Positions 1 to 64,000 of a DNA stretch of 64,000 bases are shown here, piece after piece. Both the position numbers and the translations under genes were made by a program. The DNA comes from Microthyrium microscopicum (taxonomy: Eukaryota). The stretch lies in NCBI GenBank assembly GCA_010405405.1, contig MU004237.1, forward strand, positions 2,057,345 through 2,121,344, written 5' to 3'. Numbering within the stretch: position 1 is the first letter of the stretch; each line of letters begins with the position of its first letter. The notes below the pieces were generated by a model that saw only the letters and a program-made list of their open reading frames with translations, was not told the origin of the DNA and did not search any database.

Positions 1-326
1 ATGTGGCAACAACAAGGAGACAACACTCAGAGTGCCATTTAGTATTGGATATTAAGGCTGAGTTTAACACGACTTTAGAAAAACTCTTAGAAAGACTCTT
101 GAGCCTACCCATTTCGGCTCAGTCACGAATATCATGGAACTTTGCACTTCGTACTCCAAATTCAACGCAACGAAGCCAAGCTTCCATGAATGGACAATGA
201 CTAAAGATATGGTCGTGAGCTTATAATTTTGGTCTTTGCGTCAAATGAACAATCCCAAGATGTCAGGTAAGAAATTAGATTTACACACTGATACTATGTT
301 CTGAAGTATTTCAAACGGTCATCGAA

Positions 327-3300
327 TTACCAAGCACCCTTGGGTGGGCCGAATGTCTCCCCATCAGCCACCGTTTTCTTGATAGCAATGCCTTGCTGAT
401 CCTACCAACGAGTTAGTATGTGCAAGTAATAGAGTCTTATTATGACCTACCAGTGTCGACGATACAACTCTATTACCCCACCAATCAGGCGGAGTCTTCT
501 GTGTGAGCTGTAAGGTAAGGAAGATGAGGATTGTACAAAGCGCCAACCCGGCGTCAAGTGCAGCTGACAGGAGGTAGTTGTATTGTAGCCACCATCCGCG
601 GAAGCGGTCGCGAATGAGCTTAGAGAAGATGAAGCCGACCATGATCCACATGAGGAAATTCATTGGCACGGCTCTGTGAATATGATTAGTGGAAATAACG
701 TGAAATATTAGGAGAATTTGAGCTTACGGTGGGATTTGCTGGATACCACCAAAGATGATGGGCCCATGAAGATACTTTGTGGGACTTCTGGGCCACTTGC
801 GAGCAACCACGTAGAGTATTACAGGAAGTGCGGCTCCGAATAGCCAGAACCACTGTAGAAATCCGTAGATACTTCCAGCGCCGAAGATCTAAAAGAAGTC
901 AATTTTCAGGTTGAGGGCATTTAGGTCTTCAAAACTTACCCTCTTGGGTCCAATAACTCCCCAGACGATGCTGTTTTGGAAGAACACTCTTCCATTTGGA
1001 CAAGAGTATTTATCAACTTGATCTTCTGAACAGATGTCTTTGATATTACCGAAGGCCCACATGAACTTGGTTGTTGTTAGTTTAAACACTGATTGGAATA
1101 AAGGGTAGACTTACGACTCCGACTTGAACAATACACGACCAAACAGCTGCAGTCAATTGACTAACGAAAAGAGTGCGTGGTGCAACTTTCATGTAAAAAC
1201 CCATTTTCAAGGATTCACTGAAACTTATAGCTTGAGCGAGAGTATTATATGCTGAGAAAGATTAGCTGTCTGCTTCCTTGCTGGAAGAGAAAAAACTTAC
1301 ACAGACTTCTGAAAACCAGCATGCCTATCGGTCGTCCTGGGCGAGCATAAGAAATTATTACATCGCACACCACATTAAGACCAATCCACATATTCTAAAA
1401 TCCAGTAGTCAGTAATCGATTGATCATCGAGATTGGAGTGTAACTTACGTAGATGGCAACAATGAGTCCAACGGGAATCTACAAAGACAAGTTAGGATCC
1501 ATGAAGACTAGAGTACCGAGTAACAAACCAAAAAGAAACCAGCGATAGCGAGAGCAAGGACGTATCCCCACCAGGGAAGTTGTGTGTCCCATTTCAGGAC
1601 GCAAACAAATCCAATGACGATCATAATGACATTAAGTACCAAATACCACCACGTTGGAACGGGAGTGTACACTTCGTAAAGCTTGCCGTGTACATCCTTG
1701 GGTTCTGCTTTTGGATTCGAGAGGCGCTTCCATAGATCTTTTCCGTGATAAAGAGCAGTATGTACAACCAAAGCTATGGTAGCTGCAAAACTCAAACCGT
1801 ACTGTAGAGCAAAAGTGGTAGATAGAAAAATTGGCGAGTACTCTTTGTACTTGTCGACATTCAAAGTAAAGTCGTCATTCAGGATCCTAGAAACATTGTA
1901 TGATTGACCGGTGTTGTCATAGCTGTTGGAGTCGGACATTGGTAGGTAATCAGAATACCAAGTGCCAGAGAAGTGAACGGCAGAAGTTATGATCCAGACG
2001 AAAATTACCAAACCAATGACTAACGGATTGATAAGTCTTCTGACGTGTGATAGGTTTTCGGATTGAAGACAACTTACGAGTATTCGCCAAACTATGCCAT
2101 GGCACAGTAAGAGGACTGACCACATATGAAGCCACCATAGTCCAGTCAAGGGTGAAAACTACTCGTATTAGTTACCCTGAAAATTATATTGTTTCATCAG
2201 GACTGACCTGTAAATGGAGGGAACAAAGATATTCCACTGAAGCCACCAAAGAGCTGGTTCACAATCACACTATTCGGTTTAATCCTAGAAAGTCAGCAAG
2301 TGTATGTCAGTTCGCTGCAAAAACCTACCAAGTGACCCAAGCAAAAACGCTTAGTCCTTGCCAAAGCCAGCCAGGGAACCAATACCAAAGAAATGCGCCA
2401 GTCAAGACGTAGAAGTAGAATCTAAATCGAGAAATGGACCATCCATTGGTTTTGGTTGGATCGCTTGCTTGCTTTTCATCGTGAAGAGTATTGAACAGTG
2501 CGCAATTGGGAAGTACCGAAGGATACATGACGGAAGGTGGATCAACCAAGAATCGACGAAAAGCGCCGGCCATGGCAATACCAGTGACTTGTGTTGCTAG
2601 GGTAAGTAAAATTGAGAAGCCAGTTCCATAGTTGACGTTATAAAATCCGCGCATCGCTTCCAGAGCAAAGGTTGAGTAAGCTGCGCCACCAGCGAAAGAT
2701 ACGTTGGCCATAACTTTGAGCATATTAGCTCACAGTGCTTTTCAATAATATGGGAATCAACATACCGACGATTATAACATGTTCTTTTTTGTTGAATGGA
2801 CCTGGATTCAGGTTGAATTTTAGACCAAATAGGTTGAACTGGCGGTTGGGAAAGATTTTGGCCATAAACACGCCAACTGGATAGGATGAAATTTGAGCGA
2901 CAAGGTTTCCGATTGCAATTGTCGGCTGTCGAAGGGAGAACAACATGTTCATGCCACTGCCCAGTGTTACAAATGCCATGCCGATGAGCCATGCTCGTAG
3001 TGTGTTTGCAGGCACCGAAGGATCGTCCCAATTTTGAACAGCTGCGCATACTTCTGGGTATCTATTCCAAAAGTTAGCTTACATTGACATTGAAATTCAG
3101 TGTTTTCGTCGCCAGCATACACTGAATTCTCTTCCAGAAGTTCCCGTTCCAGAGCAGCCTCCGTCTCAACATCATGTGCTTTGACAGCATCTGCAATTGC
3201 GTCCAGCTTCCCAGTGTCGAGATTTGGATCCCATGAATGCATTTCTGCAAAGGAGTTTAAATCATGCTCCACTTCCGCTTCATGCGCGCGATCCGCGGCT

Positions 3301-3392
3301 GCTAAATCCGCGCTTGTACTGACACCCGTCTCTGTCATCTCTGGCACTCCATGGGAGTCGTCCGCCTTTTGGCGTCGAAATCGTTTGAACAT
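327..3392 (-). CDS. Oligopeptide transporter, OPT family (multi-exon)
   Basis: Spliced ORF pieces give OPT motifs: MPANTLRAWLIG, NPGPFNKKEHVII, FYFYVLTGAFLWYWFPG, YKEYSPIFLSTTFALQYGLSFA, YSCPNGRVFF, WWLQYNYLLSAALDAG. ATG at 3392 (MFKRFRRQ); last exon ends GETFGPPKGAW-stop at 327. Confidence 0.93.
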
Positions 3393-4993
3393 GGTTTTTT
3401 TATCGAAGGTCGTTAGTGGTGATCGTAACAATCCAAGGGAATCACCAAGAGGCATTCAAGAGCCTTTTGTGCAGTCATTGCACAACTGCTCTCTCCCCAC
3501 TTTGTATTGCTGCCAAGGACGCACGAGACTGGCGAGATGCGTGAACCCTAGCAGAGTTGCAATCCATCGAGGATAGCCAGCTTCTCTTACGGGCAGGTTG
3601 GGGGTAGAATGTTGGTGATGGGCTAGGGCCAACCTTGTGATGATCACCAAACTTCGCGATAAGATCCCCAGTCGTCCCGGCACCAGGTCCAAAAGACCGT
3701 TTTTCGAATAGCCTATATGAGCGATCTGAAATAATAATAGAAAATGGGCTACTAGACAGGTATACCGGTAGCTGAGACTCGCAGGGAATGCTTTATCTAA
3801 GCGATTCTTTGAGATATCGCTTCGAGGCCGTGACGTCCTATCAAGTTTAATGTCTCCACGTACCGCCAAGATTCTGGTGGCGGCATTGCAACCTCGGAAG
3901 CCGAATTTGATCAAGGAGTAGAAAAGGGTCTTGACGAATAGAAATAGCAGACAGTATTGCTGGTGTGGAGAAATGACTCGTCACACAGGATAGAGCAGTA
4001 GCGCGAAGATGCTGTACCTGTTCTAGACGGCCTTCCAGACGCCCAGGATCAACTGGCCAATAGAGTAGGCATCTTATATTAAACTTGGCTCACAATCAAT
4101 CAGAGAACTTAGTGGGAGGATAAGCTCAAGAAAAAGGTTTCTTGTTCATTTATTTCACGAGTTTTAGAGCTCTGAGCTATGGATCTACCGATCTCAGATC
4201 TGTCTTAACTTAGTAGAGTATGACAACTTGGACACCTGAGCATTGCTGAATGATAGCAACCTCCAATACCGACTCAAGACTTGGTAATGACTGTTGTAGT
4301 ATCTCTTGAACTTGCTTAAAATGCCATATGTTATTCCTAACGCTTCATCGAGAGAGACCTAGTAAAATTCGTTGGTTTCATTCTTTTGAATAACATGAAC
4401 CTGTGAAATAAAATCGAGGTTTCTCCTTTTACTATCTTCCTACATTTATTTTGCGACTTGCCCAGATACAAACATATTTCTTCCAAGTCCAAATTCTCCC
4501 CAGGGTTTTGGTACTCAATATCATGAAGTCGGCAAAAGTTGAAACCCTTCCCGCAACTGCCGTCTGATCATAATCATGGATATTCATGATCATACAAGCG
4601 ATTACTTATACATATTTAGCAGCTTACAAGCAAATTATAGAAATGACTACGATTCTTCCACAAAAAGCAAGCCCAAAAGCGCCACAGTGGGTCCTAAACG
4701 GCTAAGTCGCGGATAGAGGCGCTCTAAAACGAAGCTTAATTCAACGTTCCTCACCACCAAAAGCTCTTGCCCCTCTAAGCCACCAAGTCTTCGTCACCCA
4801 AAGACGACTCCATATCCCGCTTATATCTTATTGATATCCTTGATCTCCAGAACTCAGTTGGGCCATCTGTATTTCCAAACACTATATCTATCTACACTCC
4901 GTATGCTTACGCACATCCTCTGAACTCCACCAAGACCTCCCACCCTCGGCAGAAGCGCCCTATCACAACTCCATCAAGCCATCAACTATCAAA

Positions 4994-5366
4994 ATGGGCT
5001 GCTGTTCCAGCAAACCATCCACCCTAGACGACACAGAGCCAGTAAGGTCCCCCTCCTACCATAAGTACCCCAAAACTGACCCATCAACGCTGCAGTCGCG
5101 CCCACGCATAATAGGCGACACGCGCGCACTAGGCGAAGGCTCAGATAATCCCGACGATCCACGCAGCGCAGCCGCAAAGGCCGCAGAAGTATGTGATAAG
5201 GATTAATCTGATTATGTTGTAGAGTGTGACTAATGTATGCATGTAGGCGAGAGCAAAGGGTGCAAAAAAAGGGATAACGGACCGCAAAGCACTGGAGCAG
5301 CTTAGCAAGCAAAATCGAGACCAGAGGGCGGCGGATAACCAGGCGCAGATACAGCGGTGGGATTAG
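4994..5366 (+). CDS. Small acylated protein with VCP/p97-interacting motif (SVIP-like), 2 exons
   Basis: N-terminus MGCCSSK (myristoylation/palmitoylation-type). Removing the intron (GTATGT ~5190 to TAG 5246) gives RSAAAKAAEAR = R-x5-AA-x2-R (VIM). Ends QIQRWD-stop at 5366. Confidence 0.7.
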
Positions 5367-5550
5367 CAGGATGGGAGGGATGGATGCGTGTATTGAGTTA
5401 TGAATTGACGTATTTAGTGAGCAAAGCATCTTATAAAGTCTACATGTCGAGGGGAAATATGTCAGCGCGAGTTGCTCATAGGCGATGCGACTAATCAATG
5501 TCAAAAGAATATATTATCAAATAATTGGACTGTCAACCAGCTGTATTTTT

Positions 5551-8500
5551 CTACACAACACTATACCGCCCACTCGCGGGCGCTCTCGCATCTACATCGG
5601 CGGCAGCAATAGTGCCCTCCTTTAGAAGACGCATCAGTTCGCGCATAGCGTTCGTAACGACATTCTCTGTATCACCCTCCACCAAGATATACAGCTTAGG
5701 CGCATCGTCAGGCCCAAGCTTAGCAGCCGCCTGTGCCGGATAAAAGTTACCCTTTGTCGTGATCGAGGTGCCCGTCGCTTCCAGAATCTTGGCCACATTG
5801 GTTCGGTTGGTGACAGCCCATCTAGCCTTTTGTGGGAAGTCGTTGATCTCAAGTGTGGCATGGAACGCGCCCGCATCAGGACCTTTGTTGTCGATGGGGT
5901 GGCCTGGGTTGAGCTGATTGCGCTTGGTGAGACGGTCGGCGATGGTGGCGACTGCAGCGCGTACTTTGTCGATGGAGTTGCCAGGGCCGCTACTGCCGCT
6001 GGCCGCAGGGATTTCAGTTTTGTGAACGACAATGTCTTTTTCGTCGAGGCCTTGCGGAAAGGCGGGCACGGCAGCGGCGGATGTGACAGTGGAGGCGGCT
6101 TTGGTGATGATGTCGTCGTCGTTGTCTTCTTCTTTTTCTTCTTCCGGCTCGTCGCCAGTGGCATGGGTCTTGCGCTCACGCAGTCGAGTGGCATCGCGCT
6201 CCTGAATTTTGTTAGCACATGTCGTCATTTGGTTCTTTGTTGACCAAAGAAGCCTGGGTGGCTGTTATCCTGCTAAAATGTCATGCAATGGCGTTGAGCC
6301 ACAACAACATTTTAGCAAAATATCAAACCGGATCAGACATCGTTAGCAGTTCCATCAGGGAAGGTTTTACCTCATCAAGTCGTTCAAGACCATGACCACC
6401 GAAGCCGTACACCTGTTTTGCTTGCCCAGATTTGACCTTCTCCGCAAAGCCTTTTGCAAGTGCTTCCAAAGCCTCTGGTACCTCTGTGCCAGATTGCTTG
6501 AGTGCTTTCCGAATGTCTATGGCATATTTCTCTTGTTCCTCAGTGATAAATGTTACTGCAGTTCCCTTATTACCAGCACGACCAGTACGGCCGGCACGAT
6601 GGACGTAGTCTTCCAAATGATTGGGCGAGTCGTAATTCACAACCAACTTGAGTTGCTTCACGTCTAGACCACGAGCTGCGACAGAGGTTGCAATCATGAT
6701 TGGAATAACACCCGCCTTGAAGTCGTCAATCGTTGAGTCTCGATCAATTTGGTCTTTACCGCCGTGAATGGAGTTACAAGGATAGCCCTTGCGCATCAGT
6801 TCCCGGAGTAGACCATCAGCCGCCTCTTGTCGATCGACGAAAATCAGAGTGCGAGCGTCTTCGTCTTGATCGTAAAGCTCGCCGAGAAGCTCAAGTAGAC
6901 GCAAGAATTTGGAGTTTTCGGTGCGGACCTCGACGATTTGAGTGATCTCAGAAGCTACAACACTTCGGCCTCCAACAATGATCTCCACCGCGTTGTTCAG
7001 CGTTTTGCGTGCTAATGATTCCATGTTGCGAGGGAACGTGGCAGAGAACAGAACTGTCTGTCTATCGGGGCGTGTGTTTCCAAGGATCTTCATCACTTGA
7101 GGCTCAAATCCCATGTCAAACATACGGTCCGCTTCGTCAAGAACCATATATGTCACTCGACGAAGATTCGTCACTCGTCCAGCATTTGCGCTGAGAAGCT
7201 CGATTAGACGACCAGGAGTGCAAACCACGATTTCTGCTCCACGTTTGAGGTCGGCAATTTGATCTTTGATTGGCGCACCACCATAGGCGCACACAGCACG
7301 GAGATTTAGAGCCTTCAAGAATGGCTTGCACTCTTTGTGTATCTGAGTTGCCAATTCTCGAGTTGGTGCAAGGACAAGACCAACAGGGCCATCCATGCCT
7401 TCAATAGGACGCTGATCTTTAATGTGTCGGAACATAGGCAGAAGAAATGCGATGGTCTTTCCAGAACCAGTCTTCGCAACACCGATTACATCTCGTCCAG
7501 ACATGATGGCCGGGATAGCCTGGCACTGAATGGCAGTAGGCTTGTCGTACCCGAGAGATCGAATGACATCCATTGTTTGTACACCAGTGCCACATTGCGC
7601 CCATGAGGTGACAGGTTTTGGGGCGTTGAGGCCTCGAACTTTGATTCCGTCCATTTCGAATCGCATATTGGCAACATCCTCTTCGGTCATTTCTTGCATG
7701 TCGATGGGTTCGCTGTAGAAACTCTTTCGGAAAGGCTCGTAAGTGTATTTAGAATGATCAATGGGTGGGATATCGCGCTTCTTCTTTTTACTAGCCATTT
7801 TGAGGATCTCATCAGGAGTAGCATCAGCAGTGCCGGCGGTGTCTTCTGGGCCATCGTAATCGTCGTCGCCGAACATAGCTTCTGGTTCTTGCTTGCTTTT
7901 GAGAGACTTACGGACAAATGTCTTGGGTGCTTCGGAAAGGTCAGCCATGAAGGCATCCAGAGGATCAACCTCCTCTTCCTCTTCCTCTTCCTCTTCTTCT
8001 TCAACCCCATTGGTTTCTGCAGTAGCATCGTTCATCGGAACATCAGCAGGCGCAGCTTCTGCTTCTGCCTCTTCTTGCTCCTTTTGTCTTCGCTCGGCGG
8101 CGGCACTATAAGCATTAGCGTAAGTAAAAGTAGATATAGGGCTTGGCCCGGCCAGATTTCCAGGGGATAGATGTTCGCTCGACAGTGCCATAAGATGCTG
8201 TAGCTCCCATAGAGTGCTATGGCGGCCGCTCTGTGTTTTGGCATCTGCAGAGTGCTGTGGCAAAATCGAACAAACTCCAATAGCAGGTTTCAAGCAGTCG
8301 TGTTCTAAGCATGGGAGAGATACATACCGAGCTGCGGCCAATGCCTCTTCTTCACTCCCAGCCTCATCTATGCCATCACCGTCTTCTTCGTCTTCTTCTT
8401 CGTCAGCGTTAGCCATGACAGTGTCCTCTTCATTGTGCTCTAGCTGGGGAATTGGTAGCTTTGCTAATTTTTTGCGAGTCCCCTCTTCTTCGCCAAAGTC

Positions 8501-9436
8501 CAACGCTCGTTTCTTTTCTGTTCCCGACTTTGTGCCTATTCCCAAGCCAAATCCGCCGAGGTTGCCAGTAGCTTTTAAGGGACGGGCTTTTGGTAGGGAT
8601 GTATTTTTGGGGGCGTTGGCCTTCTCATTGACGACTACGACTGGAACTGGAACATCAGTGCTTAAAGCACCCAAAGCTGCTGTACTGCTCTGACTGGCAT
8701 GGTTACTCGTAGCCTTCTTCATGATGGCTTTGGGGTCAAACTTTCCTGCGTACGCTGCCGGAGAGTTGTTACCACTTCCGGTAGCAGGAGAACCGGGCGA
8801 AGCTGTAGCAGACGGGGAATTGGCCTTCTTGTCCATTTCCAGGAGAATGTTCGCACCACCAGATGCCGCAGCTTCTTTTAACTTGGCTTCTTGTTCGGCC
8901 GCTTGCTTTTTCTTCCATGCGTCGAGTCTCGCAAGTCTCTCCGCTTTTTTCTTTTCGGCCTCGGCAAGTTTGGCTGCTTCCGCATCTTCAGCTCGAGAGG
9001 AAGTGGCACGATCTCGACTGCCATCTCGTTTCGATCTTCGTTTTGAGTCAGTAGATTCATCACGTCTACGACGATCGCCATCTTTCCGGTCCCGAAAGTC
9101 TTTACTACTTCTTTGACCTCCACGCGGAGATCGAGAACGCCGGCGATCACGGTCACGCGACCGATCTCGTCTCGCTGAACGGTATTCATCTCGGCGGTCG
9201 TCGCGTCGGTCTATGTCATTTCTTCGGTGGGAATCGCGTGGATCACGACGGCGACGCTGCGCGGGGATTGTGTTAGCATGGCTGAGTTGAAAATGACGTG
9301 TAAAACGAACCTCGGTGCTGCGCGACCGGGCGCGATAGGAGCGGGTTTCATCTCGCCGCGAATTTCGATCATCGTCTCTACGTGGACGTCGTGTGCTGCC
9401 TGTTGGGCTTGGTGAGCGGGTATCACGCCGGGCCAT
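5551..9436 (-). CDS. PRP5: Pre-mRNA-processing DEAD-box RNA helicase Prp5/DDX46
   Basis: RS/RD-rich N-terminus, DPLDAFM motif, [32 protein letters not shown]-terminal KH-like region ([12 protein letters not shown]). Introns at 9257-9310, 8106-8327 and 6202-6370. Confidence 0.96.
6217..6322 (-). ncRNA. Candidate intronic H/ACA-type snoRNA or conserved RNA structure in PRP5 intron 3
   Basis: Perfect 11-bp stem (6271-6281 with 6307-6317), then ATAACA (H-box consensus ANANNA; 6263-6268), a second 7-bp stem (6233-6239 with 6245-6251), then ACA plus 3 nt before the branch point. Confidence 0.45.
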
Positions 9437-11041
9437 TGCTCGATAGGCCAGAGGGCTAATTACAAGTGCTATCTGGGTTGGGGTGATTAGTGCAGTATCC
9501 AAGGGTTGCTGATCTGGTTGTATTGGTGGCTGGTATATAGAGAAGTGTTCTTGAACATGTGAGGTAGAAGTGCGAGGGTGAAGCAAGTTGATAGATTTGA
9601 TGGTGGTGAGGTTGATGAGTTTATTGCAATGAAGTTAACACTGCGGGAAAGCGCTTGTGCGCTAGCATCAGGCAGTGGACATCACGTGGCGCGCGGCTAA
9701 TTCTCGAATCTCAAGTTCGGAAAGACCAAGACAGGACACATGTAGAAGTTCACAGAGATTGTATTTTGCTACTAGTAGTAGTTTATTCGATTTACTTCAT
9801 TTTGTCTCGTCTTTCTTGAAAACTTTGGAGCTAAAAGATATATGGACCATCGGGAAGGGTAATTTTTGTCGATGTACTTTTGATGTGTATTTTGCTCACC
9901 CTCAATGCTTCGGTCCTGATAGTTTGAATGGGCCAACAAAAATTGGCACAGAATTCAATATATACCGATTTAATACCTCGTAAAGAAAGCTGTAGAGGTC
10001 ATATATTCCATTAACACCATAACACACATGTGTAGTCCCTAATTCTGCAAAAATTACTTTTCGCTTCAAAAATCGTTTATGATGTCACTAGCGCATAATG
10101 CTTTGTAAAGATATACTCATCAGTTTTGCAACGTTTATGGATGGGTATATAGGTGAGCTCAGGTGTTACGCCAAAGTGGCTCAAAATTACGGTCTTAGCC
10201 CCCTTAACACTAAGTCCAAAGAGTTCTTTACATCTCCGTGTCAGCAACTATTCTCAACCGTCGATACCTCTCTCTCTAGGTCTCTCCCTCTCTTTATGGT
10301 AACTCTTACGCTCGCAAGCTCGCTCCGAAGGGATTTTATATCTATCCTGGGCTTAGAGAGCTTATCTTTAGGAACGCTCAGTCCCCCTCCCTTCGGGGTT
10401 TGGGGCTCAGTCAACTCGCCCACAAACACGGGGTCCTGATCTCTCGTTGCTTAACGAAGTACGCCGCTGCGACAGCTTCTTAGTAGTTATTGAAGTTCAA
10501 AACGAGCACGTAAATGGTTTGTTAAACGTTTTCATGGCGTTGTCAGGCGTAATCTAAACTAAGGGGTGAATGTAGTGTGGCGGAACACCTGATCCCACTG
10601 AATCCCTCTTTATGGATCCATGTTCCTTGCACAACCCTCGGTCGAGTGTTATTTCCGTGCATCTTACATTGGGGGAAGGTCATTGGCTTTGAGATTCCTA
10701 ATCTTTCAACACCATGAATTGAAATCTGTATCATATCTCAATTGACTTTTCAATAAAACACAAGGTTGATATCTTGTGATTACTCAGGTCAGTTACGATG
10801 CTGACTTAACTTTATGATGTAGACACCAAGGAATACACTCTTGATGATGCATCTTATGTCCAACCATGCTATCAAGTAGTCTTATAAGTAGGTAGGTGGA
10901 CTGCATGTTAAGTTTCAGTATCAAAATATCAAGAACATACAAACATCTATCAATCATACTCATCTGTGTCAATCACAACTATAAAAACAGCAACAGCCTC
11001 ACCACAACTCCACCTTCAACTCCAACCAAACACAGCACACA

Positions 11042-12025
11042 ATGGCCGAAACAATGCAAGCAATCGTAATTCCCCGCTTCGGCGGTCCCTCCGTCCTCGA
11101 GACACAAACAGTCCCCAAGCCCGTGCCCATTCCAACTGAAGTCCTCATCCACGTCCGCGCCTTCGGCGTCAACCACGCCGAAATGCATATGCGCAAAGGC
11201 GAGTGGGACGAATGGAACCCAATTACCGGCCTCGAATGTGTCGGCACCATCGCCGCTGACCCATCCGGTACCTTTGCTCCTGGCGCCAAAGTCACCGGCA
11301 TCATGGGCGGCATGGGTCGCAGCCGGCCTGGGTCATATGGCGAATATGTCACGGTACCGCTAGCGAATGTCGTTTCGATACAGACGGAATTGCCATGGGA
11401 GCAGCTCGCCGCGTTACCGGAAGTGTACTTTACGGCATGGGCAGCACTGTTCTTGGTGCTGGATGTGAAGGAGGGAGAGAGGGTGTTGATTCGCGGCGCG
11501 ACGTCGACTATTGGACAGGCCGCTGTGCATTTGGCGGTGGATAAGGGCGCTATTGTTACAGCGACGACGAGACGGGAGGGACGGTTTGAGATGCTCAAGG
11601 GGATTGGCGCTGTCGAAGCTGTGAAGGAGCAGGAGAATTTGAAGAGCCACTTTGAGGAGGGGAGACGATTCGATAAGGTCCTAAATCTGATTGGGAATCG
11701 TGTGCTTGTCGAGTCGATTGGGTTGACAAAGGTTGGCGGGCGCATGCTTCAGGCTGGATGGCTTGGTGGTCTGGCTCCCGTGAAGGACTTCAATCCGATG
11801 GTCGAGATGGAAAGTGGCGTACATTTCAGCCTGTTTCACAGCAAAGTGTTAGCAGAGCCAGGCTTTGAGCTCAGCAAAATCCCCTTTCAGGAGATTGTGA
11901 GCAAGATCGAGGCTGGTAAATGGGATGCGAAGCCAGCATACGTTTTTGGCTATGATGAGATCCACAAGGCACATGAGATGTTGGACTCGCATGATGCAGG
12001 TGGAAAGATTGTTGTAAAGCATTGA
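11042..12025 (+). CDS. MDR-family NADPH:quinone oxidoreductase-like protein (intronless)
   Basis: 327 aa; MQAIVIPRFGGPSVL, GLECVG, GSYGEY, VLIRGATSTIGQAA nucleotide-binding motif, GKIVV C-terminus. Confidence 0.9.
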   Translation: MAETMQAIVIPRFGGPSVLETQTVPKPVPIPTEVLIHVRAFGVNHAEMHMRKGEWDEWNPITGLECVGTIAADPSGTFAPGAKVTGIMGGMGRSRPGSYGEYVTVPLANVVSIQTELPWEQLAALPEVYFTAWAALFLVLDVKEGERVLIRGATSTIGQAAVHLAVDKGAIVTATTRREGRFEMLKGIGAVEAVKEQENLKSHFEEGRRFDKVLNLIGNRVLVESIGLTKVGGRMLQAGWLGGLAPVKDFNPMVEMESGVHFSLFHSKVLAEPGFELSKIPFQEIVSKIEAGKWDAKPAYVFGYDEIHKAHEMLDSHDAGGKIVVKH

Positions 12026-12428
12026 TTGAATATGAGATATGTATGCATAAAAAGTAGTTTGCTTGTTAGTCTCTTCGTTGTAATACAGTCGTAATTCAAA
12101 TCTGTTTCCTAATTCAGTTAGTTCAGTGAATAGTCCGCAATGGATATCGTTTGCCAAAAACTGTTCCTTTGAGATTATACTGGATTAGTGACAGTGTACA
12201 AGATGATATACCTTGTGATAACAAGACGAGGTTGACGTTGAAGAAGAGAAAGTTGGAAGAAACACGAGAGAGGTTGATGTCAGCGCGAGACTGAAATCAC
12301 GCTAAGAAGCATGGACCACGCGCTACCCCAGTCGAGCGTTATCGATAACGATTTTTCTGGTCGAACTTTTTTCTTACTTCATTCCAGAATTCCGACTTTT
12401 GGAACTTTTTTCCATAAAGCAAACAAAA

Positions 12429-14789
12429 ATGGTCGAATCTGCCAAGAGTCGCAAGCGGAAGGCTATCACCAAGGATGTTGCTCCTGAGCCAATTGATACA
12501 CCAGGAGACGAGTTTTTGAACGGTGACTTGGATGGTATCCTGTCTGGCAGCGAAGATGAATCCCACCAGTCTGGGTCCGAGAGTGATGCTGAGGAAGGTC
12601 TCGAAGAGGACCAGGACGATGAAGAGGAGGACGAGGACGAGGATGAAGAAGACTTGTTCTCTGACGAGGCCTCCGAAGACGAGGATATTCGAGAGCAAAT
12701 ACGCGCTCTACGAACCACAGACGAACCAGCCACCGAGGCCGCAGCAGAAAAAGATGATGACTTCCACCCACTGAGTCGAGTCGAAGAGCTTGAGACGAAT
12801 TACATCGTTACAAAAGATGCCAACGGCAACCCTCGCTACGTCTACAAAGAAATCGACCCAGTTTACGATTCCGACGACTCCGACAATCAAGACAATGTTA
12901 ATACAATCGGAGACATTCCGCTGTCTTATTACGATGCCTATCCTCATATTGGTTATGATATAAACGGGAAGAAAATCATGCGCCCTGCCAAAGGTCAAGC
13001 GTTGGACGCTTTGCTGGATAGCATTGAGCTTCCTAAGGGTTGGACTGGCTTGACAGATCCTGCCACTGGTAAACCACTCAATTTGTCCCAAGAGGAACTC
13101 GAAGTCTTGAAGAAGGTGTCGAGGAATGAACATCTGGAAGATGGATATGACCCGTACCCTGAAATGGTCGAATACTTTAGCAGCAAAACAGAAATCATGC
13201 CCTTGAGTGCTGCTCCAGAGCCCAAACGCCGATTCATCCCCTCCAAAAATGAGAACAAGCGAATCATGAAAATAGTCAAGGCTATCAGAGAAGGAAGAAT
13301 CAAGCCTTATCGTGCACCAGAGGATCAGGTGGAAGAAGACACCACAATCCAGCGATACGATATCTGGGCAGACGAAACTCCACGCCCAGATAATTCAATG
13401 CATATACCAGCGCCAAAGCTACCACCACCTGGTTACGAGGACAGCTATCATCCTCCACCAGAGTATCTTCCAGACGATCAAGAGAAGGCTGATTGGGAAG
13501 CTCAGGATCCAGAAGACCGGAAACAAGAGTATCTTCCAACTGATCACGGTGCTCTTCGAAAAGTTCCAGGCTACGACAATGTCAAGATGGTTTTCGAGAG
13601 ATGTCTTGATCTTTACCTTGCACCACGTGTTCGACGTAATCGACTCAACATTGATCCCGAGTCACTTTTGCCCAAGCTACCAAGTCCTGACGAGCTTCGA
13701 CCTTTTCCAACTACATGCGCAACCCTCTTCAGAGGTCACGAAGGCAAAGTTCGAAGCGTATCTGTAGATGCAACTGGCACATTGCTCGCTAGTGGTGGTG
13801 ATGATGGTACAGTAAGAATATGGGACATCCTTACGGGCCGAAATGTCTGGACAAAGAAACTCTCATCTGAGGAAGCTGTAGATGTAGTCAGATGGCGCCC
13901 AAGCACCGACACATGCATCCTCTCAGCAGCAGCTGGTGAAACCATATTCTTCATTATTCCCCAGGGTGTCCACACCGTCAACCCAGAAATCGAAATTGCC
14001 AGCCGTGCCATTCTCGATGCTGGCTTTGGCTACGAAGCCCAGCGAGCCGCCTCAAATTCCGAGCCACGCAAAGAGCCCGCCGCGACCTGGTCCCGCCCTC
14101 TATCAAAACTCGTCGACAACGGCATCATGCTAACAATCACCGTCCGCGCACCGGTCAAAGTCATCTCCTGGCACCGTCGTGGCGATTACTTCGCCACCGT
14201 CTCGCCCAAAGGCCAATCCCACGCCGTCGCCATCCACACGCTCTCCAAGCACCTCACTCAACTCCCCTTCCGCAAACTCAAAGGCCTGCCACAAACAGCA
14301 CAATTCCATCCCTCTAAACCAATCTTTTTCGTCGCAACTCAACGCTCCGTCCGCAGCTACGACCTTGCCAAACAAGAGCTCGTCAAAATTCTTAAGCCCG
14401 GCGCACGCTGGATCTCCTCCATCGACATCCACGCCGGCGGCGACAACGTGATCATTGGCTCCTACGATCGAAGACTTCTATGGCACGACCTCGACTTGTC
14501 AGTACGGCCGTACAAGACACTGCGGTATCACGATAAAGCAATTCGCGCAGTCAAGTATCACCATGGCGGGTTCCCGCTATTTGCGGACGCCAGTGACGAT
14601 GGGACTGTGCAGATTTTCCATGGCAAGGTGGTGGATGACTTGATGGAGAATGCGACGATTGTGCCACTCAAGGTGCTCAAGGGACATGCGGTCAAGGGTG
14701 CGTTGGGAGTGCTGGATTTGGATTGGCATCCTAAGCATCCTTGGTGTGTTAGTGCCGGTGCGGATGGTACTTGTAGATTATGGTGTTGA
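12429..14789 (+). CDS. ERB1: Ribosome biogenesis protein Erb1/Bop1 (WD40)
   Basis: Acidic N-terminus, [35 protein letters not shown] motif, [14 protein letters not shown] repeats ending [11 protein letters not shown]. Confidence 0.97.
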
Positions 14790-15083
14790 GCGGTTCCAAT
14801 TCATTTTTCTTCCTTTCCACCTTCGTTGCGATTTATTCCGATTTATTGTAGGTGAGGTAGCTGTCGCTCCGATTAGAGGCGATTTTTACCATCATCATTT
14901 GTTGGAAGATTTTTGAATTGTTGCATAGCAGCCTGTCAGAAAACTCGTCTGTACACAAGTAAGTCAGCAGTTCCTTCCGCATCATTCTGCGACCATTTAC
15001 TAGCCTCTCCTTCCTTCATATGCAGCTCAAATGAGCATTCCGTAAAAGGAAAGATCAATGTCTGTAACCAGCTATCATACTAA

Positions 15084-15195
15084 GTCGTCTTGCCGTAATG
15101 GGCCGCTCCAACTCTTCAAAGCTCACTGGCACGTCGTCTTGCCGTAATGGGCCGCTCCAACTCTTCAAAGCTCACTGGCACGTCGTCCTGCCCGT
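15084..15195. repeat. Perfect 49-bp tandem duplication (2 copies plus partial)
   Basis: GTCGTCTTGCCGTAATGGGCCGCTCCAACTCTTCAAAGCTCACTGGCAC at 15084-15132 and 15133-15181, followed by a degenerate partial copy. Confidence 0.95.
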
Positions 15196-15363
15196 GTGCC
15201 TACCACTCTTGGTCGCTCAGTCACTCTCCCACATCATTGCCTGTATTTCAGACACTATGCCCCGCCATTTCGATTACTCTCCACCACATCGCCAATCTAC
15301 GATAGAGGTCAGAGTCTGAGACACGGCACGACTGAGCGAGATCTGAATTCGACTCACAACACC

Positions 15364-16325
15364 ATGTCTTCTTCCGATAGGTAAGCAAAACCACCATAAG
15401 CGCCAAAAGTGGTTCCTACTGACGCAGGAACAGTAAGCGAAAAGCGACCGAATCGGTAGAGTCTTCCGACACATCCAAGAAACAATGCAACTCCGAAAGA
15501 CTGTCGGAATATGGTAATCTACCGTAAGCGTTCAGCATGGTTCAAGCATTGCCAAATTACTCATGCTTCACAGATTCGATGGCAAAGTCGTATCGATTTT
15601 GGTGGGCGAAAACGAGAAAATCTTCACGCTTCATGTCAATCGAATCTGCCTGACCTCAGATTTCTTCAAAAGGATGTTGCATGACCGTCCGTTTGGCTTT
15701 CGAGAGAACGTCACAAATGAGATCAAACTTCCCGAGCAAAGACCCGAGGTGTTTGAACTATTTGCTCGCTTCGTCTATTATGGACACGTCGGTCCGATCC
15801 CAGCCAAAAACTTCGAGTCGGACGAAGCCAGAAAAACGATTTTAAGCGCTAACTCTACACTCCTGCTAAAAGCTGTCGCTCTTGCGGATTATTTGCAGTG
15901 TGATGATTTTCACAATGCGATCATGGATAACTTAGTGTTGCAGTGCGTCACGCATAGATCATACCCCGTTGCTGGTTCCGGCATCAAATTGGCTTTGTCA
16001 TCGGGATCTCCTTTGCTGGTGCGGTTCTTGCAAGACGCTTGCATTTCCGTAGGCAACGCAAGTTGGTGGGTAAGTGATGTGTTTTATGAACATTCTTTCT
16101 TATGCAAGATCGATGTATTCATGAAAACCCTAAACTCACAAAATCCAGGACTACGACAACAAGGTATTCGAGCACACCGATTTCTGGGTTTCAGTAATGA
16201 AGGGCATGGCAGCGTTACTTGGTGGCGAAGGCCGACCCAAAAAGTGGGAACCAAAAAACTGCGACTACCATCGACACAAAGATGGAAAACGATGCGACTC
16301 CGTGGAAGTAAGCACTGCGGATTAG
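15364..16325 (+). CDS. BTB/POZ-domain protein, array copy 1 (4 exons)
   Basis: MSSSDSKRK..., VSILVGENEKIFTLH...SDFFKRML...IKLPEQRPEVFELFARFVYYG, LADYLQCDDFHN. Last exon (after an intron following WW) encodes FWVSV...CDYHRHKDGKRC; stop at 16325. Confidence 0.88.
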
Positions 16326-17581
16326 TACCGGATCTGTCGCGAACACCTTGAGGTAGCCAACCAATGGACAAAGCAAATGATGTACTCTCATCAACTTCAC
16401 TGGCTTCCATGTGCTACGGTCTCTTCGAGACTGTCTTATGTCCCATGAAGTTCCTAGACGGTGGGCTTCTTTACAGACTGCAGTGGGCAGGAGATTAGAT
16501 GATACTTATCAATGGCAATGGCAGAAGTTGCAGTCGATGGGGGCAAGCCATGTACTTTTTCTACCCATTGGCTAGCTGTCGGACCTGTAGGCTCCGAAGT
16601 TGAGCAAAGTCAATCCAAAAGGTTTCCTTTGCTTTCGATCTTTCTTTTAATTGATTTGAGCACCCCTACTGCCAGTAGATGCAATTTCTATTCTCTGCAA
16701 TACTCGTAGGCTACCAACAGGATGACAACCAAGTGGCGTGCCTCACCAACTGCAATGCTTATCTTAGCGTCCGCTATGGCATCGAGTGTTTTATCTGCAT
16801 TGAAACCTGGCAATTTATGATTTTCTTCGAAAGAGGAGGGGAATAAAGCGTCTGCTGTTGGAAAGGGATCACTATAAATTTCATCTTTGAGGGGAGTGTA
16901 CGTTTTGGTTTCCCGTCTCGCCGGCTTTCTCGAACAAGAACAATCTTATATCTCAACAGCTTATCTGAAAAAAGGTTGTCTCTTTTCCTTTGCCATGTAC
17001 ATCCTTCCGAGAAGAAAACTCAACTGTGCAAAAACATGGAGATAATCGAGTCTAAGCACAACCGATACTAGCCAGGGAAGATATGTGAAGCGCTGAGAGG
17101 CAGAGCAATAGCTAACAAATATCGCCACGTACACAGTTTCTATTCTTTTCTGAAGACCAAATGGGTATCATGAGAGGTCTTGCTTGGTTCTACAGAAATG
17201 ACGACTCAAGGGAGGGATGAATTTAATGGTTCGCTAAGCCCAAATTGGCATAATTGGGGTATCAGATCTAAAATTTGGATGCCACTACCCTTCAACTACC
17301 ACCGGTGACTTGGCTCCGAATGTCTACCAGTTAATTTTTCAAGGCATCGAATTCATCCGTCCTGGAGGCACCTTTATTTTGCTATCTCATCCGCTTCTCC
17401 AGTCCCCCATTCCTCCACAACACTCTATAACACTTCACAACACTCTATCAGAGAAAGTCGCCATATCGCCCTTCCCGAGATCAGCATCAACCAGAATTGT
17501 TGCAATAGCTAGCGTAAAATTCAGCTCGCTCGCTTGAAATACCTCGTTCCGTTCCACCATCACCCTGGCGTAGAGGTCATC

Positions 17582-18728
17582 ATGTTTTCATCATATCCCA
17601 CAGGGTAAGGAAGTTGCATATTGCTGACTTTGACCGAAGCGTTCATCTCACACTCTATAACGTTGCTAGAAATTGTTGACGGTCTTCCGATATATTTTAT
17701 GAGGATATGCGCTTGCAAACTTCCCGCCAGCAGCTGAAATCTTGGAAGATCTTTATCTTGAACAGACTGGCTGACCAATGCTACAGGAGCAAACGTGGGC
17801 CTCCCATCTCATCATTTTTTTCGGATCCTTCTCCCGCCACAAAAAAGATCAAGCACGTTCGGTCTCTGCAGTCTGAAGGTGCCTCGTAAGTATATTTCTG
17901 CGTTCATTTGGCCGTTGACTGACCTTAGTAGATTTCAGGGTCAAGTCATATCGGTGCTAGTAGGAAACGAGGAGAAGAAGTTCACAATCCACGCCGATCG
18001 CCTTTCTGCCAGCTCAGAATTCTTCAAGCGACTGCTAAATAGTAGTTCAAAAGGCTTTCTAGAGAACGCTACAAATGAAGTTAGACTGCCTGAACATAGC
18101 CCGGAAGTCTTCGAGCTCTATGCACAATTCCTCTATGCCGGCCAAATCTACTCAGATCCAGGAAAGACTGCTTTAGATAAGAACAACAACTCTCACGCGT
18201 TGGAAACCAATTTGTTGATCGACGCCATCACTCTTGCCGATTACCTACAGGATGATGAATTCCACAACGCTGCCATTGACGCCTTGATTTCACAAGCGAT
18301 CGAGACCAATATCTGGCCTGTCAATTCAGAGTGGATTGGAAAAGCTCTCACATCCGGCTCTGCTTCCCTTGTCAAGCTGCTAAAAGATTTCTGCGTCTTC
18401 AACTCCAACGCCGCTTGGTGGGTAAGTTGTTTCCCTGCGATATTGACACTGTCGCTCGCTAGAGTTCATGTATAGCTATTTCACTTGTTCCGACACTAAC
18501 GTATCGCAGACAAATGACAAAATGGGAGATTCGCACCCCGAGTTCTGGATTTCGGTCGCAAAGGAAATGGCTCTACTGCTCGACGGAGCAGGTCGACCTC
18601 CAATGAAATGGGTGCCAACGAACTGCAACTATCATCGGCACAAGGCTGGCGTACGATGCGTCTCACCAGCCCTTGCTGTGATCGAAAGCACCAGCTATTT
18701 CGACGACTTACAGTACTGGGTTGGTTGA
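17582..18728 (+). CDS. BTB/POZ-domain protein, array copy 2 (4 exons)
   Basis: ISVLVGNEEKKFTIH...SEFFKRLL...VRLPEHSPEVFELYAQFLYAG, LADYLQDDEFHN, CNYHRHKAGVRC. Confidence 0.88.
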
Positions 18729-19315
18729 CGGCTGACAGTGGTGAGCCAGCTGGTTATTGCGGTGTTGGTAGGGACTCAGCTTGCGAAGGCTCGAGTAGAG
18801 CACAACTTCCATAGAACGTGTTAGGCAGATTCATCACATCGACATCTACGATGGAAACAAAGCATCTCTTAGTCCCGCAATACCACGGTAAAGCCCATAA
18901 TTAGTGAGAGAGCATCGATATTGCTTACTATGTCCAGGGCCGCCATAATTTTGGGACCGCCCTCGATCTATTCCGTGTGAAAGATTCAAAGGAAAGAACG
19001 ATGGAAGAGATAACAGGCAAGTACGCCCCAGTACTTTCCAATTCTAGTAGTCTCAACCCACTCACTATCAATGTTGAAGGCAATCGCCCCTGTGCTAAGA
19101 AATGGCGCCTAAAGAGCACAGGCTCTCTCTCTTAATCCATCTTGCACCAATCTGCTTTCTTCTTGCCAACTTGACCAACACTCCATCCCACCACACGAGC
19201 TGGTGTTGGAAAAGGCATCACCGACATTTGCCCGAGCCCGCGCTCAGCTTCTTTTCTCTTATTCCAGCATCCGTTCCTGAAATTCGATCCACTATCTCCA
19301 TACACTCAAGTTGTG

Positions 19316-20445
19316 ATGGCCTCGTCTACTCCTGCTAGGTAAGAAAAAGTTCGACATTCTTTATCAGCCTCAAGCGCTCAACTTCCCTTCCACTGTCAGG
19401 GCTAGAAGAGCATTGCCTTTGCAAGCAGAATGAATGGACAATGAAGGCCTCTGAACACAGCTGGTTCTTTCTCATGGTTACATCATTGATTTGCTGACGA
19501 TTTCTACAGTACGAAACGCAAGGCTGGCGACACCATTGAAGCTTCTCCAGCCGCAAAGAAAATTTCTACGGATATCCGAGCTGTAGAAGCCGACGGCTTC
19601 TTGTAGGTGACCTCAAGCTCAAGACAGGAACGCTCCCTGACGTTCTGCAGATTTGATGGTGAAGTCGTTTCAATTCTCGTCGGCCCACATGGAAAGAAGT
19701 TCACCTTACATGTCGATCCTCTTTGTTCGAGCTCCGATTACTTCAAGCACATGTTACGTAGCTCCGCTACCTTCCTAGAGTCCGCCAAACATGAGGTCAA
19801 ATTGCTCGAACAAAGCCCAAGAGTCTTCCAGCTATATGCTCAGTACTTATACCAGGGAAAGATTTTTTCGAAGCCTGGACCAACTGTGCCGAGTTCTAAT
19901 GGCGAGGTCCCTCTAATGACCGAAACTACTCTCCTGCTAACAGCTATTTCTCTCGCGGATTATCTTCAAGATGATGATTTTCACAACTCGGTCATCGACT
20001 GTCTGATAGCGCGTTCGCTACAGACTAATGCATGGCCCACAACCGACGATTCAATTACGTTAAGCCTTTCGAGTGGATCTTCATTCCTCGTAGATCTTAT
20101 AAGGGACTTTTGCATTTATGGGGCACATGAAGGCTGGTGGGTAAGTGGCTCCTTGACAACCTCCAAATTCTGCCTACTGCATTTCATCCTGCCACGCTCC
20201 ACCAAACCTATGATATTTCATGACGGCCATCGAGGGCTGTTGCACTTAAGAAACTCTTTTATCGTAATCTTGCACTAACAGATCTTCAGACAAATGGCAA
20301 TGTCACAGGAGAAACACACGGCGAATTCTGGGCTTCAGTTGCGAGGGGTATGGCCAAATTGTTGAAGGGAGGAGGCCGACCTTCAAAGTGGGTGCCTAAG
20401 AATTGTGACTATCATCGTCATAAAGATGGCAAACGGTGTGACTGA
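19316..20445 (+). CDS. BTB/POZ-domain protein, array copy 3 (4 exons)
   Basis: MASSTPASTKRK..., VSILVGPHGKKFTLH...SDYFKHML, LADYLQDDDFHN. Last exon ~20290-20445 encodes FWASV...CDYHRHKDGKRCD-stop. Confidence 0.88.
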
Positions 20446-20952
20446 GGTGGGTATCACTCTCGCCTAGAAAATTTACTGTATAAATTCGCTCTGTATACCC
20501 TCCATGATTCACGAAGCACTCGTTGGCTGAGGATGGCAGGTTCAAGCCGGCGGAATCGATGGAAATGTGCTGGCTAGTTCATCAACCAACTGAAATACAT
20601 AAAGCATGTCTATCGCAGCGAATCAAGGTTTATGTGGTAGTCATGTCCTATTTTTTTTTCTGATCTCAACGTACGAGCTCGATGACTTCGTTCTGATCTC
20701 TGCCAATGTCATATAGGAGGTCCATGAAAACTTAGTAGCTACCTAGCCATGGAAGGGTTGAGGTGCCATTTGAGAAATGTTTGAGGTGATATCCACCTCG
20801 ACCGATTTACTACTTTTGCCGACTGCGATGTCCCAAATAATGGACGGAGGTGGCATATTCGAGGTCTGCCTATCCTCAGTCACCTGTGCGTGACAACATC
20901 AAGAAGTAACCTCCAGCCGTTAAGTACTATTTCAAAGCCTTTCTTGCTCTCG

Positions 20953-21050
20953 AACTTTGTCCTTCTGCATCAACTCAAAACCCACCCTCTAACAACACTC
21001 CAACTCTGTCCTTCTGCATCAACTCAAAATCCGCCCTCTGACAACACTCC
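20953..21050. repeat. Near-perfect 49-bp tandem duplication upstream of BTB copy 4
   Basis: AACT(T/C)TGTCCTTCTGCATCAACTCAAAA(C/T)CC(A/G)CCCTCT(A/G)ACAACACTCC starting at 20953 and at 21002. Confidence 0.9.
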
Positions 21051-21149
21051 ACTCTCAGCGAAACCTTTTCCTTCAATCTGTACTGCTCCAATTCCAGCTT
21101 TCTTTGACCCTCAGAGTACTGCCTTAATCCAGGCTAAATACCTGTCATC

Positions 21150-22234
21150 ATGGCTCAGTAAGTCGGATTCAAGGTACTACCTAGCGTATAGCTAACAGAT
21201 CTAGAAACCAACCAAACCAAAATCCATACCATTCAGGTCCTCCACGACAAAATCCACATACGCCACATCATACCTCACTTACATCGGCGATCCCACTTTC
21301 ATCGAGATTCCCACATTCATCAGTTATGCCAGGCCCCATCGCGGCTTCACACCGCCAAATGATCCGCCGTATTTCGCCAACCCAGGGTCATGGTACTCTA
21401 CAAACTGTGAACACCTGGGTAGCCGTCGAACCTCCAACAAAGCGTACGAGATTCAGCGATGTCCGAAGTGACCAAGACCTTGGTCATTCATTTGCGCAAG
21501 AGACTACTGTCCAAATATTAGTCGGCGAGGAAGAGCAGGTGTTCGCAGTTCATCAACATCTGCTGCGCTCAAACTCCGAGTACTTCAAAGCAATGCTGCG
21601 AAATGAAACTTCCGGCGGCTTCAAAGAGAACGTCGAAGGTCAAATCAAGCTGCCCGATGTCAGCGTCAAGTTGTTCAATCTCTTCGTCCAATTCCTCTAC
21701 CACGGAAAGATATTCTCAGCCTATCTCAAAATTGAGCCACCTCGTCCACAGATCAATCGTTCAGATGGAGCAACCAGCGCCAAGGCCAATGCAGCCGTAG
21801 TAGCCGCGCGTGAAGCTGCTCTTGAAGTTAAAGCACGCAACAAAGCCGCGGAATTCGAGGAGTACAAAACACTGATGGAGCTCATTGTCTTCGCAGACTA
21901 TCTGCAGAGCGACTCTCTCCACAACGCGGCGATCGAGGCTCTGATCCAGACACGTCAAGCTCACCACGATGAGGATGCTGCGTGGGTGAATAACGAGTCC
22001 ATCTCGTTGGCTAAGGGAGTCCCTGAACTGCTCAACTTGCTTCGCGACTCTGCGATTCATGAGTCTCGGGCAGCATGGTGGACCGGCCAACAGCTCGAGG
22101 ACAAGGGGTTCTGGATGTCCGTTGCTGGTGGGATGGCAGAACTACTGCGTCCGTCAAGCAGCGTCATCCTAATTCGTCCTTGGGAGGATAGCTGTCGATA
22201 CCACCGACACAGCAATGAGCCGAAGTGCAGTTAG
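21150..22234 (+). CDS. BTB/POZ-domain protein, array copy 4
   Basis: 8-nt first coding exon ATGGCTCA|GTAAGT splices in frame into the 302-aa ORF; VQILVGEEEQVFAVH...SEYFKAML, FADYLQSDSLHN, CRYHRHSNEPKC. Confidence 0.88.
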
Positions 22235-23030
22235 TCTGTTGGAGCTTGGTAATGATCGGCTTGGAATATTGTGATACGTGTTCTGGTGCTAGTAGGCGGT
22301 ATCAGGTTCATGATGAAGCTGTCGACGTCGATGTCTGTAACATAGGTCGTTAGGGAAAATGTCGTTTGTTAGTGAAGAGTAGATTGTAGATTCCTGCTTA
22401 GACTAGCATTTTCTACTGACTTATGCCAATATTGACCTTCCATATATGGATATTATCGTTATTTACAACTGTTTCTTGATCACTGAATGTCGATAATAGT
22501 GGTATTACCCTTTCCAGGTACCTCTCCTGACTCCCAGACCAAATTTCGAATTCACTTTTTGATTTCACATTTTCTTTCCGACCAGTATTGGACACAAAGC
22601 TTTTTTTAAACCCACAAGCAATATGAGGATGGGCCTGCCACTCCACGTCAAGTACGATATTTACCATCGCCCAACATCATCAGCATTTGATACTCTGCGT
22701 CATCTCATCTCGTACGCACTTGATGGGAGTTATAGTCTTTGATAAAAGAGCGCAGCAGATGGCTCCCAGCGAAGCTGATGGGTGAAAATGATGGGAGCAT
22801 CCACGAGTTCCTCGATATTCCAGCTCCTTTCAACTGCGTTCCGCACTTTCCCAAACCAGTCACTGCCATGAAATTTCCCACAAAACCTGAACTGAAATTT
22901 ACATCACACCGGCATTGACCTCCAGAATTCCCCTCAACCTGTCCCTCGCCATCTTGACCATCACCAATCATCCCAACCATCGCCAATCTTTCGTCCCATC
23001 GCATTCCATCTTGTCCATCGCCCTTTCGCT

Positions 23031-23814
23031 ATGTCAGAGCCATCACCTGCGAAGCGTCGAAAAGTGCGGCAGACGGACTCGGATTTGCAAAGGTACAGAA
23101 GGATTTTATCAATCAAGCGGTCCGGGTCTAATTATCTGCAGCTTTGCTGGTGAAACAATCCAGGTCTTAGTGGGTGCCAGCGAGACACCATTCACCGTCC
23201 AAAAGAGCATCCTAAGCTCTAATTCGGAGTACTTTGAGCGAATGTTACGCAACGATTTCAAGGAAAGTCTTGAGGGTGTATCAAAGCTGCCAAAACATAC
23301 ACCAGAAGCATTCGAAATATTCATGAACTTCATCTACCGCGGAAACATCTACTCGGCAACAGAAGCCGGTAGTCAACTCACCGGCAAAGACAAACATACA
23401 GCCTTCGCGAATGAAATGAACAAGATATTACAGGCAATCTCGCTAGCCAACTACCTACAGAGCGATGGTTTCCAGAACGCTACCATCACCGCCCTATTTC
23501 AATGTGTGTCAGACTACCAACTCTTGCCGACCACCCGGAAACTTCTCGACAAAGCTGTCGACATGAACATAGCGTCACTTACTGAAGTCTTTCAAGACTT
23601 TTTCGTGCTTCAGGGATCAGGAGGGTGGTCAGCATTCTCGGAAGAAACGGCCGATCCTTCCGAAGCAGATTTCTGGAAAGGCATCGCAAAGAAAGCAATC
23701 ATCGAGCTCCGAAACCGCGAGAAAGTCAATCATGTTATCAAGGCTGTTGAAACTCGTGATCTCGATCCATGCAAATACCACATCCATCGCGATGGAAAGA
23801 AATGCAGCAATTGA
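23031..23814 (+). CDS. BTB/POZ-domain protein, array copy 5
   Basis: MSEPSPAKRRK, one intron, IQVLVGASETPFTV...SEYFERML, LANYLQSDGFQN, CKYHIHRDGKKC. Confidence 0.88.
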
Positions 23815-24646
23815 GCTCAATAACATATATCTCTGGGACAAGATGCGCTGGCAGAAAGCGCACCTGCTGGAAGAAAGAAACGATGAAGCGACTGAGTAGG
23901 GGTGCTGGAGCTTTTGTGTATGGAAAAGAAACTGCTGGAAACCATATAACGTAAAAGGCGAACGGATGTTGTGGGCCAGTCCTGAGGACGTTCTCAAGGT
24001 CTTCTAGAGATGATCAGATGTCAATGTACTGTACCCAGCTGCTCTTTAATTCATAGTGGATACGATGTTTGTATCGTGATGCTATCTGAAATGGGTACCA
24101 AGAATCTAGTCGATGGTAAGTGTGACAACGACACGGCAAAACAAATGGCGTACTCATCAACTCTGATGGCTACCATTAGTGCTGTTAACCAAAAGGTGCT
24201 TCAATTCCCATCGTATTTGATTAATGTTCCCGACGTGAACGCCCTTTATGGCGGATAAAGCACTTGATAACAAAGCGTAGCGTCTGGGCGCCATTAGAGT
24301 TCATAAGAGTGAGCCATTTTATTTGCCATGCTGTTGGTGTTGGTGCGAGTTCACCTCAACGTCTTTTGCTGGTCACTAGGTTCCTCCCCAAAGCGCCTCA
24401 AATCGTGCCTTCCTTGACAGAGCAGCTCTAGGTCACAACTTCCTCCAGTCATCAAGGACATGTGCCTAGGCATCGACCGAGCCCAATCTAGGCAGTTACT
24501 GCCTTCATTGAATCCTACAGTGATTCTCCATGGCTTTCTTTAGGTCTTTTGTGACTCTCCACTCCCCTGTGACTCTCCCACTCCTCGTCACAACTTCAAT
24601 CTAGCACTTCTATCCAGCACCTACCTTCGACATATATAGGCTCTCA

Positions 24647-25543
24647 ATGGACCCGCAACTCAAGGTAGGCTATCCTTGGTATCTAAAGTGCAGCACCAAT
24701 CAATAAACACTATTTCCGCTCCAAGTTGCGAAGCGATGACGAAAAAGCGCGGTCCCAGCGACGACGCAGAGCATTCCTCCAAGCATTCAAAGAGACGTCA
24801 GACCTCCGAGTCATTCTCGTAAGTTCAAAGTGACCGTACAGCTCAGTGAGCAGCCTGATAACGGTCTCAACAACAGATTTCGCAATCCCGCTGTCCAAGT
24901 CATGGTGGGCAAACAAACCGGCAACAGCACACCACGTACGTTCACAGTTCTCCAAAACCTTCTGACCTCTGACTCGAAGTTCTTTGAACGAATGCTCCAA
25001 AGCGACTTCAGCGAGAGCAAAGAGGGCATTGTGAAGTTGCCTGAATGTGAACCCGAAATCTTCGACCTCTATGTCATGTTTCTCTATCATGGCGACATCT
25101 TTAGCGCGCCCGCTGTCAAAACGAAGCAGGTCCCAAACGAGGACGGCTTCAAGGAGAAATGTACGCTGATAGATGCTATTGGCCTTGCCGACTTCTTGCA
25201 AAGCGATGCTTTTCACAATTCTTGCATTAATGCTTTCCTCGATTGCTGCAATGAATATAATTCGAGTTTCCGCGGTCACCAAGCCGATCTTCGCATATTC
25301 AAGGCTGGCGTTCCTTCACTCATCAAACTTGTTGAAGATTTTTATGTCTATTCGTCTGGTGTGAATTGGTTCACAGAGGAGTTCAATAAGGGAACGCTGA
25401 AGTCCCTGAGCGAACACCCAGAATTCTACCACGACATCCTTGTCCAATCTCTACGTTTGCTCGATTCTGGCGGTCGTATGGGTCAGCTCCCTTGGGAACA
25501 AAATAGATGTCATTATCATCGGCATGTGGGAGTACCAGTATAG
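24647..25543 (+). CDS. BTB/POZ-domain protein, array copy 6 (start uncertain: 24647 or 24736)
   Basis: MTKKRGPSDD...SKRRQ exon, intron, RNPAVQVMVG...SKFFERML...VKLPECEPEIFDLY, LADFLQSDAFHN, PWEQNRCHYHRH. Confidence 0.85.
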
Positions 25544-26405
25544 TACGACTATGAACCTTGACCATACGGCCTAATCGGGACAGTGTCTATATACCAGGAC
25601 GTGTGTAGAGCTAGTCAAGAATGGAATGCTCTCCAGATGCTCCATTTTCAAAGTGTAAAACAATGTTGGTCTAGAAACCATCAAGACGATAGCAAGCTAC
25701 TTTATCCATTACCTGCTGCTATGCCCAAATGCGAAATGTTCTTCCCACCTACCGCTCTCCCCCAATACATGTTTTCGGACAATATAGCCAATCAAAGACA
25801 TTATAACCCAAGTTTTCTTAGTAAAGTCTGGGACCGGAAAGAGACTAGTATATTTGGCCTACCTGGTTGGTCAATCCCTTATGAAACCCCCATAAAAGGT
25901 ATTGAAAAGTATGAATGGGGAGGGGGTTAGGTGGAAAGGACATTTCGCACTTGGGTGTAGGCTGCCAGACGTCTCCAAAGACACGCACATCCTTACTCCG
26001 CATGAGCTTTAACAAGGAAGCAAGTTCTTGCTTGCTTCAAAAGAAGATCACAACCCTCAAACATGCAAACTTCCCTCCGACTCTCGAGCTTTGTGCTTAC
26101 AACACGTAAAATACCTACGTCAGACCTAGCCTTGAAGAGCGTGGTAAAATCATGATGATAACCTCTGCGTTCGACCAAGTCTGTGTCTCTTCTACGAATG
26201 AAAACCTTGAAGCTCTATCGAGCAGCCAAGGAGGTGAAAAGTTTCTATTTTCAGCAGAATCCGTCGTGTTGAAAACTAACAGCTCAGGATTTGCTGTAGC
26301 GTGTTATGGTTCAGCGCTAGGCTGCATCTTCCCATCGACTTCATCTTGGACATCCTCCTCTCTCCTATTCTCCTCCCCGATATCATACCAAAGGCTAAAG
26401 CAACC

Positions 26406-27267
26406 ATGTCGAAGTAAGTTCGTCCCAATCTGAACCAGACCAGTCGATGCTCATAAAAATTCGTACAGGTTCCAAGGTCCCATGGTCCAAATTATCGTAG
26501 GCCAAAACGAAGATGTAGCGATATTTAAAGGTTCATGCAGAATTTCTCACCACGGATTCCGAATATTGCCGCTCGATGCTGAAAAACGACTTTGATGAAA
26601 GCATAGAAGGCGCCATCGGTATTCCAAATCAACGACCGGCTACCTTTGATCTGTATTTGAACTATGTCTATCGTGGGACTAGAGACCTTTCCATCACAGA
26701 AAACACCAGTCAGCAGGGCGAAGTGCTCGACAAAGAAACAAAGAAGAGCAAAGCTGACGAACGGCACTCTCTACTCTTTGATGCCATTGGTAAGTTTTTT
26801 GAGATGCTATTGGGATGTACCATAGCATGCTATGGCTCTCATAATACTCTGTACATACAATTTATGCTTACACAAACCAATCTCAGGTCTTGCAGATTAT
26901 CTACAAAGCGACAACTTCCACAATGCCTCAATCAATGCTTTAATGGAAAGTGTTCTAGCATCTGGCTTTTACCCTGTTGGAACAACGGACGTTGTTCGCG
27001 CCGTCGAGCTTGGTGTGCCTGAGATTATCGAGTTGTTGCAAGACTTTATTGTCCACGATGGCCAGACATATTGGATACCTAAATCCAGAGGACAACGCGC
27101 CAGCGGTGACTTCAAATTTCTGGAAGAACACCCTTAGAGAGGTCCTCGGACTTCTGAGCAGCGGCGGGCGACCTATAGTAGGCCCACATATGGAAAGTCG
27201 ATACTACTCTATTACCATCGACATAGCGCGGAACAAAAGTGCGATGACAAAGGCTGGGGGACGATAA
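26406..27267 (+). pseudogene. BTB/POZ array copy 7, frameshifted pseudogene
   Basis: ATGTCGAA|GTAAGT, FQGPMVQIIVG; an extra A at 26527-26529 breaks FKVHAEFLTTDSEY. Further shifts near 27075 and ~27190-27210 scatter W...FWKNTL...GGRP...YHRH over different frames. Confidence 0.8.
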
Positions 27268-27749
27268 AATATAGCAGTGTACCATAGAGTGCGATGTCTG
27301 CCACCGCGACTGCTGAATTACTATCTATTTCCCATTGTACTCGATTCTCTACCAATTTTTCTCGGTGATCACTAAAAAGTCGTCGATAGATAGAACGTAG
27401 CTTCAGCGGATGTGGTGGCCAAAGGAGCTCCAGGGAGCGTTGTTTATTTCTAGCCCTATTGGGGATGGATGTTGGAAAAGGGGCTGAAAACACGCTAAGC
27501 CTATTTATGACGGCGCATTACCGCCAACTTCTTCCCGAATTCCGTCGCGTACCGTAACTCGCGTTCGTGAGAGCATTCGGTCCCTCGAGATGGAGTAATC
27601 GAATGTCAAAGTCTGCATGTTGACATTCAAGGTTCAATCCTGGCCAAATTGGCTCCTCCTCTTTGTATCCTCAGCTGTGACGCGTCTTCCTTCTCGCGCC
27701 ACCTTCGCTTCAAGGACCATCAACAGCTACGATACTTTTGCTGGCCATA

Positions 27750-29129
27750 ATGTCGCAGTAAGCTTGTTACCCTATCATGAATTGCTTTACAAAAAAGGCT
27801 GTGTTAGTAGTGACTCCTGCAATGGCAAAGCTGTCCGCTATCGATCTTCTAGATAGAGCTATGTTAGAAAGGCGTGAAGCACAGGTCAAGAGATCGCCGA
27901 GAAAGCCGGGGCCATTAGTTTTTCATTTGTACTCATGCGATATCTGCTGACGCGACCGTTTATACAGAAATTTACCAATCATGCCAAACCCCACAAAGCG
28001 TTCTGCTTCGGACGATGACGTTGAACAAAGCAGCAAACGACGGAAGGTGTGCACCAAAAGCTCGCAATGGGACACTCGACGCCCATCCGCTGGTGCCTTT
28101 TCGTACGTACTCATAGACAAACACCTACATGCTCTTATCTACTTAGCCTTACTTTGCTGGCTGCCATTACTCTGTGGAAAAAGAAGATATTTATTTTCCG
28201 TCCAGTTCATGCGAGAGCAAGCAGTCGCTACTTGTCAGAGGAACGAGTCCTTCTTTTCGTACAGGCAATGGCACCCATCATCTTAGGGGGCTTGTCCTTG
28301 ATATTTTGCAACGGTCTTTGTCATTGAATTGTCAAAGCTAACCTCTTCAAGATTTTCAGGACCCACCATTCAGGTCACCGTCGGTCAAGGTGATGAAAGT
28401 TGCACCTTTATTGTTCTGATCGAGCCTTTGATCTTGGATTCGGGGTTCTTCCGTAGCATGTTGCGAAGCAACAAATTCAAGGAGGGCGCAGATGGGGTTG
28501 TGAGTCTTCCTGACCACCAACCCGCTACATTCAACCTGTATCTCAACTACATATATCGTGGAAAACTTTTCGTCGCCGACGGGGTTCCAAAAGAAGGCAT
28601 TGAAGATGAAGAAGACACTTCCCTCGAAGAGCCCGAGAAGCCTGATGAATTGGTACCTTTAGTCAATATGAGTCAAGCAGACCGATAAAAGCTTGAAAAC
28701 AAGATAGCATACGCGGAAGAAAGGATGGAGGAACTTTGCGAGGCAACCTACAACAAGGAGGTATCCAAACTGATTCCTGCCATCTCTCTCGCGGACTACC
28801 TTCAAAGCGATGGCTTTCACAATGCTTCAATGGATGCTTTGATTGAATCTGGCAAGGAGTTCGAACATCTCTACGCTGGTCCAAAAGAGATCATCCAAGT
28901 CATGAATACTGGGGTTCCTTCGCTCATCAAGCCTACTGAAGACTTCTACGTCTATAGCGCCTACCTAGATTCGGAATGGTTCGGCGCAGAACAAGATGCA
29001 CCAGCAGAAACCTCTACTTTTTGGAGGGATGTCATGAAAGAGTATCTAACACGTGTGAAATTCCATCCAGATGACTTTCCTGACAAATGTCCCTGGGAAG
29101 TCGACAGATGCCAATATCATCGCCATTGA
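27750..29129 (+). pseudogene. BTB/POZ array copy 8 with one in-frame premature TAA (28686-28688)
   Basis: ATGTCGCA micro-exon, NLS-like exon (TKRS...SKRRK), RFSGPTIQVTVG BTB. ORFs 28329-28688 and 28725-29129 are in the same frame, separated only by the TAA; ends PWEVDRCQYHRH. Confidence 0.75.
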
Positions 29130-30150
29130 GTAGATGGATATGTGATTGCTCTGCGAAGGCAACAAAGGACGACGAACCAAAACGACATTCTCTCTCATGA
29201 CAAAGGCATTACCGTTCTTTGCTGATGGATAACGGCAAACTCACCATTGCGGGCGATTGTTCTTTGATTGTCAGAAACTAGTTGAGGGGACCAGCATTTG
29301 AAAAACACGTCGTAATACGCAGCAGATATGGGTTTTGATGAGAGATTGCCAGACATCATGTTCTTTGTTGGCTTGATGATGCAAAGAATCTAAAAGCTTA
29401 TCGAAGAAAAGAATCATGGAAGACATCGACGCTTCTTTGAAGATCCCAGGCAGCGCCATTCAAAGACAATAACAGAGCAATTCTCAGCCCGAGCAGTGGT
29501 TCTACATACCTTTCTAGGCTTTAGACCGAATTTACCATCACATCTGGTGAAGTGGTGATTATGATATATATCAACTGCTCTCGTGGGACATAAAGCACTA
29601 AACATCAACGCTGAGTTTGGGATTTGTTTTAGGACACTAGTGAATACTCAAAGTGACGAGGTTTAGTGCGATTATGGACAGGCTGGACTTCGGGCAGCAA
29701 GTTTAGGCGGCTACCTGAACGGTTAGAATGGATGAAATAGCTGTCACTCTGGAGAAGCCTAGATCTGTCACATCGTCAATCTCTACCTTGAGTTAAGATT
29801 TTGAGGTTGCGTGCTTGCTCAACTGACGCCCGTACCTTACCTGGAGGTGACGGCCACCTGTGAGTTGCCTTTGGAAGAATCTAGCTCGTAATCTCACTGT
29901 CACTAAACGCTTAGGTTGGCGCTTCCAAGTCAAAGTTGCTGTTCCTCATTGTTATTATATAAGCTCTCCGCTCAATCTACTTCTTCCCTTCAATCTACTT
30001 CCTCCACAGCACAACTCCGCTGCCAACCTCCAAACACAACTTCGTTACACAGAATCAGACGTGAAATTCTTCATTTGACTTCCTCTGCTCATCAAGTCCT
30101 ATCAAAACATAACCTCAAGTTCCTCAACATCAAGACTAGCCCAAGCTCTA

Positions 30151-31231
30151 ATGGACCCGTAAGTTAGGAAAGAAACGACAGTCAATTATGTACTAACCAA
30201 GTCTCTAAGCATGGCACAACTCCAGGATTCGCCAAAGCGACGATTGTCTGTCGAACCTTCTGAGGAGCCCTCGAAACGACGAAAATTATGCGCCATTGGC
30301 CTGGAGAATACAGTTCGACACGATGCGGCCTCAGAATCACTTTCGTAAGTCAACTCCACATTGTTGGTAAAACGCATGGTCTGCGCCAATCGGCTGCAAT
30401 TACTACCACGTAAGACCTTTCGCCTAGGAAGGTGTTGGGCTTCATCGTCGTTGATCGCTTCGAACTGTTCATTTTGCGCAACTGCCGACTGCTAATACAT
30501 AATTGAAAGATTGAGAGCTAACTTTCTTTGATAGACTGCGTGGCCCAATGATCCAGGTCACTATAGGACAAGAGGGAGATACCTCCTGCCATACTTTCAC
30601 AGTGCCGAAGGACCTTCTAGCCTCTGACTCGGAGTATTTCCGCGGCATGTTTCGACACAACTTCAAGGAAGTGAATAAGGGTGTCGTCAACATGCCCGAC
30701 GTTCATCCAGCTACCTTTCAGATGTACTTGGAATATCTCTATTCCGGTAAAATCTTCAGCAAAGACATCCAAGGAGAAATCGAAGGCGAGCTTGAGGCAA
30801 AAGAATATACGGACAAAGCCCGCAAGGGCCAGGATATAGACCCAGAGTTTGAGGCTCACTGCAAGGAGAAGCTGGCGCTCATCAACGCTATCTGCCTAGC
30901 GGATTACCTCCAGAGTGATGGTTTCCACAACGCCTCCATTGATATATTGATCGAGATTTGTGAGGAAAAGGACGACTATTTTCCTGACTGGGCTGTGGTG
31001 ATGATCGTGGATTCTTGCGTTCCCTTGCTTGTTCGGCTTGCTCAAGACTTTATAATCCATGCTGGCTGGGGAGAGTGGTTTACGGATAGAGAAAGCCTGC
31101 CGGACCGATGTCTACAGTTCTTCTTACAGGTCGTCGGTGAGACTACGGAGCTACTATCTTTGACGGGACGACCATTTCAGCCTCCTTGGGAGACAGATAG
31201 ATGTCGCTATCATCGACACGGTATGGATTAG
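30151..31231 (+). CDS. BTB/POZ-domain protein, array copy 9 (3 exons)
   Basis: ATGGACCC|GTAAGT, SPKRR...PSKRRK exon, GPMIQVTIG...SEYFRGMF, LADYLQSDGFHN, PWETDRCRYHRH. Confidence 0.88.
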
Positions 31232-32057
31232 GCCGATTTGAATGGTGGTGGCACTGAGGGTTATAATGGAACAGATTCATAGATACATGATGCAATGGAA
31301 TGTTGTATGTCAGACCTGATACGGGATGCGCCCAAGATGTAGACAGTCTGAAAGAATGCGGGATCAACAGAGCGGTGTTTGATTTTGTAAAGCTGAGGAC
31401 TCGTTGTATAACGATGTGAAACGTTATATATACCATAAGTCAGGTACCTACTTCAAGTGATTCTCGCTGAGTTCAACCTTTTGTCTGGCTGGCTATTGCT
31501 TCCCCTTGTAACTAAGGTACTTGTAGTTCAGATCCTACAGTTGAGCTTGAGACATGGTAATAGATCTAGGGCTACGGTTTTTGTTCGCTGGTACACTTGA
31601 ACGCAAAATGCTCTAGCCCCACCGGACACTTGAAGTTGCGAAGACTGGATCAAACACAACCGCACGTCCAAGCATTTCTTAAACATTTTTCCATCACATA
31701 TATGGAGCCGCGTAAAAGGAGTCGTAGTCGATGAGAGTGTGCCGGTCATCCTGATTGAAGGTAAGTCTGGTGTTTCGAATTTCGAATCGCGGCTTTCCAA
31801 TGTGTTATTATTTGATCGTCGATTAAATCGGCAATTGGGACTGACCAACAGCAGTCAAGCTTGCCTGAGCATCATCTGTACGTCTCCAAAATAGCTGTAA
31901 CGATCACCAGTTGATCTTTACTGCTCTAAACTCTATCAAGTGCCTAGAGTGCTTGATTCTGCCGTACTATACATTCTGATATACCATACGTAAGTTCAGA
32001 ATATTGTCAGACACCTGCCGGTCAGCGCTGAAATCGTAGCTCTATAGTACGTCCTCC

Positions 32058-32960
32058 ATGGATCTACGCTCGAAACGCAAAGCCTCTGTCGGCACCACTT
32101 CTTTGTCCTCAAAACGCCGAACGATAAGTGCCGTGACTGAGCAGACTATGGCTCATAAGACGATTTCGTGCGACACATCGTCCAAATATTGATTACACTA
32201 TAACAAACTAATCTTGTCTAGATTTAGAGGTCCAACTATTCAAGTGACGGTTGGCAAAGGCAATGAGAATCCAGCACACACCTACACGGTTCTCAGAGAG
32301 CTTCTAACCACGGATTCCGAGCTTTTCCGCCGTATGTTACAAACCGAGTTCAAAGAGGGTAAGGAAGGGGCTATTTCACTTCCCGATCACCATCCCGACA
32401 CCTTCGATCTCTATTTACAGTACCTTTATCTCAGAAAACTCTTCACTGCGGAGAGATTCGTCAACCACGACACATTTGACTCGGAAGGGCTTGAAGGTAT
32501 AGAGCTTGAAAAGCACATCAACCAGAGGATCTACAACCAGAAAGCTATGGCACTTGTGGATGCTATTTGTCTCGCGGACTATCTACAGAGCGATGACTTT
32601 CATAATGTCGCAATAGACGCCTTGATTGAAAGTTCTGAATATTATGGCTACTGGCTCGTGGACCCAGCAGACGTCTCGCGGGTTCTAGAAAGCGGCGTAT
32701 CTAAGCTTATTCAGCTTGTTCGGGACTTTCTTGTGTACCAAAACTCGCCATATAAGTTAGAAAAGGGGGATATTGAATCGGAAATGGCCTCTACGTTCTA
32801 CAAAAGTGCCGTCCCAGAGGCGAACAAATTGCTGAACGGTACGGGAAGACCTGATGGTCGTCCTTGGGAAACCAATCGCTGTCAATATCATCGTCACCCA
32901 GTAGAAGGAAGTGGTCTGGCAGACGACGTCAGGAAGGACTTTCATGTGGTCATGCGGTGA
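32058..32960 (+). CDS. BTB/POZ-domain protein, array copy 10
   Basis: MDLRSKRK...SKRR exon, FRGPTIQVTVG...SELFRRML...LPDHHPDTFDLYLQYLY, LADYLQSDDFHN, PWETNRCQYHRH. Confidence 0.88.
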
Positions 32961-33832
32961 GTATCGTAGGGAAGGAGACGATTCCGAGATATACCGGAAG
33001 CAAAAAGAACATGTGTACAAAAAGTTTACTGGGCAGATCGTGCCAGGTGTCTGAACGAAACTAAGACCTTCAAGTGCGATACCTTGAAATAATTATAAGC
33101 TGCAGCTTTATCATTTCCCCTGATCGATGCGACTATCTAACTACCTAGTATGTGTGAACTATAACACACATGGAGTACCGAAGTACCTACCTACAGGTAC
33201 CTAGTTACTTACTGAGCGAAGTAGAGGGAACCGCTGAGGTCGATAAGTCACAAGACCACGCTACTCATTCTGCCTATTTCTTGAGTGTCTTCAAGAATGC
33301 CTAGCTGTCTGAAGAGAGTTTGCGCAAAGAAAAGGACTTTTGAGAAAATCACCACCAACATGAATTGCAATTTGATCTTTGAGCATCATTGAAATGGAAA
33401 AGGTTCTCAGTCACTCGAAGATTCTCGTAATATACCCACGATACAATGGCTGTGCCATTATTAAAAAGAAGCCTAAAAGATTTGGCTCTTGTTGAAGGAC
33501 AGGTTGTCCGATATGCATTCATTGTTGTATCGTGAAGCCGAAGTCACGATGTCTGAGGTTTTTGCTTGCCAACACTAACACGGGTGTACCTGCCTTCCAA
33601 TAAGCCAAAACGCTATTGCGACTTCCCGAAAGACCGCAGTGTCAGTCGGTCTTGCCTTCTCCACTGACGACAAATGTTGGTCGCTCCTTCCTCAAGTGAG
33701 GAAGTCCTAACACTCTCTGGTTGACTCACTCGCACCTCGAGGGCAAAATACACCACTTCTTCTTGTTAACTTTCTTCCACCTTCTCTCCTCCCACTCTCC
33801 AGGCCAGCGAACTCAAGGGTGCTTCCTCTACA

Positions 33833-34890
33833 ATGGACGCGTGAGTTGAATAGTACACTGATATCAAGACCTATTAATAACACAGCCTTTTAGTAGCACC
33901 TCTACAGCCGAGCCTTCAACAAAGAGAAAACTCTCTACCGACGCGATCACCTTGCCCTCGAAACGACAGAAATGTGCTCAACCCAGCGGAACGAAACTTC
34001 AAAATCGGACTCCCAAGTCATTCTCGTGCGCTTTTCTCCTAGCCATAGAGTTGCTAATCAGTGGCTAACGGAAGTTTGTTTTCTATAGATTTCGAGGTCC
34101 AACCATTCAAGTCACTGTCGGGAATGCTGAATCGTCCTCCATGCATACTTTCACCGTCTTAAAGGACTTGCTAGTATCAGATTCAGAGTTCTTCAAGCGT
34201 CTGCTCCGGAACGATTTCAAAGAAGGCCACGATGGCATCGTGAAACTACCCGATCAACATCCTGCAACTTTTGAGCTTTACTTGAAATATCTCTATCAAG
34301 GCAGCATTATCACCCGTGGCACTGAAGGTGAAGTGGGTTTCGAAGGTGAAGTGGAAGGGTTTGAGGACTTTGACAAGGACTTGGACGAGGATGGCGATGA
34401 TGATGAGGAGGATGATGACGACGACGAGGCCGAAAACAACGAAGATGACAATGACAGATTTACGGAAGATCAATGGACAGCCATACGAAAGGAACAACTT
34501 TCGCATGTGAATGCTATTCGCCTTGCAGATTACCTTCAGAGCGAGGACTATCACAACGCTTCAGTCGACGCGTTAATTGATTGTTGTGAGGAATACAAGG
34601 CCTATTGGGGCACAAAAGTCGCCATTCAGAAGTCAGTAGACTATGACGTGCCCTCGCTTCTTAGACTGACCAGAGATTTCATTCTTTATGAAGGATGGTC
34701 ATACTGGTACAAGGGTAATACTCCACCATCAGACCCTCGATGCTTGGCATTCTATAGCGAGACAATGATTGAAGCCGTGAAGCTTTTGAACGAGGGTGGC
34801 AGACCTGAAAAACGTCCTTGGAGGGAGAACCGATGCCAGTATCATCGACATCAAGAAGGAAATGATGATCTGAATGTTGTCACCGGGTAG
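33833..34890 (+). CDS. BTB/POZ-domain protein, array copy 11 (acidic insert)
   Basis: ATGGACGC|GTGAGT, TKRK...SKRQK exon, BTB, D/E-rich insert, LADYLQSEDYHN, PWRENRCQYHRH. Confidence 0.88.
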
Positions 34891-35465
34891 GTAGAGTCAG
34901 ATGGTAGTTCCACCGGGGAAGGCAAGGAATGAAAAGCTTCATAGAGGAAAAGTAATCAAATAAGACATGACCAATGGATGGCATGTCTTCATCGACAGTG
35001 ATGGCTGCCACCGCCTCGTTTAAATACAGGATGTGATTTTGCCCATCGTATTCGATGAACTAACTAACTCGGAACGCCTTTTATGGCAAATAAAGCACCC
35101 GATGCCAGACTGTAGTCGTTGGGGGGCATCGCATTCCATTGGAGCTATCTTTTTATCTTGTCATCCTGTATACTGTATTTGCATTTGATATCAGAACCAG
35201 CTTAGCGGTCGAGAGGTGCACTGTGATTGTGCTAACACCGACGTCGACGTCTCATAGGCCAAGAGTCTGTTGCAACTTCCTAGTTGCCCAAATTAACACT
35301 CACTCCTGCCTCGTTGATCTAAATGGTAGTCGCACCTTCCTCTAGATTCAACAAGGCCACAGCGCGGTTTTAGCTCGCTTCCCGTCAAAACCACCTCTTC
35401 CTCTTCCTTAAACTCTTCTCCTACCGCTATTCGGATTGGAAAACTGGAAGCTCTAAACCGCTACA

Positions 35466-36452
35466 ATGAACGCGTAAGCTAGGAAGTACTGATACTATGT
35501 TACTTAGTACTGACACTTTCTTACAGTACGGCGGCTGCGGCCTCCTCTGAGCGCCCCTCGAAGCGGAAAACCTCCGCCAACGTCGATGGCCTATCCTCCA
35601 AACGGCAGAAGGGGCGCGATGGCAAATGCCCTGACATCTCGATTGTTAAACTTCGAAGCAATTCTTTCACAACCCCTTCGTATGTTGTAGCTGATGAGGC
35701 GGTATTTCATGACTAACTAGCCTCGTAGATTTCGAGGACCAACAGTCCAAGTCACGGTCGGCAAAGACGCAAAATCGATGCACACCTTTACCGTTCTCAA
35801 AGAACTCTTGACAACGGATTCGCCGTTCTTTCGCAATGTGTTCCGACACGAGTTCAAGGAGGGCCGAGCTGGTACTGTAACCCTTCCTGACCATCATCCC
35901 GCGAATTTCGATATATATCTGAGATTCATCCACTATGGACAAATCGTTATGGCGGACAAGACACAAGGTCGAGAGAATCAAGCAGAAAGCGACTTTGAAA
36001 TCAGGAGGAAGAGATTCAACGAGGAGTATAGCGCATACGGTGATGCTCTCAGTCTGGCAGATTATCTTCAGAGCGATGCTTTCCACAACGCTGTGACTAG
36101 TGCTTTCATTGATGAGTGTGTATATGTCAACAAGTGTCTCGGTAAACCAGCGGAGATCCTTCACGTTATGAAGACTGGTGTACCCGAGTTCATCAAGCTT
36201 GCTCGCGACTTTGTCGTTTACTGGGGTGGAGCACACTGGCGTGATTTGCCAGAACTTGAGGATGTTGAGCCAGAAATCACCTCAAAGTTCTATAAAAATG
36301 CCCTAGTGGATACATTCATACTTCTCAGTGGCGAAGGACGAGGAAAATCTGAAGATTATCCATGGGTGGCAGACCCATGCCAATATCATCGACACCGCGA
36401 TACTAAGAAGGTTGGTACAGATGGTGTTACAGCAGAGAAAATCGATCATTGA
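35466..36452 (+). CDS. BTB/POZ-domain protein, array copy 12
   Basis: ATGAACGC|GTAAGC, SKRK...SKRQK exon, FRGPTVQVTVG BTB, LADYLQSDAFHN, PWVADPCQYHRH. Confidence 0.88.
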
Positions 36453-37362
36453 TAATGCCAAAAAAACATGGAACAGGCAAAAAATATGTACAAGGTCAGA
36501 CTGCAGCCAGTTCTCTACAATGAAATTTGTTTGACACTAGCCGCCAACGAAATTGTAAAATATGCAGCATACGCTTTGGACAACGATGGCTACCACCAGT
36601 TCACATGGCACTGGATAAGGTATAAAGTCTGAACCCCCTCTATGGCAAGGTAAGCGCTCGAATTGAGATCCTGGCCGTTGGGGACTTCTTATCATGTGGC
36701 AGTGACCGTTCACATTGCCATTCCGTTGATCGAAAATCTAGACGAAAAGAATGAGTACTAAACTACTAGTCGTACGTTATATACTAAGTTGTTGCCAAGT
36801 CTCAAGTGAACATGTTGACAGAGTCATAAGCTCCATCTTTTTTTGCCCTCGAAACTTACCTGGTCTTTTGTATTCTATGGGACTAGAGCAATCGACTGTT
36901 AAGCATAGCGGCTTAGATTAATGATTAGCGAAGTTAACATATCCACGGTGGTCACCTTGCCTGCGCCTTAAGTGTCAGTTTAGAGATTGTTCACATGATA
37001 ATGACTTGCAGTAAAGCAAATGAACGAATGTGTAGCATGATAAAGACAGTTCCTTTAATGGTAATTACATCGAGTGTTGTGGAAGGACTGCAGAGAATAA
37101 TGAAATTTGATCTCGGACTGGTCCTCTGATCGCCGTTCTTGCCGGGAGGTGTGGCTGCCATGCGAAGCTGAAGTCATATGCTACTTCCTATCGTGTCATC
37201 ACCACCTAAAGCAGCTGAGTCCAGCTTTCACATTTTGTTCTCAGAGGTTGCCCGCTATGACTGTCTTTAAGCAATGAAGCGCACATCAATATACACCTCT
37301 TCAATATCTGGCTACAACGAATAACTTCCACTTTGCGATTTAGAACCACTAAAAGAACGGGG

Positions 37363-38330
37363 ATGGCGCGAAATTTTCGGTAGGTCCACATGAAAGGGCT
37401 CGTGTATATTCAAAACTAATGATATGGCATGTAGAAATCAACCAAAAAAGCGCTATCACCCCTGTAATGACACTGAACAATCCGCCGATCCGCAGAAGAA
37501 CTCTGGCAAACAGAAGTCTATTCAGCGCGTGCAGCACCGGAGCCGAAACTCAACTGAAAATGCGCCTTCGTATGCTATATCCTTCCCTTCGTACAGCAAT
37601 TTTGACGAACCTTTCTCTTAGACTTCCCGGGTCAGATACCAAAGTCCTTGTCGGCCGACCAGGATTTGACTACATTCCGACAGTCTATATAGTCTCTCGG
37701 GACCTCTTGATTGCAGACTCGGTGATGTTTCAGCGTGAACTCCTAAATGAATCCCCATTTCTTCTCTCATTGGCACGGTGTTATCCGGCTACATTCGACT
37801 TATATCTTCAATATCTCGAAACCAACGAGATCTCCAGCGACGACGTCTGGGATGAAAAGAATGAGAAACAAGAATTAGATCATTACAAAGTCCAGGAGGC
37901 ACTTTTTCACGCCATGCAGTTTGCAAATGAAATACTCAGCGATGGTTTCCACAATATGGCGATAGATGCCTTCATTGATCATTGCGAAGCGCAACGTCGT
38001 TTCTGGGGCGGCGACCCGGAAGAAGTAGTTCTGACAGTTGATGCTGAGGTACCTACACTGACTCTCCTCGTCCGTGATTTCCTCGTGCATGAGGGCATGC
38101 CGTTCTGGTTCGACCTAGGTCGTGATGTGCCGCCAAGATGCGCGAAGTTTTACGGGGAGGTTGCGGCCGAGGCTGTGAAATTACTTGCTGAGGGTGGACG
38201 GCCTGATAGAAATGAGGAGACGCGATGGGAAAAAGTACGTCCTTGGCAGACCAACAAGTGTCGATATCATCGGCATCAGGAGGGGGAGGGTTGTTTGAAT
38301 AGTAATACACCAAAGGACGGCGAGGCTTGA
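37363..38330 (+). CDS. Divergent BTB/POZ-domain protein, array copy 13
   Basis: ATGGCGCGAAATTTTCG|GTAGGT, QPKKRY exon, TKVLVG...PATFDLYLQYL, FANEILSDGFHN, PWQTNKCRYHRHQEGEGC. Confidence 0.82.
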
Positions 38331-38821
38331 TATACTCGGAAAGCAGTGGAGTGGGAAAGAAAATGTGTACTAGATTAGAATATAAACTCCTGTCACAAAA
38401 CACTGCGTCCCGATTTTGCGAGCGATGGTTGTGTTACTCAGCTCTATGAGAATATAGAACTGCATTGGCGGACCTTTGGGATGAAGTTGAGAGGGACATG
38501 AGACTTGCTAAACCCGACTGTTTTGGTTGGTACATTGTGATGTAGAGTCGAACGAACCAGCTAAAGTAAACTAGCATCTTTCGCTTCTGCAGGTCGCAGC
38601 ACGTGGATTGGTTGCGTTGCATTAGTACATGATAGCTGAAAACGTGCATTTCAGCCTCTGACAATATTGACGAGGCTATAAATCTTAGAGGGCTCCACCA
38701 TTGCAGATTAATTGAAAGCTGTTGCTTATCTTAGTCTTTACTTACCGTGGTTCATTATCTGCACCGAACTCCGACATCACTGCAACTTCACTTAGCCGCA
38801 AAACCGATAACTACCAGCAAA

Positions 38822-39863
38822 ATGGGTAAGAATATGAGAATTCTGTACGCAGAACAGATGGAGCATTACAATAAAGGCGGAAGAGCACTCTGGGATCCAC
38901 CGCGCCGCAGTGACATGCGCGTCGGCACTCTGGGCTACTTCAACGATGACCGAGTGTGGAACCCGATGGCTTTGATAACCGATCCGGAGGCAGTGAAGGA
39001 TATTCCTGGGTTGACGCCTATGACTGCAAGAGTTAAAAGCTTCGAGGAGGAAGAAGCGAATTGGAGTCCATTGAAGTCTTCGAATGTTGCAGAGATTGGG
39101 CCGAGTTTGGAATTGGCTGTCTCGTAAGTACCCGCCTTGCTTGTAAGACATGAAGTACTCATTGAGTATAGTGCTCCAGGACTTCCAATCGAAGCTTCAG
39201 CATCATTGACCCTGAAAAACAGCGATGACTTTGGCTGCGTTCTCACGGTCTCCAACCCTGTCAAGAAAGAAGGGTACTACGGCCCCGAAGGACCCTGGAG
39301 AAGCTGGATGGACGACAACCTAAAAGCAATTCAAGACTACATGACCAAAGCAGACGTCAAGAAATACGGACTCTTCATCGTGACCAAAACCTACAGTGTC
39401 AAGTCCGCTATCATCGCCATCAAAGATGGTAGATCCAGCAAAGTCGCCTTGGGATTCAGTGCAAAAGTGCCAGCAATCGGAGAGCTCGGACCTCATGCCG
39501 ATTGGAGTAAGACGACGAGCGATGAGGCGATTTTCAAGTTTGATTCAAAGGGGGATGATATGAGGGTGGTGATTGTGCAAGGAATTTACTTTACGCTCAA
39601 CTTTTTCAATAAGGTAAGATTGATGGGGTTATTGGAAGTGGCGCTGACGTGGATAGATCGTGTCTGGTGACACTCGCAAATTGCCTATGAATTCGGGGCC
39701 TGGTGCGCCATCGGCTGAGAAGAAGACAGTATTTAGGCCGAAGACGGTTGATTATGAAGTAGACCATTTGCAGAAGGGTAAAAAGATGGTTCATTCGGCT
39801 ACAATTGAGACGGAGATGGTTGGAGAGATGGAAGAGGCGCCAGAGGAGGAAGAGGATGTCTAG
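38822..39863 (+). CDS. Hypothetical 316-aa protein, putative gasdermin-like pore-forming protein (3 exons)
   Basis: Introns 39124-39171 and 39614-39656 give a clean ORF. Motifs GRALWDP...RVGTLGYF, alternating small/hydrophobic strands (IEASASLTLK, VALGFSAKV), FGCVL, YGLFIVTKTY and an acidic C-terminal tail. The gene model is solid; the family call is by-eye pattern recall. Confidence 0.55.
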
Positions 39864-40216
39864 AGTATCGCGTAGACTTGAGCATCACTTTCCATACTTA
39901 AATAGCGGTTTCATTGATGATAAAATCAAAATTGCTCTCATGAGAAATTAAATGATGAAATCCTCCAAGAGATGAAGTTAGAAGAGGATGGTTGATGATG
40001 GAACCAGGAAAATAGAGGGACGCGACTCGGCGGCAACCTCAATTGCTCCCAGCAACCAGGAAACCTTGCCCCCACCACATGCAATCTTCATAAACATCTG
40101 TCCTTCCCAACGAAACTCACTGCCTAATTTCCCTCTCAAGATTTTATAAGACCGTCTTCCGTCAACTGTAGTCTCGCGGGTAATCACCTTACAAACCTCT
40201 CTCACCCACGGCGAAA

Positions 40217-41421
40217 ATGGTTTGAGCCCATCAACGACTACAAAACCAAGCTAACAATCCCACAGTCTTCGCCTGAACTCACCAAAAAGCGTCTCGCGCT
40301 CGCTGTGATAGACTTCCTCACAAACTCCGCCAAAGATGGCACGGTTCCCTCCGACCAAGCCGACTCCATCGAAATCGCCACCAACTGCATCGCCGAAGCT
40401 TTCCACGTTGACCCGACCGACGAAAAAGCCATGAAAGATGCCGTCGGCACCAAGAACCTCACCGAAATTTACACTGTCTACGAGACACTAATGAAGGGCA
40501 AGACATCCGGTGGCGCTGCACCCAAGGCTGCGGCAGCCGACTCAACCGGCTCTTCTGCGGCACCAGATGAGAAGACTAAGCAAGAGGCAGAATCGTTGAA
40601 GAGTGCAGGAAATGCGGCTATTCAAAAGAAGGATTTCCCCAAGGCTATTGAGATGTATACCAAGGCGCTTGAGTTGGTGCCGCTCAACCCTATCTATCTC
40701 TCCAACCGAGCTGCTGCGTACAGTGGATCAGGCAAGCATGAGGAGGCTGTGAATGATGCGGAGATGGCAGTCGCTGCGGATCCAAAGTTTGCCAAGGCGT
40801 GGAGCAGACTAGGTTTCGCAAAGTATGCGCTTGGAGACTCAAAAGGCAGCATGGAGGCATACAAGCAAGGCATCGACGCTGAAGGCAACGGTGGAAGTCT
40901 TGCCATGCGAAAGGGCTACGAGACAGCCAAGATCAAGGTTGAAGAGGAGGGTGGAGACATCTCTGATGATGACGAGCTCGAATCAGCATCTCGAGGAGGA
41001 CCAGGAGCCGGCGCTGGTGGTATGCCCGACCTAGCAAGTCTTGCTGGCATGTTCGGTGGTGGTGGTGGAGGAGGAGGCGGTGGAATGCCAGACTTGGGTG
41101 CAATGATGCAGAACCCAATGATGAGACAGATGGCAAGCAACCTCATGAGCGACCCTAACATGATGTCGAATCTCATGAACAACCCACAATTACAACAGAT
41201 GATGAATGGTGCTGGTGGTGGAGGGCGTGGTGGTGGCATGCCAGATCTCAGCGCTCTCATGCAAGATCCATCAATCATGGATATGTAAGTCCAATTGTCG
41301 ATACCCTCTCATACTCTTCTAATCGGTCAATAGGGCAAAGAATCTCATGGGAGGAGGAGCTGGCGGTCCACCAGGTGGAGGGCCACCAGGCGACGGAGCT
41401 GGAAGAGGTCGTGGAGCATAA
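40217..41421 (+). CDS. SGT2: Small glutamine-rich TPR co-chaperone Sgt2/SGTA
   Basis: KKRLALAVIDFL...DSIEIATNCIAEAF dimerisation domain, TPR (AESLKSAGN...IYLSNRAAAY...KAWSRLG), Met/Gly-rich STI1-like C-terminus. ATG is followed directly by an intron; a last intron lies near 41285. Confidence 0.95.
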
Positions 41422-41921
41422 TCAAATCAAATGAGAGTAGGATTCATGAAGCATGACTGTAATGTCTTTGTATACACTGCGTAAGAGAATGATCTAATAT
41501 AACAATCACCATCGATCAATGCCTCCGCTCTAAGTCTGTGAGGGCACACGACCACTGAAATCTGTCGACTCTTCTTAATGTCATTCTAGTTTCTGATGTG
41601 AGTATAACAGAGACTAAACACACTACAGCACACAAGCAAACACTTTTCATCCTATCACGAGAAGGAGTTCATCTCCCGCGGCTACTTGTACTTTAATACT
41701 CCATCTCGCCGAGCTTGATATTGCCAGTCCCTAATACTTTTCGCAATCGGGAGAGACCGCCGATTACGTCGTTCAACCAGAAGCTTCATCTGCCCCACCA
41801 ATCCAATATTTTCACCCCACGTCCATCCATTGGCGAATCTCCCAGCTTTTGCGTCACTATATCCCGCATATCTCTTTGATATTCTCCAAAACAACTTCAC
41901 TCAAACTCTGCATCAGCCAAA

Positions 41922-43287
41922 ATGTCTCTCTCCAACAAACTATCAATCAGTGATGTCGACGTCAAGGGCAAGCGCGTCCTTATCCGCGTAAGGCTGAAGC
42001 AACTTATAGCAAGCTACCTAACTAACAAACACTCAGGTTGACTTCAATGTCCCTCTCGATGGCACAAAGATCACCAACAATCAACGTATCGTCGGCGCAG
42101 TGCCAACCATCAAGTATGCTGTCGACCACGGCGCCAAGGCCGTCATCCTCATGTCCCACTTGGGCCGCCCAGATGGCAAGAAGAACGAGAAGTACAGCTT
42201 GAAGCCAGTCGTACCAGAGCTTGAGAAGCTTCTGGGAAAGAAGGTCATATTCACAGACGACTGTGTGGGCAAGGAAGTCGAAGATACTGTCAACAAAGCT
42301 TCAGACGGCCAAGTAATCCTCCTCGAGAACCTACGATTCCACCCAGAGGAAGAAGGTAGCTCGAAAGATGCGGATGGCAAGAAGGTCAAGGCAGACAAGG
42401 CCAAGGTCGACGAGTTCAGAAAGGGTCTAACAGCTCTCGGCGACGTCTACATCAGTAAGATTCCATACACAACAGCCGCCTGATCAGAGATTGGAGAAGC
42501 TAATCTTAAATGAATCGCAGACGATGCCTTCGGCACAGCCCACCGCGCTCACAGCTCAATGGTCGGCATCGACCTCCCCCAAAAAGCCTCCGGTTTCCTC
42601 GTCAAAAAAGAACTCGAATACTTCGCCAAAGCCCTCGAAGATCCCGCCCGCCCCTTCCTCGCCATCCTCGGCGGTGCCAAAGTCTCTGACAAGATCCAGC
42701 TCATCGACAACCTTCTCGGCAAAGTCAACAGCCTGATCATCTGTGGAGCAATGGCATTCACATTCCTTAAGACGCGCGACGGCATGAAGATTGGCGGCAG
42801 TCTATTTGACGAGGAGGGCGCAAAACTTGTGCCGGGTATCGTGGAGAAGGCAAAGAAGAATAATGTCAAGATTGTACTGCCAGTGGACTCGGTGACGGCG
42901 GAGAAGTTTGATAAGAATGCGAAGACGGGTTATGCTACGAATGAGGAGGGCATTCCGGATGGTTGGATGGGCTTGGACTGTGGAGAGAAGAGTGTCAAGT
43001 TGTTCCAAGAGGCTATTGGCGAGGCGAAAACTATTCTCTGGAACGGACCACCTGGTGTCTTTGAGTTCGAGGCTTTTGCCAACGGTACCAAGAAGACACT
43101 TGACGCTGCCGTGGAGGGCGCCCAAAACGGCAAAATCGTCATCATCGGTGGTGGAGATACTGCAACAGTTGCGGCTAAATATGGTGTGGAAGACAAGCTC
43201 AGCCACGTATCTACCGGTGGTGGAGCTTCTCTTGAGTTGCTCGAAGGCAAAGACTTGCCTGGTGTTTCCGCTCTGTCCAGTAAGTAG
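41922..43287 (+). CDS. PGK1: Phosphoglycerate kinase
   Basis: [69 protein letters not shown]; 2 introns. Confidence 0.99.
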
Positions 43288-43650
43288 ATTATGTTCTATA
43301 TGATCGAGGTCAAAGATGAACACAAAACGGGGATGGGTAGATGGGATCTTGGAATTGGCTTGTGGAAGCGCTTCAATTGTGGATATAACAAAATTTCTTT
43401 CGTCTTCTGTACGATCGACACTGAGCAATATTCAAGGGTCGTCTTATGATACCGCCAACCTTTAAAATATTCATATTGCCCTTGCTTTGTGCCAATGCGC
43501 TGTGTCTGGTCTGCATGCCATGTTACTCAGCTTCTCATCGTGTGGGGCTCCTTGAATTTGTTCATCGTTAGGACTTGGGTGATGAAAGGCGTGTGGAGTG
43601 GGTTTTATGAGGTATAATGCGGTGTGTGATTTCTATGCTGTAGTCCTCGT

Positions 43651-44023
43651 TTACGACTTCTTTGCGCCTTCAGTCGCGACCTTCTTCAACTCTTCCCTAA
43701 GCACTTGTTAGCATCGCCAGAACCACAGACCAAGTTGTACTCACTTCAATTGCGCTGAAAAATCATCATTTGTGTCATCGTCGTCCCAGCTTTCTTCCCA
43801 GAGATGTGTATTGCCGGATGGGAGGTCGGTGTTCTCCACTTCCCAATCTATACACCATGTCAGCGAAGTTCCCGTGTCGCAAGAGGATGGAAGACATACC
43901 TTCAGCGGGAAAGTCCTCAAACTCGTCATCTTCTTCTAGCTTTGCCGCAAGTGCCTTCTTGTCGGTCGGGTCTGTAGTTGGGGCATCGTTCTTTGTCGCG
44001 GTTTTCGAGTCGGCAGCGGACAT
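43651..44023 (-). CDS. SEM1: 26S proteasome lid subunit Sem1/Dss1 (3 exons)
   Basis: LEEDDEFEDFPAEDW...HLWEESWDDDDTNDDFSAQLKEELKK. Confidence 0.95.
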
Positions 44024-44590
44024 TCTGACTGATTGAAAACTTTTAAGGGTGTATGTGTCCTGTATGTGTAGTCTGGAATCTGGATACTTGTGTGTTCGTA
44101 GATGATGGCTTTGTTGATGTTGAGCCTCACAGGCAGTTAACGCTGGCGACGACGTTCGATTACAGGGCTAGGGCAATCAAGCTCTAGCGGGGCTTCTAGC
44201 GCTATGTCCAGAACCAGGTCCATGCTTCTGGTTCCGGAATGCGATCTAAAATCCGAAGTCCAGATCCGGCAAGGCGCGGCTTCCGATGTGTATGAGCAGC
44301 ACTGAAAGTCCGTAACCTGCTGCCTTACAACACAAAGTTCTTCTGAGATCATTGAACTGTAGAAGTGCCCATACTACTGGTGTCACTTGGACGTGAACGG
44401 TCTCTCATTTTGACTTCTGACCCCCAGTTAGGCTGCAGTGACGAGAAGAAGTGCCATTGTGGGCAGTGAATCTTACATTTGGTTGATATCTACATATATT
44501 TCTGACATTTTGACAAGGGATTTTTGTTTTACGTCTGTTTGGAGAACATTTTGCTTCAGCGACTTCACACCTGGGCCGATATCTTTCAGG

Positions 44591-47041
44591 ATGAGAGGAT
44601 GGTTCTCTGGTCGGGCTCGCGGCTCGAGCCAGTCGCTCAATTCCTTGGAGGAGCCGGCGTCATGTAAGTTTTGGATGATTTTTGTTGAATTGATTGCTAA
44701 CAATGCCTAGTAGAAAATGCTCTACAAGGTGAACAATTTGTTCCTGGAAAATAAGCTGGACAATGTACTGACAACGGGGACAGCTGCAAGCCACATCATG
44801 AATGACGATATGGAGCTTGCGGAGTCTGAACTGTCCAAGGAGAACACATCTTTTCACAAGGTATTCAAATTCTTGAGTAACCCATACATTTCATGGGTGC
44901 TTTCTCCGATGCACGAAAGATTTGAACTGACATGGTTTACAGCTCGGTCTAGGCCTTCTCAGTTTCCTCAAGGCTGTCTTAGGTTTCGAAAGAGAACTCA
45001 TGGCTGAAGGTACTCAAGAGCTTCTTCTCCCGCTCAAATCATGTCTCTAACCAGTTATTAGCTCAAGAACGTCTTAACGCTGCCGAAACCCAGGCAACAG
45101 AAAGCTACAATCGAGTTAAACATCACTCAAGCCACTCTCAGTCACAAATATACTCCCCAGGCTCAGAATTTCTACTATGTCAAGCTCAGGTTCAAATAAT
45201 GGGAGCAGTAATTGGGGTTCTTACAGAAAGCGTCACAGAGAGTCTAAGAGGCTTCTACAAACTCCGCAAAGCCTACCTGACCCTCGATGTTCTCCTTGCT
45301 GAGGAGAATGCATATCTCAAGAAGCTAGAGGCAGAAGGCGGCAAACCCATCAAATTCGAATCTGAGACCACTGATTCATCAACTAGTGCAAGCGCTGAAC
45401 CATCAAGAGCAGCGTCTACTACAGATCTTACCCAAGAGCTTGCTGGCAAAGACTTTGGTGCGAAAAGGGCTGCTCCTGCGGAAGCTGAAAGTGATGCAGA
45501 TGAGTTCTTTGAGGCTGCGGAAGTTCCAGAAGAACTGCCCGAAAGCACACCGCAGGTTGAGAAAGATTTGAGTGATGCAATGGACTCTGCCACAATCAAG
45601 GACGCAGACGGCGTTCCAGCACCTCTACTTCGTCGTCTTTCTTCACATATCCAAGAAGGACCGGATGCCGAGATCTTTACGAATTCAATCGATGCCTTTG
45701 TGCATTCTTCGTCGAATCTCTGCTATGGGATGCTTCTACTCTTGCTTTCCATGCTTCCACCAGCCTTCAATACACTTACGAAGATTGCGGGCTTTAAGGG
45801 TGATAGGCGGCGCGGTATTGCATTGCTTTGGCAGGCAAGCAAGTTTGGCAACCTGAATGGTGCTTTTGCTGGACTTGTTGTACTGGGCTACTACAACGGT
45901 TTCATTGGCTTCTGTGATATTTTGCCCGAGACAGGATCTGGTGCCTATCCAAAGGAACGATGTCAGGAATTACTAGAGACATCTAGAAAGCGATATCCCA
46001 AGGTATGTACTACCATTCTCGTGCTTCGGCTTTACTAAAATTACCCATAGAGTGGTTTATGGATGCTAGAAGAAATCCGATCGCTATCCAACGAGAGACG
46101 ACTAGAAGAGAGCCTCGAAAGGTTAAAAAACATGCCCGACCCCAAACTAAAACAAGTCCACGCCCTGAAATCCTTCGAAGCAAGCATGTGCACCATGTCC
46201 CTCCACCACTACGAAGAATGCTCCGACTACTTCCAAGCGGCATGTCCTCATCTCCATCTCAACCGACGTATAGCTAACAGTCCTCTAGATGGTCAAGTTA
46301 AACAATTGGTCCCACGGCCTCTACTACTACATCGCGGCGTGCGCCCACATCGAACGCTACCGCGAACTCCTCCCCACCGACCCTGAAAAGGCAGCCGAGC
46401 AAGCAGAAAAAGTAACAACCCTCTTCACTATAATTCCAAACCATATTGGTAAAAAGCGCATCATGGCTAAACAAATGCCCTTTGATGTCTTCGTCGCCCG
46501 CAAACTTGCCAAATGGACTGCTCGCGCGGCTCAACACTCTGTTCCACTCATCGATGCCGTCGGTGTGAGTCCTTTGACGGAAATGGTATATTTCTGGAAC
46601 GGCTTCAAGCGCATGGGCAATGTTCAACTGGAAAAGTCTCTTGTATGTCTTGGGCGCAGCCAAACTTCCACCAGCATACCCTGGGAGACCGAGGACGTTG
46701 ATGAGAAAGCTATATTATCTGTGATGAAAGGCGTGGTGCATAGACATATGGGGAAGACGCACGAGGCACGTGTAGAATTGGAGAGTGTCACGGCGAAAGA
46801 ACGCACATTATTCAAGGGCGGGAACAAGGATAATTGGGTGGCTCCCGCGGCACATTATGAAATGGGTGTGGCGGAGTGGGTCGACTATAAGGCCACGGGG
46901 GATCAGGCTTGTTTGGAGAAAGCGCAGAAGTGGTTGGAGGTATCTGCGGGTTGGGAGGCCTATGATTTGGATGCGAGAGTTGGTATTCGTGTCAAGACGG
47001 GGTTAGAGACTGTGAAGAGGGAGAAAGGGGAGGCCGTTTAG
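44591..47041 (+). CDS. IML2: Iml2/TTC39-family protein (multi-exon)
   Basis: HIMNDDMELAE, YSPGSEF, GAVIGVLTESVTESLRGFYKLRKAY, GFKGDRRRG, NNWSHGLYYY, PFDVFVARK, W..P.AHYE, YDLDARVG. Confidence 0.9.
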
Positions 47042-47709
47042 ATGGAAACGGAGAGATTGTCTTTATATAGGACATTTGATATATAAAAATGGAAGATACA
47101 TGGTGGTCATTATATTCATCTGTTCATTCATATGAGGCCACGTTCGTTGAGCATCACACGCAAAGCAGGACTCAAATATCAAACCTACAGTACTAGGCCT
47201 TAAGTCTCCGTAGATTCCCCGCATATCCGTGCACGCGCGCCCATAAAACGCGTCCACCACAATTACTATCTTCTTCTTCTTTTAACAACCATGCCTCTAA
47301 TAAGGACTCCCTTAAAGTAATTATTTAGCGAGAGGATCCCTAATACTTAATATATACCCTTATAAAAAGGCATAATTATTAGCTAAGCGGCTAACTTAAA
47401 AAGGCTTACTCAAATCGCTAGGGATCTTAAGATCTCTATTAACTCTATTTACTATGTTTTAAATAACTAAGAGAATATTACTCCTACTAATACTTATTTA
47501 AAACAACGTAGCCACCTAAAGATATATTCTCGTTAAGATGTCTTATAGATTATCTACGAAGTTTAAAAAGAGCCTTTTATTACCTATAGAGCCCTTAAAG
47601 CACAATTAAACCTACCCTTTAGCCAAAAAGTAGTTAAGAAGATTATTAGCGTTTTTAACGTTAAAAAATAGCGCGCTACTTATTATTTATTACTTATCTA
47701 GGAACTTAT

Positions 47710-47930
47710 TATAAGGATTCCTCATAGGTTTGGTGTTTGGTGTTAGATCTAGAGATCTAATCTTGTAGATAAGATCTCTTTATCCCGTTTGGAGTTAGTG
47801 TATCTAAGGATCCCTTAGGCCCTATATCTTTATATCTATAGCTCTATCTTTAGATCTCCTCTCTCTATACGTAGATTCTATAATATTAGCTATATTTTGC
47901 TTGCTTAATTATACCTAATAGCTCCTTATA
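47710..47930 (+). repeat. 5' LTR (221 bp)
   Basis: Aligns without gaps to 55144-55364; differences are C/T or G/A transitions. Confidence 0.93.
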
Positions 47931-50900
47931 TAATCTATATACCTCTATACTAAAAAATAACTCTATACGTTTATTATATATTACTAAATTGCTGCTAGCT
48001 AAAGTTATGCTTAAATCTACTAAATAATAATAATATATTAGTAGTACTATCCTTAGTTAGGATTAGCGCTATTTAGACCCTTATAGAAGGTACTAGTAAA
48101 GCTACAAATACCTAATTAAATAAATACCTTTTTAGCGTTATTTGCTAAAATAAAGAGTACGAAGTAGTTAAAGCGTTTACCCTATTATGTTCTTCTACTA
48201 ATAATCTATAGAGGCATTTCTATATCTTCTCTACTTACTATTTACTTATATATACCTTATCCTTTATCTAAAAATATTCGTTATTTTATTATCTTAGTTC
48301 TAATAATAATAGAAATAATATTATTATAGATTTTTAGAATAACTAGCGCGTTAATTATAGTATGCTACTTTATCCTCTTTATCTTAAATATAAGTACTTA
48401 TAATCTTATTTATTAGAGCGCTCTTTATCTCTTTATAACTTATATAGACGCTTTTTAAAGGCTATATTAGTTATATTAAATATAGAAGCTAATTAGATAT
48501 TAACCTTATAGTTAACCCTTTAATATAAACTACTTAATATCTAAGATTTTATTAAACTTTCTCTAATACTTAAAAAAAATGAAGGACTCTTTAATAATAA
48601 AGATACTAAATTCTTACGTTAGAGCGCTATAAATATTTATAAAGTAGAAAAAGCTTCTAGAGTAGTACTTATTATAGTATTAATAAAAGAGCTAGGACTA
48701 GAGAAAGAGGTATTAACCTTTAGTACTACCTAAATTACTAGCCTTTTTATAATAAAGGTAATTAAAGGAAAAGAACGTATAGTAAAAGCGTTAGATAATA
48801 GTAAAGTATGTCTTCTAAAAGATATATAACTCTAGTTAGATTTACTACTTAGTTAACCTAATCCTCTAAATATTCCTTTAGGATTCCTTTCCTATTTACC
48901 TATTATATCTATAGACCTAAACTACTAGGTTGCTTTATTAGTAGTAGATAAGCCTTTATTTATATAGGCCTTATATAGAATTAGACTAAAATAAAGAAAA
49001 TAAGTATTAGTAATTTGCTAAGATAAAATAGATCTATTAAACCTAGTATAGGATTAATACCTTACTATTAAAGGAGGAGATTTCTTATACTACTATATTA
49101 AATTTAGCTACCTTAAAGATTTCTTTAAATAACTTTATATTGCGCTAATAATATTATAGACTATAGCTCTTTACTATTAGTCTTTAAGATTAGTATAGGA
49201 TACTATTATAAAGAACTTCTTAGAATTAAACTTTAATATAACTTATCTTAAGAAGTTATTTAAAACCTTATAGGAAAAAGCTATAGATTAGTAACGTTTA
49301 ATAGAGGACGTTTAAGCCTATATTAACTAACTATAACGTAACTATACTATTAAATTAAATATAGTACGCTAGTTAGAATAATAGACTATTATAAAGCTAG
49401 AGACTAAATAAGCTACTAACCTTTAATATTAAGAATTAGTTAGCTTACTACGCGCTAAGATTACTAAACTAGAAGAATAGCTATAAGTAGTATTAGTTAT
49501 AGTACTACTCCTTTATATTAATTATAAAAATTTAGAAGATGATGCTATTCTAAGTTATTATATATTAAACTCTATACGTTTAATAGTATTAGGTAATATC
49601 TAACCTATAGAAATATAATATTTAACTTTATTATTAACTACTATAAGCGTAGTAAATAGTTACCCTTATTTTAAGAAACTTAGCAACTTTACTAGAATTA
49701 ATATAACTAAGTATAAAATATAGAAGAAGAAGATGCTTAACGTCCTACTTAATAATAAGGCATATTTATACGTCCTAATAGAGAAGAAAAAGATTAAGTT
49801 TATTTACTAACGCTTTATTAGTATTACTTATAACCTTACTATTATTTAAGGAGGTAAAGAATTAAAGAACTTATATAAGTATATAAATAAGATATAAGCT
49901 AATCTAAATAGCTACTTTTGTTCTAAAAATGGTTTTAAAGACGCTAAAGCTTAGTTAAAATTACCTAAGGTAAAAATAAAGGATTCTAAGACTCTTTAAG
50001 GGTTTCTAAGACAATTTAAAGCTAACTCTATAAATATAGAACTTAATAAATAAGAGAAGATTATTAAACTTAAAGATCTTATCCTAAAGAAGTTTATAAA
50101 CCTATTAGTAGCTTATAATATTAAAGACTTTACTATCTTCTATACCTAACTCTATAACGTTAGTTATTATATTAACTATAAACTAAATACTAACATAAAT
50201 CTAAATAATAATAACCTATATTAGAATAACTTACGTTAGGTAAATAATTAATCTTCTAATTAAGGAAGTAATACTAATACTAAAAATAATAATATTTCTT
50301 AACCCCTAGATATATTCTAAGTACTAAAGGCTAAGAAATATTATATTTATTATAGTAAAAAAAGATATTATACTAATGCTAAGAACCTACTTTATAAGGG
50401 TTAAGAGCTATTATCTAATTAGAAGATTAAAGCTAAAGTTACTTAACTAGCTATAGTATTTACGTGCGTATATTAAGGTTAATAGCCCTTCGTTAAGAAA
50501 GCTTAAGATAAAGATAACTACTATTTATTAAACTAGATACTTCTTTACTAAGCTATAAGGAGGAGCTAAATAAGAATAAAGCGCAAAATAAATAAAAGAA
50601 ACGTTAGAATAACTAACTTAATACTTAACTACCTAATATTAAAATTAATAAATAAAAAGCTAAGAAGACCTTTCATAAAAATAAGAAGGTTATTATTAGA
50701 TATCTATATTATTATATTAAGCGCCTTAAATATAAAGAAGTAGTCTATAAGGGCTATATTATACTAGTATACTTTTAAGCTATTTATATATTACTAACTT
50801 TTATTATACTTATAGTATAGCTAAAGGATATTAAAAAGAAAGACTCTATTATTAGATCCTAGTAGACTATAGTAGGGTAAGTTTACGTCCTATATAGTAA

Positions 50901-53900
50901 AGCATATTTTAATATAGATATTTTAATTAATATAGGTAGTAGCACTATAAGTATTATTAATCCTTACTACTTAAAATAATATAGTATACTAATATTTAAC
51001 CTAACTTAACCTTAAATTATTAAGCTTACTAATAGTAAGTCTATTTCTATAGTTAATAAAGCTACCCTTATTAATATCTATATTAGCTACTATATTGAAT
51101 AGCTTAGTTATTTCGTTATAAAGGTTGCCTTATATAACCTTATATTAGGAGCGCCTTAGATAAACTAATATAAAGTTAATCTCTATAAGGGATTAAGAAC
51201 CTTAACCTTTAGTAGTATACAATGCATTATTAATTATATTATATTACGTTGCCTAATATTAGTAGATCTAAAAGGACGTATAATTAATCTTCTCCTTCTT
51301 AATAATATAGATATTATATTTATATTAGCTATGGCATTTAAGAAGCTTTTAAAGTATAAAGACGCTATTATTAACGCTTTTTAGCTAGAAGATTTTAAAA
51401 AGATAAAAGACGATAGAATAATAAATAAAGATAATAATAATAGAGAAGTAATAAATCTCTTTACTTATACTATCTTTAAAAAGGATTATATTAAATAGTA
51501 GGATAAGTAGGATAGCTTATATATATTACAAGAAGAAATACTAAAGCTTATTCTAGAAGAGTTCTAATAATACTTTAAGGTCTTTAACTTAAAATAAGCT
51601 AATACTCTTATACTATATTAAGGTAAATTTAATTACGCTATTAACCTTATTCTAAATATAAAAATACTAAAACGTTATCCTATCTTAATATCCCTAAAAT
51701 AAGTATTAGTAGTAAAGTAGTATATAGAGCAATTATTAGTACGTAGGTTTATAGGGCCTTCTAAATCTTAATATGCTATACTAATACTTTATATTAGCAA
51801 GCTAGGTAGTAGTATTAGAGTTTATATTAATTATTATAAACTTAATAAAATTACTATTAAGAATAGTAATGTTCCTCTTTTTATTAATAAAATACTTACG
51901 TATTTAATATATATAAAGTTTTACTTAAAATTTAACGTTATTATAGCGTTTAAATAGATTTAGATTAAACTTAGAGATAAGCATAAAATAGCTTTCCTTA
52001 CTTAATATAGCTTCTTTAAATTTAATATCCTTTTCTTTAGTCTTATAGGGGGACTAGGAATATTTTAATCTTACGTTAACTACGCATTAATATAATTCCT
52101 TAATAATTTTATTACTATCTACTTTAATAATATCTTAGTCTTTAGTAAGACGTTAGAGAAATATAACGTATATATTTATCTTATCTTAGATATATTAGAA
52201 CGTATAGGTTTATTCCTAGATATTAAGAAGTCTAAATTCTATATCTAGGAAGTTAAATACCTTAGTTTAATTATTACTACTAAAGGCATTAAAATAGATT
52301 TTGCTAAGGTTTAGGTAGTACTAGAATAAGAATAACTAGTATACTTAAAAGACGTTTAAGCGTTTCTTAAATTTACTAATTTCTATTATTACTTTATATT
52401 TAGCTACTTAGCTATAGTAGCGCTATTAACTAATCTTATAAGAAAAGACGCTATTATAGTTTTCTTATAGAATTTAGAGGAGCTAGAGAAGAGAGCATTT
52501 AAAGCTTTTAAAAAAGCTTTTACTTTTACTCCTATCTTTATCTACTTTAACTATAATAAAGAAACTTAGGTAGAAATAAATACTTTAGATTAGGTATACG
52601 TAATAGTATTATTATAAAAAGATGCTAATAAAGATCTTAAACTTATTACGTTCCTATCTAAGAAGATAATACTTATAGAATATAATTATAATATTTATAA
52701 TAAGGAGCTGTTAGCTATTATTTAAGCTTTTAAAGAATAGAAACCTAAACTCTTTAGTATAGAAGATATTATTAAGGTTTTTTTAGATTATTAAAACTTC
52801 TAGATATTTATAAAAATAAAGAAGCTTACTTATCGTTAAATATAATAGGCTAAATTCTTATTATAATTTTACTTCCTTATTAAATATTGCCTAGGAATAG
52901 CTAATAGTAAAGCTAATGCTCTTATAAGATATTCTTAAGATCTTCTTTAAAGTAATAATAATCTATAGATTACTTAGTAGTATTAACTACTTTTATTTCC
53001 CTACTAGTTTAGTACGAAGAAGGTAGTTAAGCTTACTATAATTCTTATTAACTCTATTACCTTATTCTTTTTATAAGTAGCTATAATTATAGCAAATAAG
53101 TTAGATACTACTATAATAAGGGAATTATATTTAGAATCTATTATAGAGAGCCTTTAGAATAAGGCTTTAGCTAGTTTAGATAATTCTCTACTAGTTAATA
53201 AGAAATTTCTAAACTTTGCTCTAGAATAGTTCTTAAAAGAGATAATAAAGGTAAGTAAGGTTAATAAGCTATTAATTATAATTTAACTAGCTAAAGTACA
53301 AAAAGACTACTTTCTACCTTTTAATATTCCTAACTAAGAGTATATTAAGTTAATAGATTATAAAGCTATACTAAATAGCATAGTGCTCTACTAGTAAAAG
53401 CTCTTTATTTTTACTATCTATTTATACTATAAAGCTATAAAGTAGGCTTATTAATATAAGGTAATAGAATATAGAGAAGTTATAATAATATACTATTATT
53501 TATAGTAAGACTACTAGTAGCTATATATATTAGAGTTAGTAAAGACTTTTATTAAGGGTTATTACTATATCTTTACTAAACTTATACGTTAAAAGAAGTA
53601 AGGCTTATTAAGATCCTTCTTACTACTAAAGTATACTTAGTTAGATATTTCTATTAACTTTACTATCTCTTTACTAAGATATACTTACTAAGGAATTATC
53701 TATTACTATATTATAGTTATAGTTAATTACCTTATATAATCCTAGAGATTTATTACTCTTCCTAACCTATTAGTTAAAATAATAGTTATAGCGTTTATTA
53801 ACTACGTCTAGAAGCTTTATAATTAGCTAGATTCTATCTTATTAGATAGAGGAACCTAGTTTATATTAGTATTTTAGGGCTACCTTTATAAACGTATTAG

Positions 53901-55048
53901 CGTTACCTTAAAGCTAAGTATAGCTTAGTATCCTAAAATAGATAGAATTATAGAGATCTTAATTACTATACTTAAATAATACCTATGCTTATTTATTAAC
54001 TAGGATTAAGATAATTAGGCTTTATTATTATCCTTTACTAAGTTTATAGTTAACTTAGTAGTAAGCGCTACTATAGACTTTGTACTATTTAAGGCTTAGA
54101 ATAGCTTTCTTTTAAAATTAGAATTAGAGTTAGCTTATTATCTACTACCTAAAGCTTTATATAAATCTATAGTAGCTTATAAGGAAGTTACCTTAATAGA
54201 TTACGTTTAAGATAGTAGAGAAAAGTTATACTAGTTTTTAAAGAAATAACTAGTATAGGCTTAGTTATAGCAAAAGCTCTATGCTAATAAGTACTAGCGT
54301 CTAGTATCTAATCTTTATTTAGAAAATTAGGTTTATCTTAATATTTATAACTATAATATAATATATCTTTTAAAAACGCTTAATAATAAGAGCGTAGAAC
54401 TATTTAAAGTCCTTTATAAGATTAATAGTATTACTTATAAGTTAGATTTACCTAAGTTAATAAAAATATATCTAGTATTTTATACTTAACTATTATACCC
54501 TATTAACGATAAGGCTAAGCTTCTTAAGGAAGTTAATCTTCTACTAGCTACTATTAGTAAAATTAAAGGTAAAGAAGAATAGCTTATAGACGCTATTACT
54601 AATAGTAAATAGGAAGGCTATAGTAAAGACAAGGTCCTTAAATATAGAATTAAATAGAATAGTTATTATAATAAGAGTTAGTAACTATAGTAGAACGTAA
54701 TTAATATGCCTAATACTATCTTAGAGTTTTATTATCTATATCTTAATAAACTAGGTCTATATTCCTTATAGAAGCTACTAAAGCCTAACTAAGAAGAAGA
54801 TTATAATATTAATAGTCTACCTATAGATTAGGATCTTGCTATATAAAAGTACTTTATTTTTATAGTTTTATACCCCTTGTTTTAGGTTTAATTTAATAAT
54901 ACTACTATTAAGATTATTAAATACTATAGACTAGCTTAAATAGATATCTCTACCTTTATTAATAGGTTTAGATAGTTACTAGGGTTAGTAAATAACGTAT
55001 TATAGTTTCTCTTAGTAGTAATATATATAAAGGAGTTTAGTATTCATA

Positions 55049-55092
55049 TAGACTAGACTAGACTAGACTAGACTAGCCTAGCCTAGCCTAGA
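55049..55092. repeat. Pentanucleotide microsatellite (TAGAC)n(TAGCC)n in the Gypsy 3' region
   Basis: tagactagactagactagactagactagcctagcctagcctag. Confidence 0.85.
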
Positions 55093-55143
55093 ATAAAATA
55101 GATTAAAATAGCCTAGGAGGTCTATTTTAGAAGAGGAGAGTTA

Positions 55144-55364
55144 TATAAGAATTCCTTATAGGTTTAGTATTTAGTATTAGATTTAGAGATCTAATCTTGT
55201 AGATAAGATTTCTTTATTCTATTTAGGGTTAGTATATCTAAGGATCTCCTAGGCCCTATATCTTTGTATCTATAGCTCTATCTCTAGATCTCCTCTCTCT
55301 ATACGTAGATCCTATAATATTAGCTATATTCTGCTCGCCTAATCGTACCTAATAGCTCCTTACA
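55144..55364 (+). repeat. 3' LTR (221 bp)
   Basis: Ends in ...TACA, followed by the TSD CTTAT (55365-55369); preceded by AGAAGAGGAGAG. Confidence 0.93.
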
Positions 55365-56232
55365 CTTATAGACCTTTGCTTAGAATTCGCGGAAGAATAT
55401 AAGAATTAGGAGGCTAAGGATTAGGATATTGTTTAGTTCTCTAACGAGTATTCTATTAAGTAAGGTATTAGTTTAGAATAACTATAGTATTTTTATCTAC
55501 TAAAATAAAAATATGATAAAGAGATAGTTAATCCGTACCTAAAGAGAAGGCAAATATCTCTTATAGTTTATGCTATAATTAACGATTCTTATAGTTACTT
55601 AGAATTATATTTTATAACGAGGAATAAGAAGTCTAAAAAGAATAGCTATTCTACTAACTCCTATATTCTTACCCTTAACGAAATTCTTATTTCGTTATAT
55701 AAACTAGGAGAGTTATATTAATAAAATAACGCTTCTATTTATATAGCTAAAAAATCGCAAAAGTAGCTTAAGGATTATAGAATTTAAGTTATAAAATAGC
55801 TACCTTACTCGCTAGATCTAAACCCTATTAAGAACGTCTAGGCATAACTTAAAAATATCCTCTATAAAATCTATTTAGAACTTAAAGATATATATAGAAA
55901 AGACGAGTAGACAAAGGAGTACCTAAAGTAATATATTTTAGAGGTATAGGACGAGTTAGACCTAGATTATATTGCAAAATATACTCGTAGTATACTAGAA
56001 CGACTTTAGGCGGTAAAGGACGCTAAAGGGTAGTATACAAAGTACTAAAAATCAAATCTCATAATTTCTGAAACTATGCCTAAATAGGCCTGATCTTTGG
56101 CTTCGTATTTCTATTATTTTGGAGAAAATCCGAGCCGAAATGGCCTAGTAATTTGGGTTGGAAGATCGGCGGTTGATTTCTTAGTTTTGGGGTGGATCTC
56201 AAAAATACGGAGACTTATGGACACCTACTGTA

Positions 56233-57692
56233 TCATCCCATCCTCGTCTTATTCTCCAAAATCGTCCCCTTACACTCCCCGAATCCAACCATTCCATACT
56301 CCTCCTCTCCACAAACACCACTGAAGATAACCGTATCCCCATCCGCCAGAAACGTGCGTGGCTCTTCCGCAATCGTAATCATACTCTTCCCTCCATCCGT
56401 TTGTTCAAACAAGCTACCAAACGACCCTCGTTCCGTGCCAGAAATCGTCCCAGAGCCAAGAAGATCGCCCGTGTTGAATGGACAGCCGCCGACTGTATGG
56501 TGGGCGAGCATTTGCGGGAAGGAGAAGAGGAGGTTGCGGGAGGTAGTGTTGGTGACTTTTTGACGGGTGCCAGCTGGGGCTGGGAGGACGTTAGTGGAAG
56601 CTGGTTGGTACGGATAGGAGGGACTTGGTGATGGATGGTAGGGGGAGAAGATGTAACTTACTCTCGATGGTGACGTCTAGTTTTATATCTGGCACCATGG
56701 ACTCTTTATCACCTTGGAGATAGTCTAGTAGTGGTCTGTCACCCTGTAGTGCTGGGACTAGGAATGGCTCGAGAGCGTCCATTGTTACGACCCATCCGCT
56801 TACTGTTGATCGTTAGTTGCGCTTCTTGCATTGTTGAAAGTAGCATCGGAGCAGATTGTGACTTTTGAAACTTACCACTCGTTCCAAAGTTCTTCGCATT
56901 GAATGGCCCCAGCGGAACCATCTCCCAAGTCTGAATATCCCTTGCACTCCAATCATTCATCAACACCACCCCAAACAACCCCTCCTCAAACGCCCTCTTG
57001 ACTCCCACCGGCGTTCCCATCTCATTCGCTTTCGCTACAAAACAGCCTAGCTCTAGCTCAAAGTCCAACTTTCTGCATAAATCTAGCACCGGCTCGCTAG
57101 CACCCGGCGCAGTCAGTATTTGTCCCCGTGGCCTCGAAATACCGGTCCCACTGACGACAACTGAAGAGGCGCGTCCGTGGTATCCAACAGGGAGATGCAG
57201 GTAGTTTGGTTGAAGTTCTTGACCAGGTCCACGCATTAGGCGGCCGCAGTTCATGGCGTGGTGGAGACCGACGTAGAAATCAGTGTAATCGCCGATACTG
57301 AAGGGGATGTGAAGTGTGATAGAGCTAAAGGGTATAAGTATGTCGCTTTTGGCGGAGCGAGCAGCGGCTTTGGCGGATGCATGTTCGTTGCTGGGTTCGT
57401 CGGTGAGGATTTCTTGAAGAATACGACGGATTTCAGAAGTTTTTGACCGGCCTTGGGCTGCGAATGCGTTGAGGGTTGGTTGGGCGAATGTGGAGGAGAG
57501 TGCCTGGATGGCAGATGGAACGTTGAGAGAAGAGGTTGAGTAGGTTGCGAGGTTGAGTGCGTAGTCTCCAATGGCGATGGCGACGCTGCGTGTGTCTGGC
57601 TGGTCAGTGGTCGAGATGATGCCGAAGGGGATGTTGGCGAGGGAGAAGTGGCTATCTGGTTCGTATTGAACCCAGGATTTCCTTGGAGCCAT
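56233..57692 (-). CDS. Fumarylacetoacetase (FAH family), 3 exons
   Basis: SHFSLANIPFGI, IGDYTDFY, HLPVGYHGRASS, LDFELELG, MNDWSARDIQ.WE.VPLGPF, HHTVGGC, GDLLGSGTISG, VGFGEC. Confidence 0.95.
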
Positions 57693-58564
57693 TGAGAAGT
57701 GAGGCTAGGTTATATGACTGGCTTATACTTGAAAGTGGCTATCTGAGTCAATCTCAATTGGAGATGTTTTGAATTGTATGATGTTGTGGAGATGAACTGA
57801 AGTTGCGGATATCGTCGGATTGCGGGGCCGATGACGCTCGAAGCTGAATTATTGGCGAGGCCGCCTGCTTCCCTAAATTTGAAACAAGGTACAACAGTCT
57901 CCTACATGAGGCTCTGTTGAAGAAGCACAAGTTGTCGTCTTTCCTTCAGCAGACTGGTTTCGAAAGGCGTTGTGCTCCAACAGGAGACAACAAGGCTTCA
58001 GCCTTGCCAGCATTTAGCCAATCGGAATACGACTTGGCGCAATCGGAAGGGAAGGGATCTGGCCAGACGAACTGAGCAGTCCGTGCCACGCTATTAGCTG
58101 GGGCTAGTGCAGCATTGGCTTAGCGCAACGGCTTAGGGTGGTCCCAGCTGTCTTAGAGCCGGGTCTAGGCGTGCTAGGGTTAGGCAGGTGGAGCCAGTCA
58201 ATGAAGCTTTCCCAACTGGGCAAAACTCCATGTGCAAAGCAAAGAAATCACGCGTTGGCCCTTGGCTCCAGTCCAGTCCGATCCAGGTTCTTTTCCCTCT
58301 CTTTTCTTCGTTTGGGAGAGCCCGCGGGCCGATATCAACTTATCAAGAGACACAAGCGACCATTTGATTTGAGCTAACAGAAAACCTACCAAAGCTAAAT
58401 CCTAGCTGGTCGTGCTGGTCAAGTGCTGTGTGCTAAGAGCCATGCCTTGCCCCCTCCAGCTAACCCATCCGAAAACCCTGTTGCCCTTGCTTGTCATATA
58501 AAGTACTCAACTTCCCTACACAACATCCTCCACTTCCACTTTCCCCCCAGTTGTTGATAGTGGT

Positions 58565-58975
58565 ATGACCTCAACCGACTGTGTAGTCAACACCAACGCA
58601 ATGGTTTCCCTCACAAGAGCCCCGAGCAGTTCCAACACCACGTCCATCACCACAAATAGCTCCTCCAGTCAAGAATCATCCCCGCCCCACACCGCTTCTC
58701 CCTATCTCGATCCCCACACGACCTTGCCAGACGGTTACAAGTCAAGATGGGAGATTCTCAGAGACAGACTCTCTTCAATTGGTCGCAGAAAGAGCCAACA
58801 ATTGCCGAATGATCAACCACACTTTGCGCTCACCCAGCGCAATCTGACCGAATTTTTCAATCCTGATTATACAGACGAGATTGAGGCGTTCAAGGATCCA
58901 AAGACTAGGATAAATCCATACAATAATGCCTCCAAGAAGGAACACACAAGCAAATGGATTCACAGCTTGCCCTGA
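58565..58975 (+). CDS. Small hypothetical protein (136 aa, Ser/Thr-rich N-terminus)
   Basis: ATG-initiated ORF downstream of a TATA-like CATATAAA (~58495) and a pyrimidine-rich leader; no recognisable domain. Confidence 0.45.
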   Translation: MTSTDCVVNTNAMVSLTRAPSSSNTTSITTNSSSSQESSPPHTASPYLDPHTTLPDGYKSRWEILRDRLSSIGRRKSQQLPNDQPHFALTQRNLTEFFNPDYTDEIEAFKDPKTRINPYNNASKKEHTSKWIHSLP

Positions 58976-60059
58976 GAAAGATTGAGATGATATCTTGGAA
59001 CTTCTCCAGATCTTCAGAAACAATTGTTTCCTTCACAAATGGCACGCAGAGCACAAAGTGGCGTGACTCCATTGCGTATGAATGTCCATGCTGTTGTGGC
59101 GTACAGCTAAACAAGCTCAATCCCAGAATGAGGTACAGGTACCTGTGTATGATTCCCAACCACCTTCCATATTTGTTGTTATTGCTAATATACCAATCAG
59201 ACTTACTTCGCGACGTTTGCAATCAATTTGTGTTCGCTGAATATGGATTTTTTGATTCGATTCCAAATCAATCACAAATGTCGCAAATGACCAATATCCG
59301 ATCATCAATGATGCCGATACAGGTTAACAAAAGTGTAGCGCAACCAATTGCAAAAGCAGCTATCATGTACATACAAACAGCTTCAGCTGAGCTCCAAAAA
59401 AGCAAAAAGTCAAAGCTGCAACTCTATTTCAACAACCAATTCTTCTCCTTTTTTTACATGTTTGTTTCCGATTTCTTCTATGGTTCCGACGTGTCATCAA
59501 GTCACGATTGTATCCACTGATCTATCTGAGAAATTGAGATCCATTACGCTTAGCGCAACCGGTTTACTGGCCACTTTTTAAGTTCTCGGATGCTGACTAG
59601 ACCTCCCGATCAACAAGGTAGCTTTAACTAGCGGACCAACGGTATTCGATTTGAGAATCCAGCCGCACGGGAACCATCGTGAGTATCTCAACATTACCAC
59701 TGGAGCGCAAGATTGGCAATGTAAGGAGTTGACTTGGGATGCTGTATCAGTCGACTTTGTTTGCTACCACTTGTCATAACACCTCAAAGCAACCGCGGTT
59801 TACGATTTGCATAATGTGAAAGCAAATGCAAGGATTGCTCACAAGCATGTTCGGGATATCTTCTCAGTTTGACTTGGGAGTGACAAAACCGGAGCGCCGT
59901 TTGATCAAACATTTCCATCAAGTACGATGTTTGCCACAACACTTTCTAGAGTAAGACTGCTCTGACTTCTCATCGTACTCGAAATCCTTTTGAAGATCTG
60001 TGGTGTTTTCGGTAACCATCTTCTTCATCATACTTCTCCAGAAGCAGTAATATACCAAC

Positions 60060-61579
60060 ATGGAAAGAAACGATATCCGAAGAGTCGAATCATATGTGAA
60101 CGCTATATTGGACGAGCGGTTCTCAGAAACAAGCGATCCAACTCGCGACGCAGGAAATAAAGCCTACACAGCTGATCCCTATGTACTCCATGCATTGATC
60201 ACTCAGGACTTGAACCAGGATCGCGATTGCAGCGCAGAGATGTCTCCTTGGCTTTTGCATTTTGCGGCGCAAAACCCACCCGCTGACGAAGATGTGGCTG
60301 CCATCGTTATCCTGTTTCTACGAACACTGCGCGAGAGGCCATTCAAGTTGGATGTATCTTACCTCCGCGACGTTCTCGTCCAGCATTACCACGTAAGGCT
60401 GTTGAAGGAGTGACTTCAATTACATATCACTGCTCTAGAAGACTGATCAATTCGCAGATGGACTTCCGGGTTGTGGGAAACCTTCAACATGACCTACAGT
60501 TCAAATTGCAATACCACAAACCACACTGTTTACACCAAGAGCCTCACCTCTCCAGTTCCCAAAGATTTAACGCCTTGAGTCCTTACAACTATGATATCAC
60601 AGAAGCTAAGCTCCTTCGACAGTTTGACGTGTTGCTAGGACTGGCCGGCGCAATTCCCCAGCTCACTAACGCGTTTCACAGAGGTACTTACGATGGCCTC
60701 GATCCCCAGCAGTGGGGAATCAATCCGTGGAATAGTGCTAGCTTCCTAGCAGCTCAACAGTTCTGTCGTAATTCCCTCTTGGATCTCGTCAATATTTCGA
60801 ATTCGGAACAATTCCCAAACTTGCCCGCGGTACCTATGCTACCCAAAGGTCTTTCCGTGGACGTCTACTACCAGCCACAGCGCAATAGGACTGCCACTCC
60901 AGATGCAAACACGCTGATAGCCACTCGATGGATGATTGAACATACACGATTCTGTATCATTGTCGCAGTGTGTCACATGCAAGCTAGAGTACTGTGCTGC
61001 GATACCATTGTGTTCCTACGATATAAAGCGGGCATTGAAATTGCGCAGCTCTCACTCAGTCTGCTCAAAGAATTCCTCAACGCACTTGACAAATATGCTC
61101 CAATTATGTTCAACGGCATCACTCACCCACACCTGGTAGAGCATCTCCGAGATCCAAAAGCTGATCCTTCAAAGTTATTACGCAAACTTACAAACGCTAT
61201 GGATGCAATTCTGGCCCTCGTAGTGGACGTCCCGTTTCCGTTGGGCAGAAACAATCATCGCGTTTATAATCGTACAAGCATACTCCACGCGGTGGCTCTT
61301 ACGCTTCAATTTGTCTCATTGGCCATCCAGTCTCACCTTCGAAAATGTGGTCCTCTCGAGTTCGTTTGTCTAGCAGAGCCGGTGCGAAAAGTCTGTTTGA
61401 AGGGTGTAGGCTTTTCAGATCCAAGAATCGTTGTTCCGGAGATATTTGCTGAGACTCGAGGAGAGTTTTTCGTCTTCGGTGTGCCGACAAGCCTTTCTGA
61501 GTCGGAAAGTTTGGAGTTGAACGACTTGGAGACTTTTAATCTGTGGAGGGAGGAGATGCAGTGTTCGTTTACAGTGTAA
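60060..61579 (+). CDS. Hypothetical protein (~480 aa, 2 exons)
   Basis: ORF 60060 joins the 389-aa ORF in frame through an intron GTAAGG ~60392 to CAG ~60457; no recognised domain. Confidence 0.6.
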
Positions 61580-62251
61580 TAATCGGCATGCTCATGGTTG
61601 TTAGGTAATGGAGTTGATGGGATCCCGTAAAGCAGTTCATAGAGGTACATACACGTCCTTTTATTAGCCGCAAGCACTCATCGAGATAGATTTTTGGAAG
61701 CAATAAAAAACGCGTCGCCAAGGGCCCTCGTACTCGCACTTGTGGCTATCAGACTTGCGGTTCCTCAGTTCGAATCTACGATGTGACTTCTCCACGTGGT
61801 GATCTTGCCAGTAAAATAAGCCGGCCAAGGTCGTTGATCTGACATGGGCATGATAGCAACCTTTTCAGAGGCCTGTGAGGTTGCAACACTTGGTAAACAC
61901 GAGGTTGCCTATCATAACCCATTAATATTATTGATTCCAAAGCTTATATTAGGCAACTGGCCACTAACAAGGTCAACGTTGGACTGTCGTTGGTGGTTAT
62001 AACTCGAGATAGGAGTGGTTGTGCTAAAAATAGACCTCACGAATCCCAACCAGGCGCCACTTGAATCATGATACGAGAACCGGTCAGTTTTAACTAGGCG
62101 TCGCGGTACTTGTAGGATTCAAATCCTCTTCTTGCCCTCTTTCCTTTATATCTCTGTTTACATCATTCGTTATACTTTTTGGATTGAGAAAGGTCAACAA
62201 GTCTCGGCGGCGTAACACATATCTTATGAAACCCTGAGACCGGTCGCTACT

Positions 62252-63266
62252 ATGCACTACCAAGTCCTCAAATTCAAAGCAATCCTCTTCGCTGTTGGGT
62301 TCTTGACCTTTGCGATCCCCAAGGCTGTATCAGCGCACGAAGCCACCGACGCAATCATCGAGAGTGACTATGTTTCCGACTGCAGTAGTAGAGCCTTTGG
62401 ACAGTCAAAGTCTTTCCACGTACCTGTCGACCGATGTCTCAACATACCCAGCTGGTATATGGAAATCAAAACCGTTGCGTTCTGCAAAAACGGCACGCGT
62501 GCGAAATGGGCACGTTTCCCCGAGAAAGGCTGCGGGCATGGCACTCTTGATGCAGACTTTGGGCTCGTTGATATAAAAGACAAGGACTTTCGTACTTGCC
62601 TCGATATACGGGAGTATGAAAGCATGGCATTTTGGTGCGAGGGTTACCAGAAGAGCACTCTGCCAGAGGAGAAGGATGACCATAGTGAAAAGGTGCCGGA
62701 GAATGAGGACAAATCGAAAGCTGGTAGTATCAGCGAAAGTGTCTGCATGCCCCAAAGAGCACCTACTTGGAAGCATCCAAAGGCGGATACGTGCGTTAAT
62801 CTTACCTACAAAAGGCTCCAAATACATACGCCAGCTATCTGTGCAAACGGAACAGAGGCTACCTTTGCATTCTACGAAGGGGTTGGATGTCACGGTATGC
62901 CTTCAGAGTTCAAGACTGTGGAGGAGAGAGACGCAAGGCAGTGTTTGGACGTTGAGGGAATGAAGAGCTTTGCCTTTTACTGCACCGGAGAGGGCATCGA
63001 GCGCAATGATGGCCGACCAACTGGTGGAAATGGTAATGGTGGTGGCATTTTGCAGTTCTTGCTTGTACTCTTCCTTATCTTCATGGTTTTCTCCTTGATG
63101 CTGTTGCTCACAGTTTTCACCTGGGTTCGGAAGTATGGAGGTAGTGTTGGTAAAGTGTTTGACTTTTTCAAGGTAAGTGATTCTCCCTCGTGCTTGATGG
63201 AGACCAATGCTGATATTCAACTTCTAGAACCTCGTCAAACCGAAAGAAGGGAGCATTGCACTCTGA
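62252..63266 (+). CDS. Secretory-pathway type I membrane protein with two Cys-rich repeats
   Basis: Signal peptide, two ~75-aa repeats (C.N...I...A.C.NGT.A....GC...CLD....S.AF.C.G), Gly linker, long hydrophobic helix. Intron 63173-63227 gives the tail NLVKPKEGSIAL-stop. Confidence 0.75.
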
Positions 63267-64000
63267 GCCGAGCCTGTAGATCAGCTGCAAAGATTGTTGG
63301 TGATTTGTATGGTTTCCCACTAGTCTTTCCCATGACATGCCGGCGTGCGTTATGATATACTGAGGCTTGGGATTTCAAATGATTAGACGAAACGAAATTG
63401 TTGTCATGGAGATCGGGATAAGTGCGACAGTAATCCTAATATCGGTATTTTGCTCTAGACTAAATCACTTTCAAACCAGTTCGGTTTCAATGGGTCTCCA
63501 AAGAGAAAAGGTTCTAAAATCAAGCCCACGGGCAGAAATCAGCACTTGAACAAACTAGTAACCTACCGACTCCTTGTCATGCCATTGTCTGATCTCTGGC
63601 ATCACATTTCATAATAGTCAGGCAGAAGATAATCCCTCAGATCTGAGCTATTATTACCCGTTGTGTTCTGACGAAGTATTGTAGAGATCATTCTATGTCT
63701 GTATCTCTTCTTGATTGGAGATCTGTTTTTCTTTTCACGACATTTACATGTTTATGAATTATGTGCAATACATGACCCGAAGCCTAAAAATGAGTCAGGC
63801 ATAGATTATAAAAGCTTCATCTTCCCAAACATGCGTGCCGCGGAATTGATACTTCTGCACTCATGTTGGAAAACCCAGTTATTGACCTCGTACACGGGAC
63901 TTGCTGGCATGCGGGACTGTACTGATAGAAATGCCAGTTGATAAATGTACCTAGGTAGATACCTGAGATAGTTTAACATTGGAAGGAGAAGTTTGGTTCT

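Follow-up and report, generated by a model that had tools for sequence, protein, structure and literature searches.

Gasdermins form pores and thereby kill cells; they occur in animals, fungi and bacteria and act as the executioners in pyroptosis. Their fungal and bacterial relatives serve to reconstruct the evolution of regulated cell death. In Podospora anserina, activation of the gasdermin HET-Q1 removes a fragment of ~5 kDa (PMC8851545), and HET-Q1-like members carry an inhibitory peptide of 38–43 residues (PMC13475620). According to the het-Q1 survey, 80% of the het-Q1 homologs have a protease gene within 10 kb (S8 or CHAT, often NLR-like) and 20% have none (PMC8851545). The RCD-1 proteins of Neurospora crassa are 244–257 aa long and tail-less, consist of a single pore domain and become active when they encounter the other allele (PMC12881547). 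Here we describe a gene of Microthyrium microscopicum whose product probably belongs beside these proteins, in an unnamed family of its own.

Gene structure and the deposited record

Within the window, which is the whole 64-kb stretch of DNA that was analysed, the gene occupies positions 38822–39863 of the + strand (ATG at 38822, stop TAG at 39861–39863). Its three exons give a spliced coding sequence of 951 nt, comprising 316 codons and the stop, with no internal stops:

38822–39123, + strand: exon 1, codons 1–100 plus 2 nt, covered by the X1 contig with no mismatches
38822–39123, + strand: content of exon 1, namely an N-terminal helix, the first strands and the family-conserved block G.AL[YW].P...PG..GYFD...W
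39124–39171, + strand: intron 1, 48 nt, GTAAGT...AG, absent from the 2445-nt X1 contig and also spliced in the deposited model
39172–39613, + strand: exon 2, 1 nt plus codons 102–248, most of the predicted gasdermin-fold core
39614–39656, + strand: intron 2, 43 nt, GTAAGA...CTGAC...AG, absent from the X1 contig and retained in the deposited model
39657–39863, + strand: exon 3, 68 codons followed by the stop TAG

A 2445-nt contig of the public run X1 (depth 44.4) matches the locus with no mismatches and skips exactly 39124–39171 and 39614–39656, both of which have GT..AG ends. We take this contig to be a transcript because both introns are missing from it; X1 is the single run that holds the locus, is kept as contigs and carries an RNA label that is a guess, no holder being recorded as RNA. 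Of the two gene models, the one with three exons is correct and the deposited one is not: the Microthyrium microscopicum "hypothetical protein" of the database (P0004) is 262 aa long, reads through intron 2 and loses the tail, and its C-terminus ...FNKVRLMGLLEVALTWIDRVW is intron 2 translated in frame. The database gene models of several homologs are probably wrong too.

These data bear out the spliced 316-aa reading frame that a first-pass annotation of this DNA had claimed, in its coordinates as well as its splicing. The motifs named there are likewise present in the protein, namely GRALWDPPRRSDMRVGTLGYF, which fits G.ALW.P...VG.LGYF, PIEASASLTLK, KVALGFSAKVPAIGELGPHADWSK and GLFIVTKTY, as is the separately encoded tail of ~68 aa with an acidic end, which corresponds to the 68-codon exon 3 ending in EMEEAPEEEEDV. 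The N-terminus, MGKNMRILYAEQMEHYNKGGR, is polar and charged and on this reading appears to hold no signal peptide.

Predicted fold, family and candidate membrane hairpins

Searched against 177,635 PDB sequences, profile A1 returned four matches at E ≤ 10, all of them gasdermins (7n50, E 0.019; 9v2s, 0.029; 7n52, 0.034; rcd-1-2, 0.5), and four of the five matches of profile A2 to PDB sequences at the same threshold were also gasdermins. Taken one by one the E-values are marginal (0.016–0.9, the best being 0.016), and the sequence relationship to proven gasdermins appears detectable, weak for each match and consistent across matches. The stretch that has its match in bacterial gasdermins lies in exon 2:

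39305–39394, + strand: helix with near-invariant W146 and N150 (numbering of the 316-aa protein), then the strand GLFIVTKTY, similar in sequence to bacterial gasdermins

Both residues (W142 and N146 in the numbering of P0004) are conserved at 90% or more in the family. The profile pfrkWvkeN...GLwiVtkTY aligns with SLRNWLNDN...GNFFVATS of 9v2s_A and 7n52_A and with NFFVVTKVW of 7n50_A, and the near-invariant tryptophan and asparagine of the family fall on identical residues of the Runella-type bGSDM.

Structure prediction was performed on the 262-aa database model (AlphaFold2, 150 sequences; pLDDT 84.3, pTM 0.79) and on P0006, a 38%-identical, 316-aa Alternaria homolog, with a different alignment (pLDDT 83.1, pTM 0.82). 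When the first model was compared with the PDB using Foldseek, all entries down to rank 18 among the matches listed were gasdermins, led by 8sl0 (1.9e-4), the RCD-1 pore 8jyz_B (3.9e-4) and GSDME 9h5m (4.4e-4); TM-scores to solved gasdermins were low (0.24–0.45) and sequence identities were 6–13%. In an exhaustive structural search of 48,161 chains with VIA-align, in which Foldseek is not involved, gasdermins of bacteria, fungi and animals took ranks 1–14 with Z-scores of 10.8–5.8, a range to be read against the program's own note that a best Z of 7–8 is common for unrelated models. The top match was 8sl0_A (Z 10.8, rmsd 3.7 over 162 residues), RCD-1-2 and RCD-1-1 scored 7.8 and 7.6, and the next tier after the gasdermins was formed by MACPF/CDC proteins (Z 3.4–5.0). 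For the P0006 model, gasdermin entries filled ranks 1–18 of the exhaustive structural search and ranks 1–12 of a wide search. Structure neighbours in the ESM Atlas include Bact_GSDM and Gasdermin clusters at TM 0.45–0.50.

The divergent gasdermin fold claimed in the first-pass annotation, which had proposed AlphaFold and Foldseek for its examination, is supported by profile searches, Foldseek and exhaustive structural search, and gasdermins rank first; a gasdermin pore-forming domain fold in the first ~245 residues is supported as a prediction. It is very improbable, in our judgement, that the protein has no kinship with gasdermins and is a beta-rich protein resembling them, or MACPF/CDC, by convergence or predictor bias. 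The low Foldseek TM-scores, the high rmsd, the commonness of Z-scores of 7–8 among unrelated models and the absence of a Pfam match would fit such a resemblance, but the profiles alone pick out gasdermins, the exhaustive search places them ahead of all other chains with a top Z of 10.8, and the outcome is the same for the second model, whose alignment was a different one.

The gene is more than a product of chance, since phmmer found 293 homolog cluster representatives at E ≤ 1e-3 (98 at E ≤ 1e-10); these homologs are spread over Ascomycota and Basidiomycota. Judged by such searches, the family is large, unnamed and unrecognised by current gasdermin sequence models. The Pfam gasdermin models gave no match to the window protein even at E ≤ 10, and at E ≤ 0.01 they matched 0 of 150 family members. 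At E ≤ 10, PF04598 is touched by one of the 150 with an E-value of 0.023; among the 25 Pfam families listed for the 150 members at that threshold, PF26164 does not occur. Single-sequence Pfam and PDB matches to ELM2, Apo-CIII, DUF2505 and chlorophyll-binding proteins were set aside as noise. The family is not described in the accessible parts of PMC8851545, PMC12881547, PMC10197012 and PMC13475620 or in what a limited literature search covered. Two members were checked against the accessible part of the 2022 het-Q1 survey (PMC8851545), KIX95202.1 of Fonsecaea multimorphosa CBS 102226 and OWY47114.1 of Alternaria alternata, and neither appears there, though both organisms are covered.

Searching the window by tblastn with P0004 and P0006 revealed no second copy of the gene. 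Searches for longer or fused forms yielded just two entries, the database model and a protein of 1537 aa that has no Pfam domain; the 735-aa member P0157 likewise has none. In the ESM Atlas, an 801-aa WD40 cluster shows the fold in its N-terminal part, which is a lead. A search of metagenome contigs with exon 2 gave one locus, a fortuitous word match within a gene for a bacterial lipoprotein, and this was rejected.

Two segments of the core are candidates for insertion into a membrane:

39095–39217, + strand: candidate hairpin 1, residues 92–116, split by intron 1 and ending in PIEASASLTLK (39185–39217)
39440–39544, + strand: candidate hairpin 2, residues 191–225, consisting of KVALGFSAKVP, the tip AIGELGPHADW and a return strand

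PIEASASLTLK is the protein's strongest period-2 amphipathic window (a level reached by 14 of 2000 shuffles), and candidate hairpin 2 holds the second strongest (22 of 2000). The pLDDT falls to 65 at candidate hairpin 1 and reaches the model's lowest values, 47–51, at candidate hairpin 2. The period-2 hydrophobic and polar columns are kept across 150 sequences at positions 102–112 and 187–197 (P0004 numbering), and the two alternating segments flagged in the first-pass annotation are indeed the two strongest such windows in the family. The family consensus at the tip of hairpin 2 aligns with VPGIGEFAPEVGW of RCD-1-2 (8jyz_B). By order and position, both segments lie where, on the topology we take gasdermins to have, hairpins 1 and 2 are placed. 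The alternation is as expected of membrane hairpins, and a membrane role is a candidate function for both segments.

BTB paralogs lie upstream of the locus and Sgt2-like, PGK and Iml2 genes downstream; a scan of the window's 28 ORFs that are 150 aa or longer turned up no protease (S8, CHAT, caspase) or NLR domain. As to the likeness to HET-Q1 drawn in the first-pass annotation, the protein has a putative regulatory tail of suitable size; the adjacent protease gene usual for het-Q1 homologs was not seen among these ORFs. The survey reports one Microthyrium homolog of het-Q1, KAF2670813.1, paired with an S8 protease (PMC8851545); this is presumably a different gene, because no S8 domain occurs among the 28 window ORFs. 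A quite unlikely reading of the locus is that the gasdermin fold serves no death role, the protein acting as a non-lytic membrane binder, secretion conduit or developmental factor, or having lost pore formation, as proposed for some animal gasdermins. Housekeeping neighbours with no sensor or protease partner nearby are in line with this, as is the spliced contig that covers the gene in the one run holding the locus; a common fold shows no function, and the title of PMC8742441 mentions loss of pore-forming function among gasdermins. Against it, it is difficult to see how strict amphipathic alternation could persist over 150 diverged sequences unless the segments enter membranes or are under some comparable constraint, and the conserved, seemingly regulated tail points to a dangerous activity in need of restraint.

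The exon-3 tail and a proposed mechanism

Exon 3 encodes a tail in which three parts may be distinguished:

39657–39743, + strand: linker, the first 29 codons of exon 3, mildly basic, probably disordered and ending in VFRPK
39744–39824, + strand: predicted counterpart of the beta-hairpin of family tails, codons 30–56, TVDYEVDHL...ATIETEMVG, by alignment to P0006
39825–39863, + strand: acidic C-terminal run EMEEAPEEEEDV and the stop TAG, from sequence

The last 20 residues of the protein contain ten D/E and no K/R. Tails are frequent in the family, with at least 40 residues beyond the last core strand in 78 of the 112 members that cover this strand. Among 54 family tails of 40–90 aa, 37 have at least five D/E in the last 20 residues, 42 are net positive over the first 22, 35 are basic and then acidic, and 27 carry a strict h-R-G motif, of which the FRP of the Microthyrium protein is taken as a variant. 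In the P0006 model a disordered linker (pLDDT 53–60) is followed by an ordered hairpin (E274–283/E286–297, pLDDT 74–89). An HMM built from 42 homolog tails scored 0.4 bits on exon 3, with shuffles reaching up to 11.4; since this tail HMM misses exon 3, what links the tail to the family is where it sits, how long it is, how its charges are arranged and its predicted structure, and no significant similarity of sequence.

It is also conceivable, though rather unlikely, that the protein is a cleavage-free gasdermin-fold pore former like RCD-1 or the Trichoplax gasdermin, in which the exon-3 hairpin is an integral part of the domain after a long disordered insertion. The trigger would then be a partner protein, an allelic variant, a redox change or a lipid signal, and the acidic end would do no more than adjust membrane binding. 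When the tail is present (P0006), structural alignments gain 5–23 residues at the C-terminal end of gasdermin pore domains, tail-less ones included (RCD-1-1, from 237 to 246; RCD-1-2, 202 to 210; the Trichoplax pore, 229 to 243; GSDMA3, 211 to 223), although the equivalence is loose, the aligned ranges giving first and last aligned residues only. Because the alignments gain only 5–23 residues, the tail hairpin may be an integral last strand and not a removable lid. The lack of a protease domain in the window ORFs fits this reading, and RCD-1 is described in PMC12881547 and PMC13475620 as not cleavage-controlled. Alternaria alternata records hold family variants at 98, 94, 92 and 83% identity, which could reflect polymorphism. 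However, in uncleaved bacterial gasdermins the extra aligned residues lie within the inhibitory peptide (7n50, from 224 to 247), 7n51 reaches 254 as against 233 for the cleaved form 9a84, and the conserved disordered linker with h-R-G resembles a processing site. A cut in the linker would release a fragment near the ~5 kDa reported as lost by HET-Q1 (PMC8851545). Prediction of a complex between core residues 1–244 and the exon-3 peptide gave scores of 0.75, 0.00 and 0.00, which count for neither reading.

On balance we regard it as fairly probable, on predicted structure and by analogy, that the locus encodes a cytosolic gasdermin-fold pore former with a regulatory tail, from an unnamed family. 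By analogy with solved gasdermins, the 316-aa protein would be made in the cytosol as a soluble, inactive precursor that, on a trigger, oligomerises on a membrane, where residues ~92–116 and ~191–225 would refold into beta-hairpins lining a pore, resulting in cell death. The C-terminal ~70–80 residues would form a bipartite regulatory tail of basic disordered linker and beta-hairpin with an acidic end, probably restraining the pore domain up to cleavage of the linker or displacement of the tail, and the gene for the activator would lie at another place in the genome, no protease domain having been found nearby. Pore formation, cell death, autoinhibition by the tail and the trigger are all features that we infer from this analogy. 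More tentatively, the family may constitute a third, sequence-invisible fungal gasdermin lineage beside the HET-Q1-like and RCD-1-like ones, spanning Ascomycota (including lichen fungi) and Basidiomycota, with a device of its own made up of a basic linker with a conserved h-R-G site, a docking beta-hairpin and an acidic end. This device would shield the pore domain through its charges until an Arg-specific protease encoded at an unlinked locus, or some other signal, sets it free.

If the family forms pores, the fungal gasdermin repertoire exceeds the catalogue seeded with het-Q1 and reaches Basidiomycota and lichen-forming fungi, including members without an adjacent activating protease. If it is a third lineage, surveys seeded with het-Q1 undercount the pyroptosis-like machinery of fungi, and protease adjacency is no general rule. 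The family could receive a profile and a name.

Comparison with described pore formers

Of the systems compared, MACPF proteins and cholesterol-dependent cytolysins resemble the predicted protein in a bent beta-sheet core and in segments that refold into membrane hairpins, but they score clearly below all gasdermins, are much larger and mostly secreted, and carry extra domains.

Bacterial gasdermins (Vitiosangium 7n51/8sl0/9a84, Runella 7n52, Bradyrhizobium 7n50) provide the top structural match overall, 8sl0_A, and the best profile matches (E 0.016–0.09), with W, N and strand motifs in common. Unlike them, the protein described here is eukaryotic, its gene has introns and adjoins no protease gene, and it lacks the N-terminal cysteine that is the palmitoylation site of bacterial gasdermins.

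RCD-1-1 and RCD-1-2 (8jyx, 8jyy, 8jyz) are the best eukaryotic structural matches (Z 7.8 and 7.6 as given above, and 8.2 for the P0006 model), and RCD-1-2 is the sole eukaryotic profile match (E 0.5, 0.86). The stretch V-P-x-I-G-E-x-x-P-x-x-x-W in the second hairpin region is common to RCD-1 and this protein, and neither needs an adjacent protease; the putative bipartite tail of ~70–80 residues sets the Microthyrium protein apart.

HET-Q1 and the other fGSDMs are, like this protein, fungal, cytosolic and ~280–320 aa long, and behind the gasdermin pore domain, which in this protein is predicted, comes a short extension in place of a large C-terminal domain. No PDB chain named HET-Q1 occurred among the matches in the PDB searches. 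The Microthyrium protein differs in belonging to a separate sequence family, in having no protease domain found nearby, and in its longer tail, which extends ~79 residues past the last core strand and, in the homolog model, forms a hairpin. This predicted tail architecture is unlike both the large C-terminal domain of animal gasdermins and the short peptide of bacterial ones.

Gene structure and transcript

The gene comprises three exons:

38822–39123, forward strand: exon 1, beginning with ATG
39124–39171, forward strand: intron 1 (48 nt, GTAAGT...AG), spliced in the X1 contig
39172–39613, forward strand: exon 2, the middle exon
39614–39656, forward strand: intron 2 (43 nt, GTAAGA...CTGAC...AG), spliced in the X1 contig
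39657–39863, forward strand: exon 3, stop TAG included

Joined by coordinate with a script, the exons yield 951 nt, or 316 codons with one stop, which is terminal. From the sole public run that covers this stretch (X1, whose RNA label is only a guess) comes a contig of 2445 nt (depth 44.4) that has 0 mismatches to the window, ends at 39961 and lacks exactly 39124–39171 and 39614–39656, both GT..AG. Because the introns are absent, we treat this contig as a spliced transcript; therefore, the three-exon gene at 38822–39863 proposed in the first-pass annotation is correct, and every motif quoted there was found in the sequence. The deposited 262-aa model (P0004), which starts at the second ATG (38834), retains intron 2 and ends in ...FNKVRLMGLLEVALTWIDRVW, is thus wrong for the transcribed isoform, although some intron retention may occur, as contigs can mask minor isoforms. 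The X1 contig also extends ~1.07 kb upstream of 38500 and, if colinear, would cover the BTB-like ORF next to the gene; overlapping transcripts or read-through could explain this, and a single transcript is not implied.

Family, predicted fold and sequence link to gasdermins

Single-protein sequence searches of Pfam and the PDB returned only noise. Searching 1.84 billion cluster representatives exhaustively with phmmer retrieved 293 proteins at E ≤ 1e-3, of which 98 passed E ≤ 1e-10 and four, counting the query, E ≤ 1e-30; where sources supply any name, it is "hypothetical", "unnamed" or "uncharacterized". Their source organisms include Alternaria, Didymella, Stagonosporopsis, Fonsecaea, Aspergillus californicus, Lasiosphaeria, Claussenomyces, several lichen fungi and the basidiomycete Gymnopilus. 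No precomputed Pfam domain was present in the 76 profile matches at E ≤ 1e-10, and none of 150 family members matched Pfam gasdermin models at E ≤ 0.01; at E ≤ 10, one reached PF04598 (E 0.023). The literature searched contained no description of the family. Six members (P0091, P0100, P0105, P0122, P0140 and P0151), 447–782 aa in total length, carry PPCCGYFDRNGDWNLICN in the core and long, low-complexity, probably disordered C-terminal extensions that keep two motifs, D-E-E-T-L-[KR]-D-x-G and, close to the C-terminus, S-L-R-R-E-[ST]-R-[SH]-[IV]. For exon 2, a search of metagenome contigs yielded a single locus (L001, 10001–10111), rejected as a relative because it shares just a chance word, QDYMTKAD, within an 858-aa bacterial lipoprotein-like ORF.

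AlphaFold2 modelling of P0004 with 149 homologs gave a mean pLDDT of 84.3 and a pTM of 0.79, with pLDDT below 50 at 194–202 only. Foldseek against the PDB listed gasdermin entries exclusively through rank 18 (bacterial, RCD-1 pore, GSDME, GSDMD, GSDMA3, GSDMB and Trichoplax gasdermin), four of them at E ≤ 1e-3 and with low TM-scores (0.24–0.45). In a separate structural search, run all-against-all over 48,161 chains, gasdermins likewise took ranks 1–14, led by the bacterial 8sl0_A (Z 10.8, rmsd 3.7 over 162 residues) and including GSDME (Z 8.0), RCD-1-2 (7.8), RCD-1-1 (7.6) and Bradyrhizobium bGSDM (7.5), whereas matches to MACPF and cholesterol-dependent cytolysin folds start at Z 5.0 and fall. 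The Alternaria homolog P0006 (316 aa), modelled from another alignment (pLDDT 83.1, pTM 0.82), gave the same picture, with gasdermin entries filling ranks 1–18 of one structural search and ranks 1–12 of another. The first-pass proposal of a gasdermin fold is supported by these rankings, in which gasdermins come first and the predicted fold is not an unrelated one; we consider this fold highly probable.

ESM Atlas neighbours of the 262-aa sequence include Bact_GSDM and Gasdermin clusters (TM 0.45–0.50), the closest clusters (TM 0.72–0.76) being unnamed fungal proteins. The Atlas also lists a basidiomycete cluster of WD40-repeat proteins, 801 aa in length, in which the N-terminal portion can be structurally aligned to our protein (TM 0.62 by query); this hints at a gasdermin-fold domain joined to a WD40 sensor; our own sequence searches for fused forms did not find such a fusion.

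A separate line of evidence, needing no structural model, came from comparing family alignments as profiles with PDB sequences. Among 177,635 distinct sequences, profile A1 produced four matches at E ≤ 10, all gasdermins: the bacterial 7n50 (0.019), 9v2s (0.029) and 7n52 (0.034), and RCD-1-2 of Neurospora crassa (0.5). Profile A2 gave five, the same four and a beta-galactosidase at 0.76. The aligned region covers the helix bearing the family's near-invariant W and N, identical in Runella-type bGSDM, followed by the strand GLWIVTKTY. The RCD-1-2 alignment falls in the second hairpin region, where RCD-1-2 VPGIGEFAPEVGW stands opposite the family consensus and our protein reads VPAIGELGPHADW. The individual E-values are marginal, but the concentration of nearly all matches in one small family is not.

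Candidate membrane hairpins and the exon-3 tail

Column by column, the share of hydrophobic residues in the 150-sequence alignment rises and falls in near-perfect alternation at residues 88–112 and 186–197 (P0004 numbering, to which 4 is added for the 316-aa protein). Within the whole core, PIEASASLTLK and KVALGFSAKVP score highest among 11-residue windows for period-2 alternation, and these are the two alternating segments picked out at first pass; shuffling the profile produced a top window that reached their scores in only 14 and 22 of 2000 shuffles, respectively. Both sit in the lowest-confidence parts of the P0004 model, and their chain order agrees with that of gasdermin hairpins 1 and 2. 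A pattern of this kind would be predicted for stretches of chain that refold to span a membrane as hairpins.

Tail length was counted in the 112 of 149 homologs that cover the last core strand.

Residues beyond the last core strand (members of 112)
Fewer than 20: 24
20–39: 10
40–90: 54
More than 90: 24

Short members may often be annotation errors; the C-terminal ends of P0004, P0005 and P0012 all resemble intron read-through. Of the 54 tails of 40–90 residues, 42 carry a net positive charge over the first 22 residues and 46 a net negative charge over the remainder, with 35 showing both; at least five D/E occur among the last 20 residues in 37, and the hydrophobic-R-G motif of the linker in 27. 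Our protein conforms to this charge pattern (+2, +3, then −10), with VFRPK immediately preceding its predicted hairpin. In the P0006 model, a linker (247–273, pLDDT 53–60) leads into a beta-hairpin (274–283/286–297, pLDDT 74–89) and an acidic end.

Two results cut against a simple tail reading. A tail HMM scored exon 3 no higher than its shuffles, and the tail is therefore conserved in kind and not in sequence. With the tail included, structural alignments also gained 5–23 residues towards the C-terminus of the matched gasdermins: in uncleaved bacterial gasdermins the added residues are the inhibitory peptide (7n50, 224 to 247), and in tail-less RCD-1-1 (237 to 246) and GSDMA3 (211 to 223) they are the pore domain itself, so that the hairpin could be either a lid or the last core strand. 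The latter would suit a protein that acts independently of cleavage, with the exon-3 hairpin integral to its core, which we think unlikely. We lean towards a protein made as an inactive precursor, which a factor encoded elsewhere would switch on after translation, to form pores in a cell-death-type role; that its inhibition resides in a removable tail is a more tentative part of this explanation, with the odds somewhat against it.

Genomic neighbourhood and comparison with the het-Q1 set

Two features flank the gene and its neighbours:

15518–38327, forward strand: tandem array of ~12 BTB/POZ paralogs, directly upstream
~47000–56000, beyond Iml2: low-G+C block of ~9 kb (22–24% G+C vs 46–52% around)

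Eleven array ORFs between 15518 and 36449 match PF00651; the twelfth (37353–38327), similar by eye, has no Pfam match and shares ATFDLYLQYL and C.YHRH with its neighbours. Downstream of our gene lie an Sgt2-like TPR gene, PGK and Iml2. The low-G+C block, with no ORF of at least 80 codons in any frame, looks like a degraded repeat region, possibly RIP-mutated.

A survey of homologs of het-Q1, the Podospora anserina gasdermin (Clave et al. 2022, PMC8851545), lists one M. microscopicum homolog, KAF2670813.1, paired with an S8 protease, KAF2670812.1. Because no S8 domain occurs among the 28 window ORFs scanned, we infer that KAF2670813.1 is not our gene. The survey's tables include three Fonsecaea multimorphosa CBS 102226 homologs, without our family member KIX95202.1 from that strain, and OWY-prefix Alternaria alternata Z7 entries, without OWY47114.1; our lineage was therefore not collected by the het-Q1-seeded search. 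A protease lies within 10 kb of 80% of het-Q1 homologs and is lacking in 20% (PMC8851545), whereas no protease or NLR domain turned up in the 64-kb window, where 28 ORFs of 150 aa or more were scanned. The protein is outside both the existing Pfam gasdermin families and the het-Q1-like set, and, as judged from its predicted structure, it is a fold-level member of the gasdermin superfamily with a predicted microbial-gasdermin-like action.
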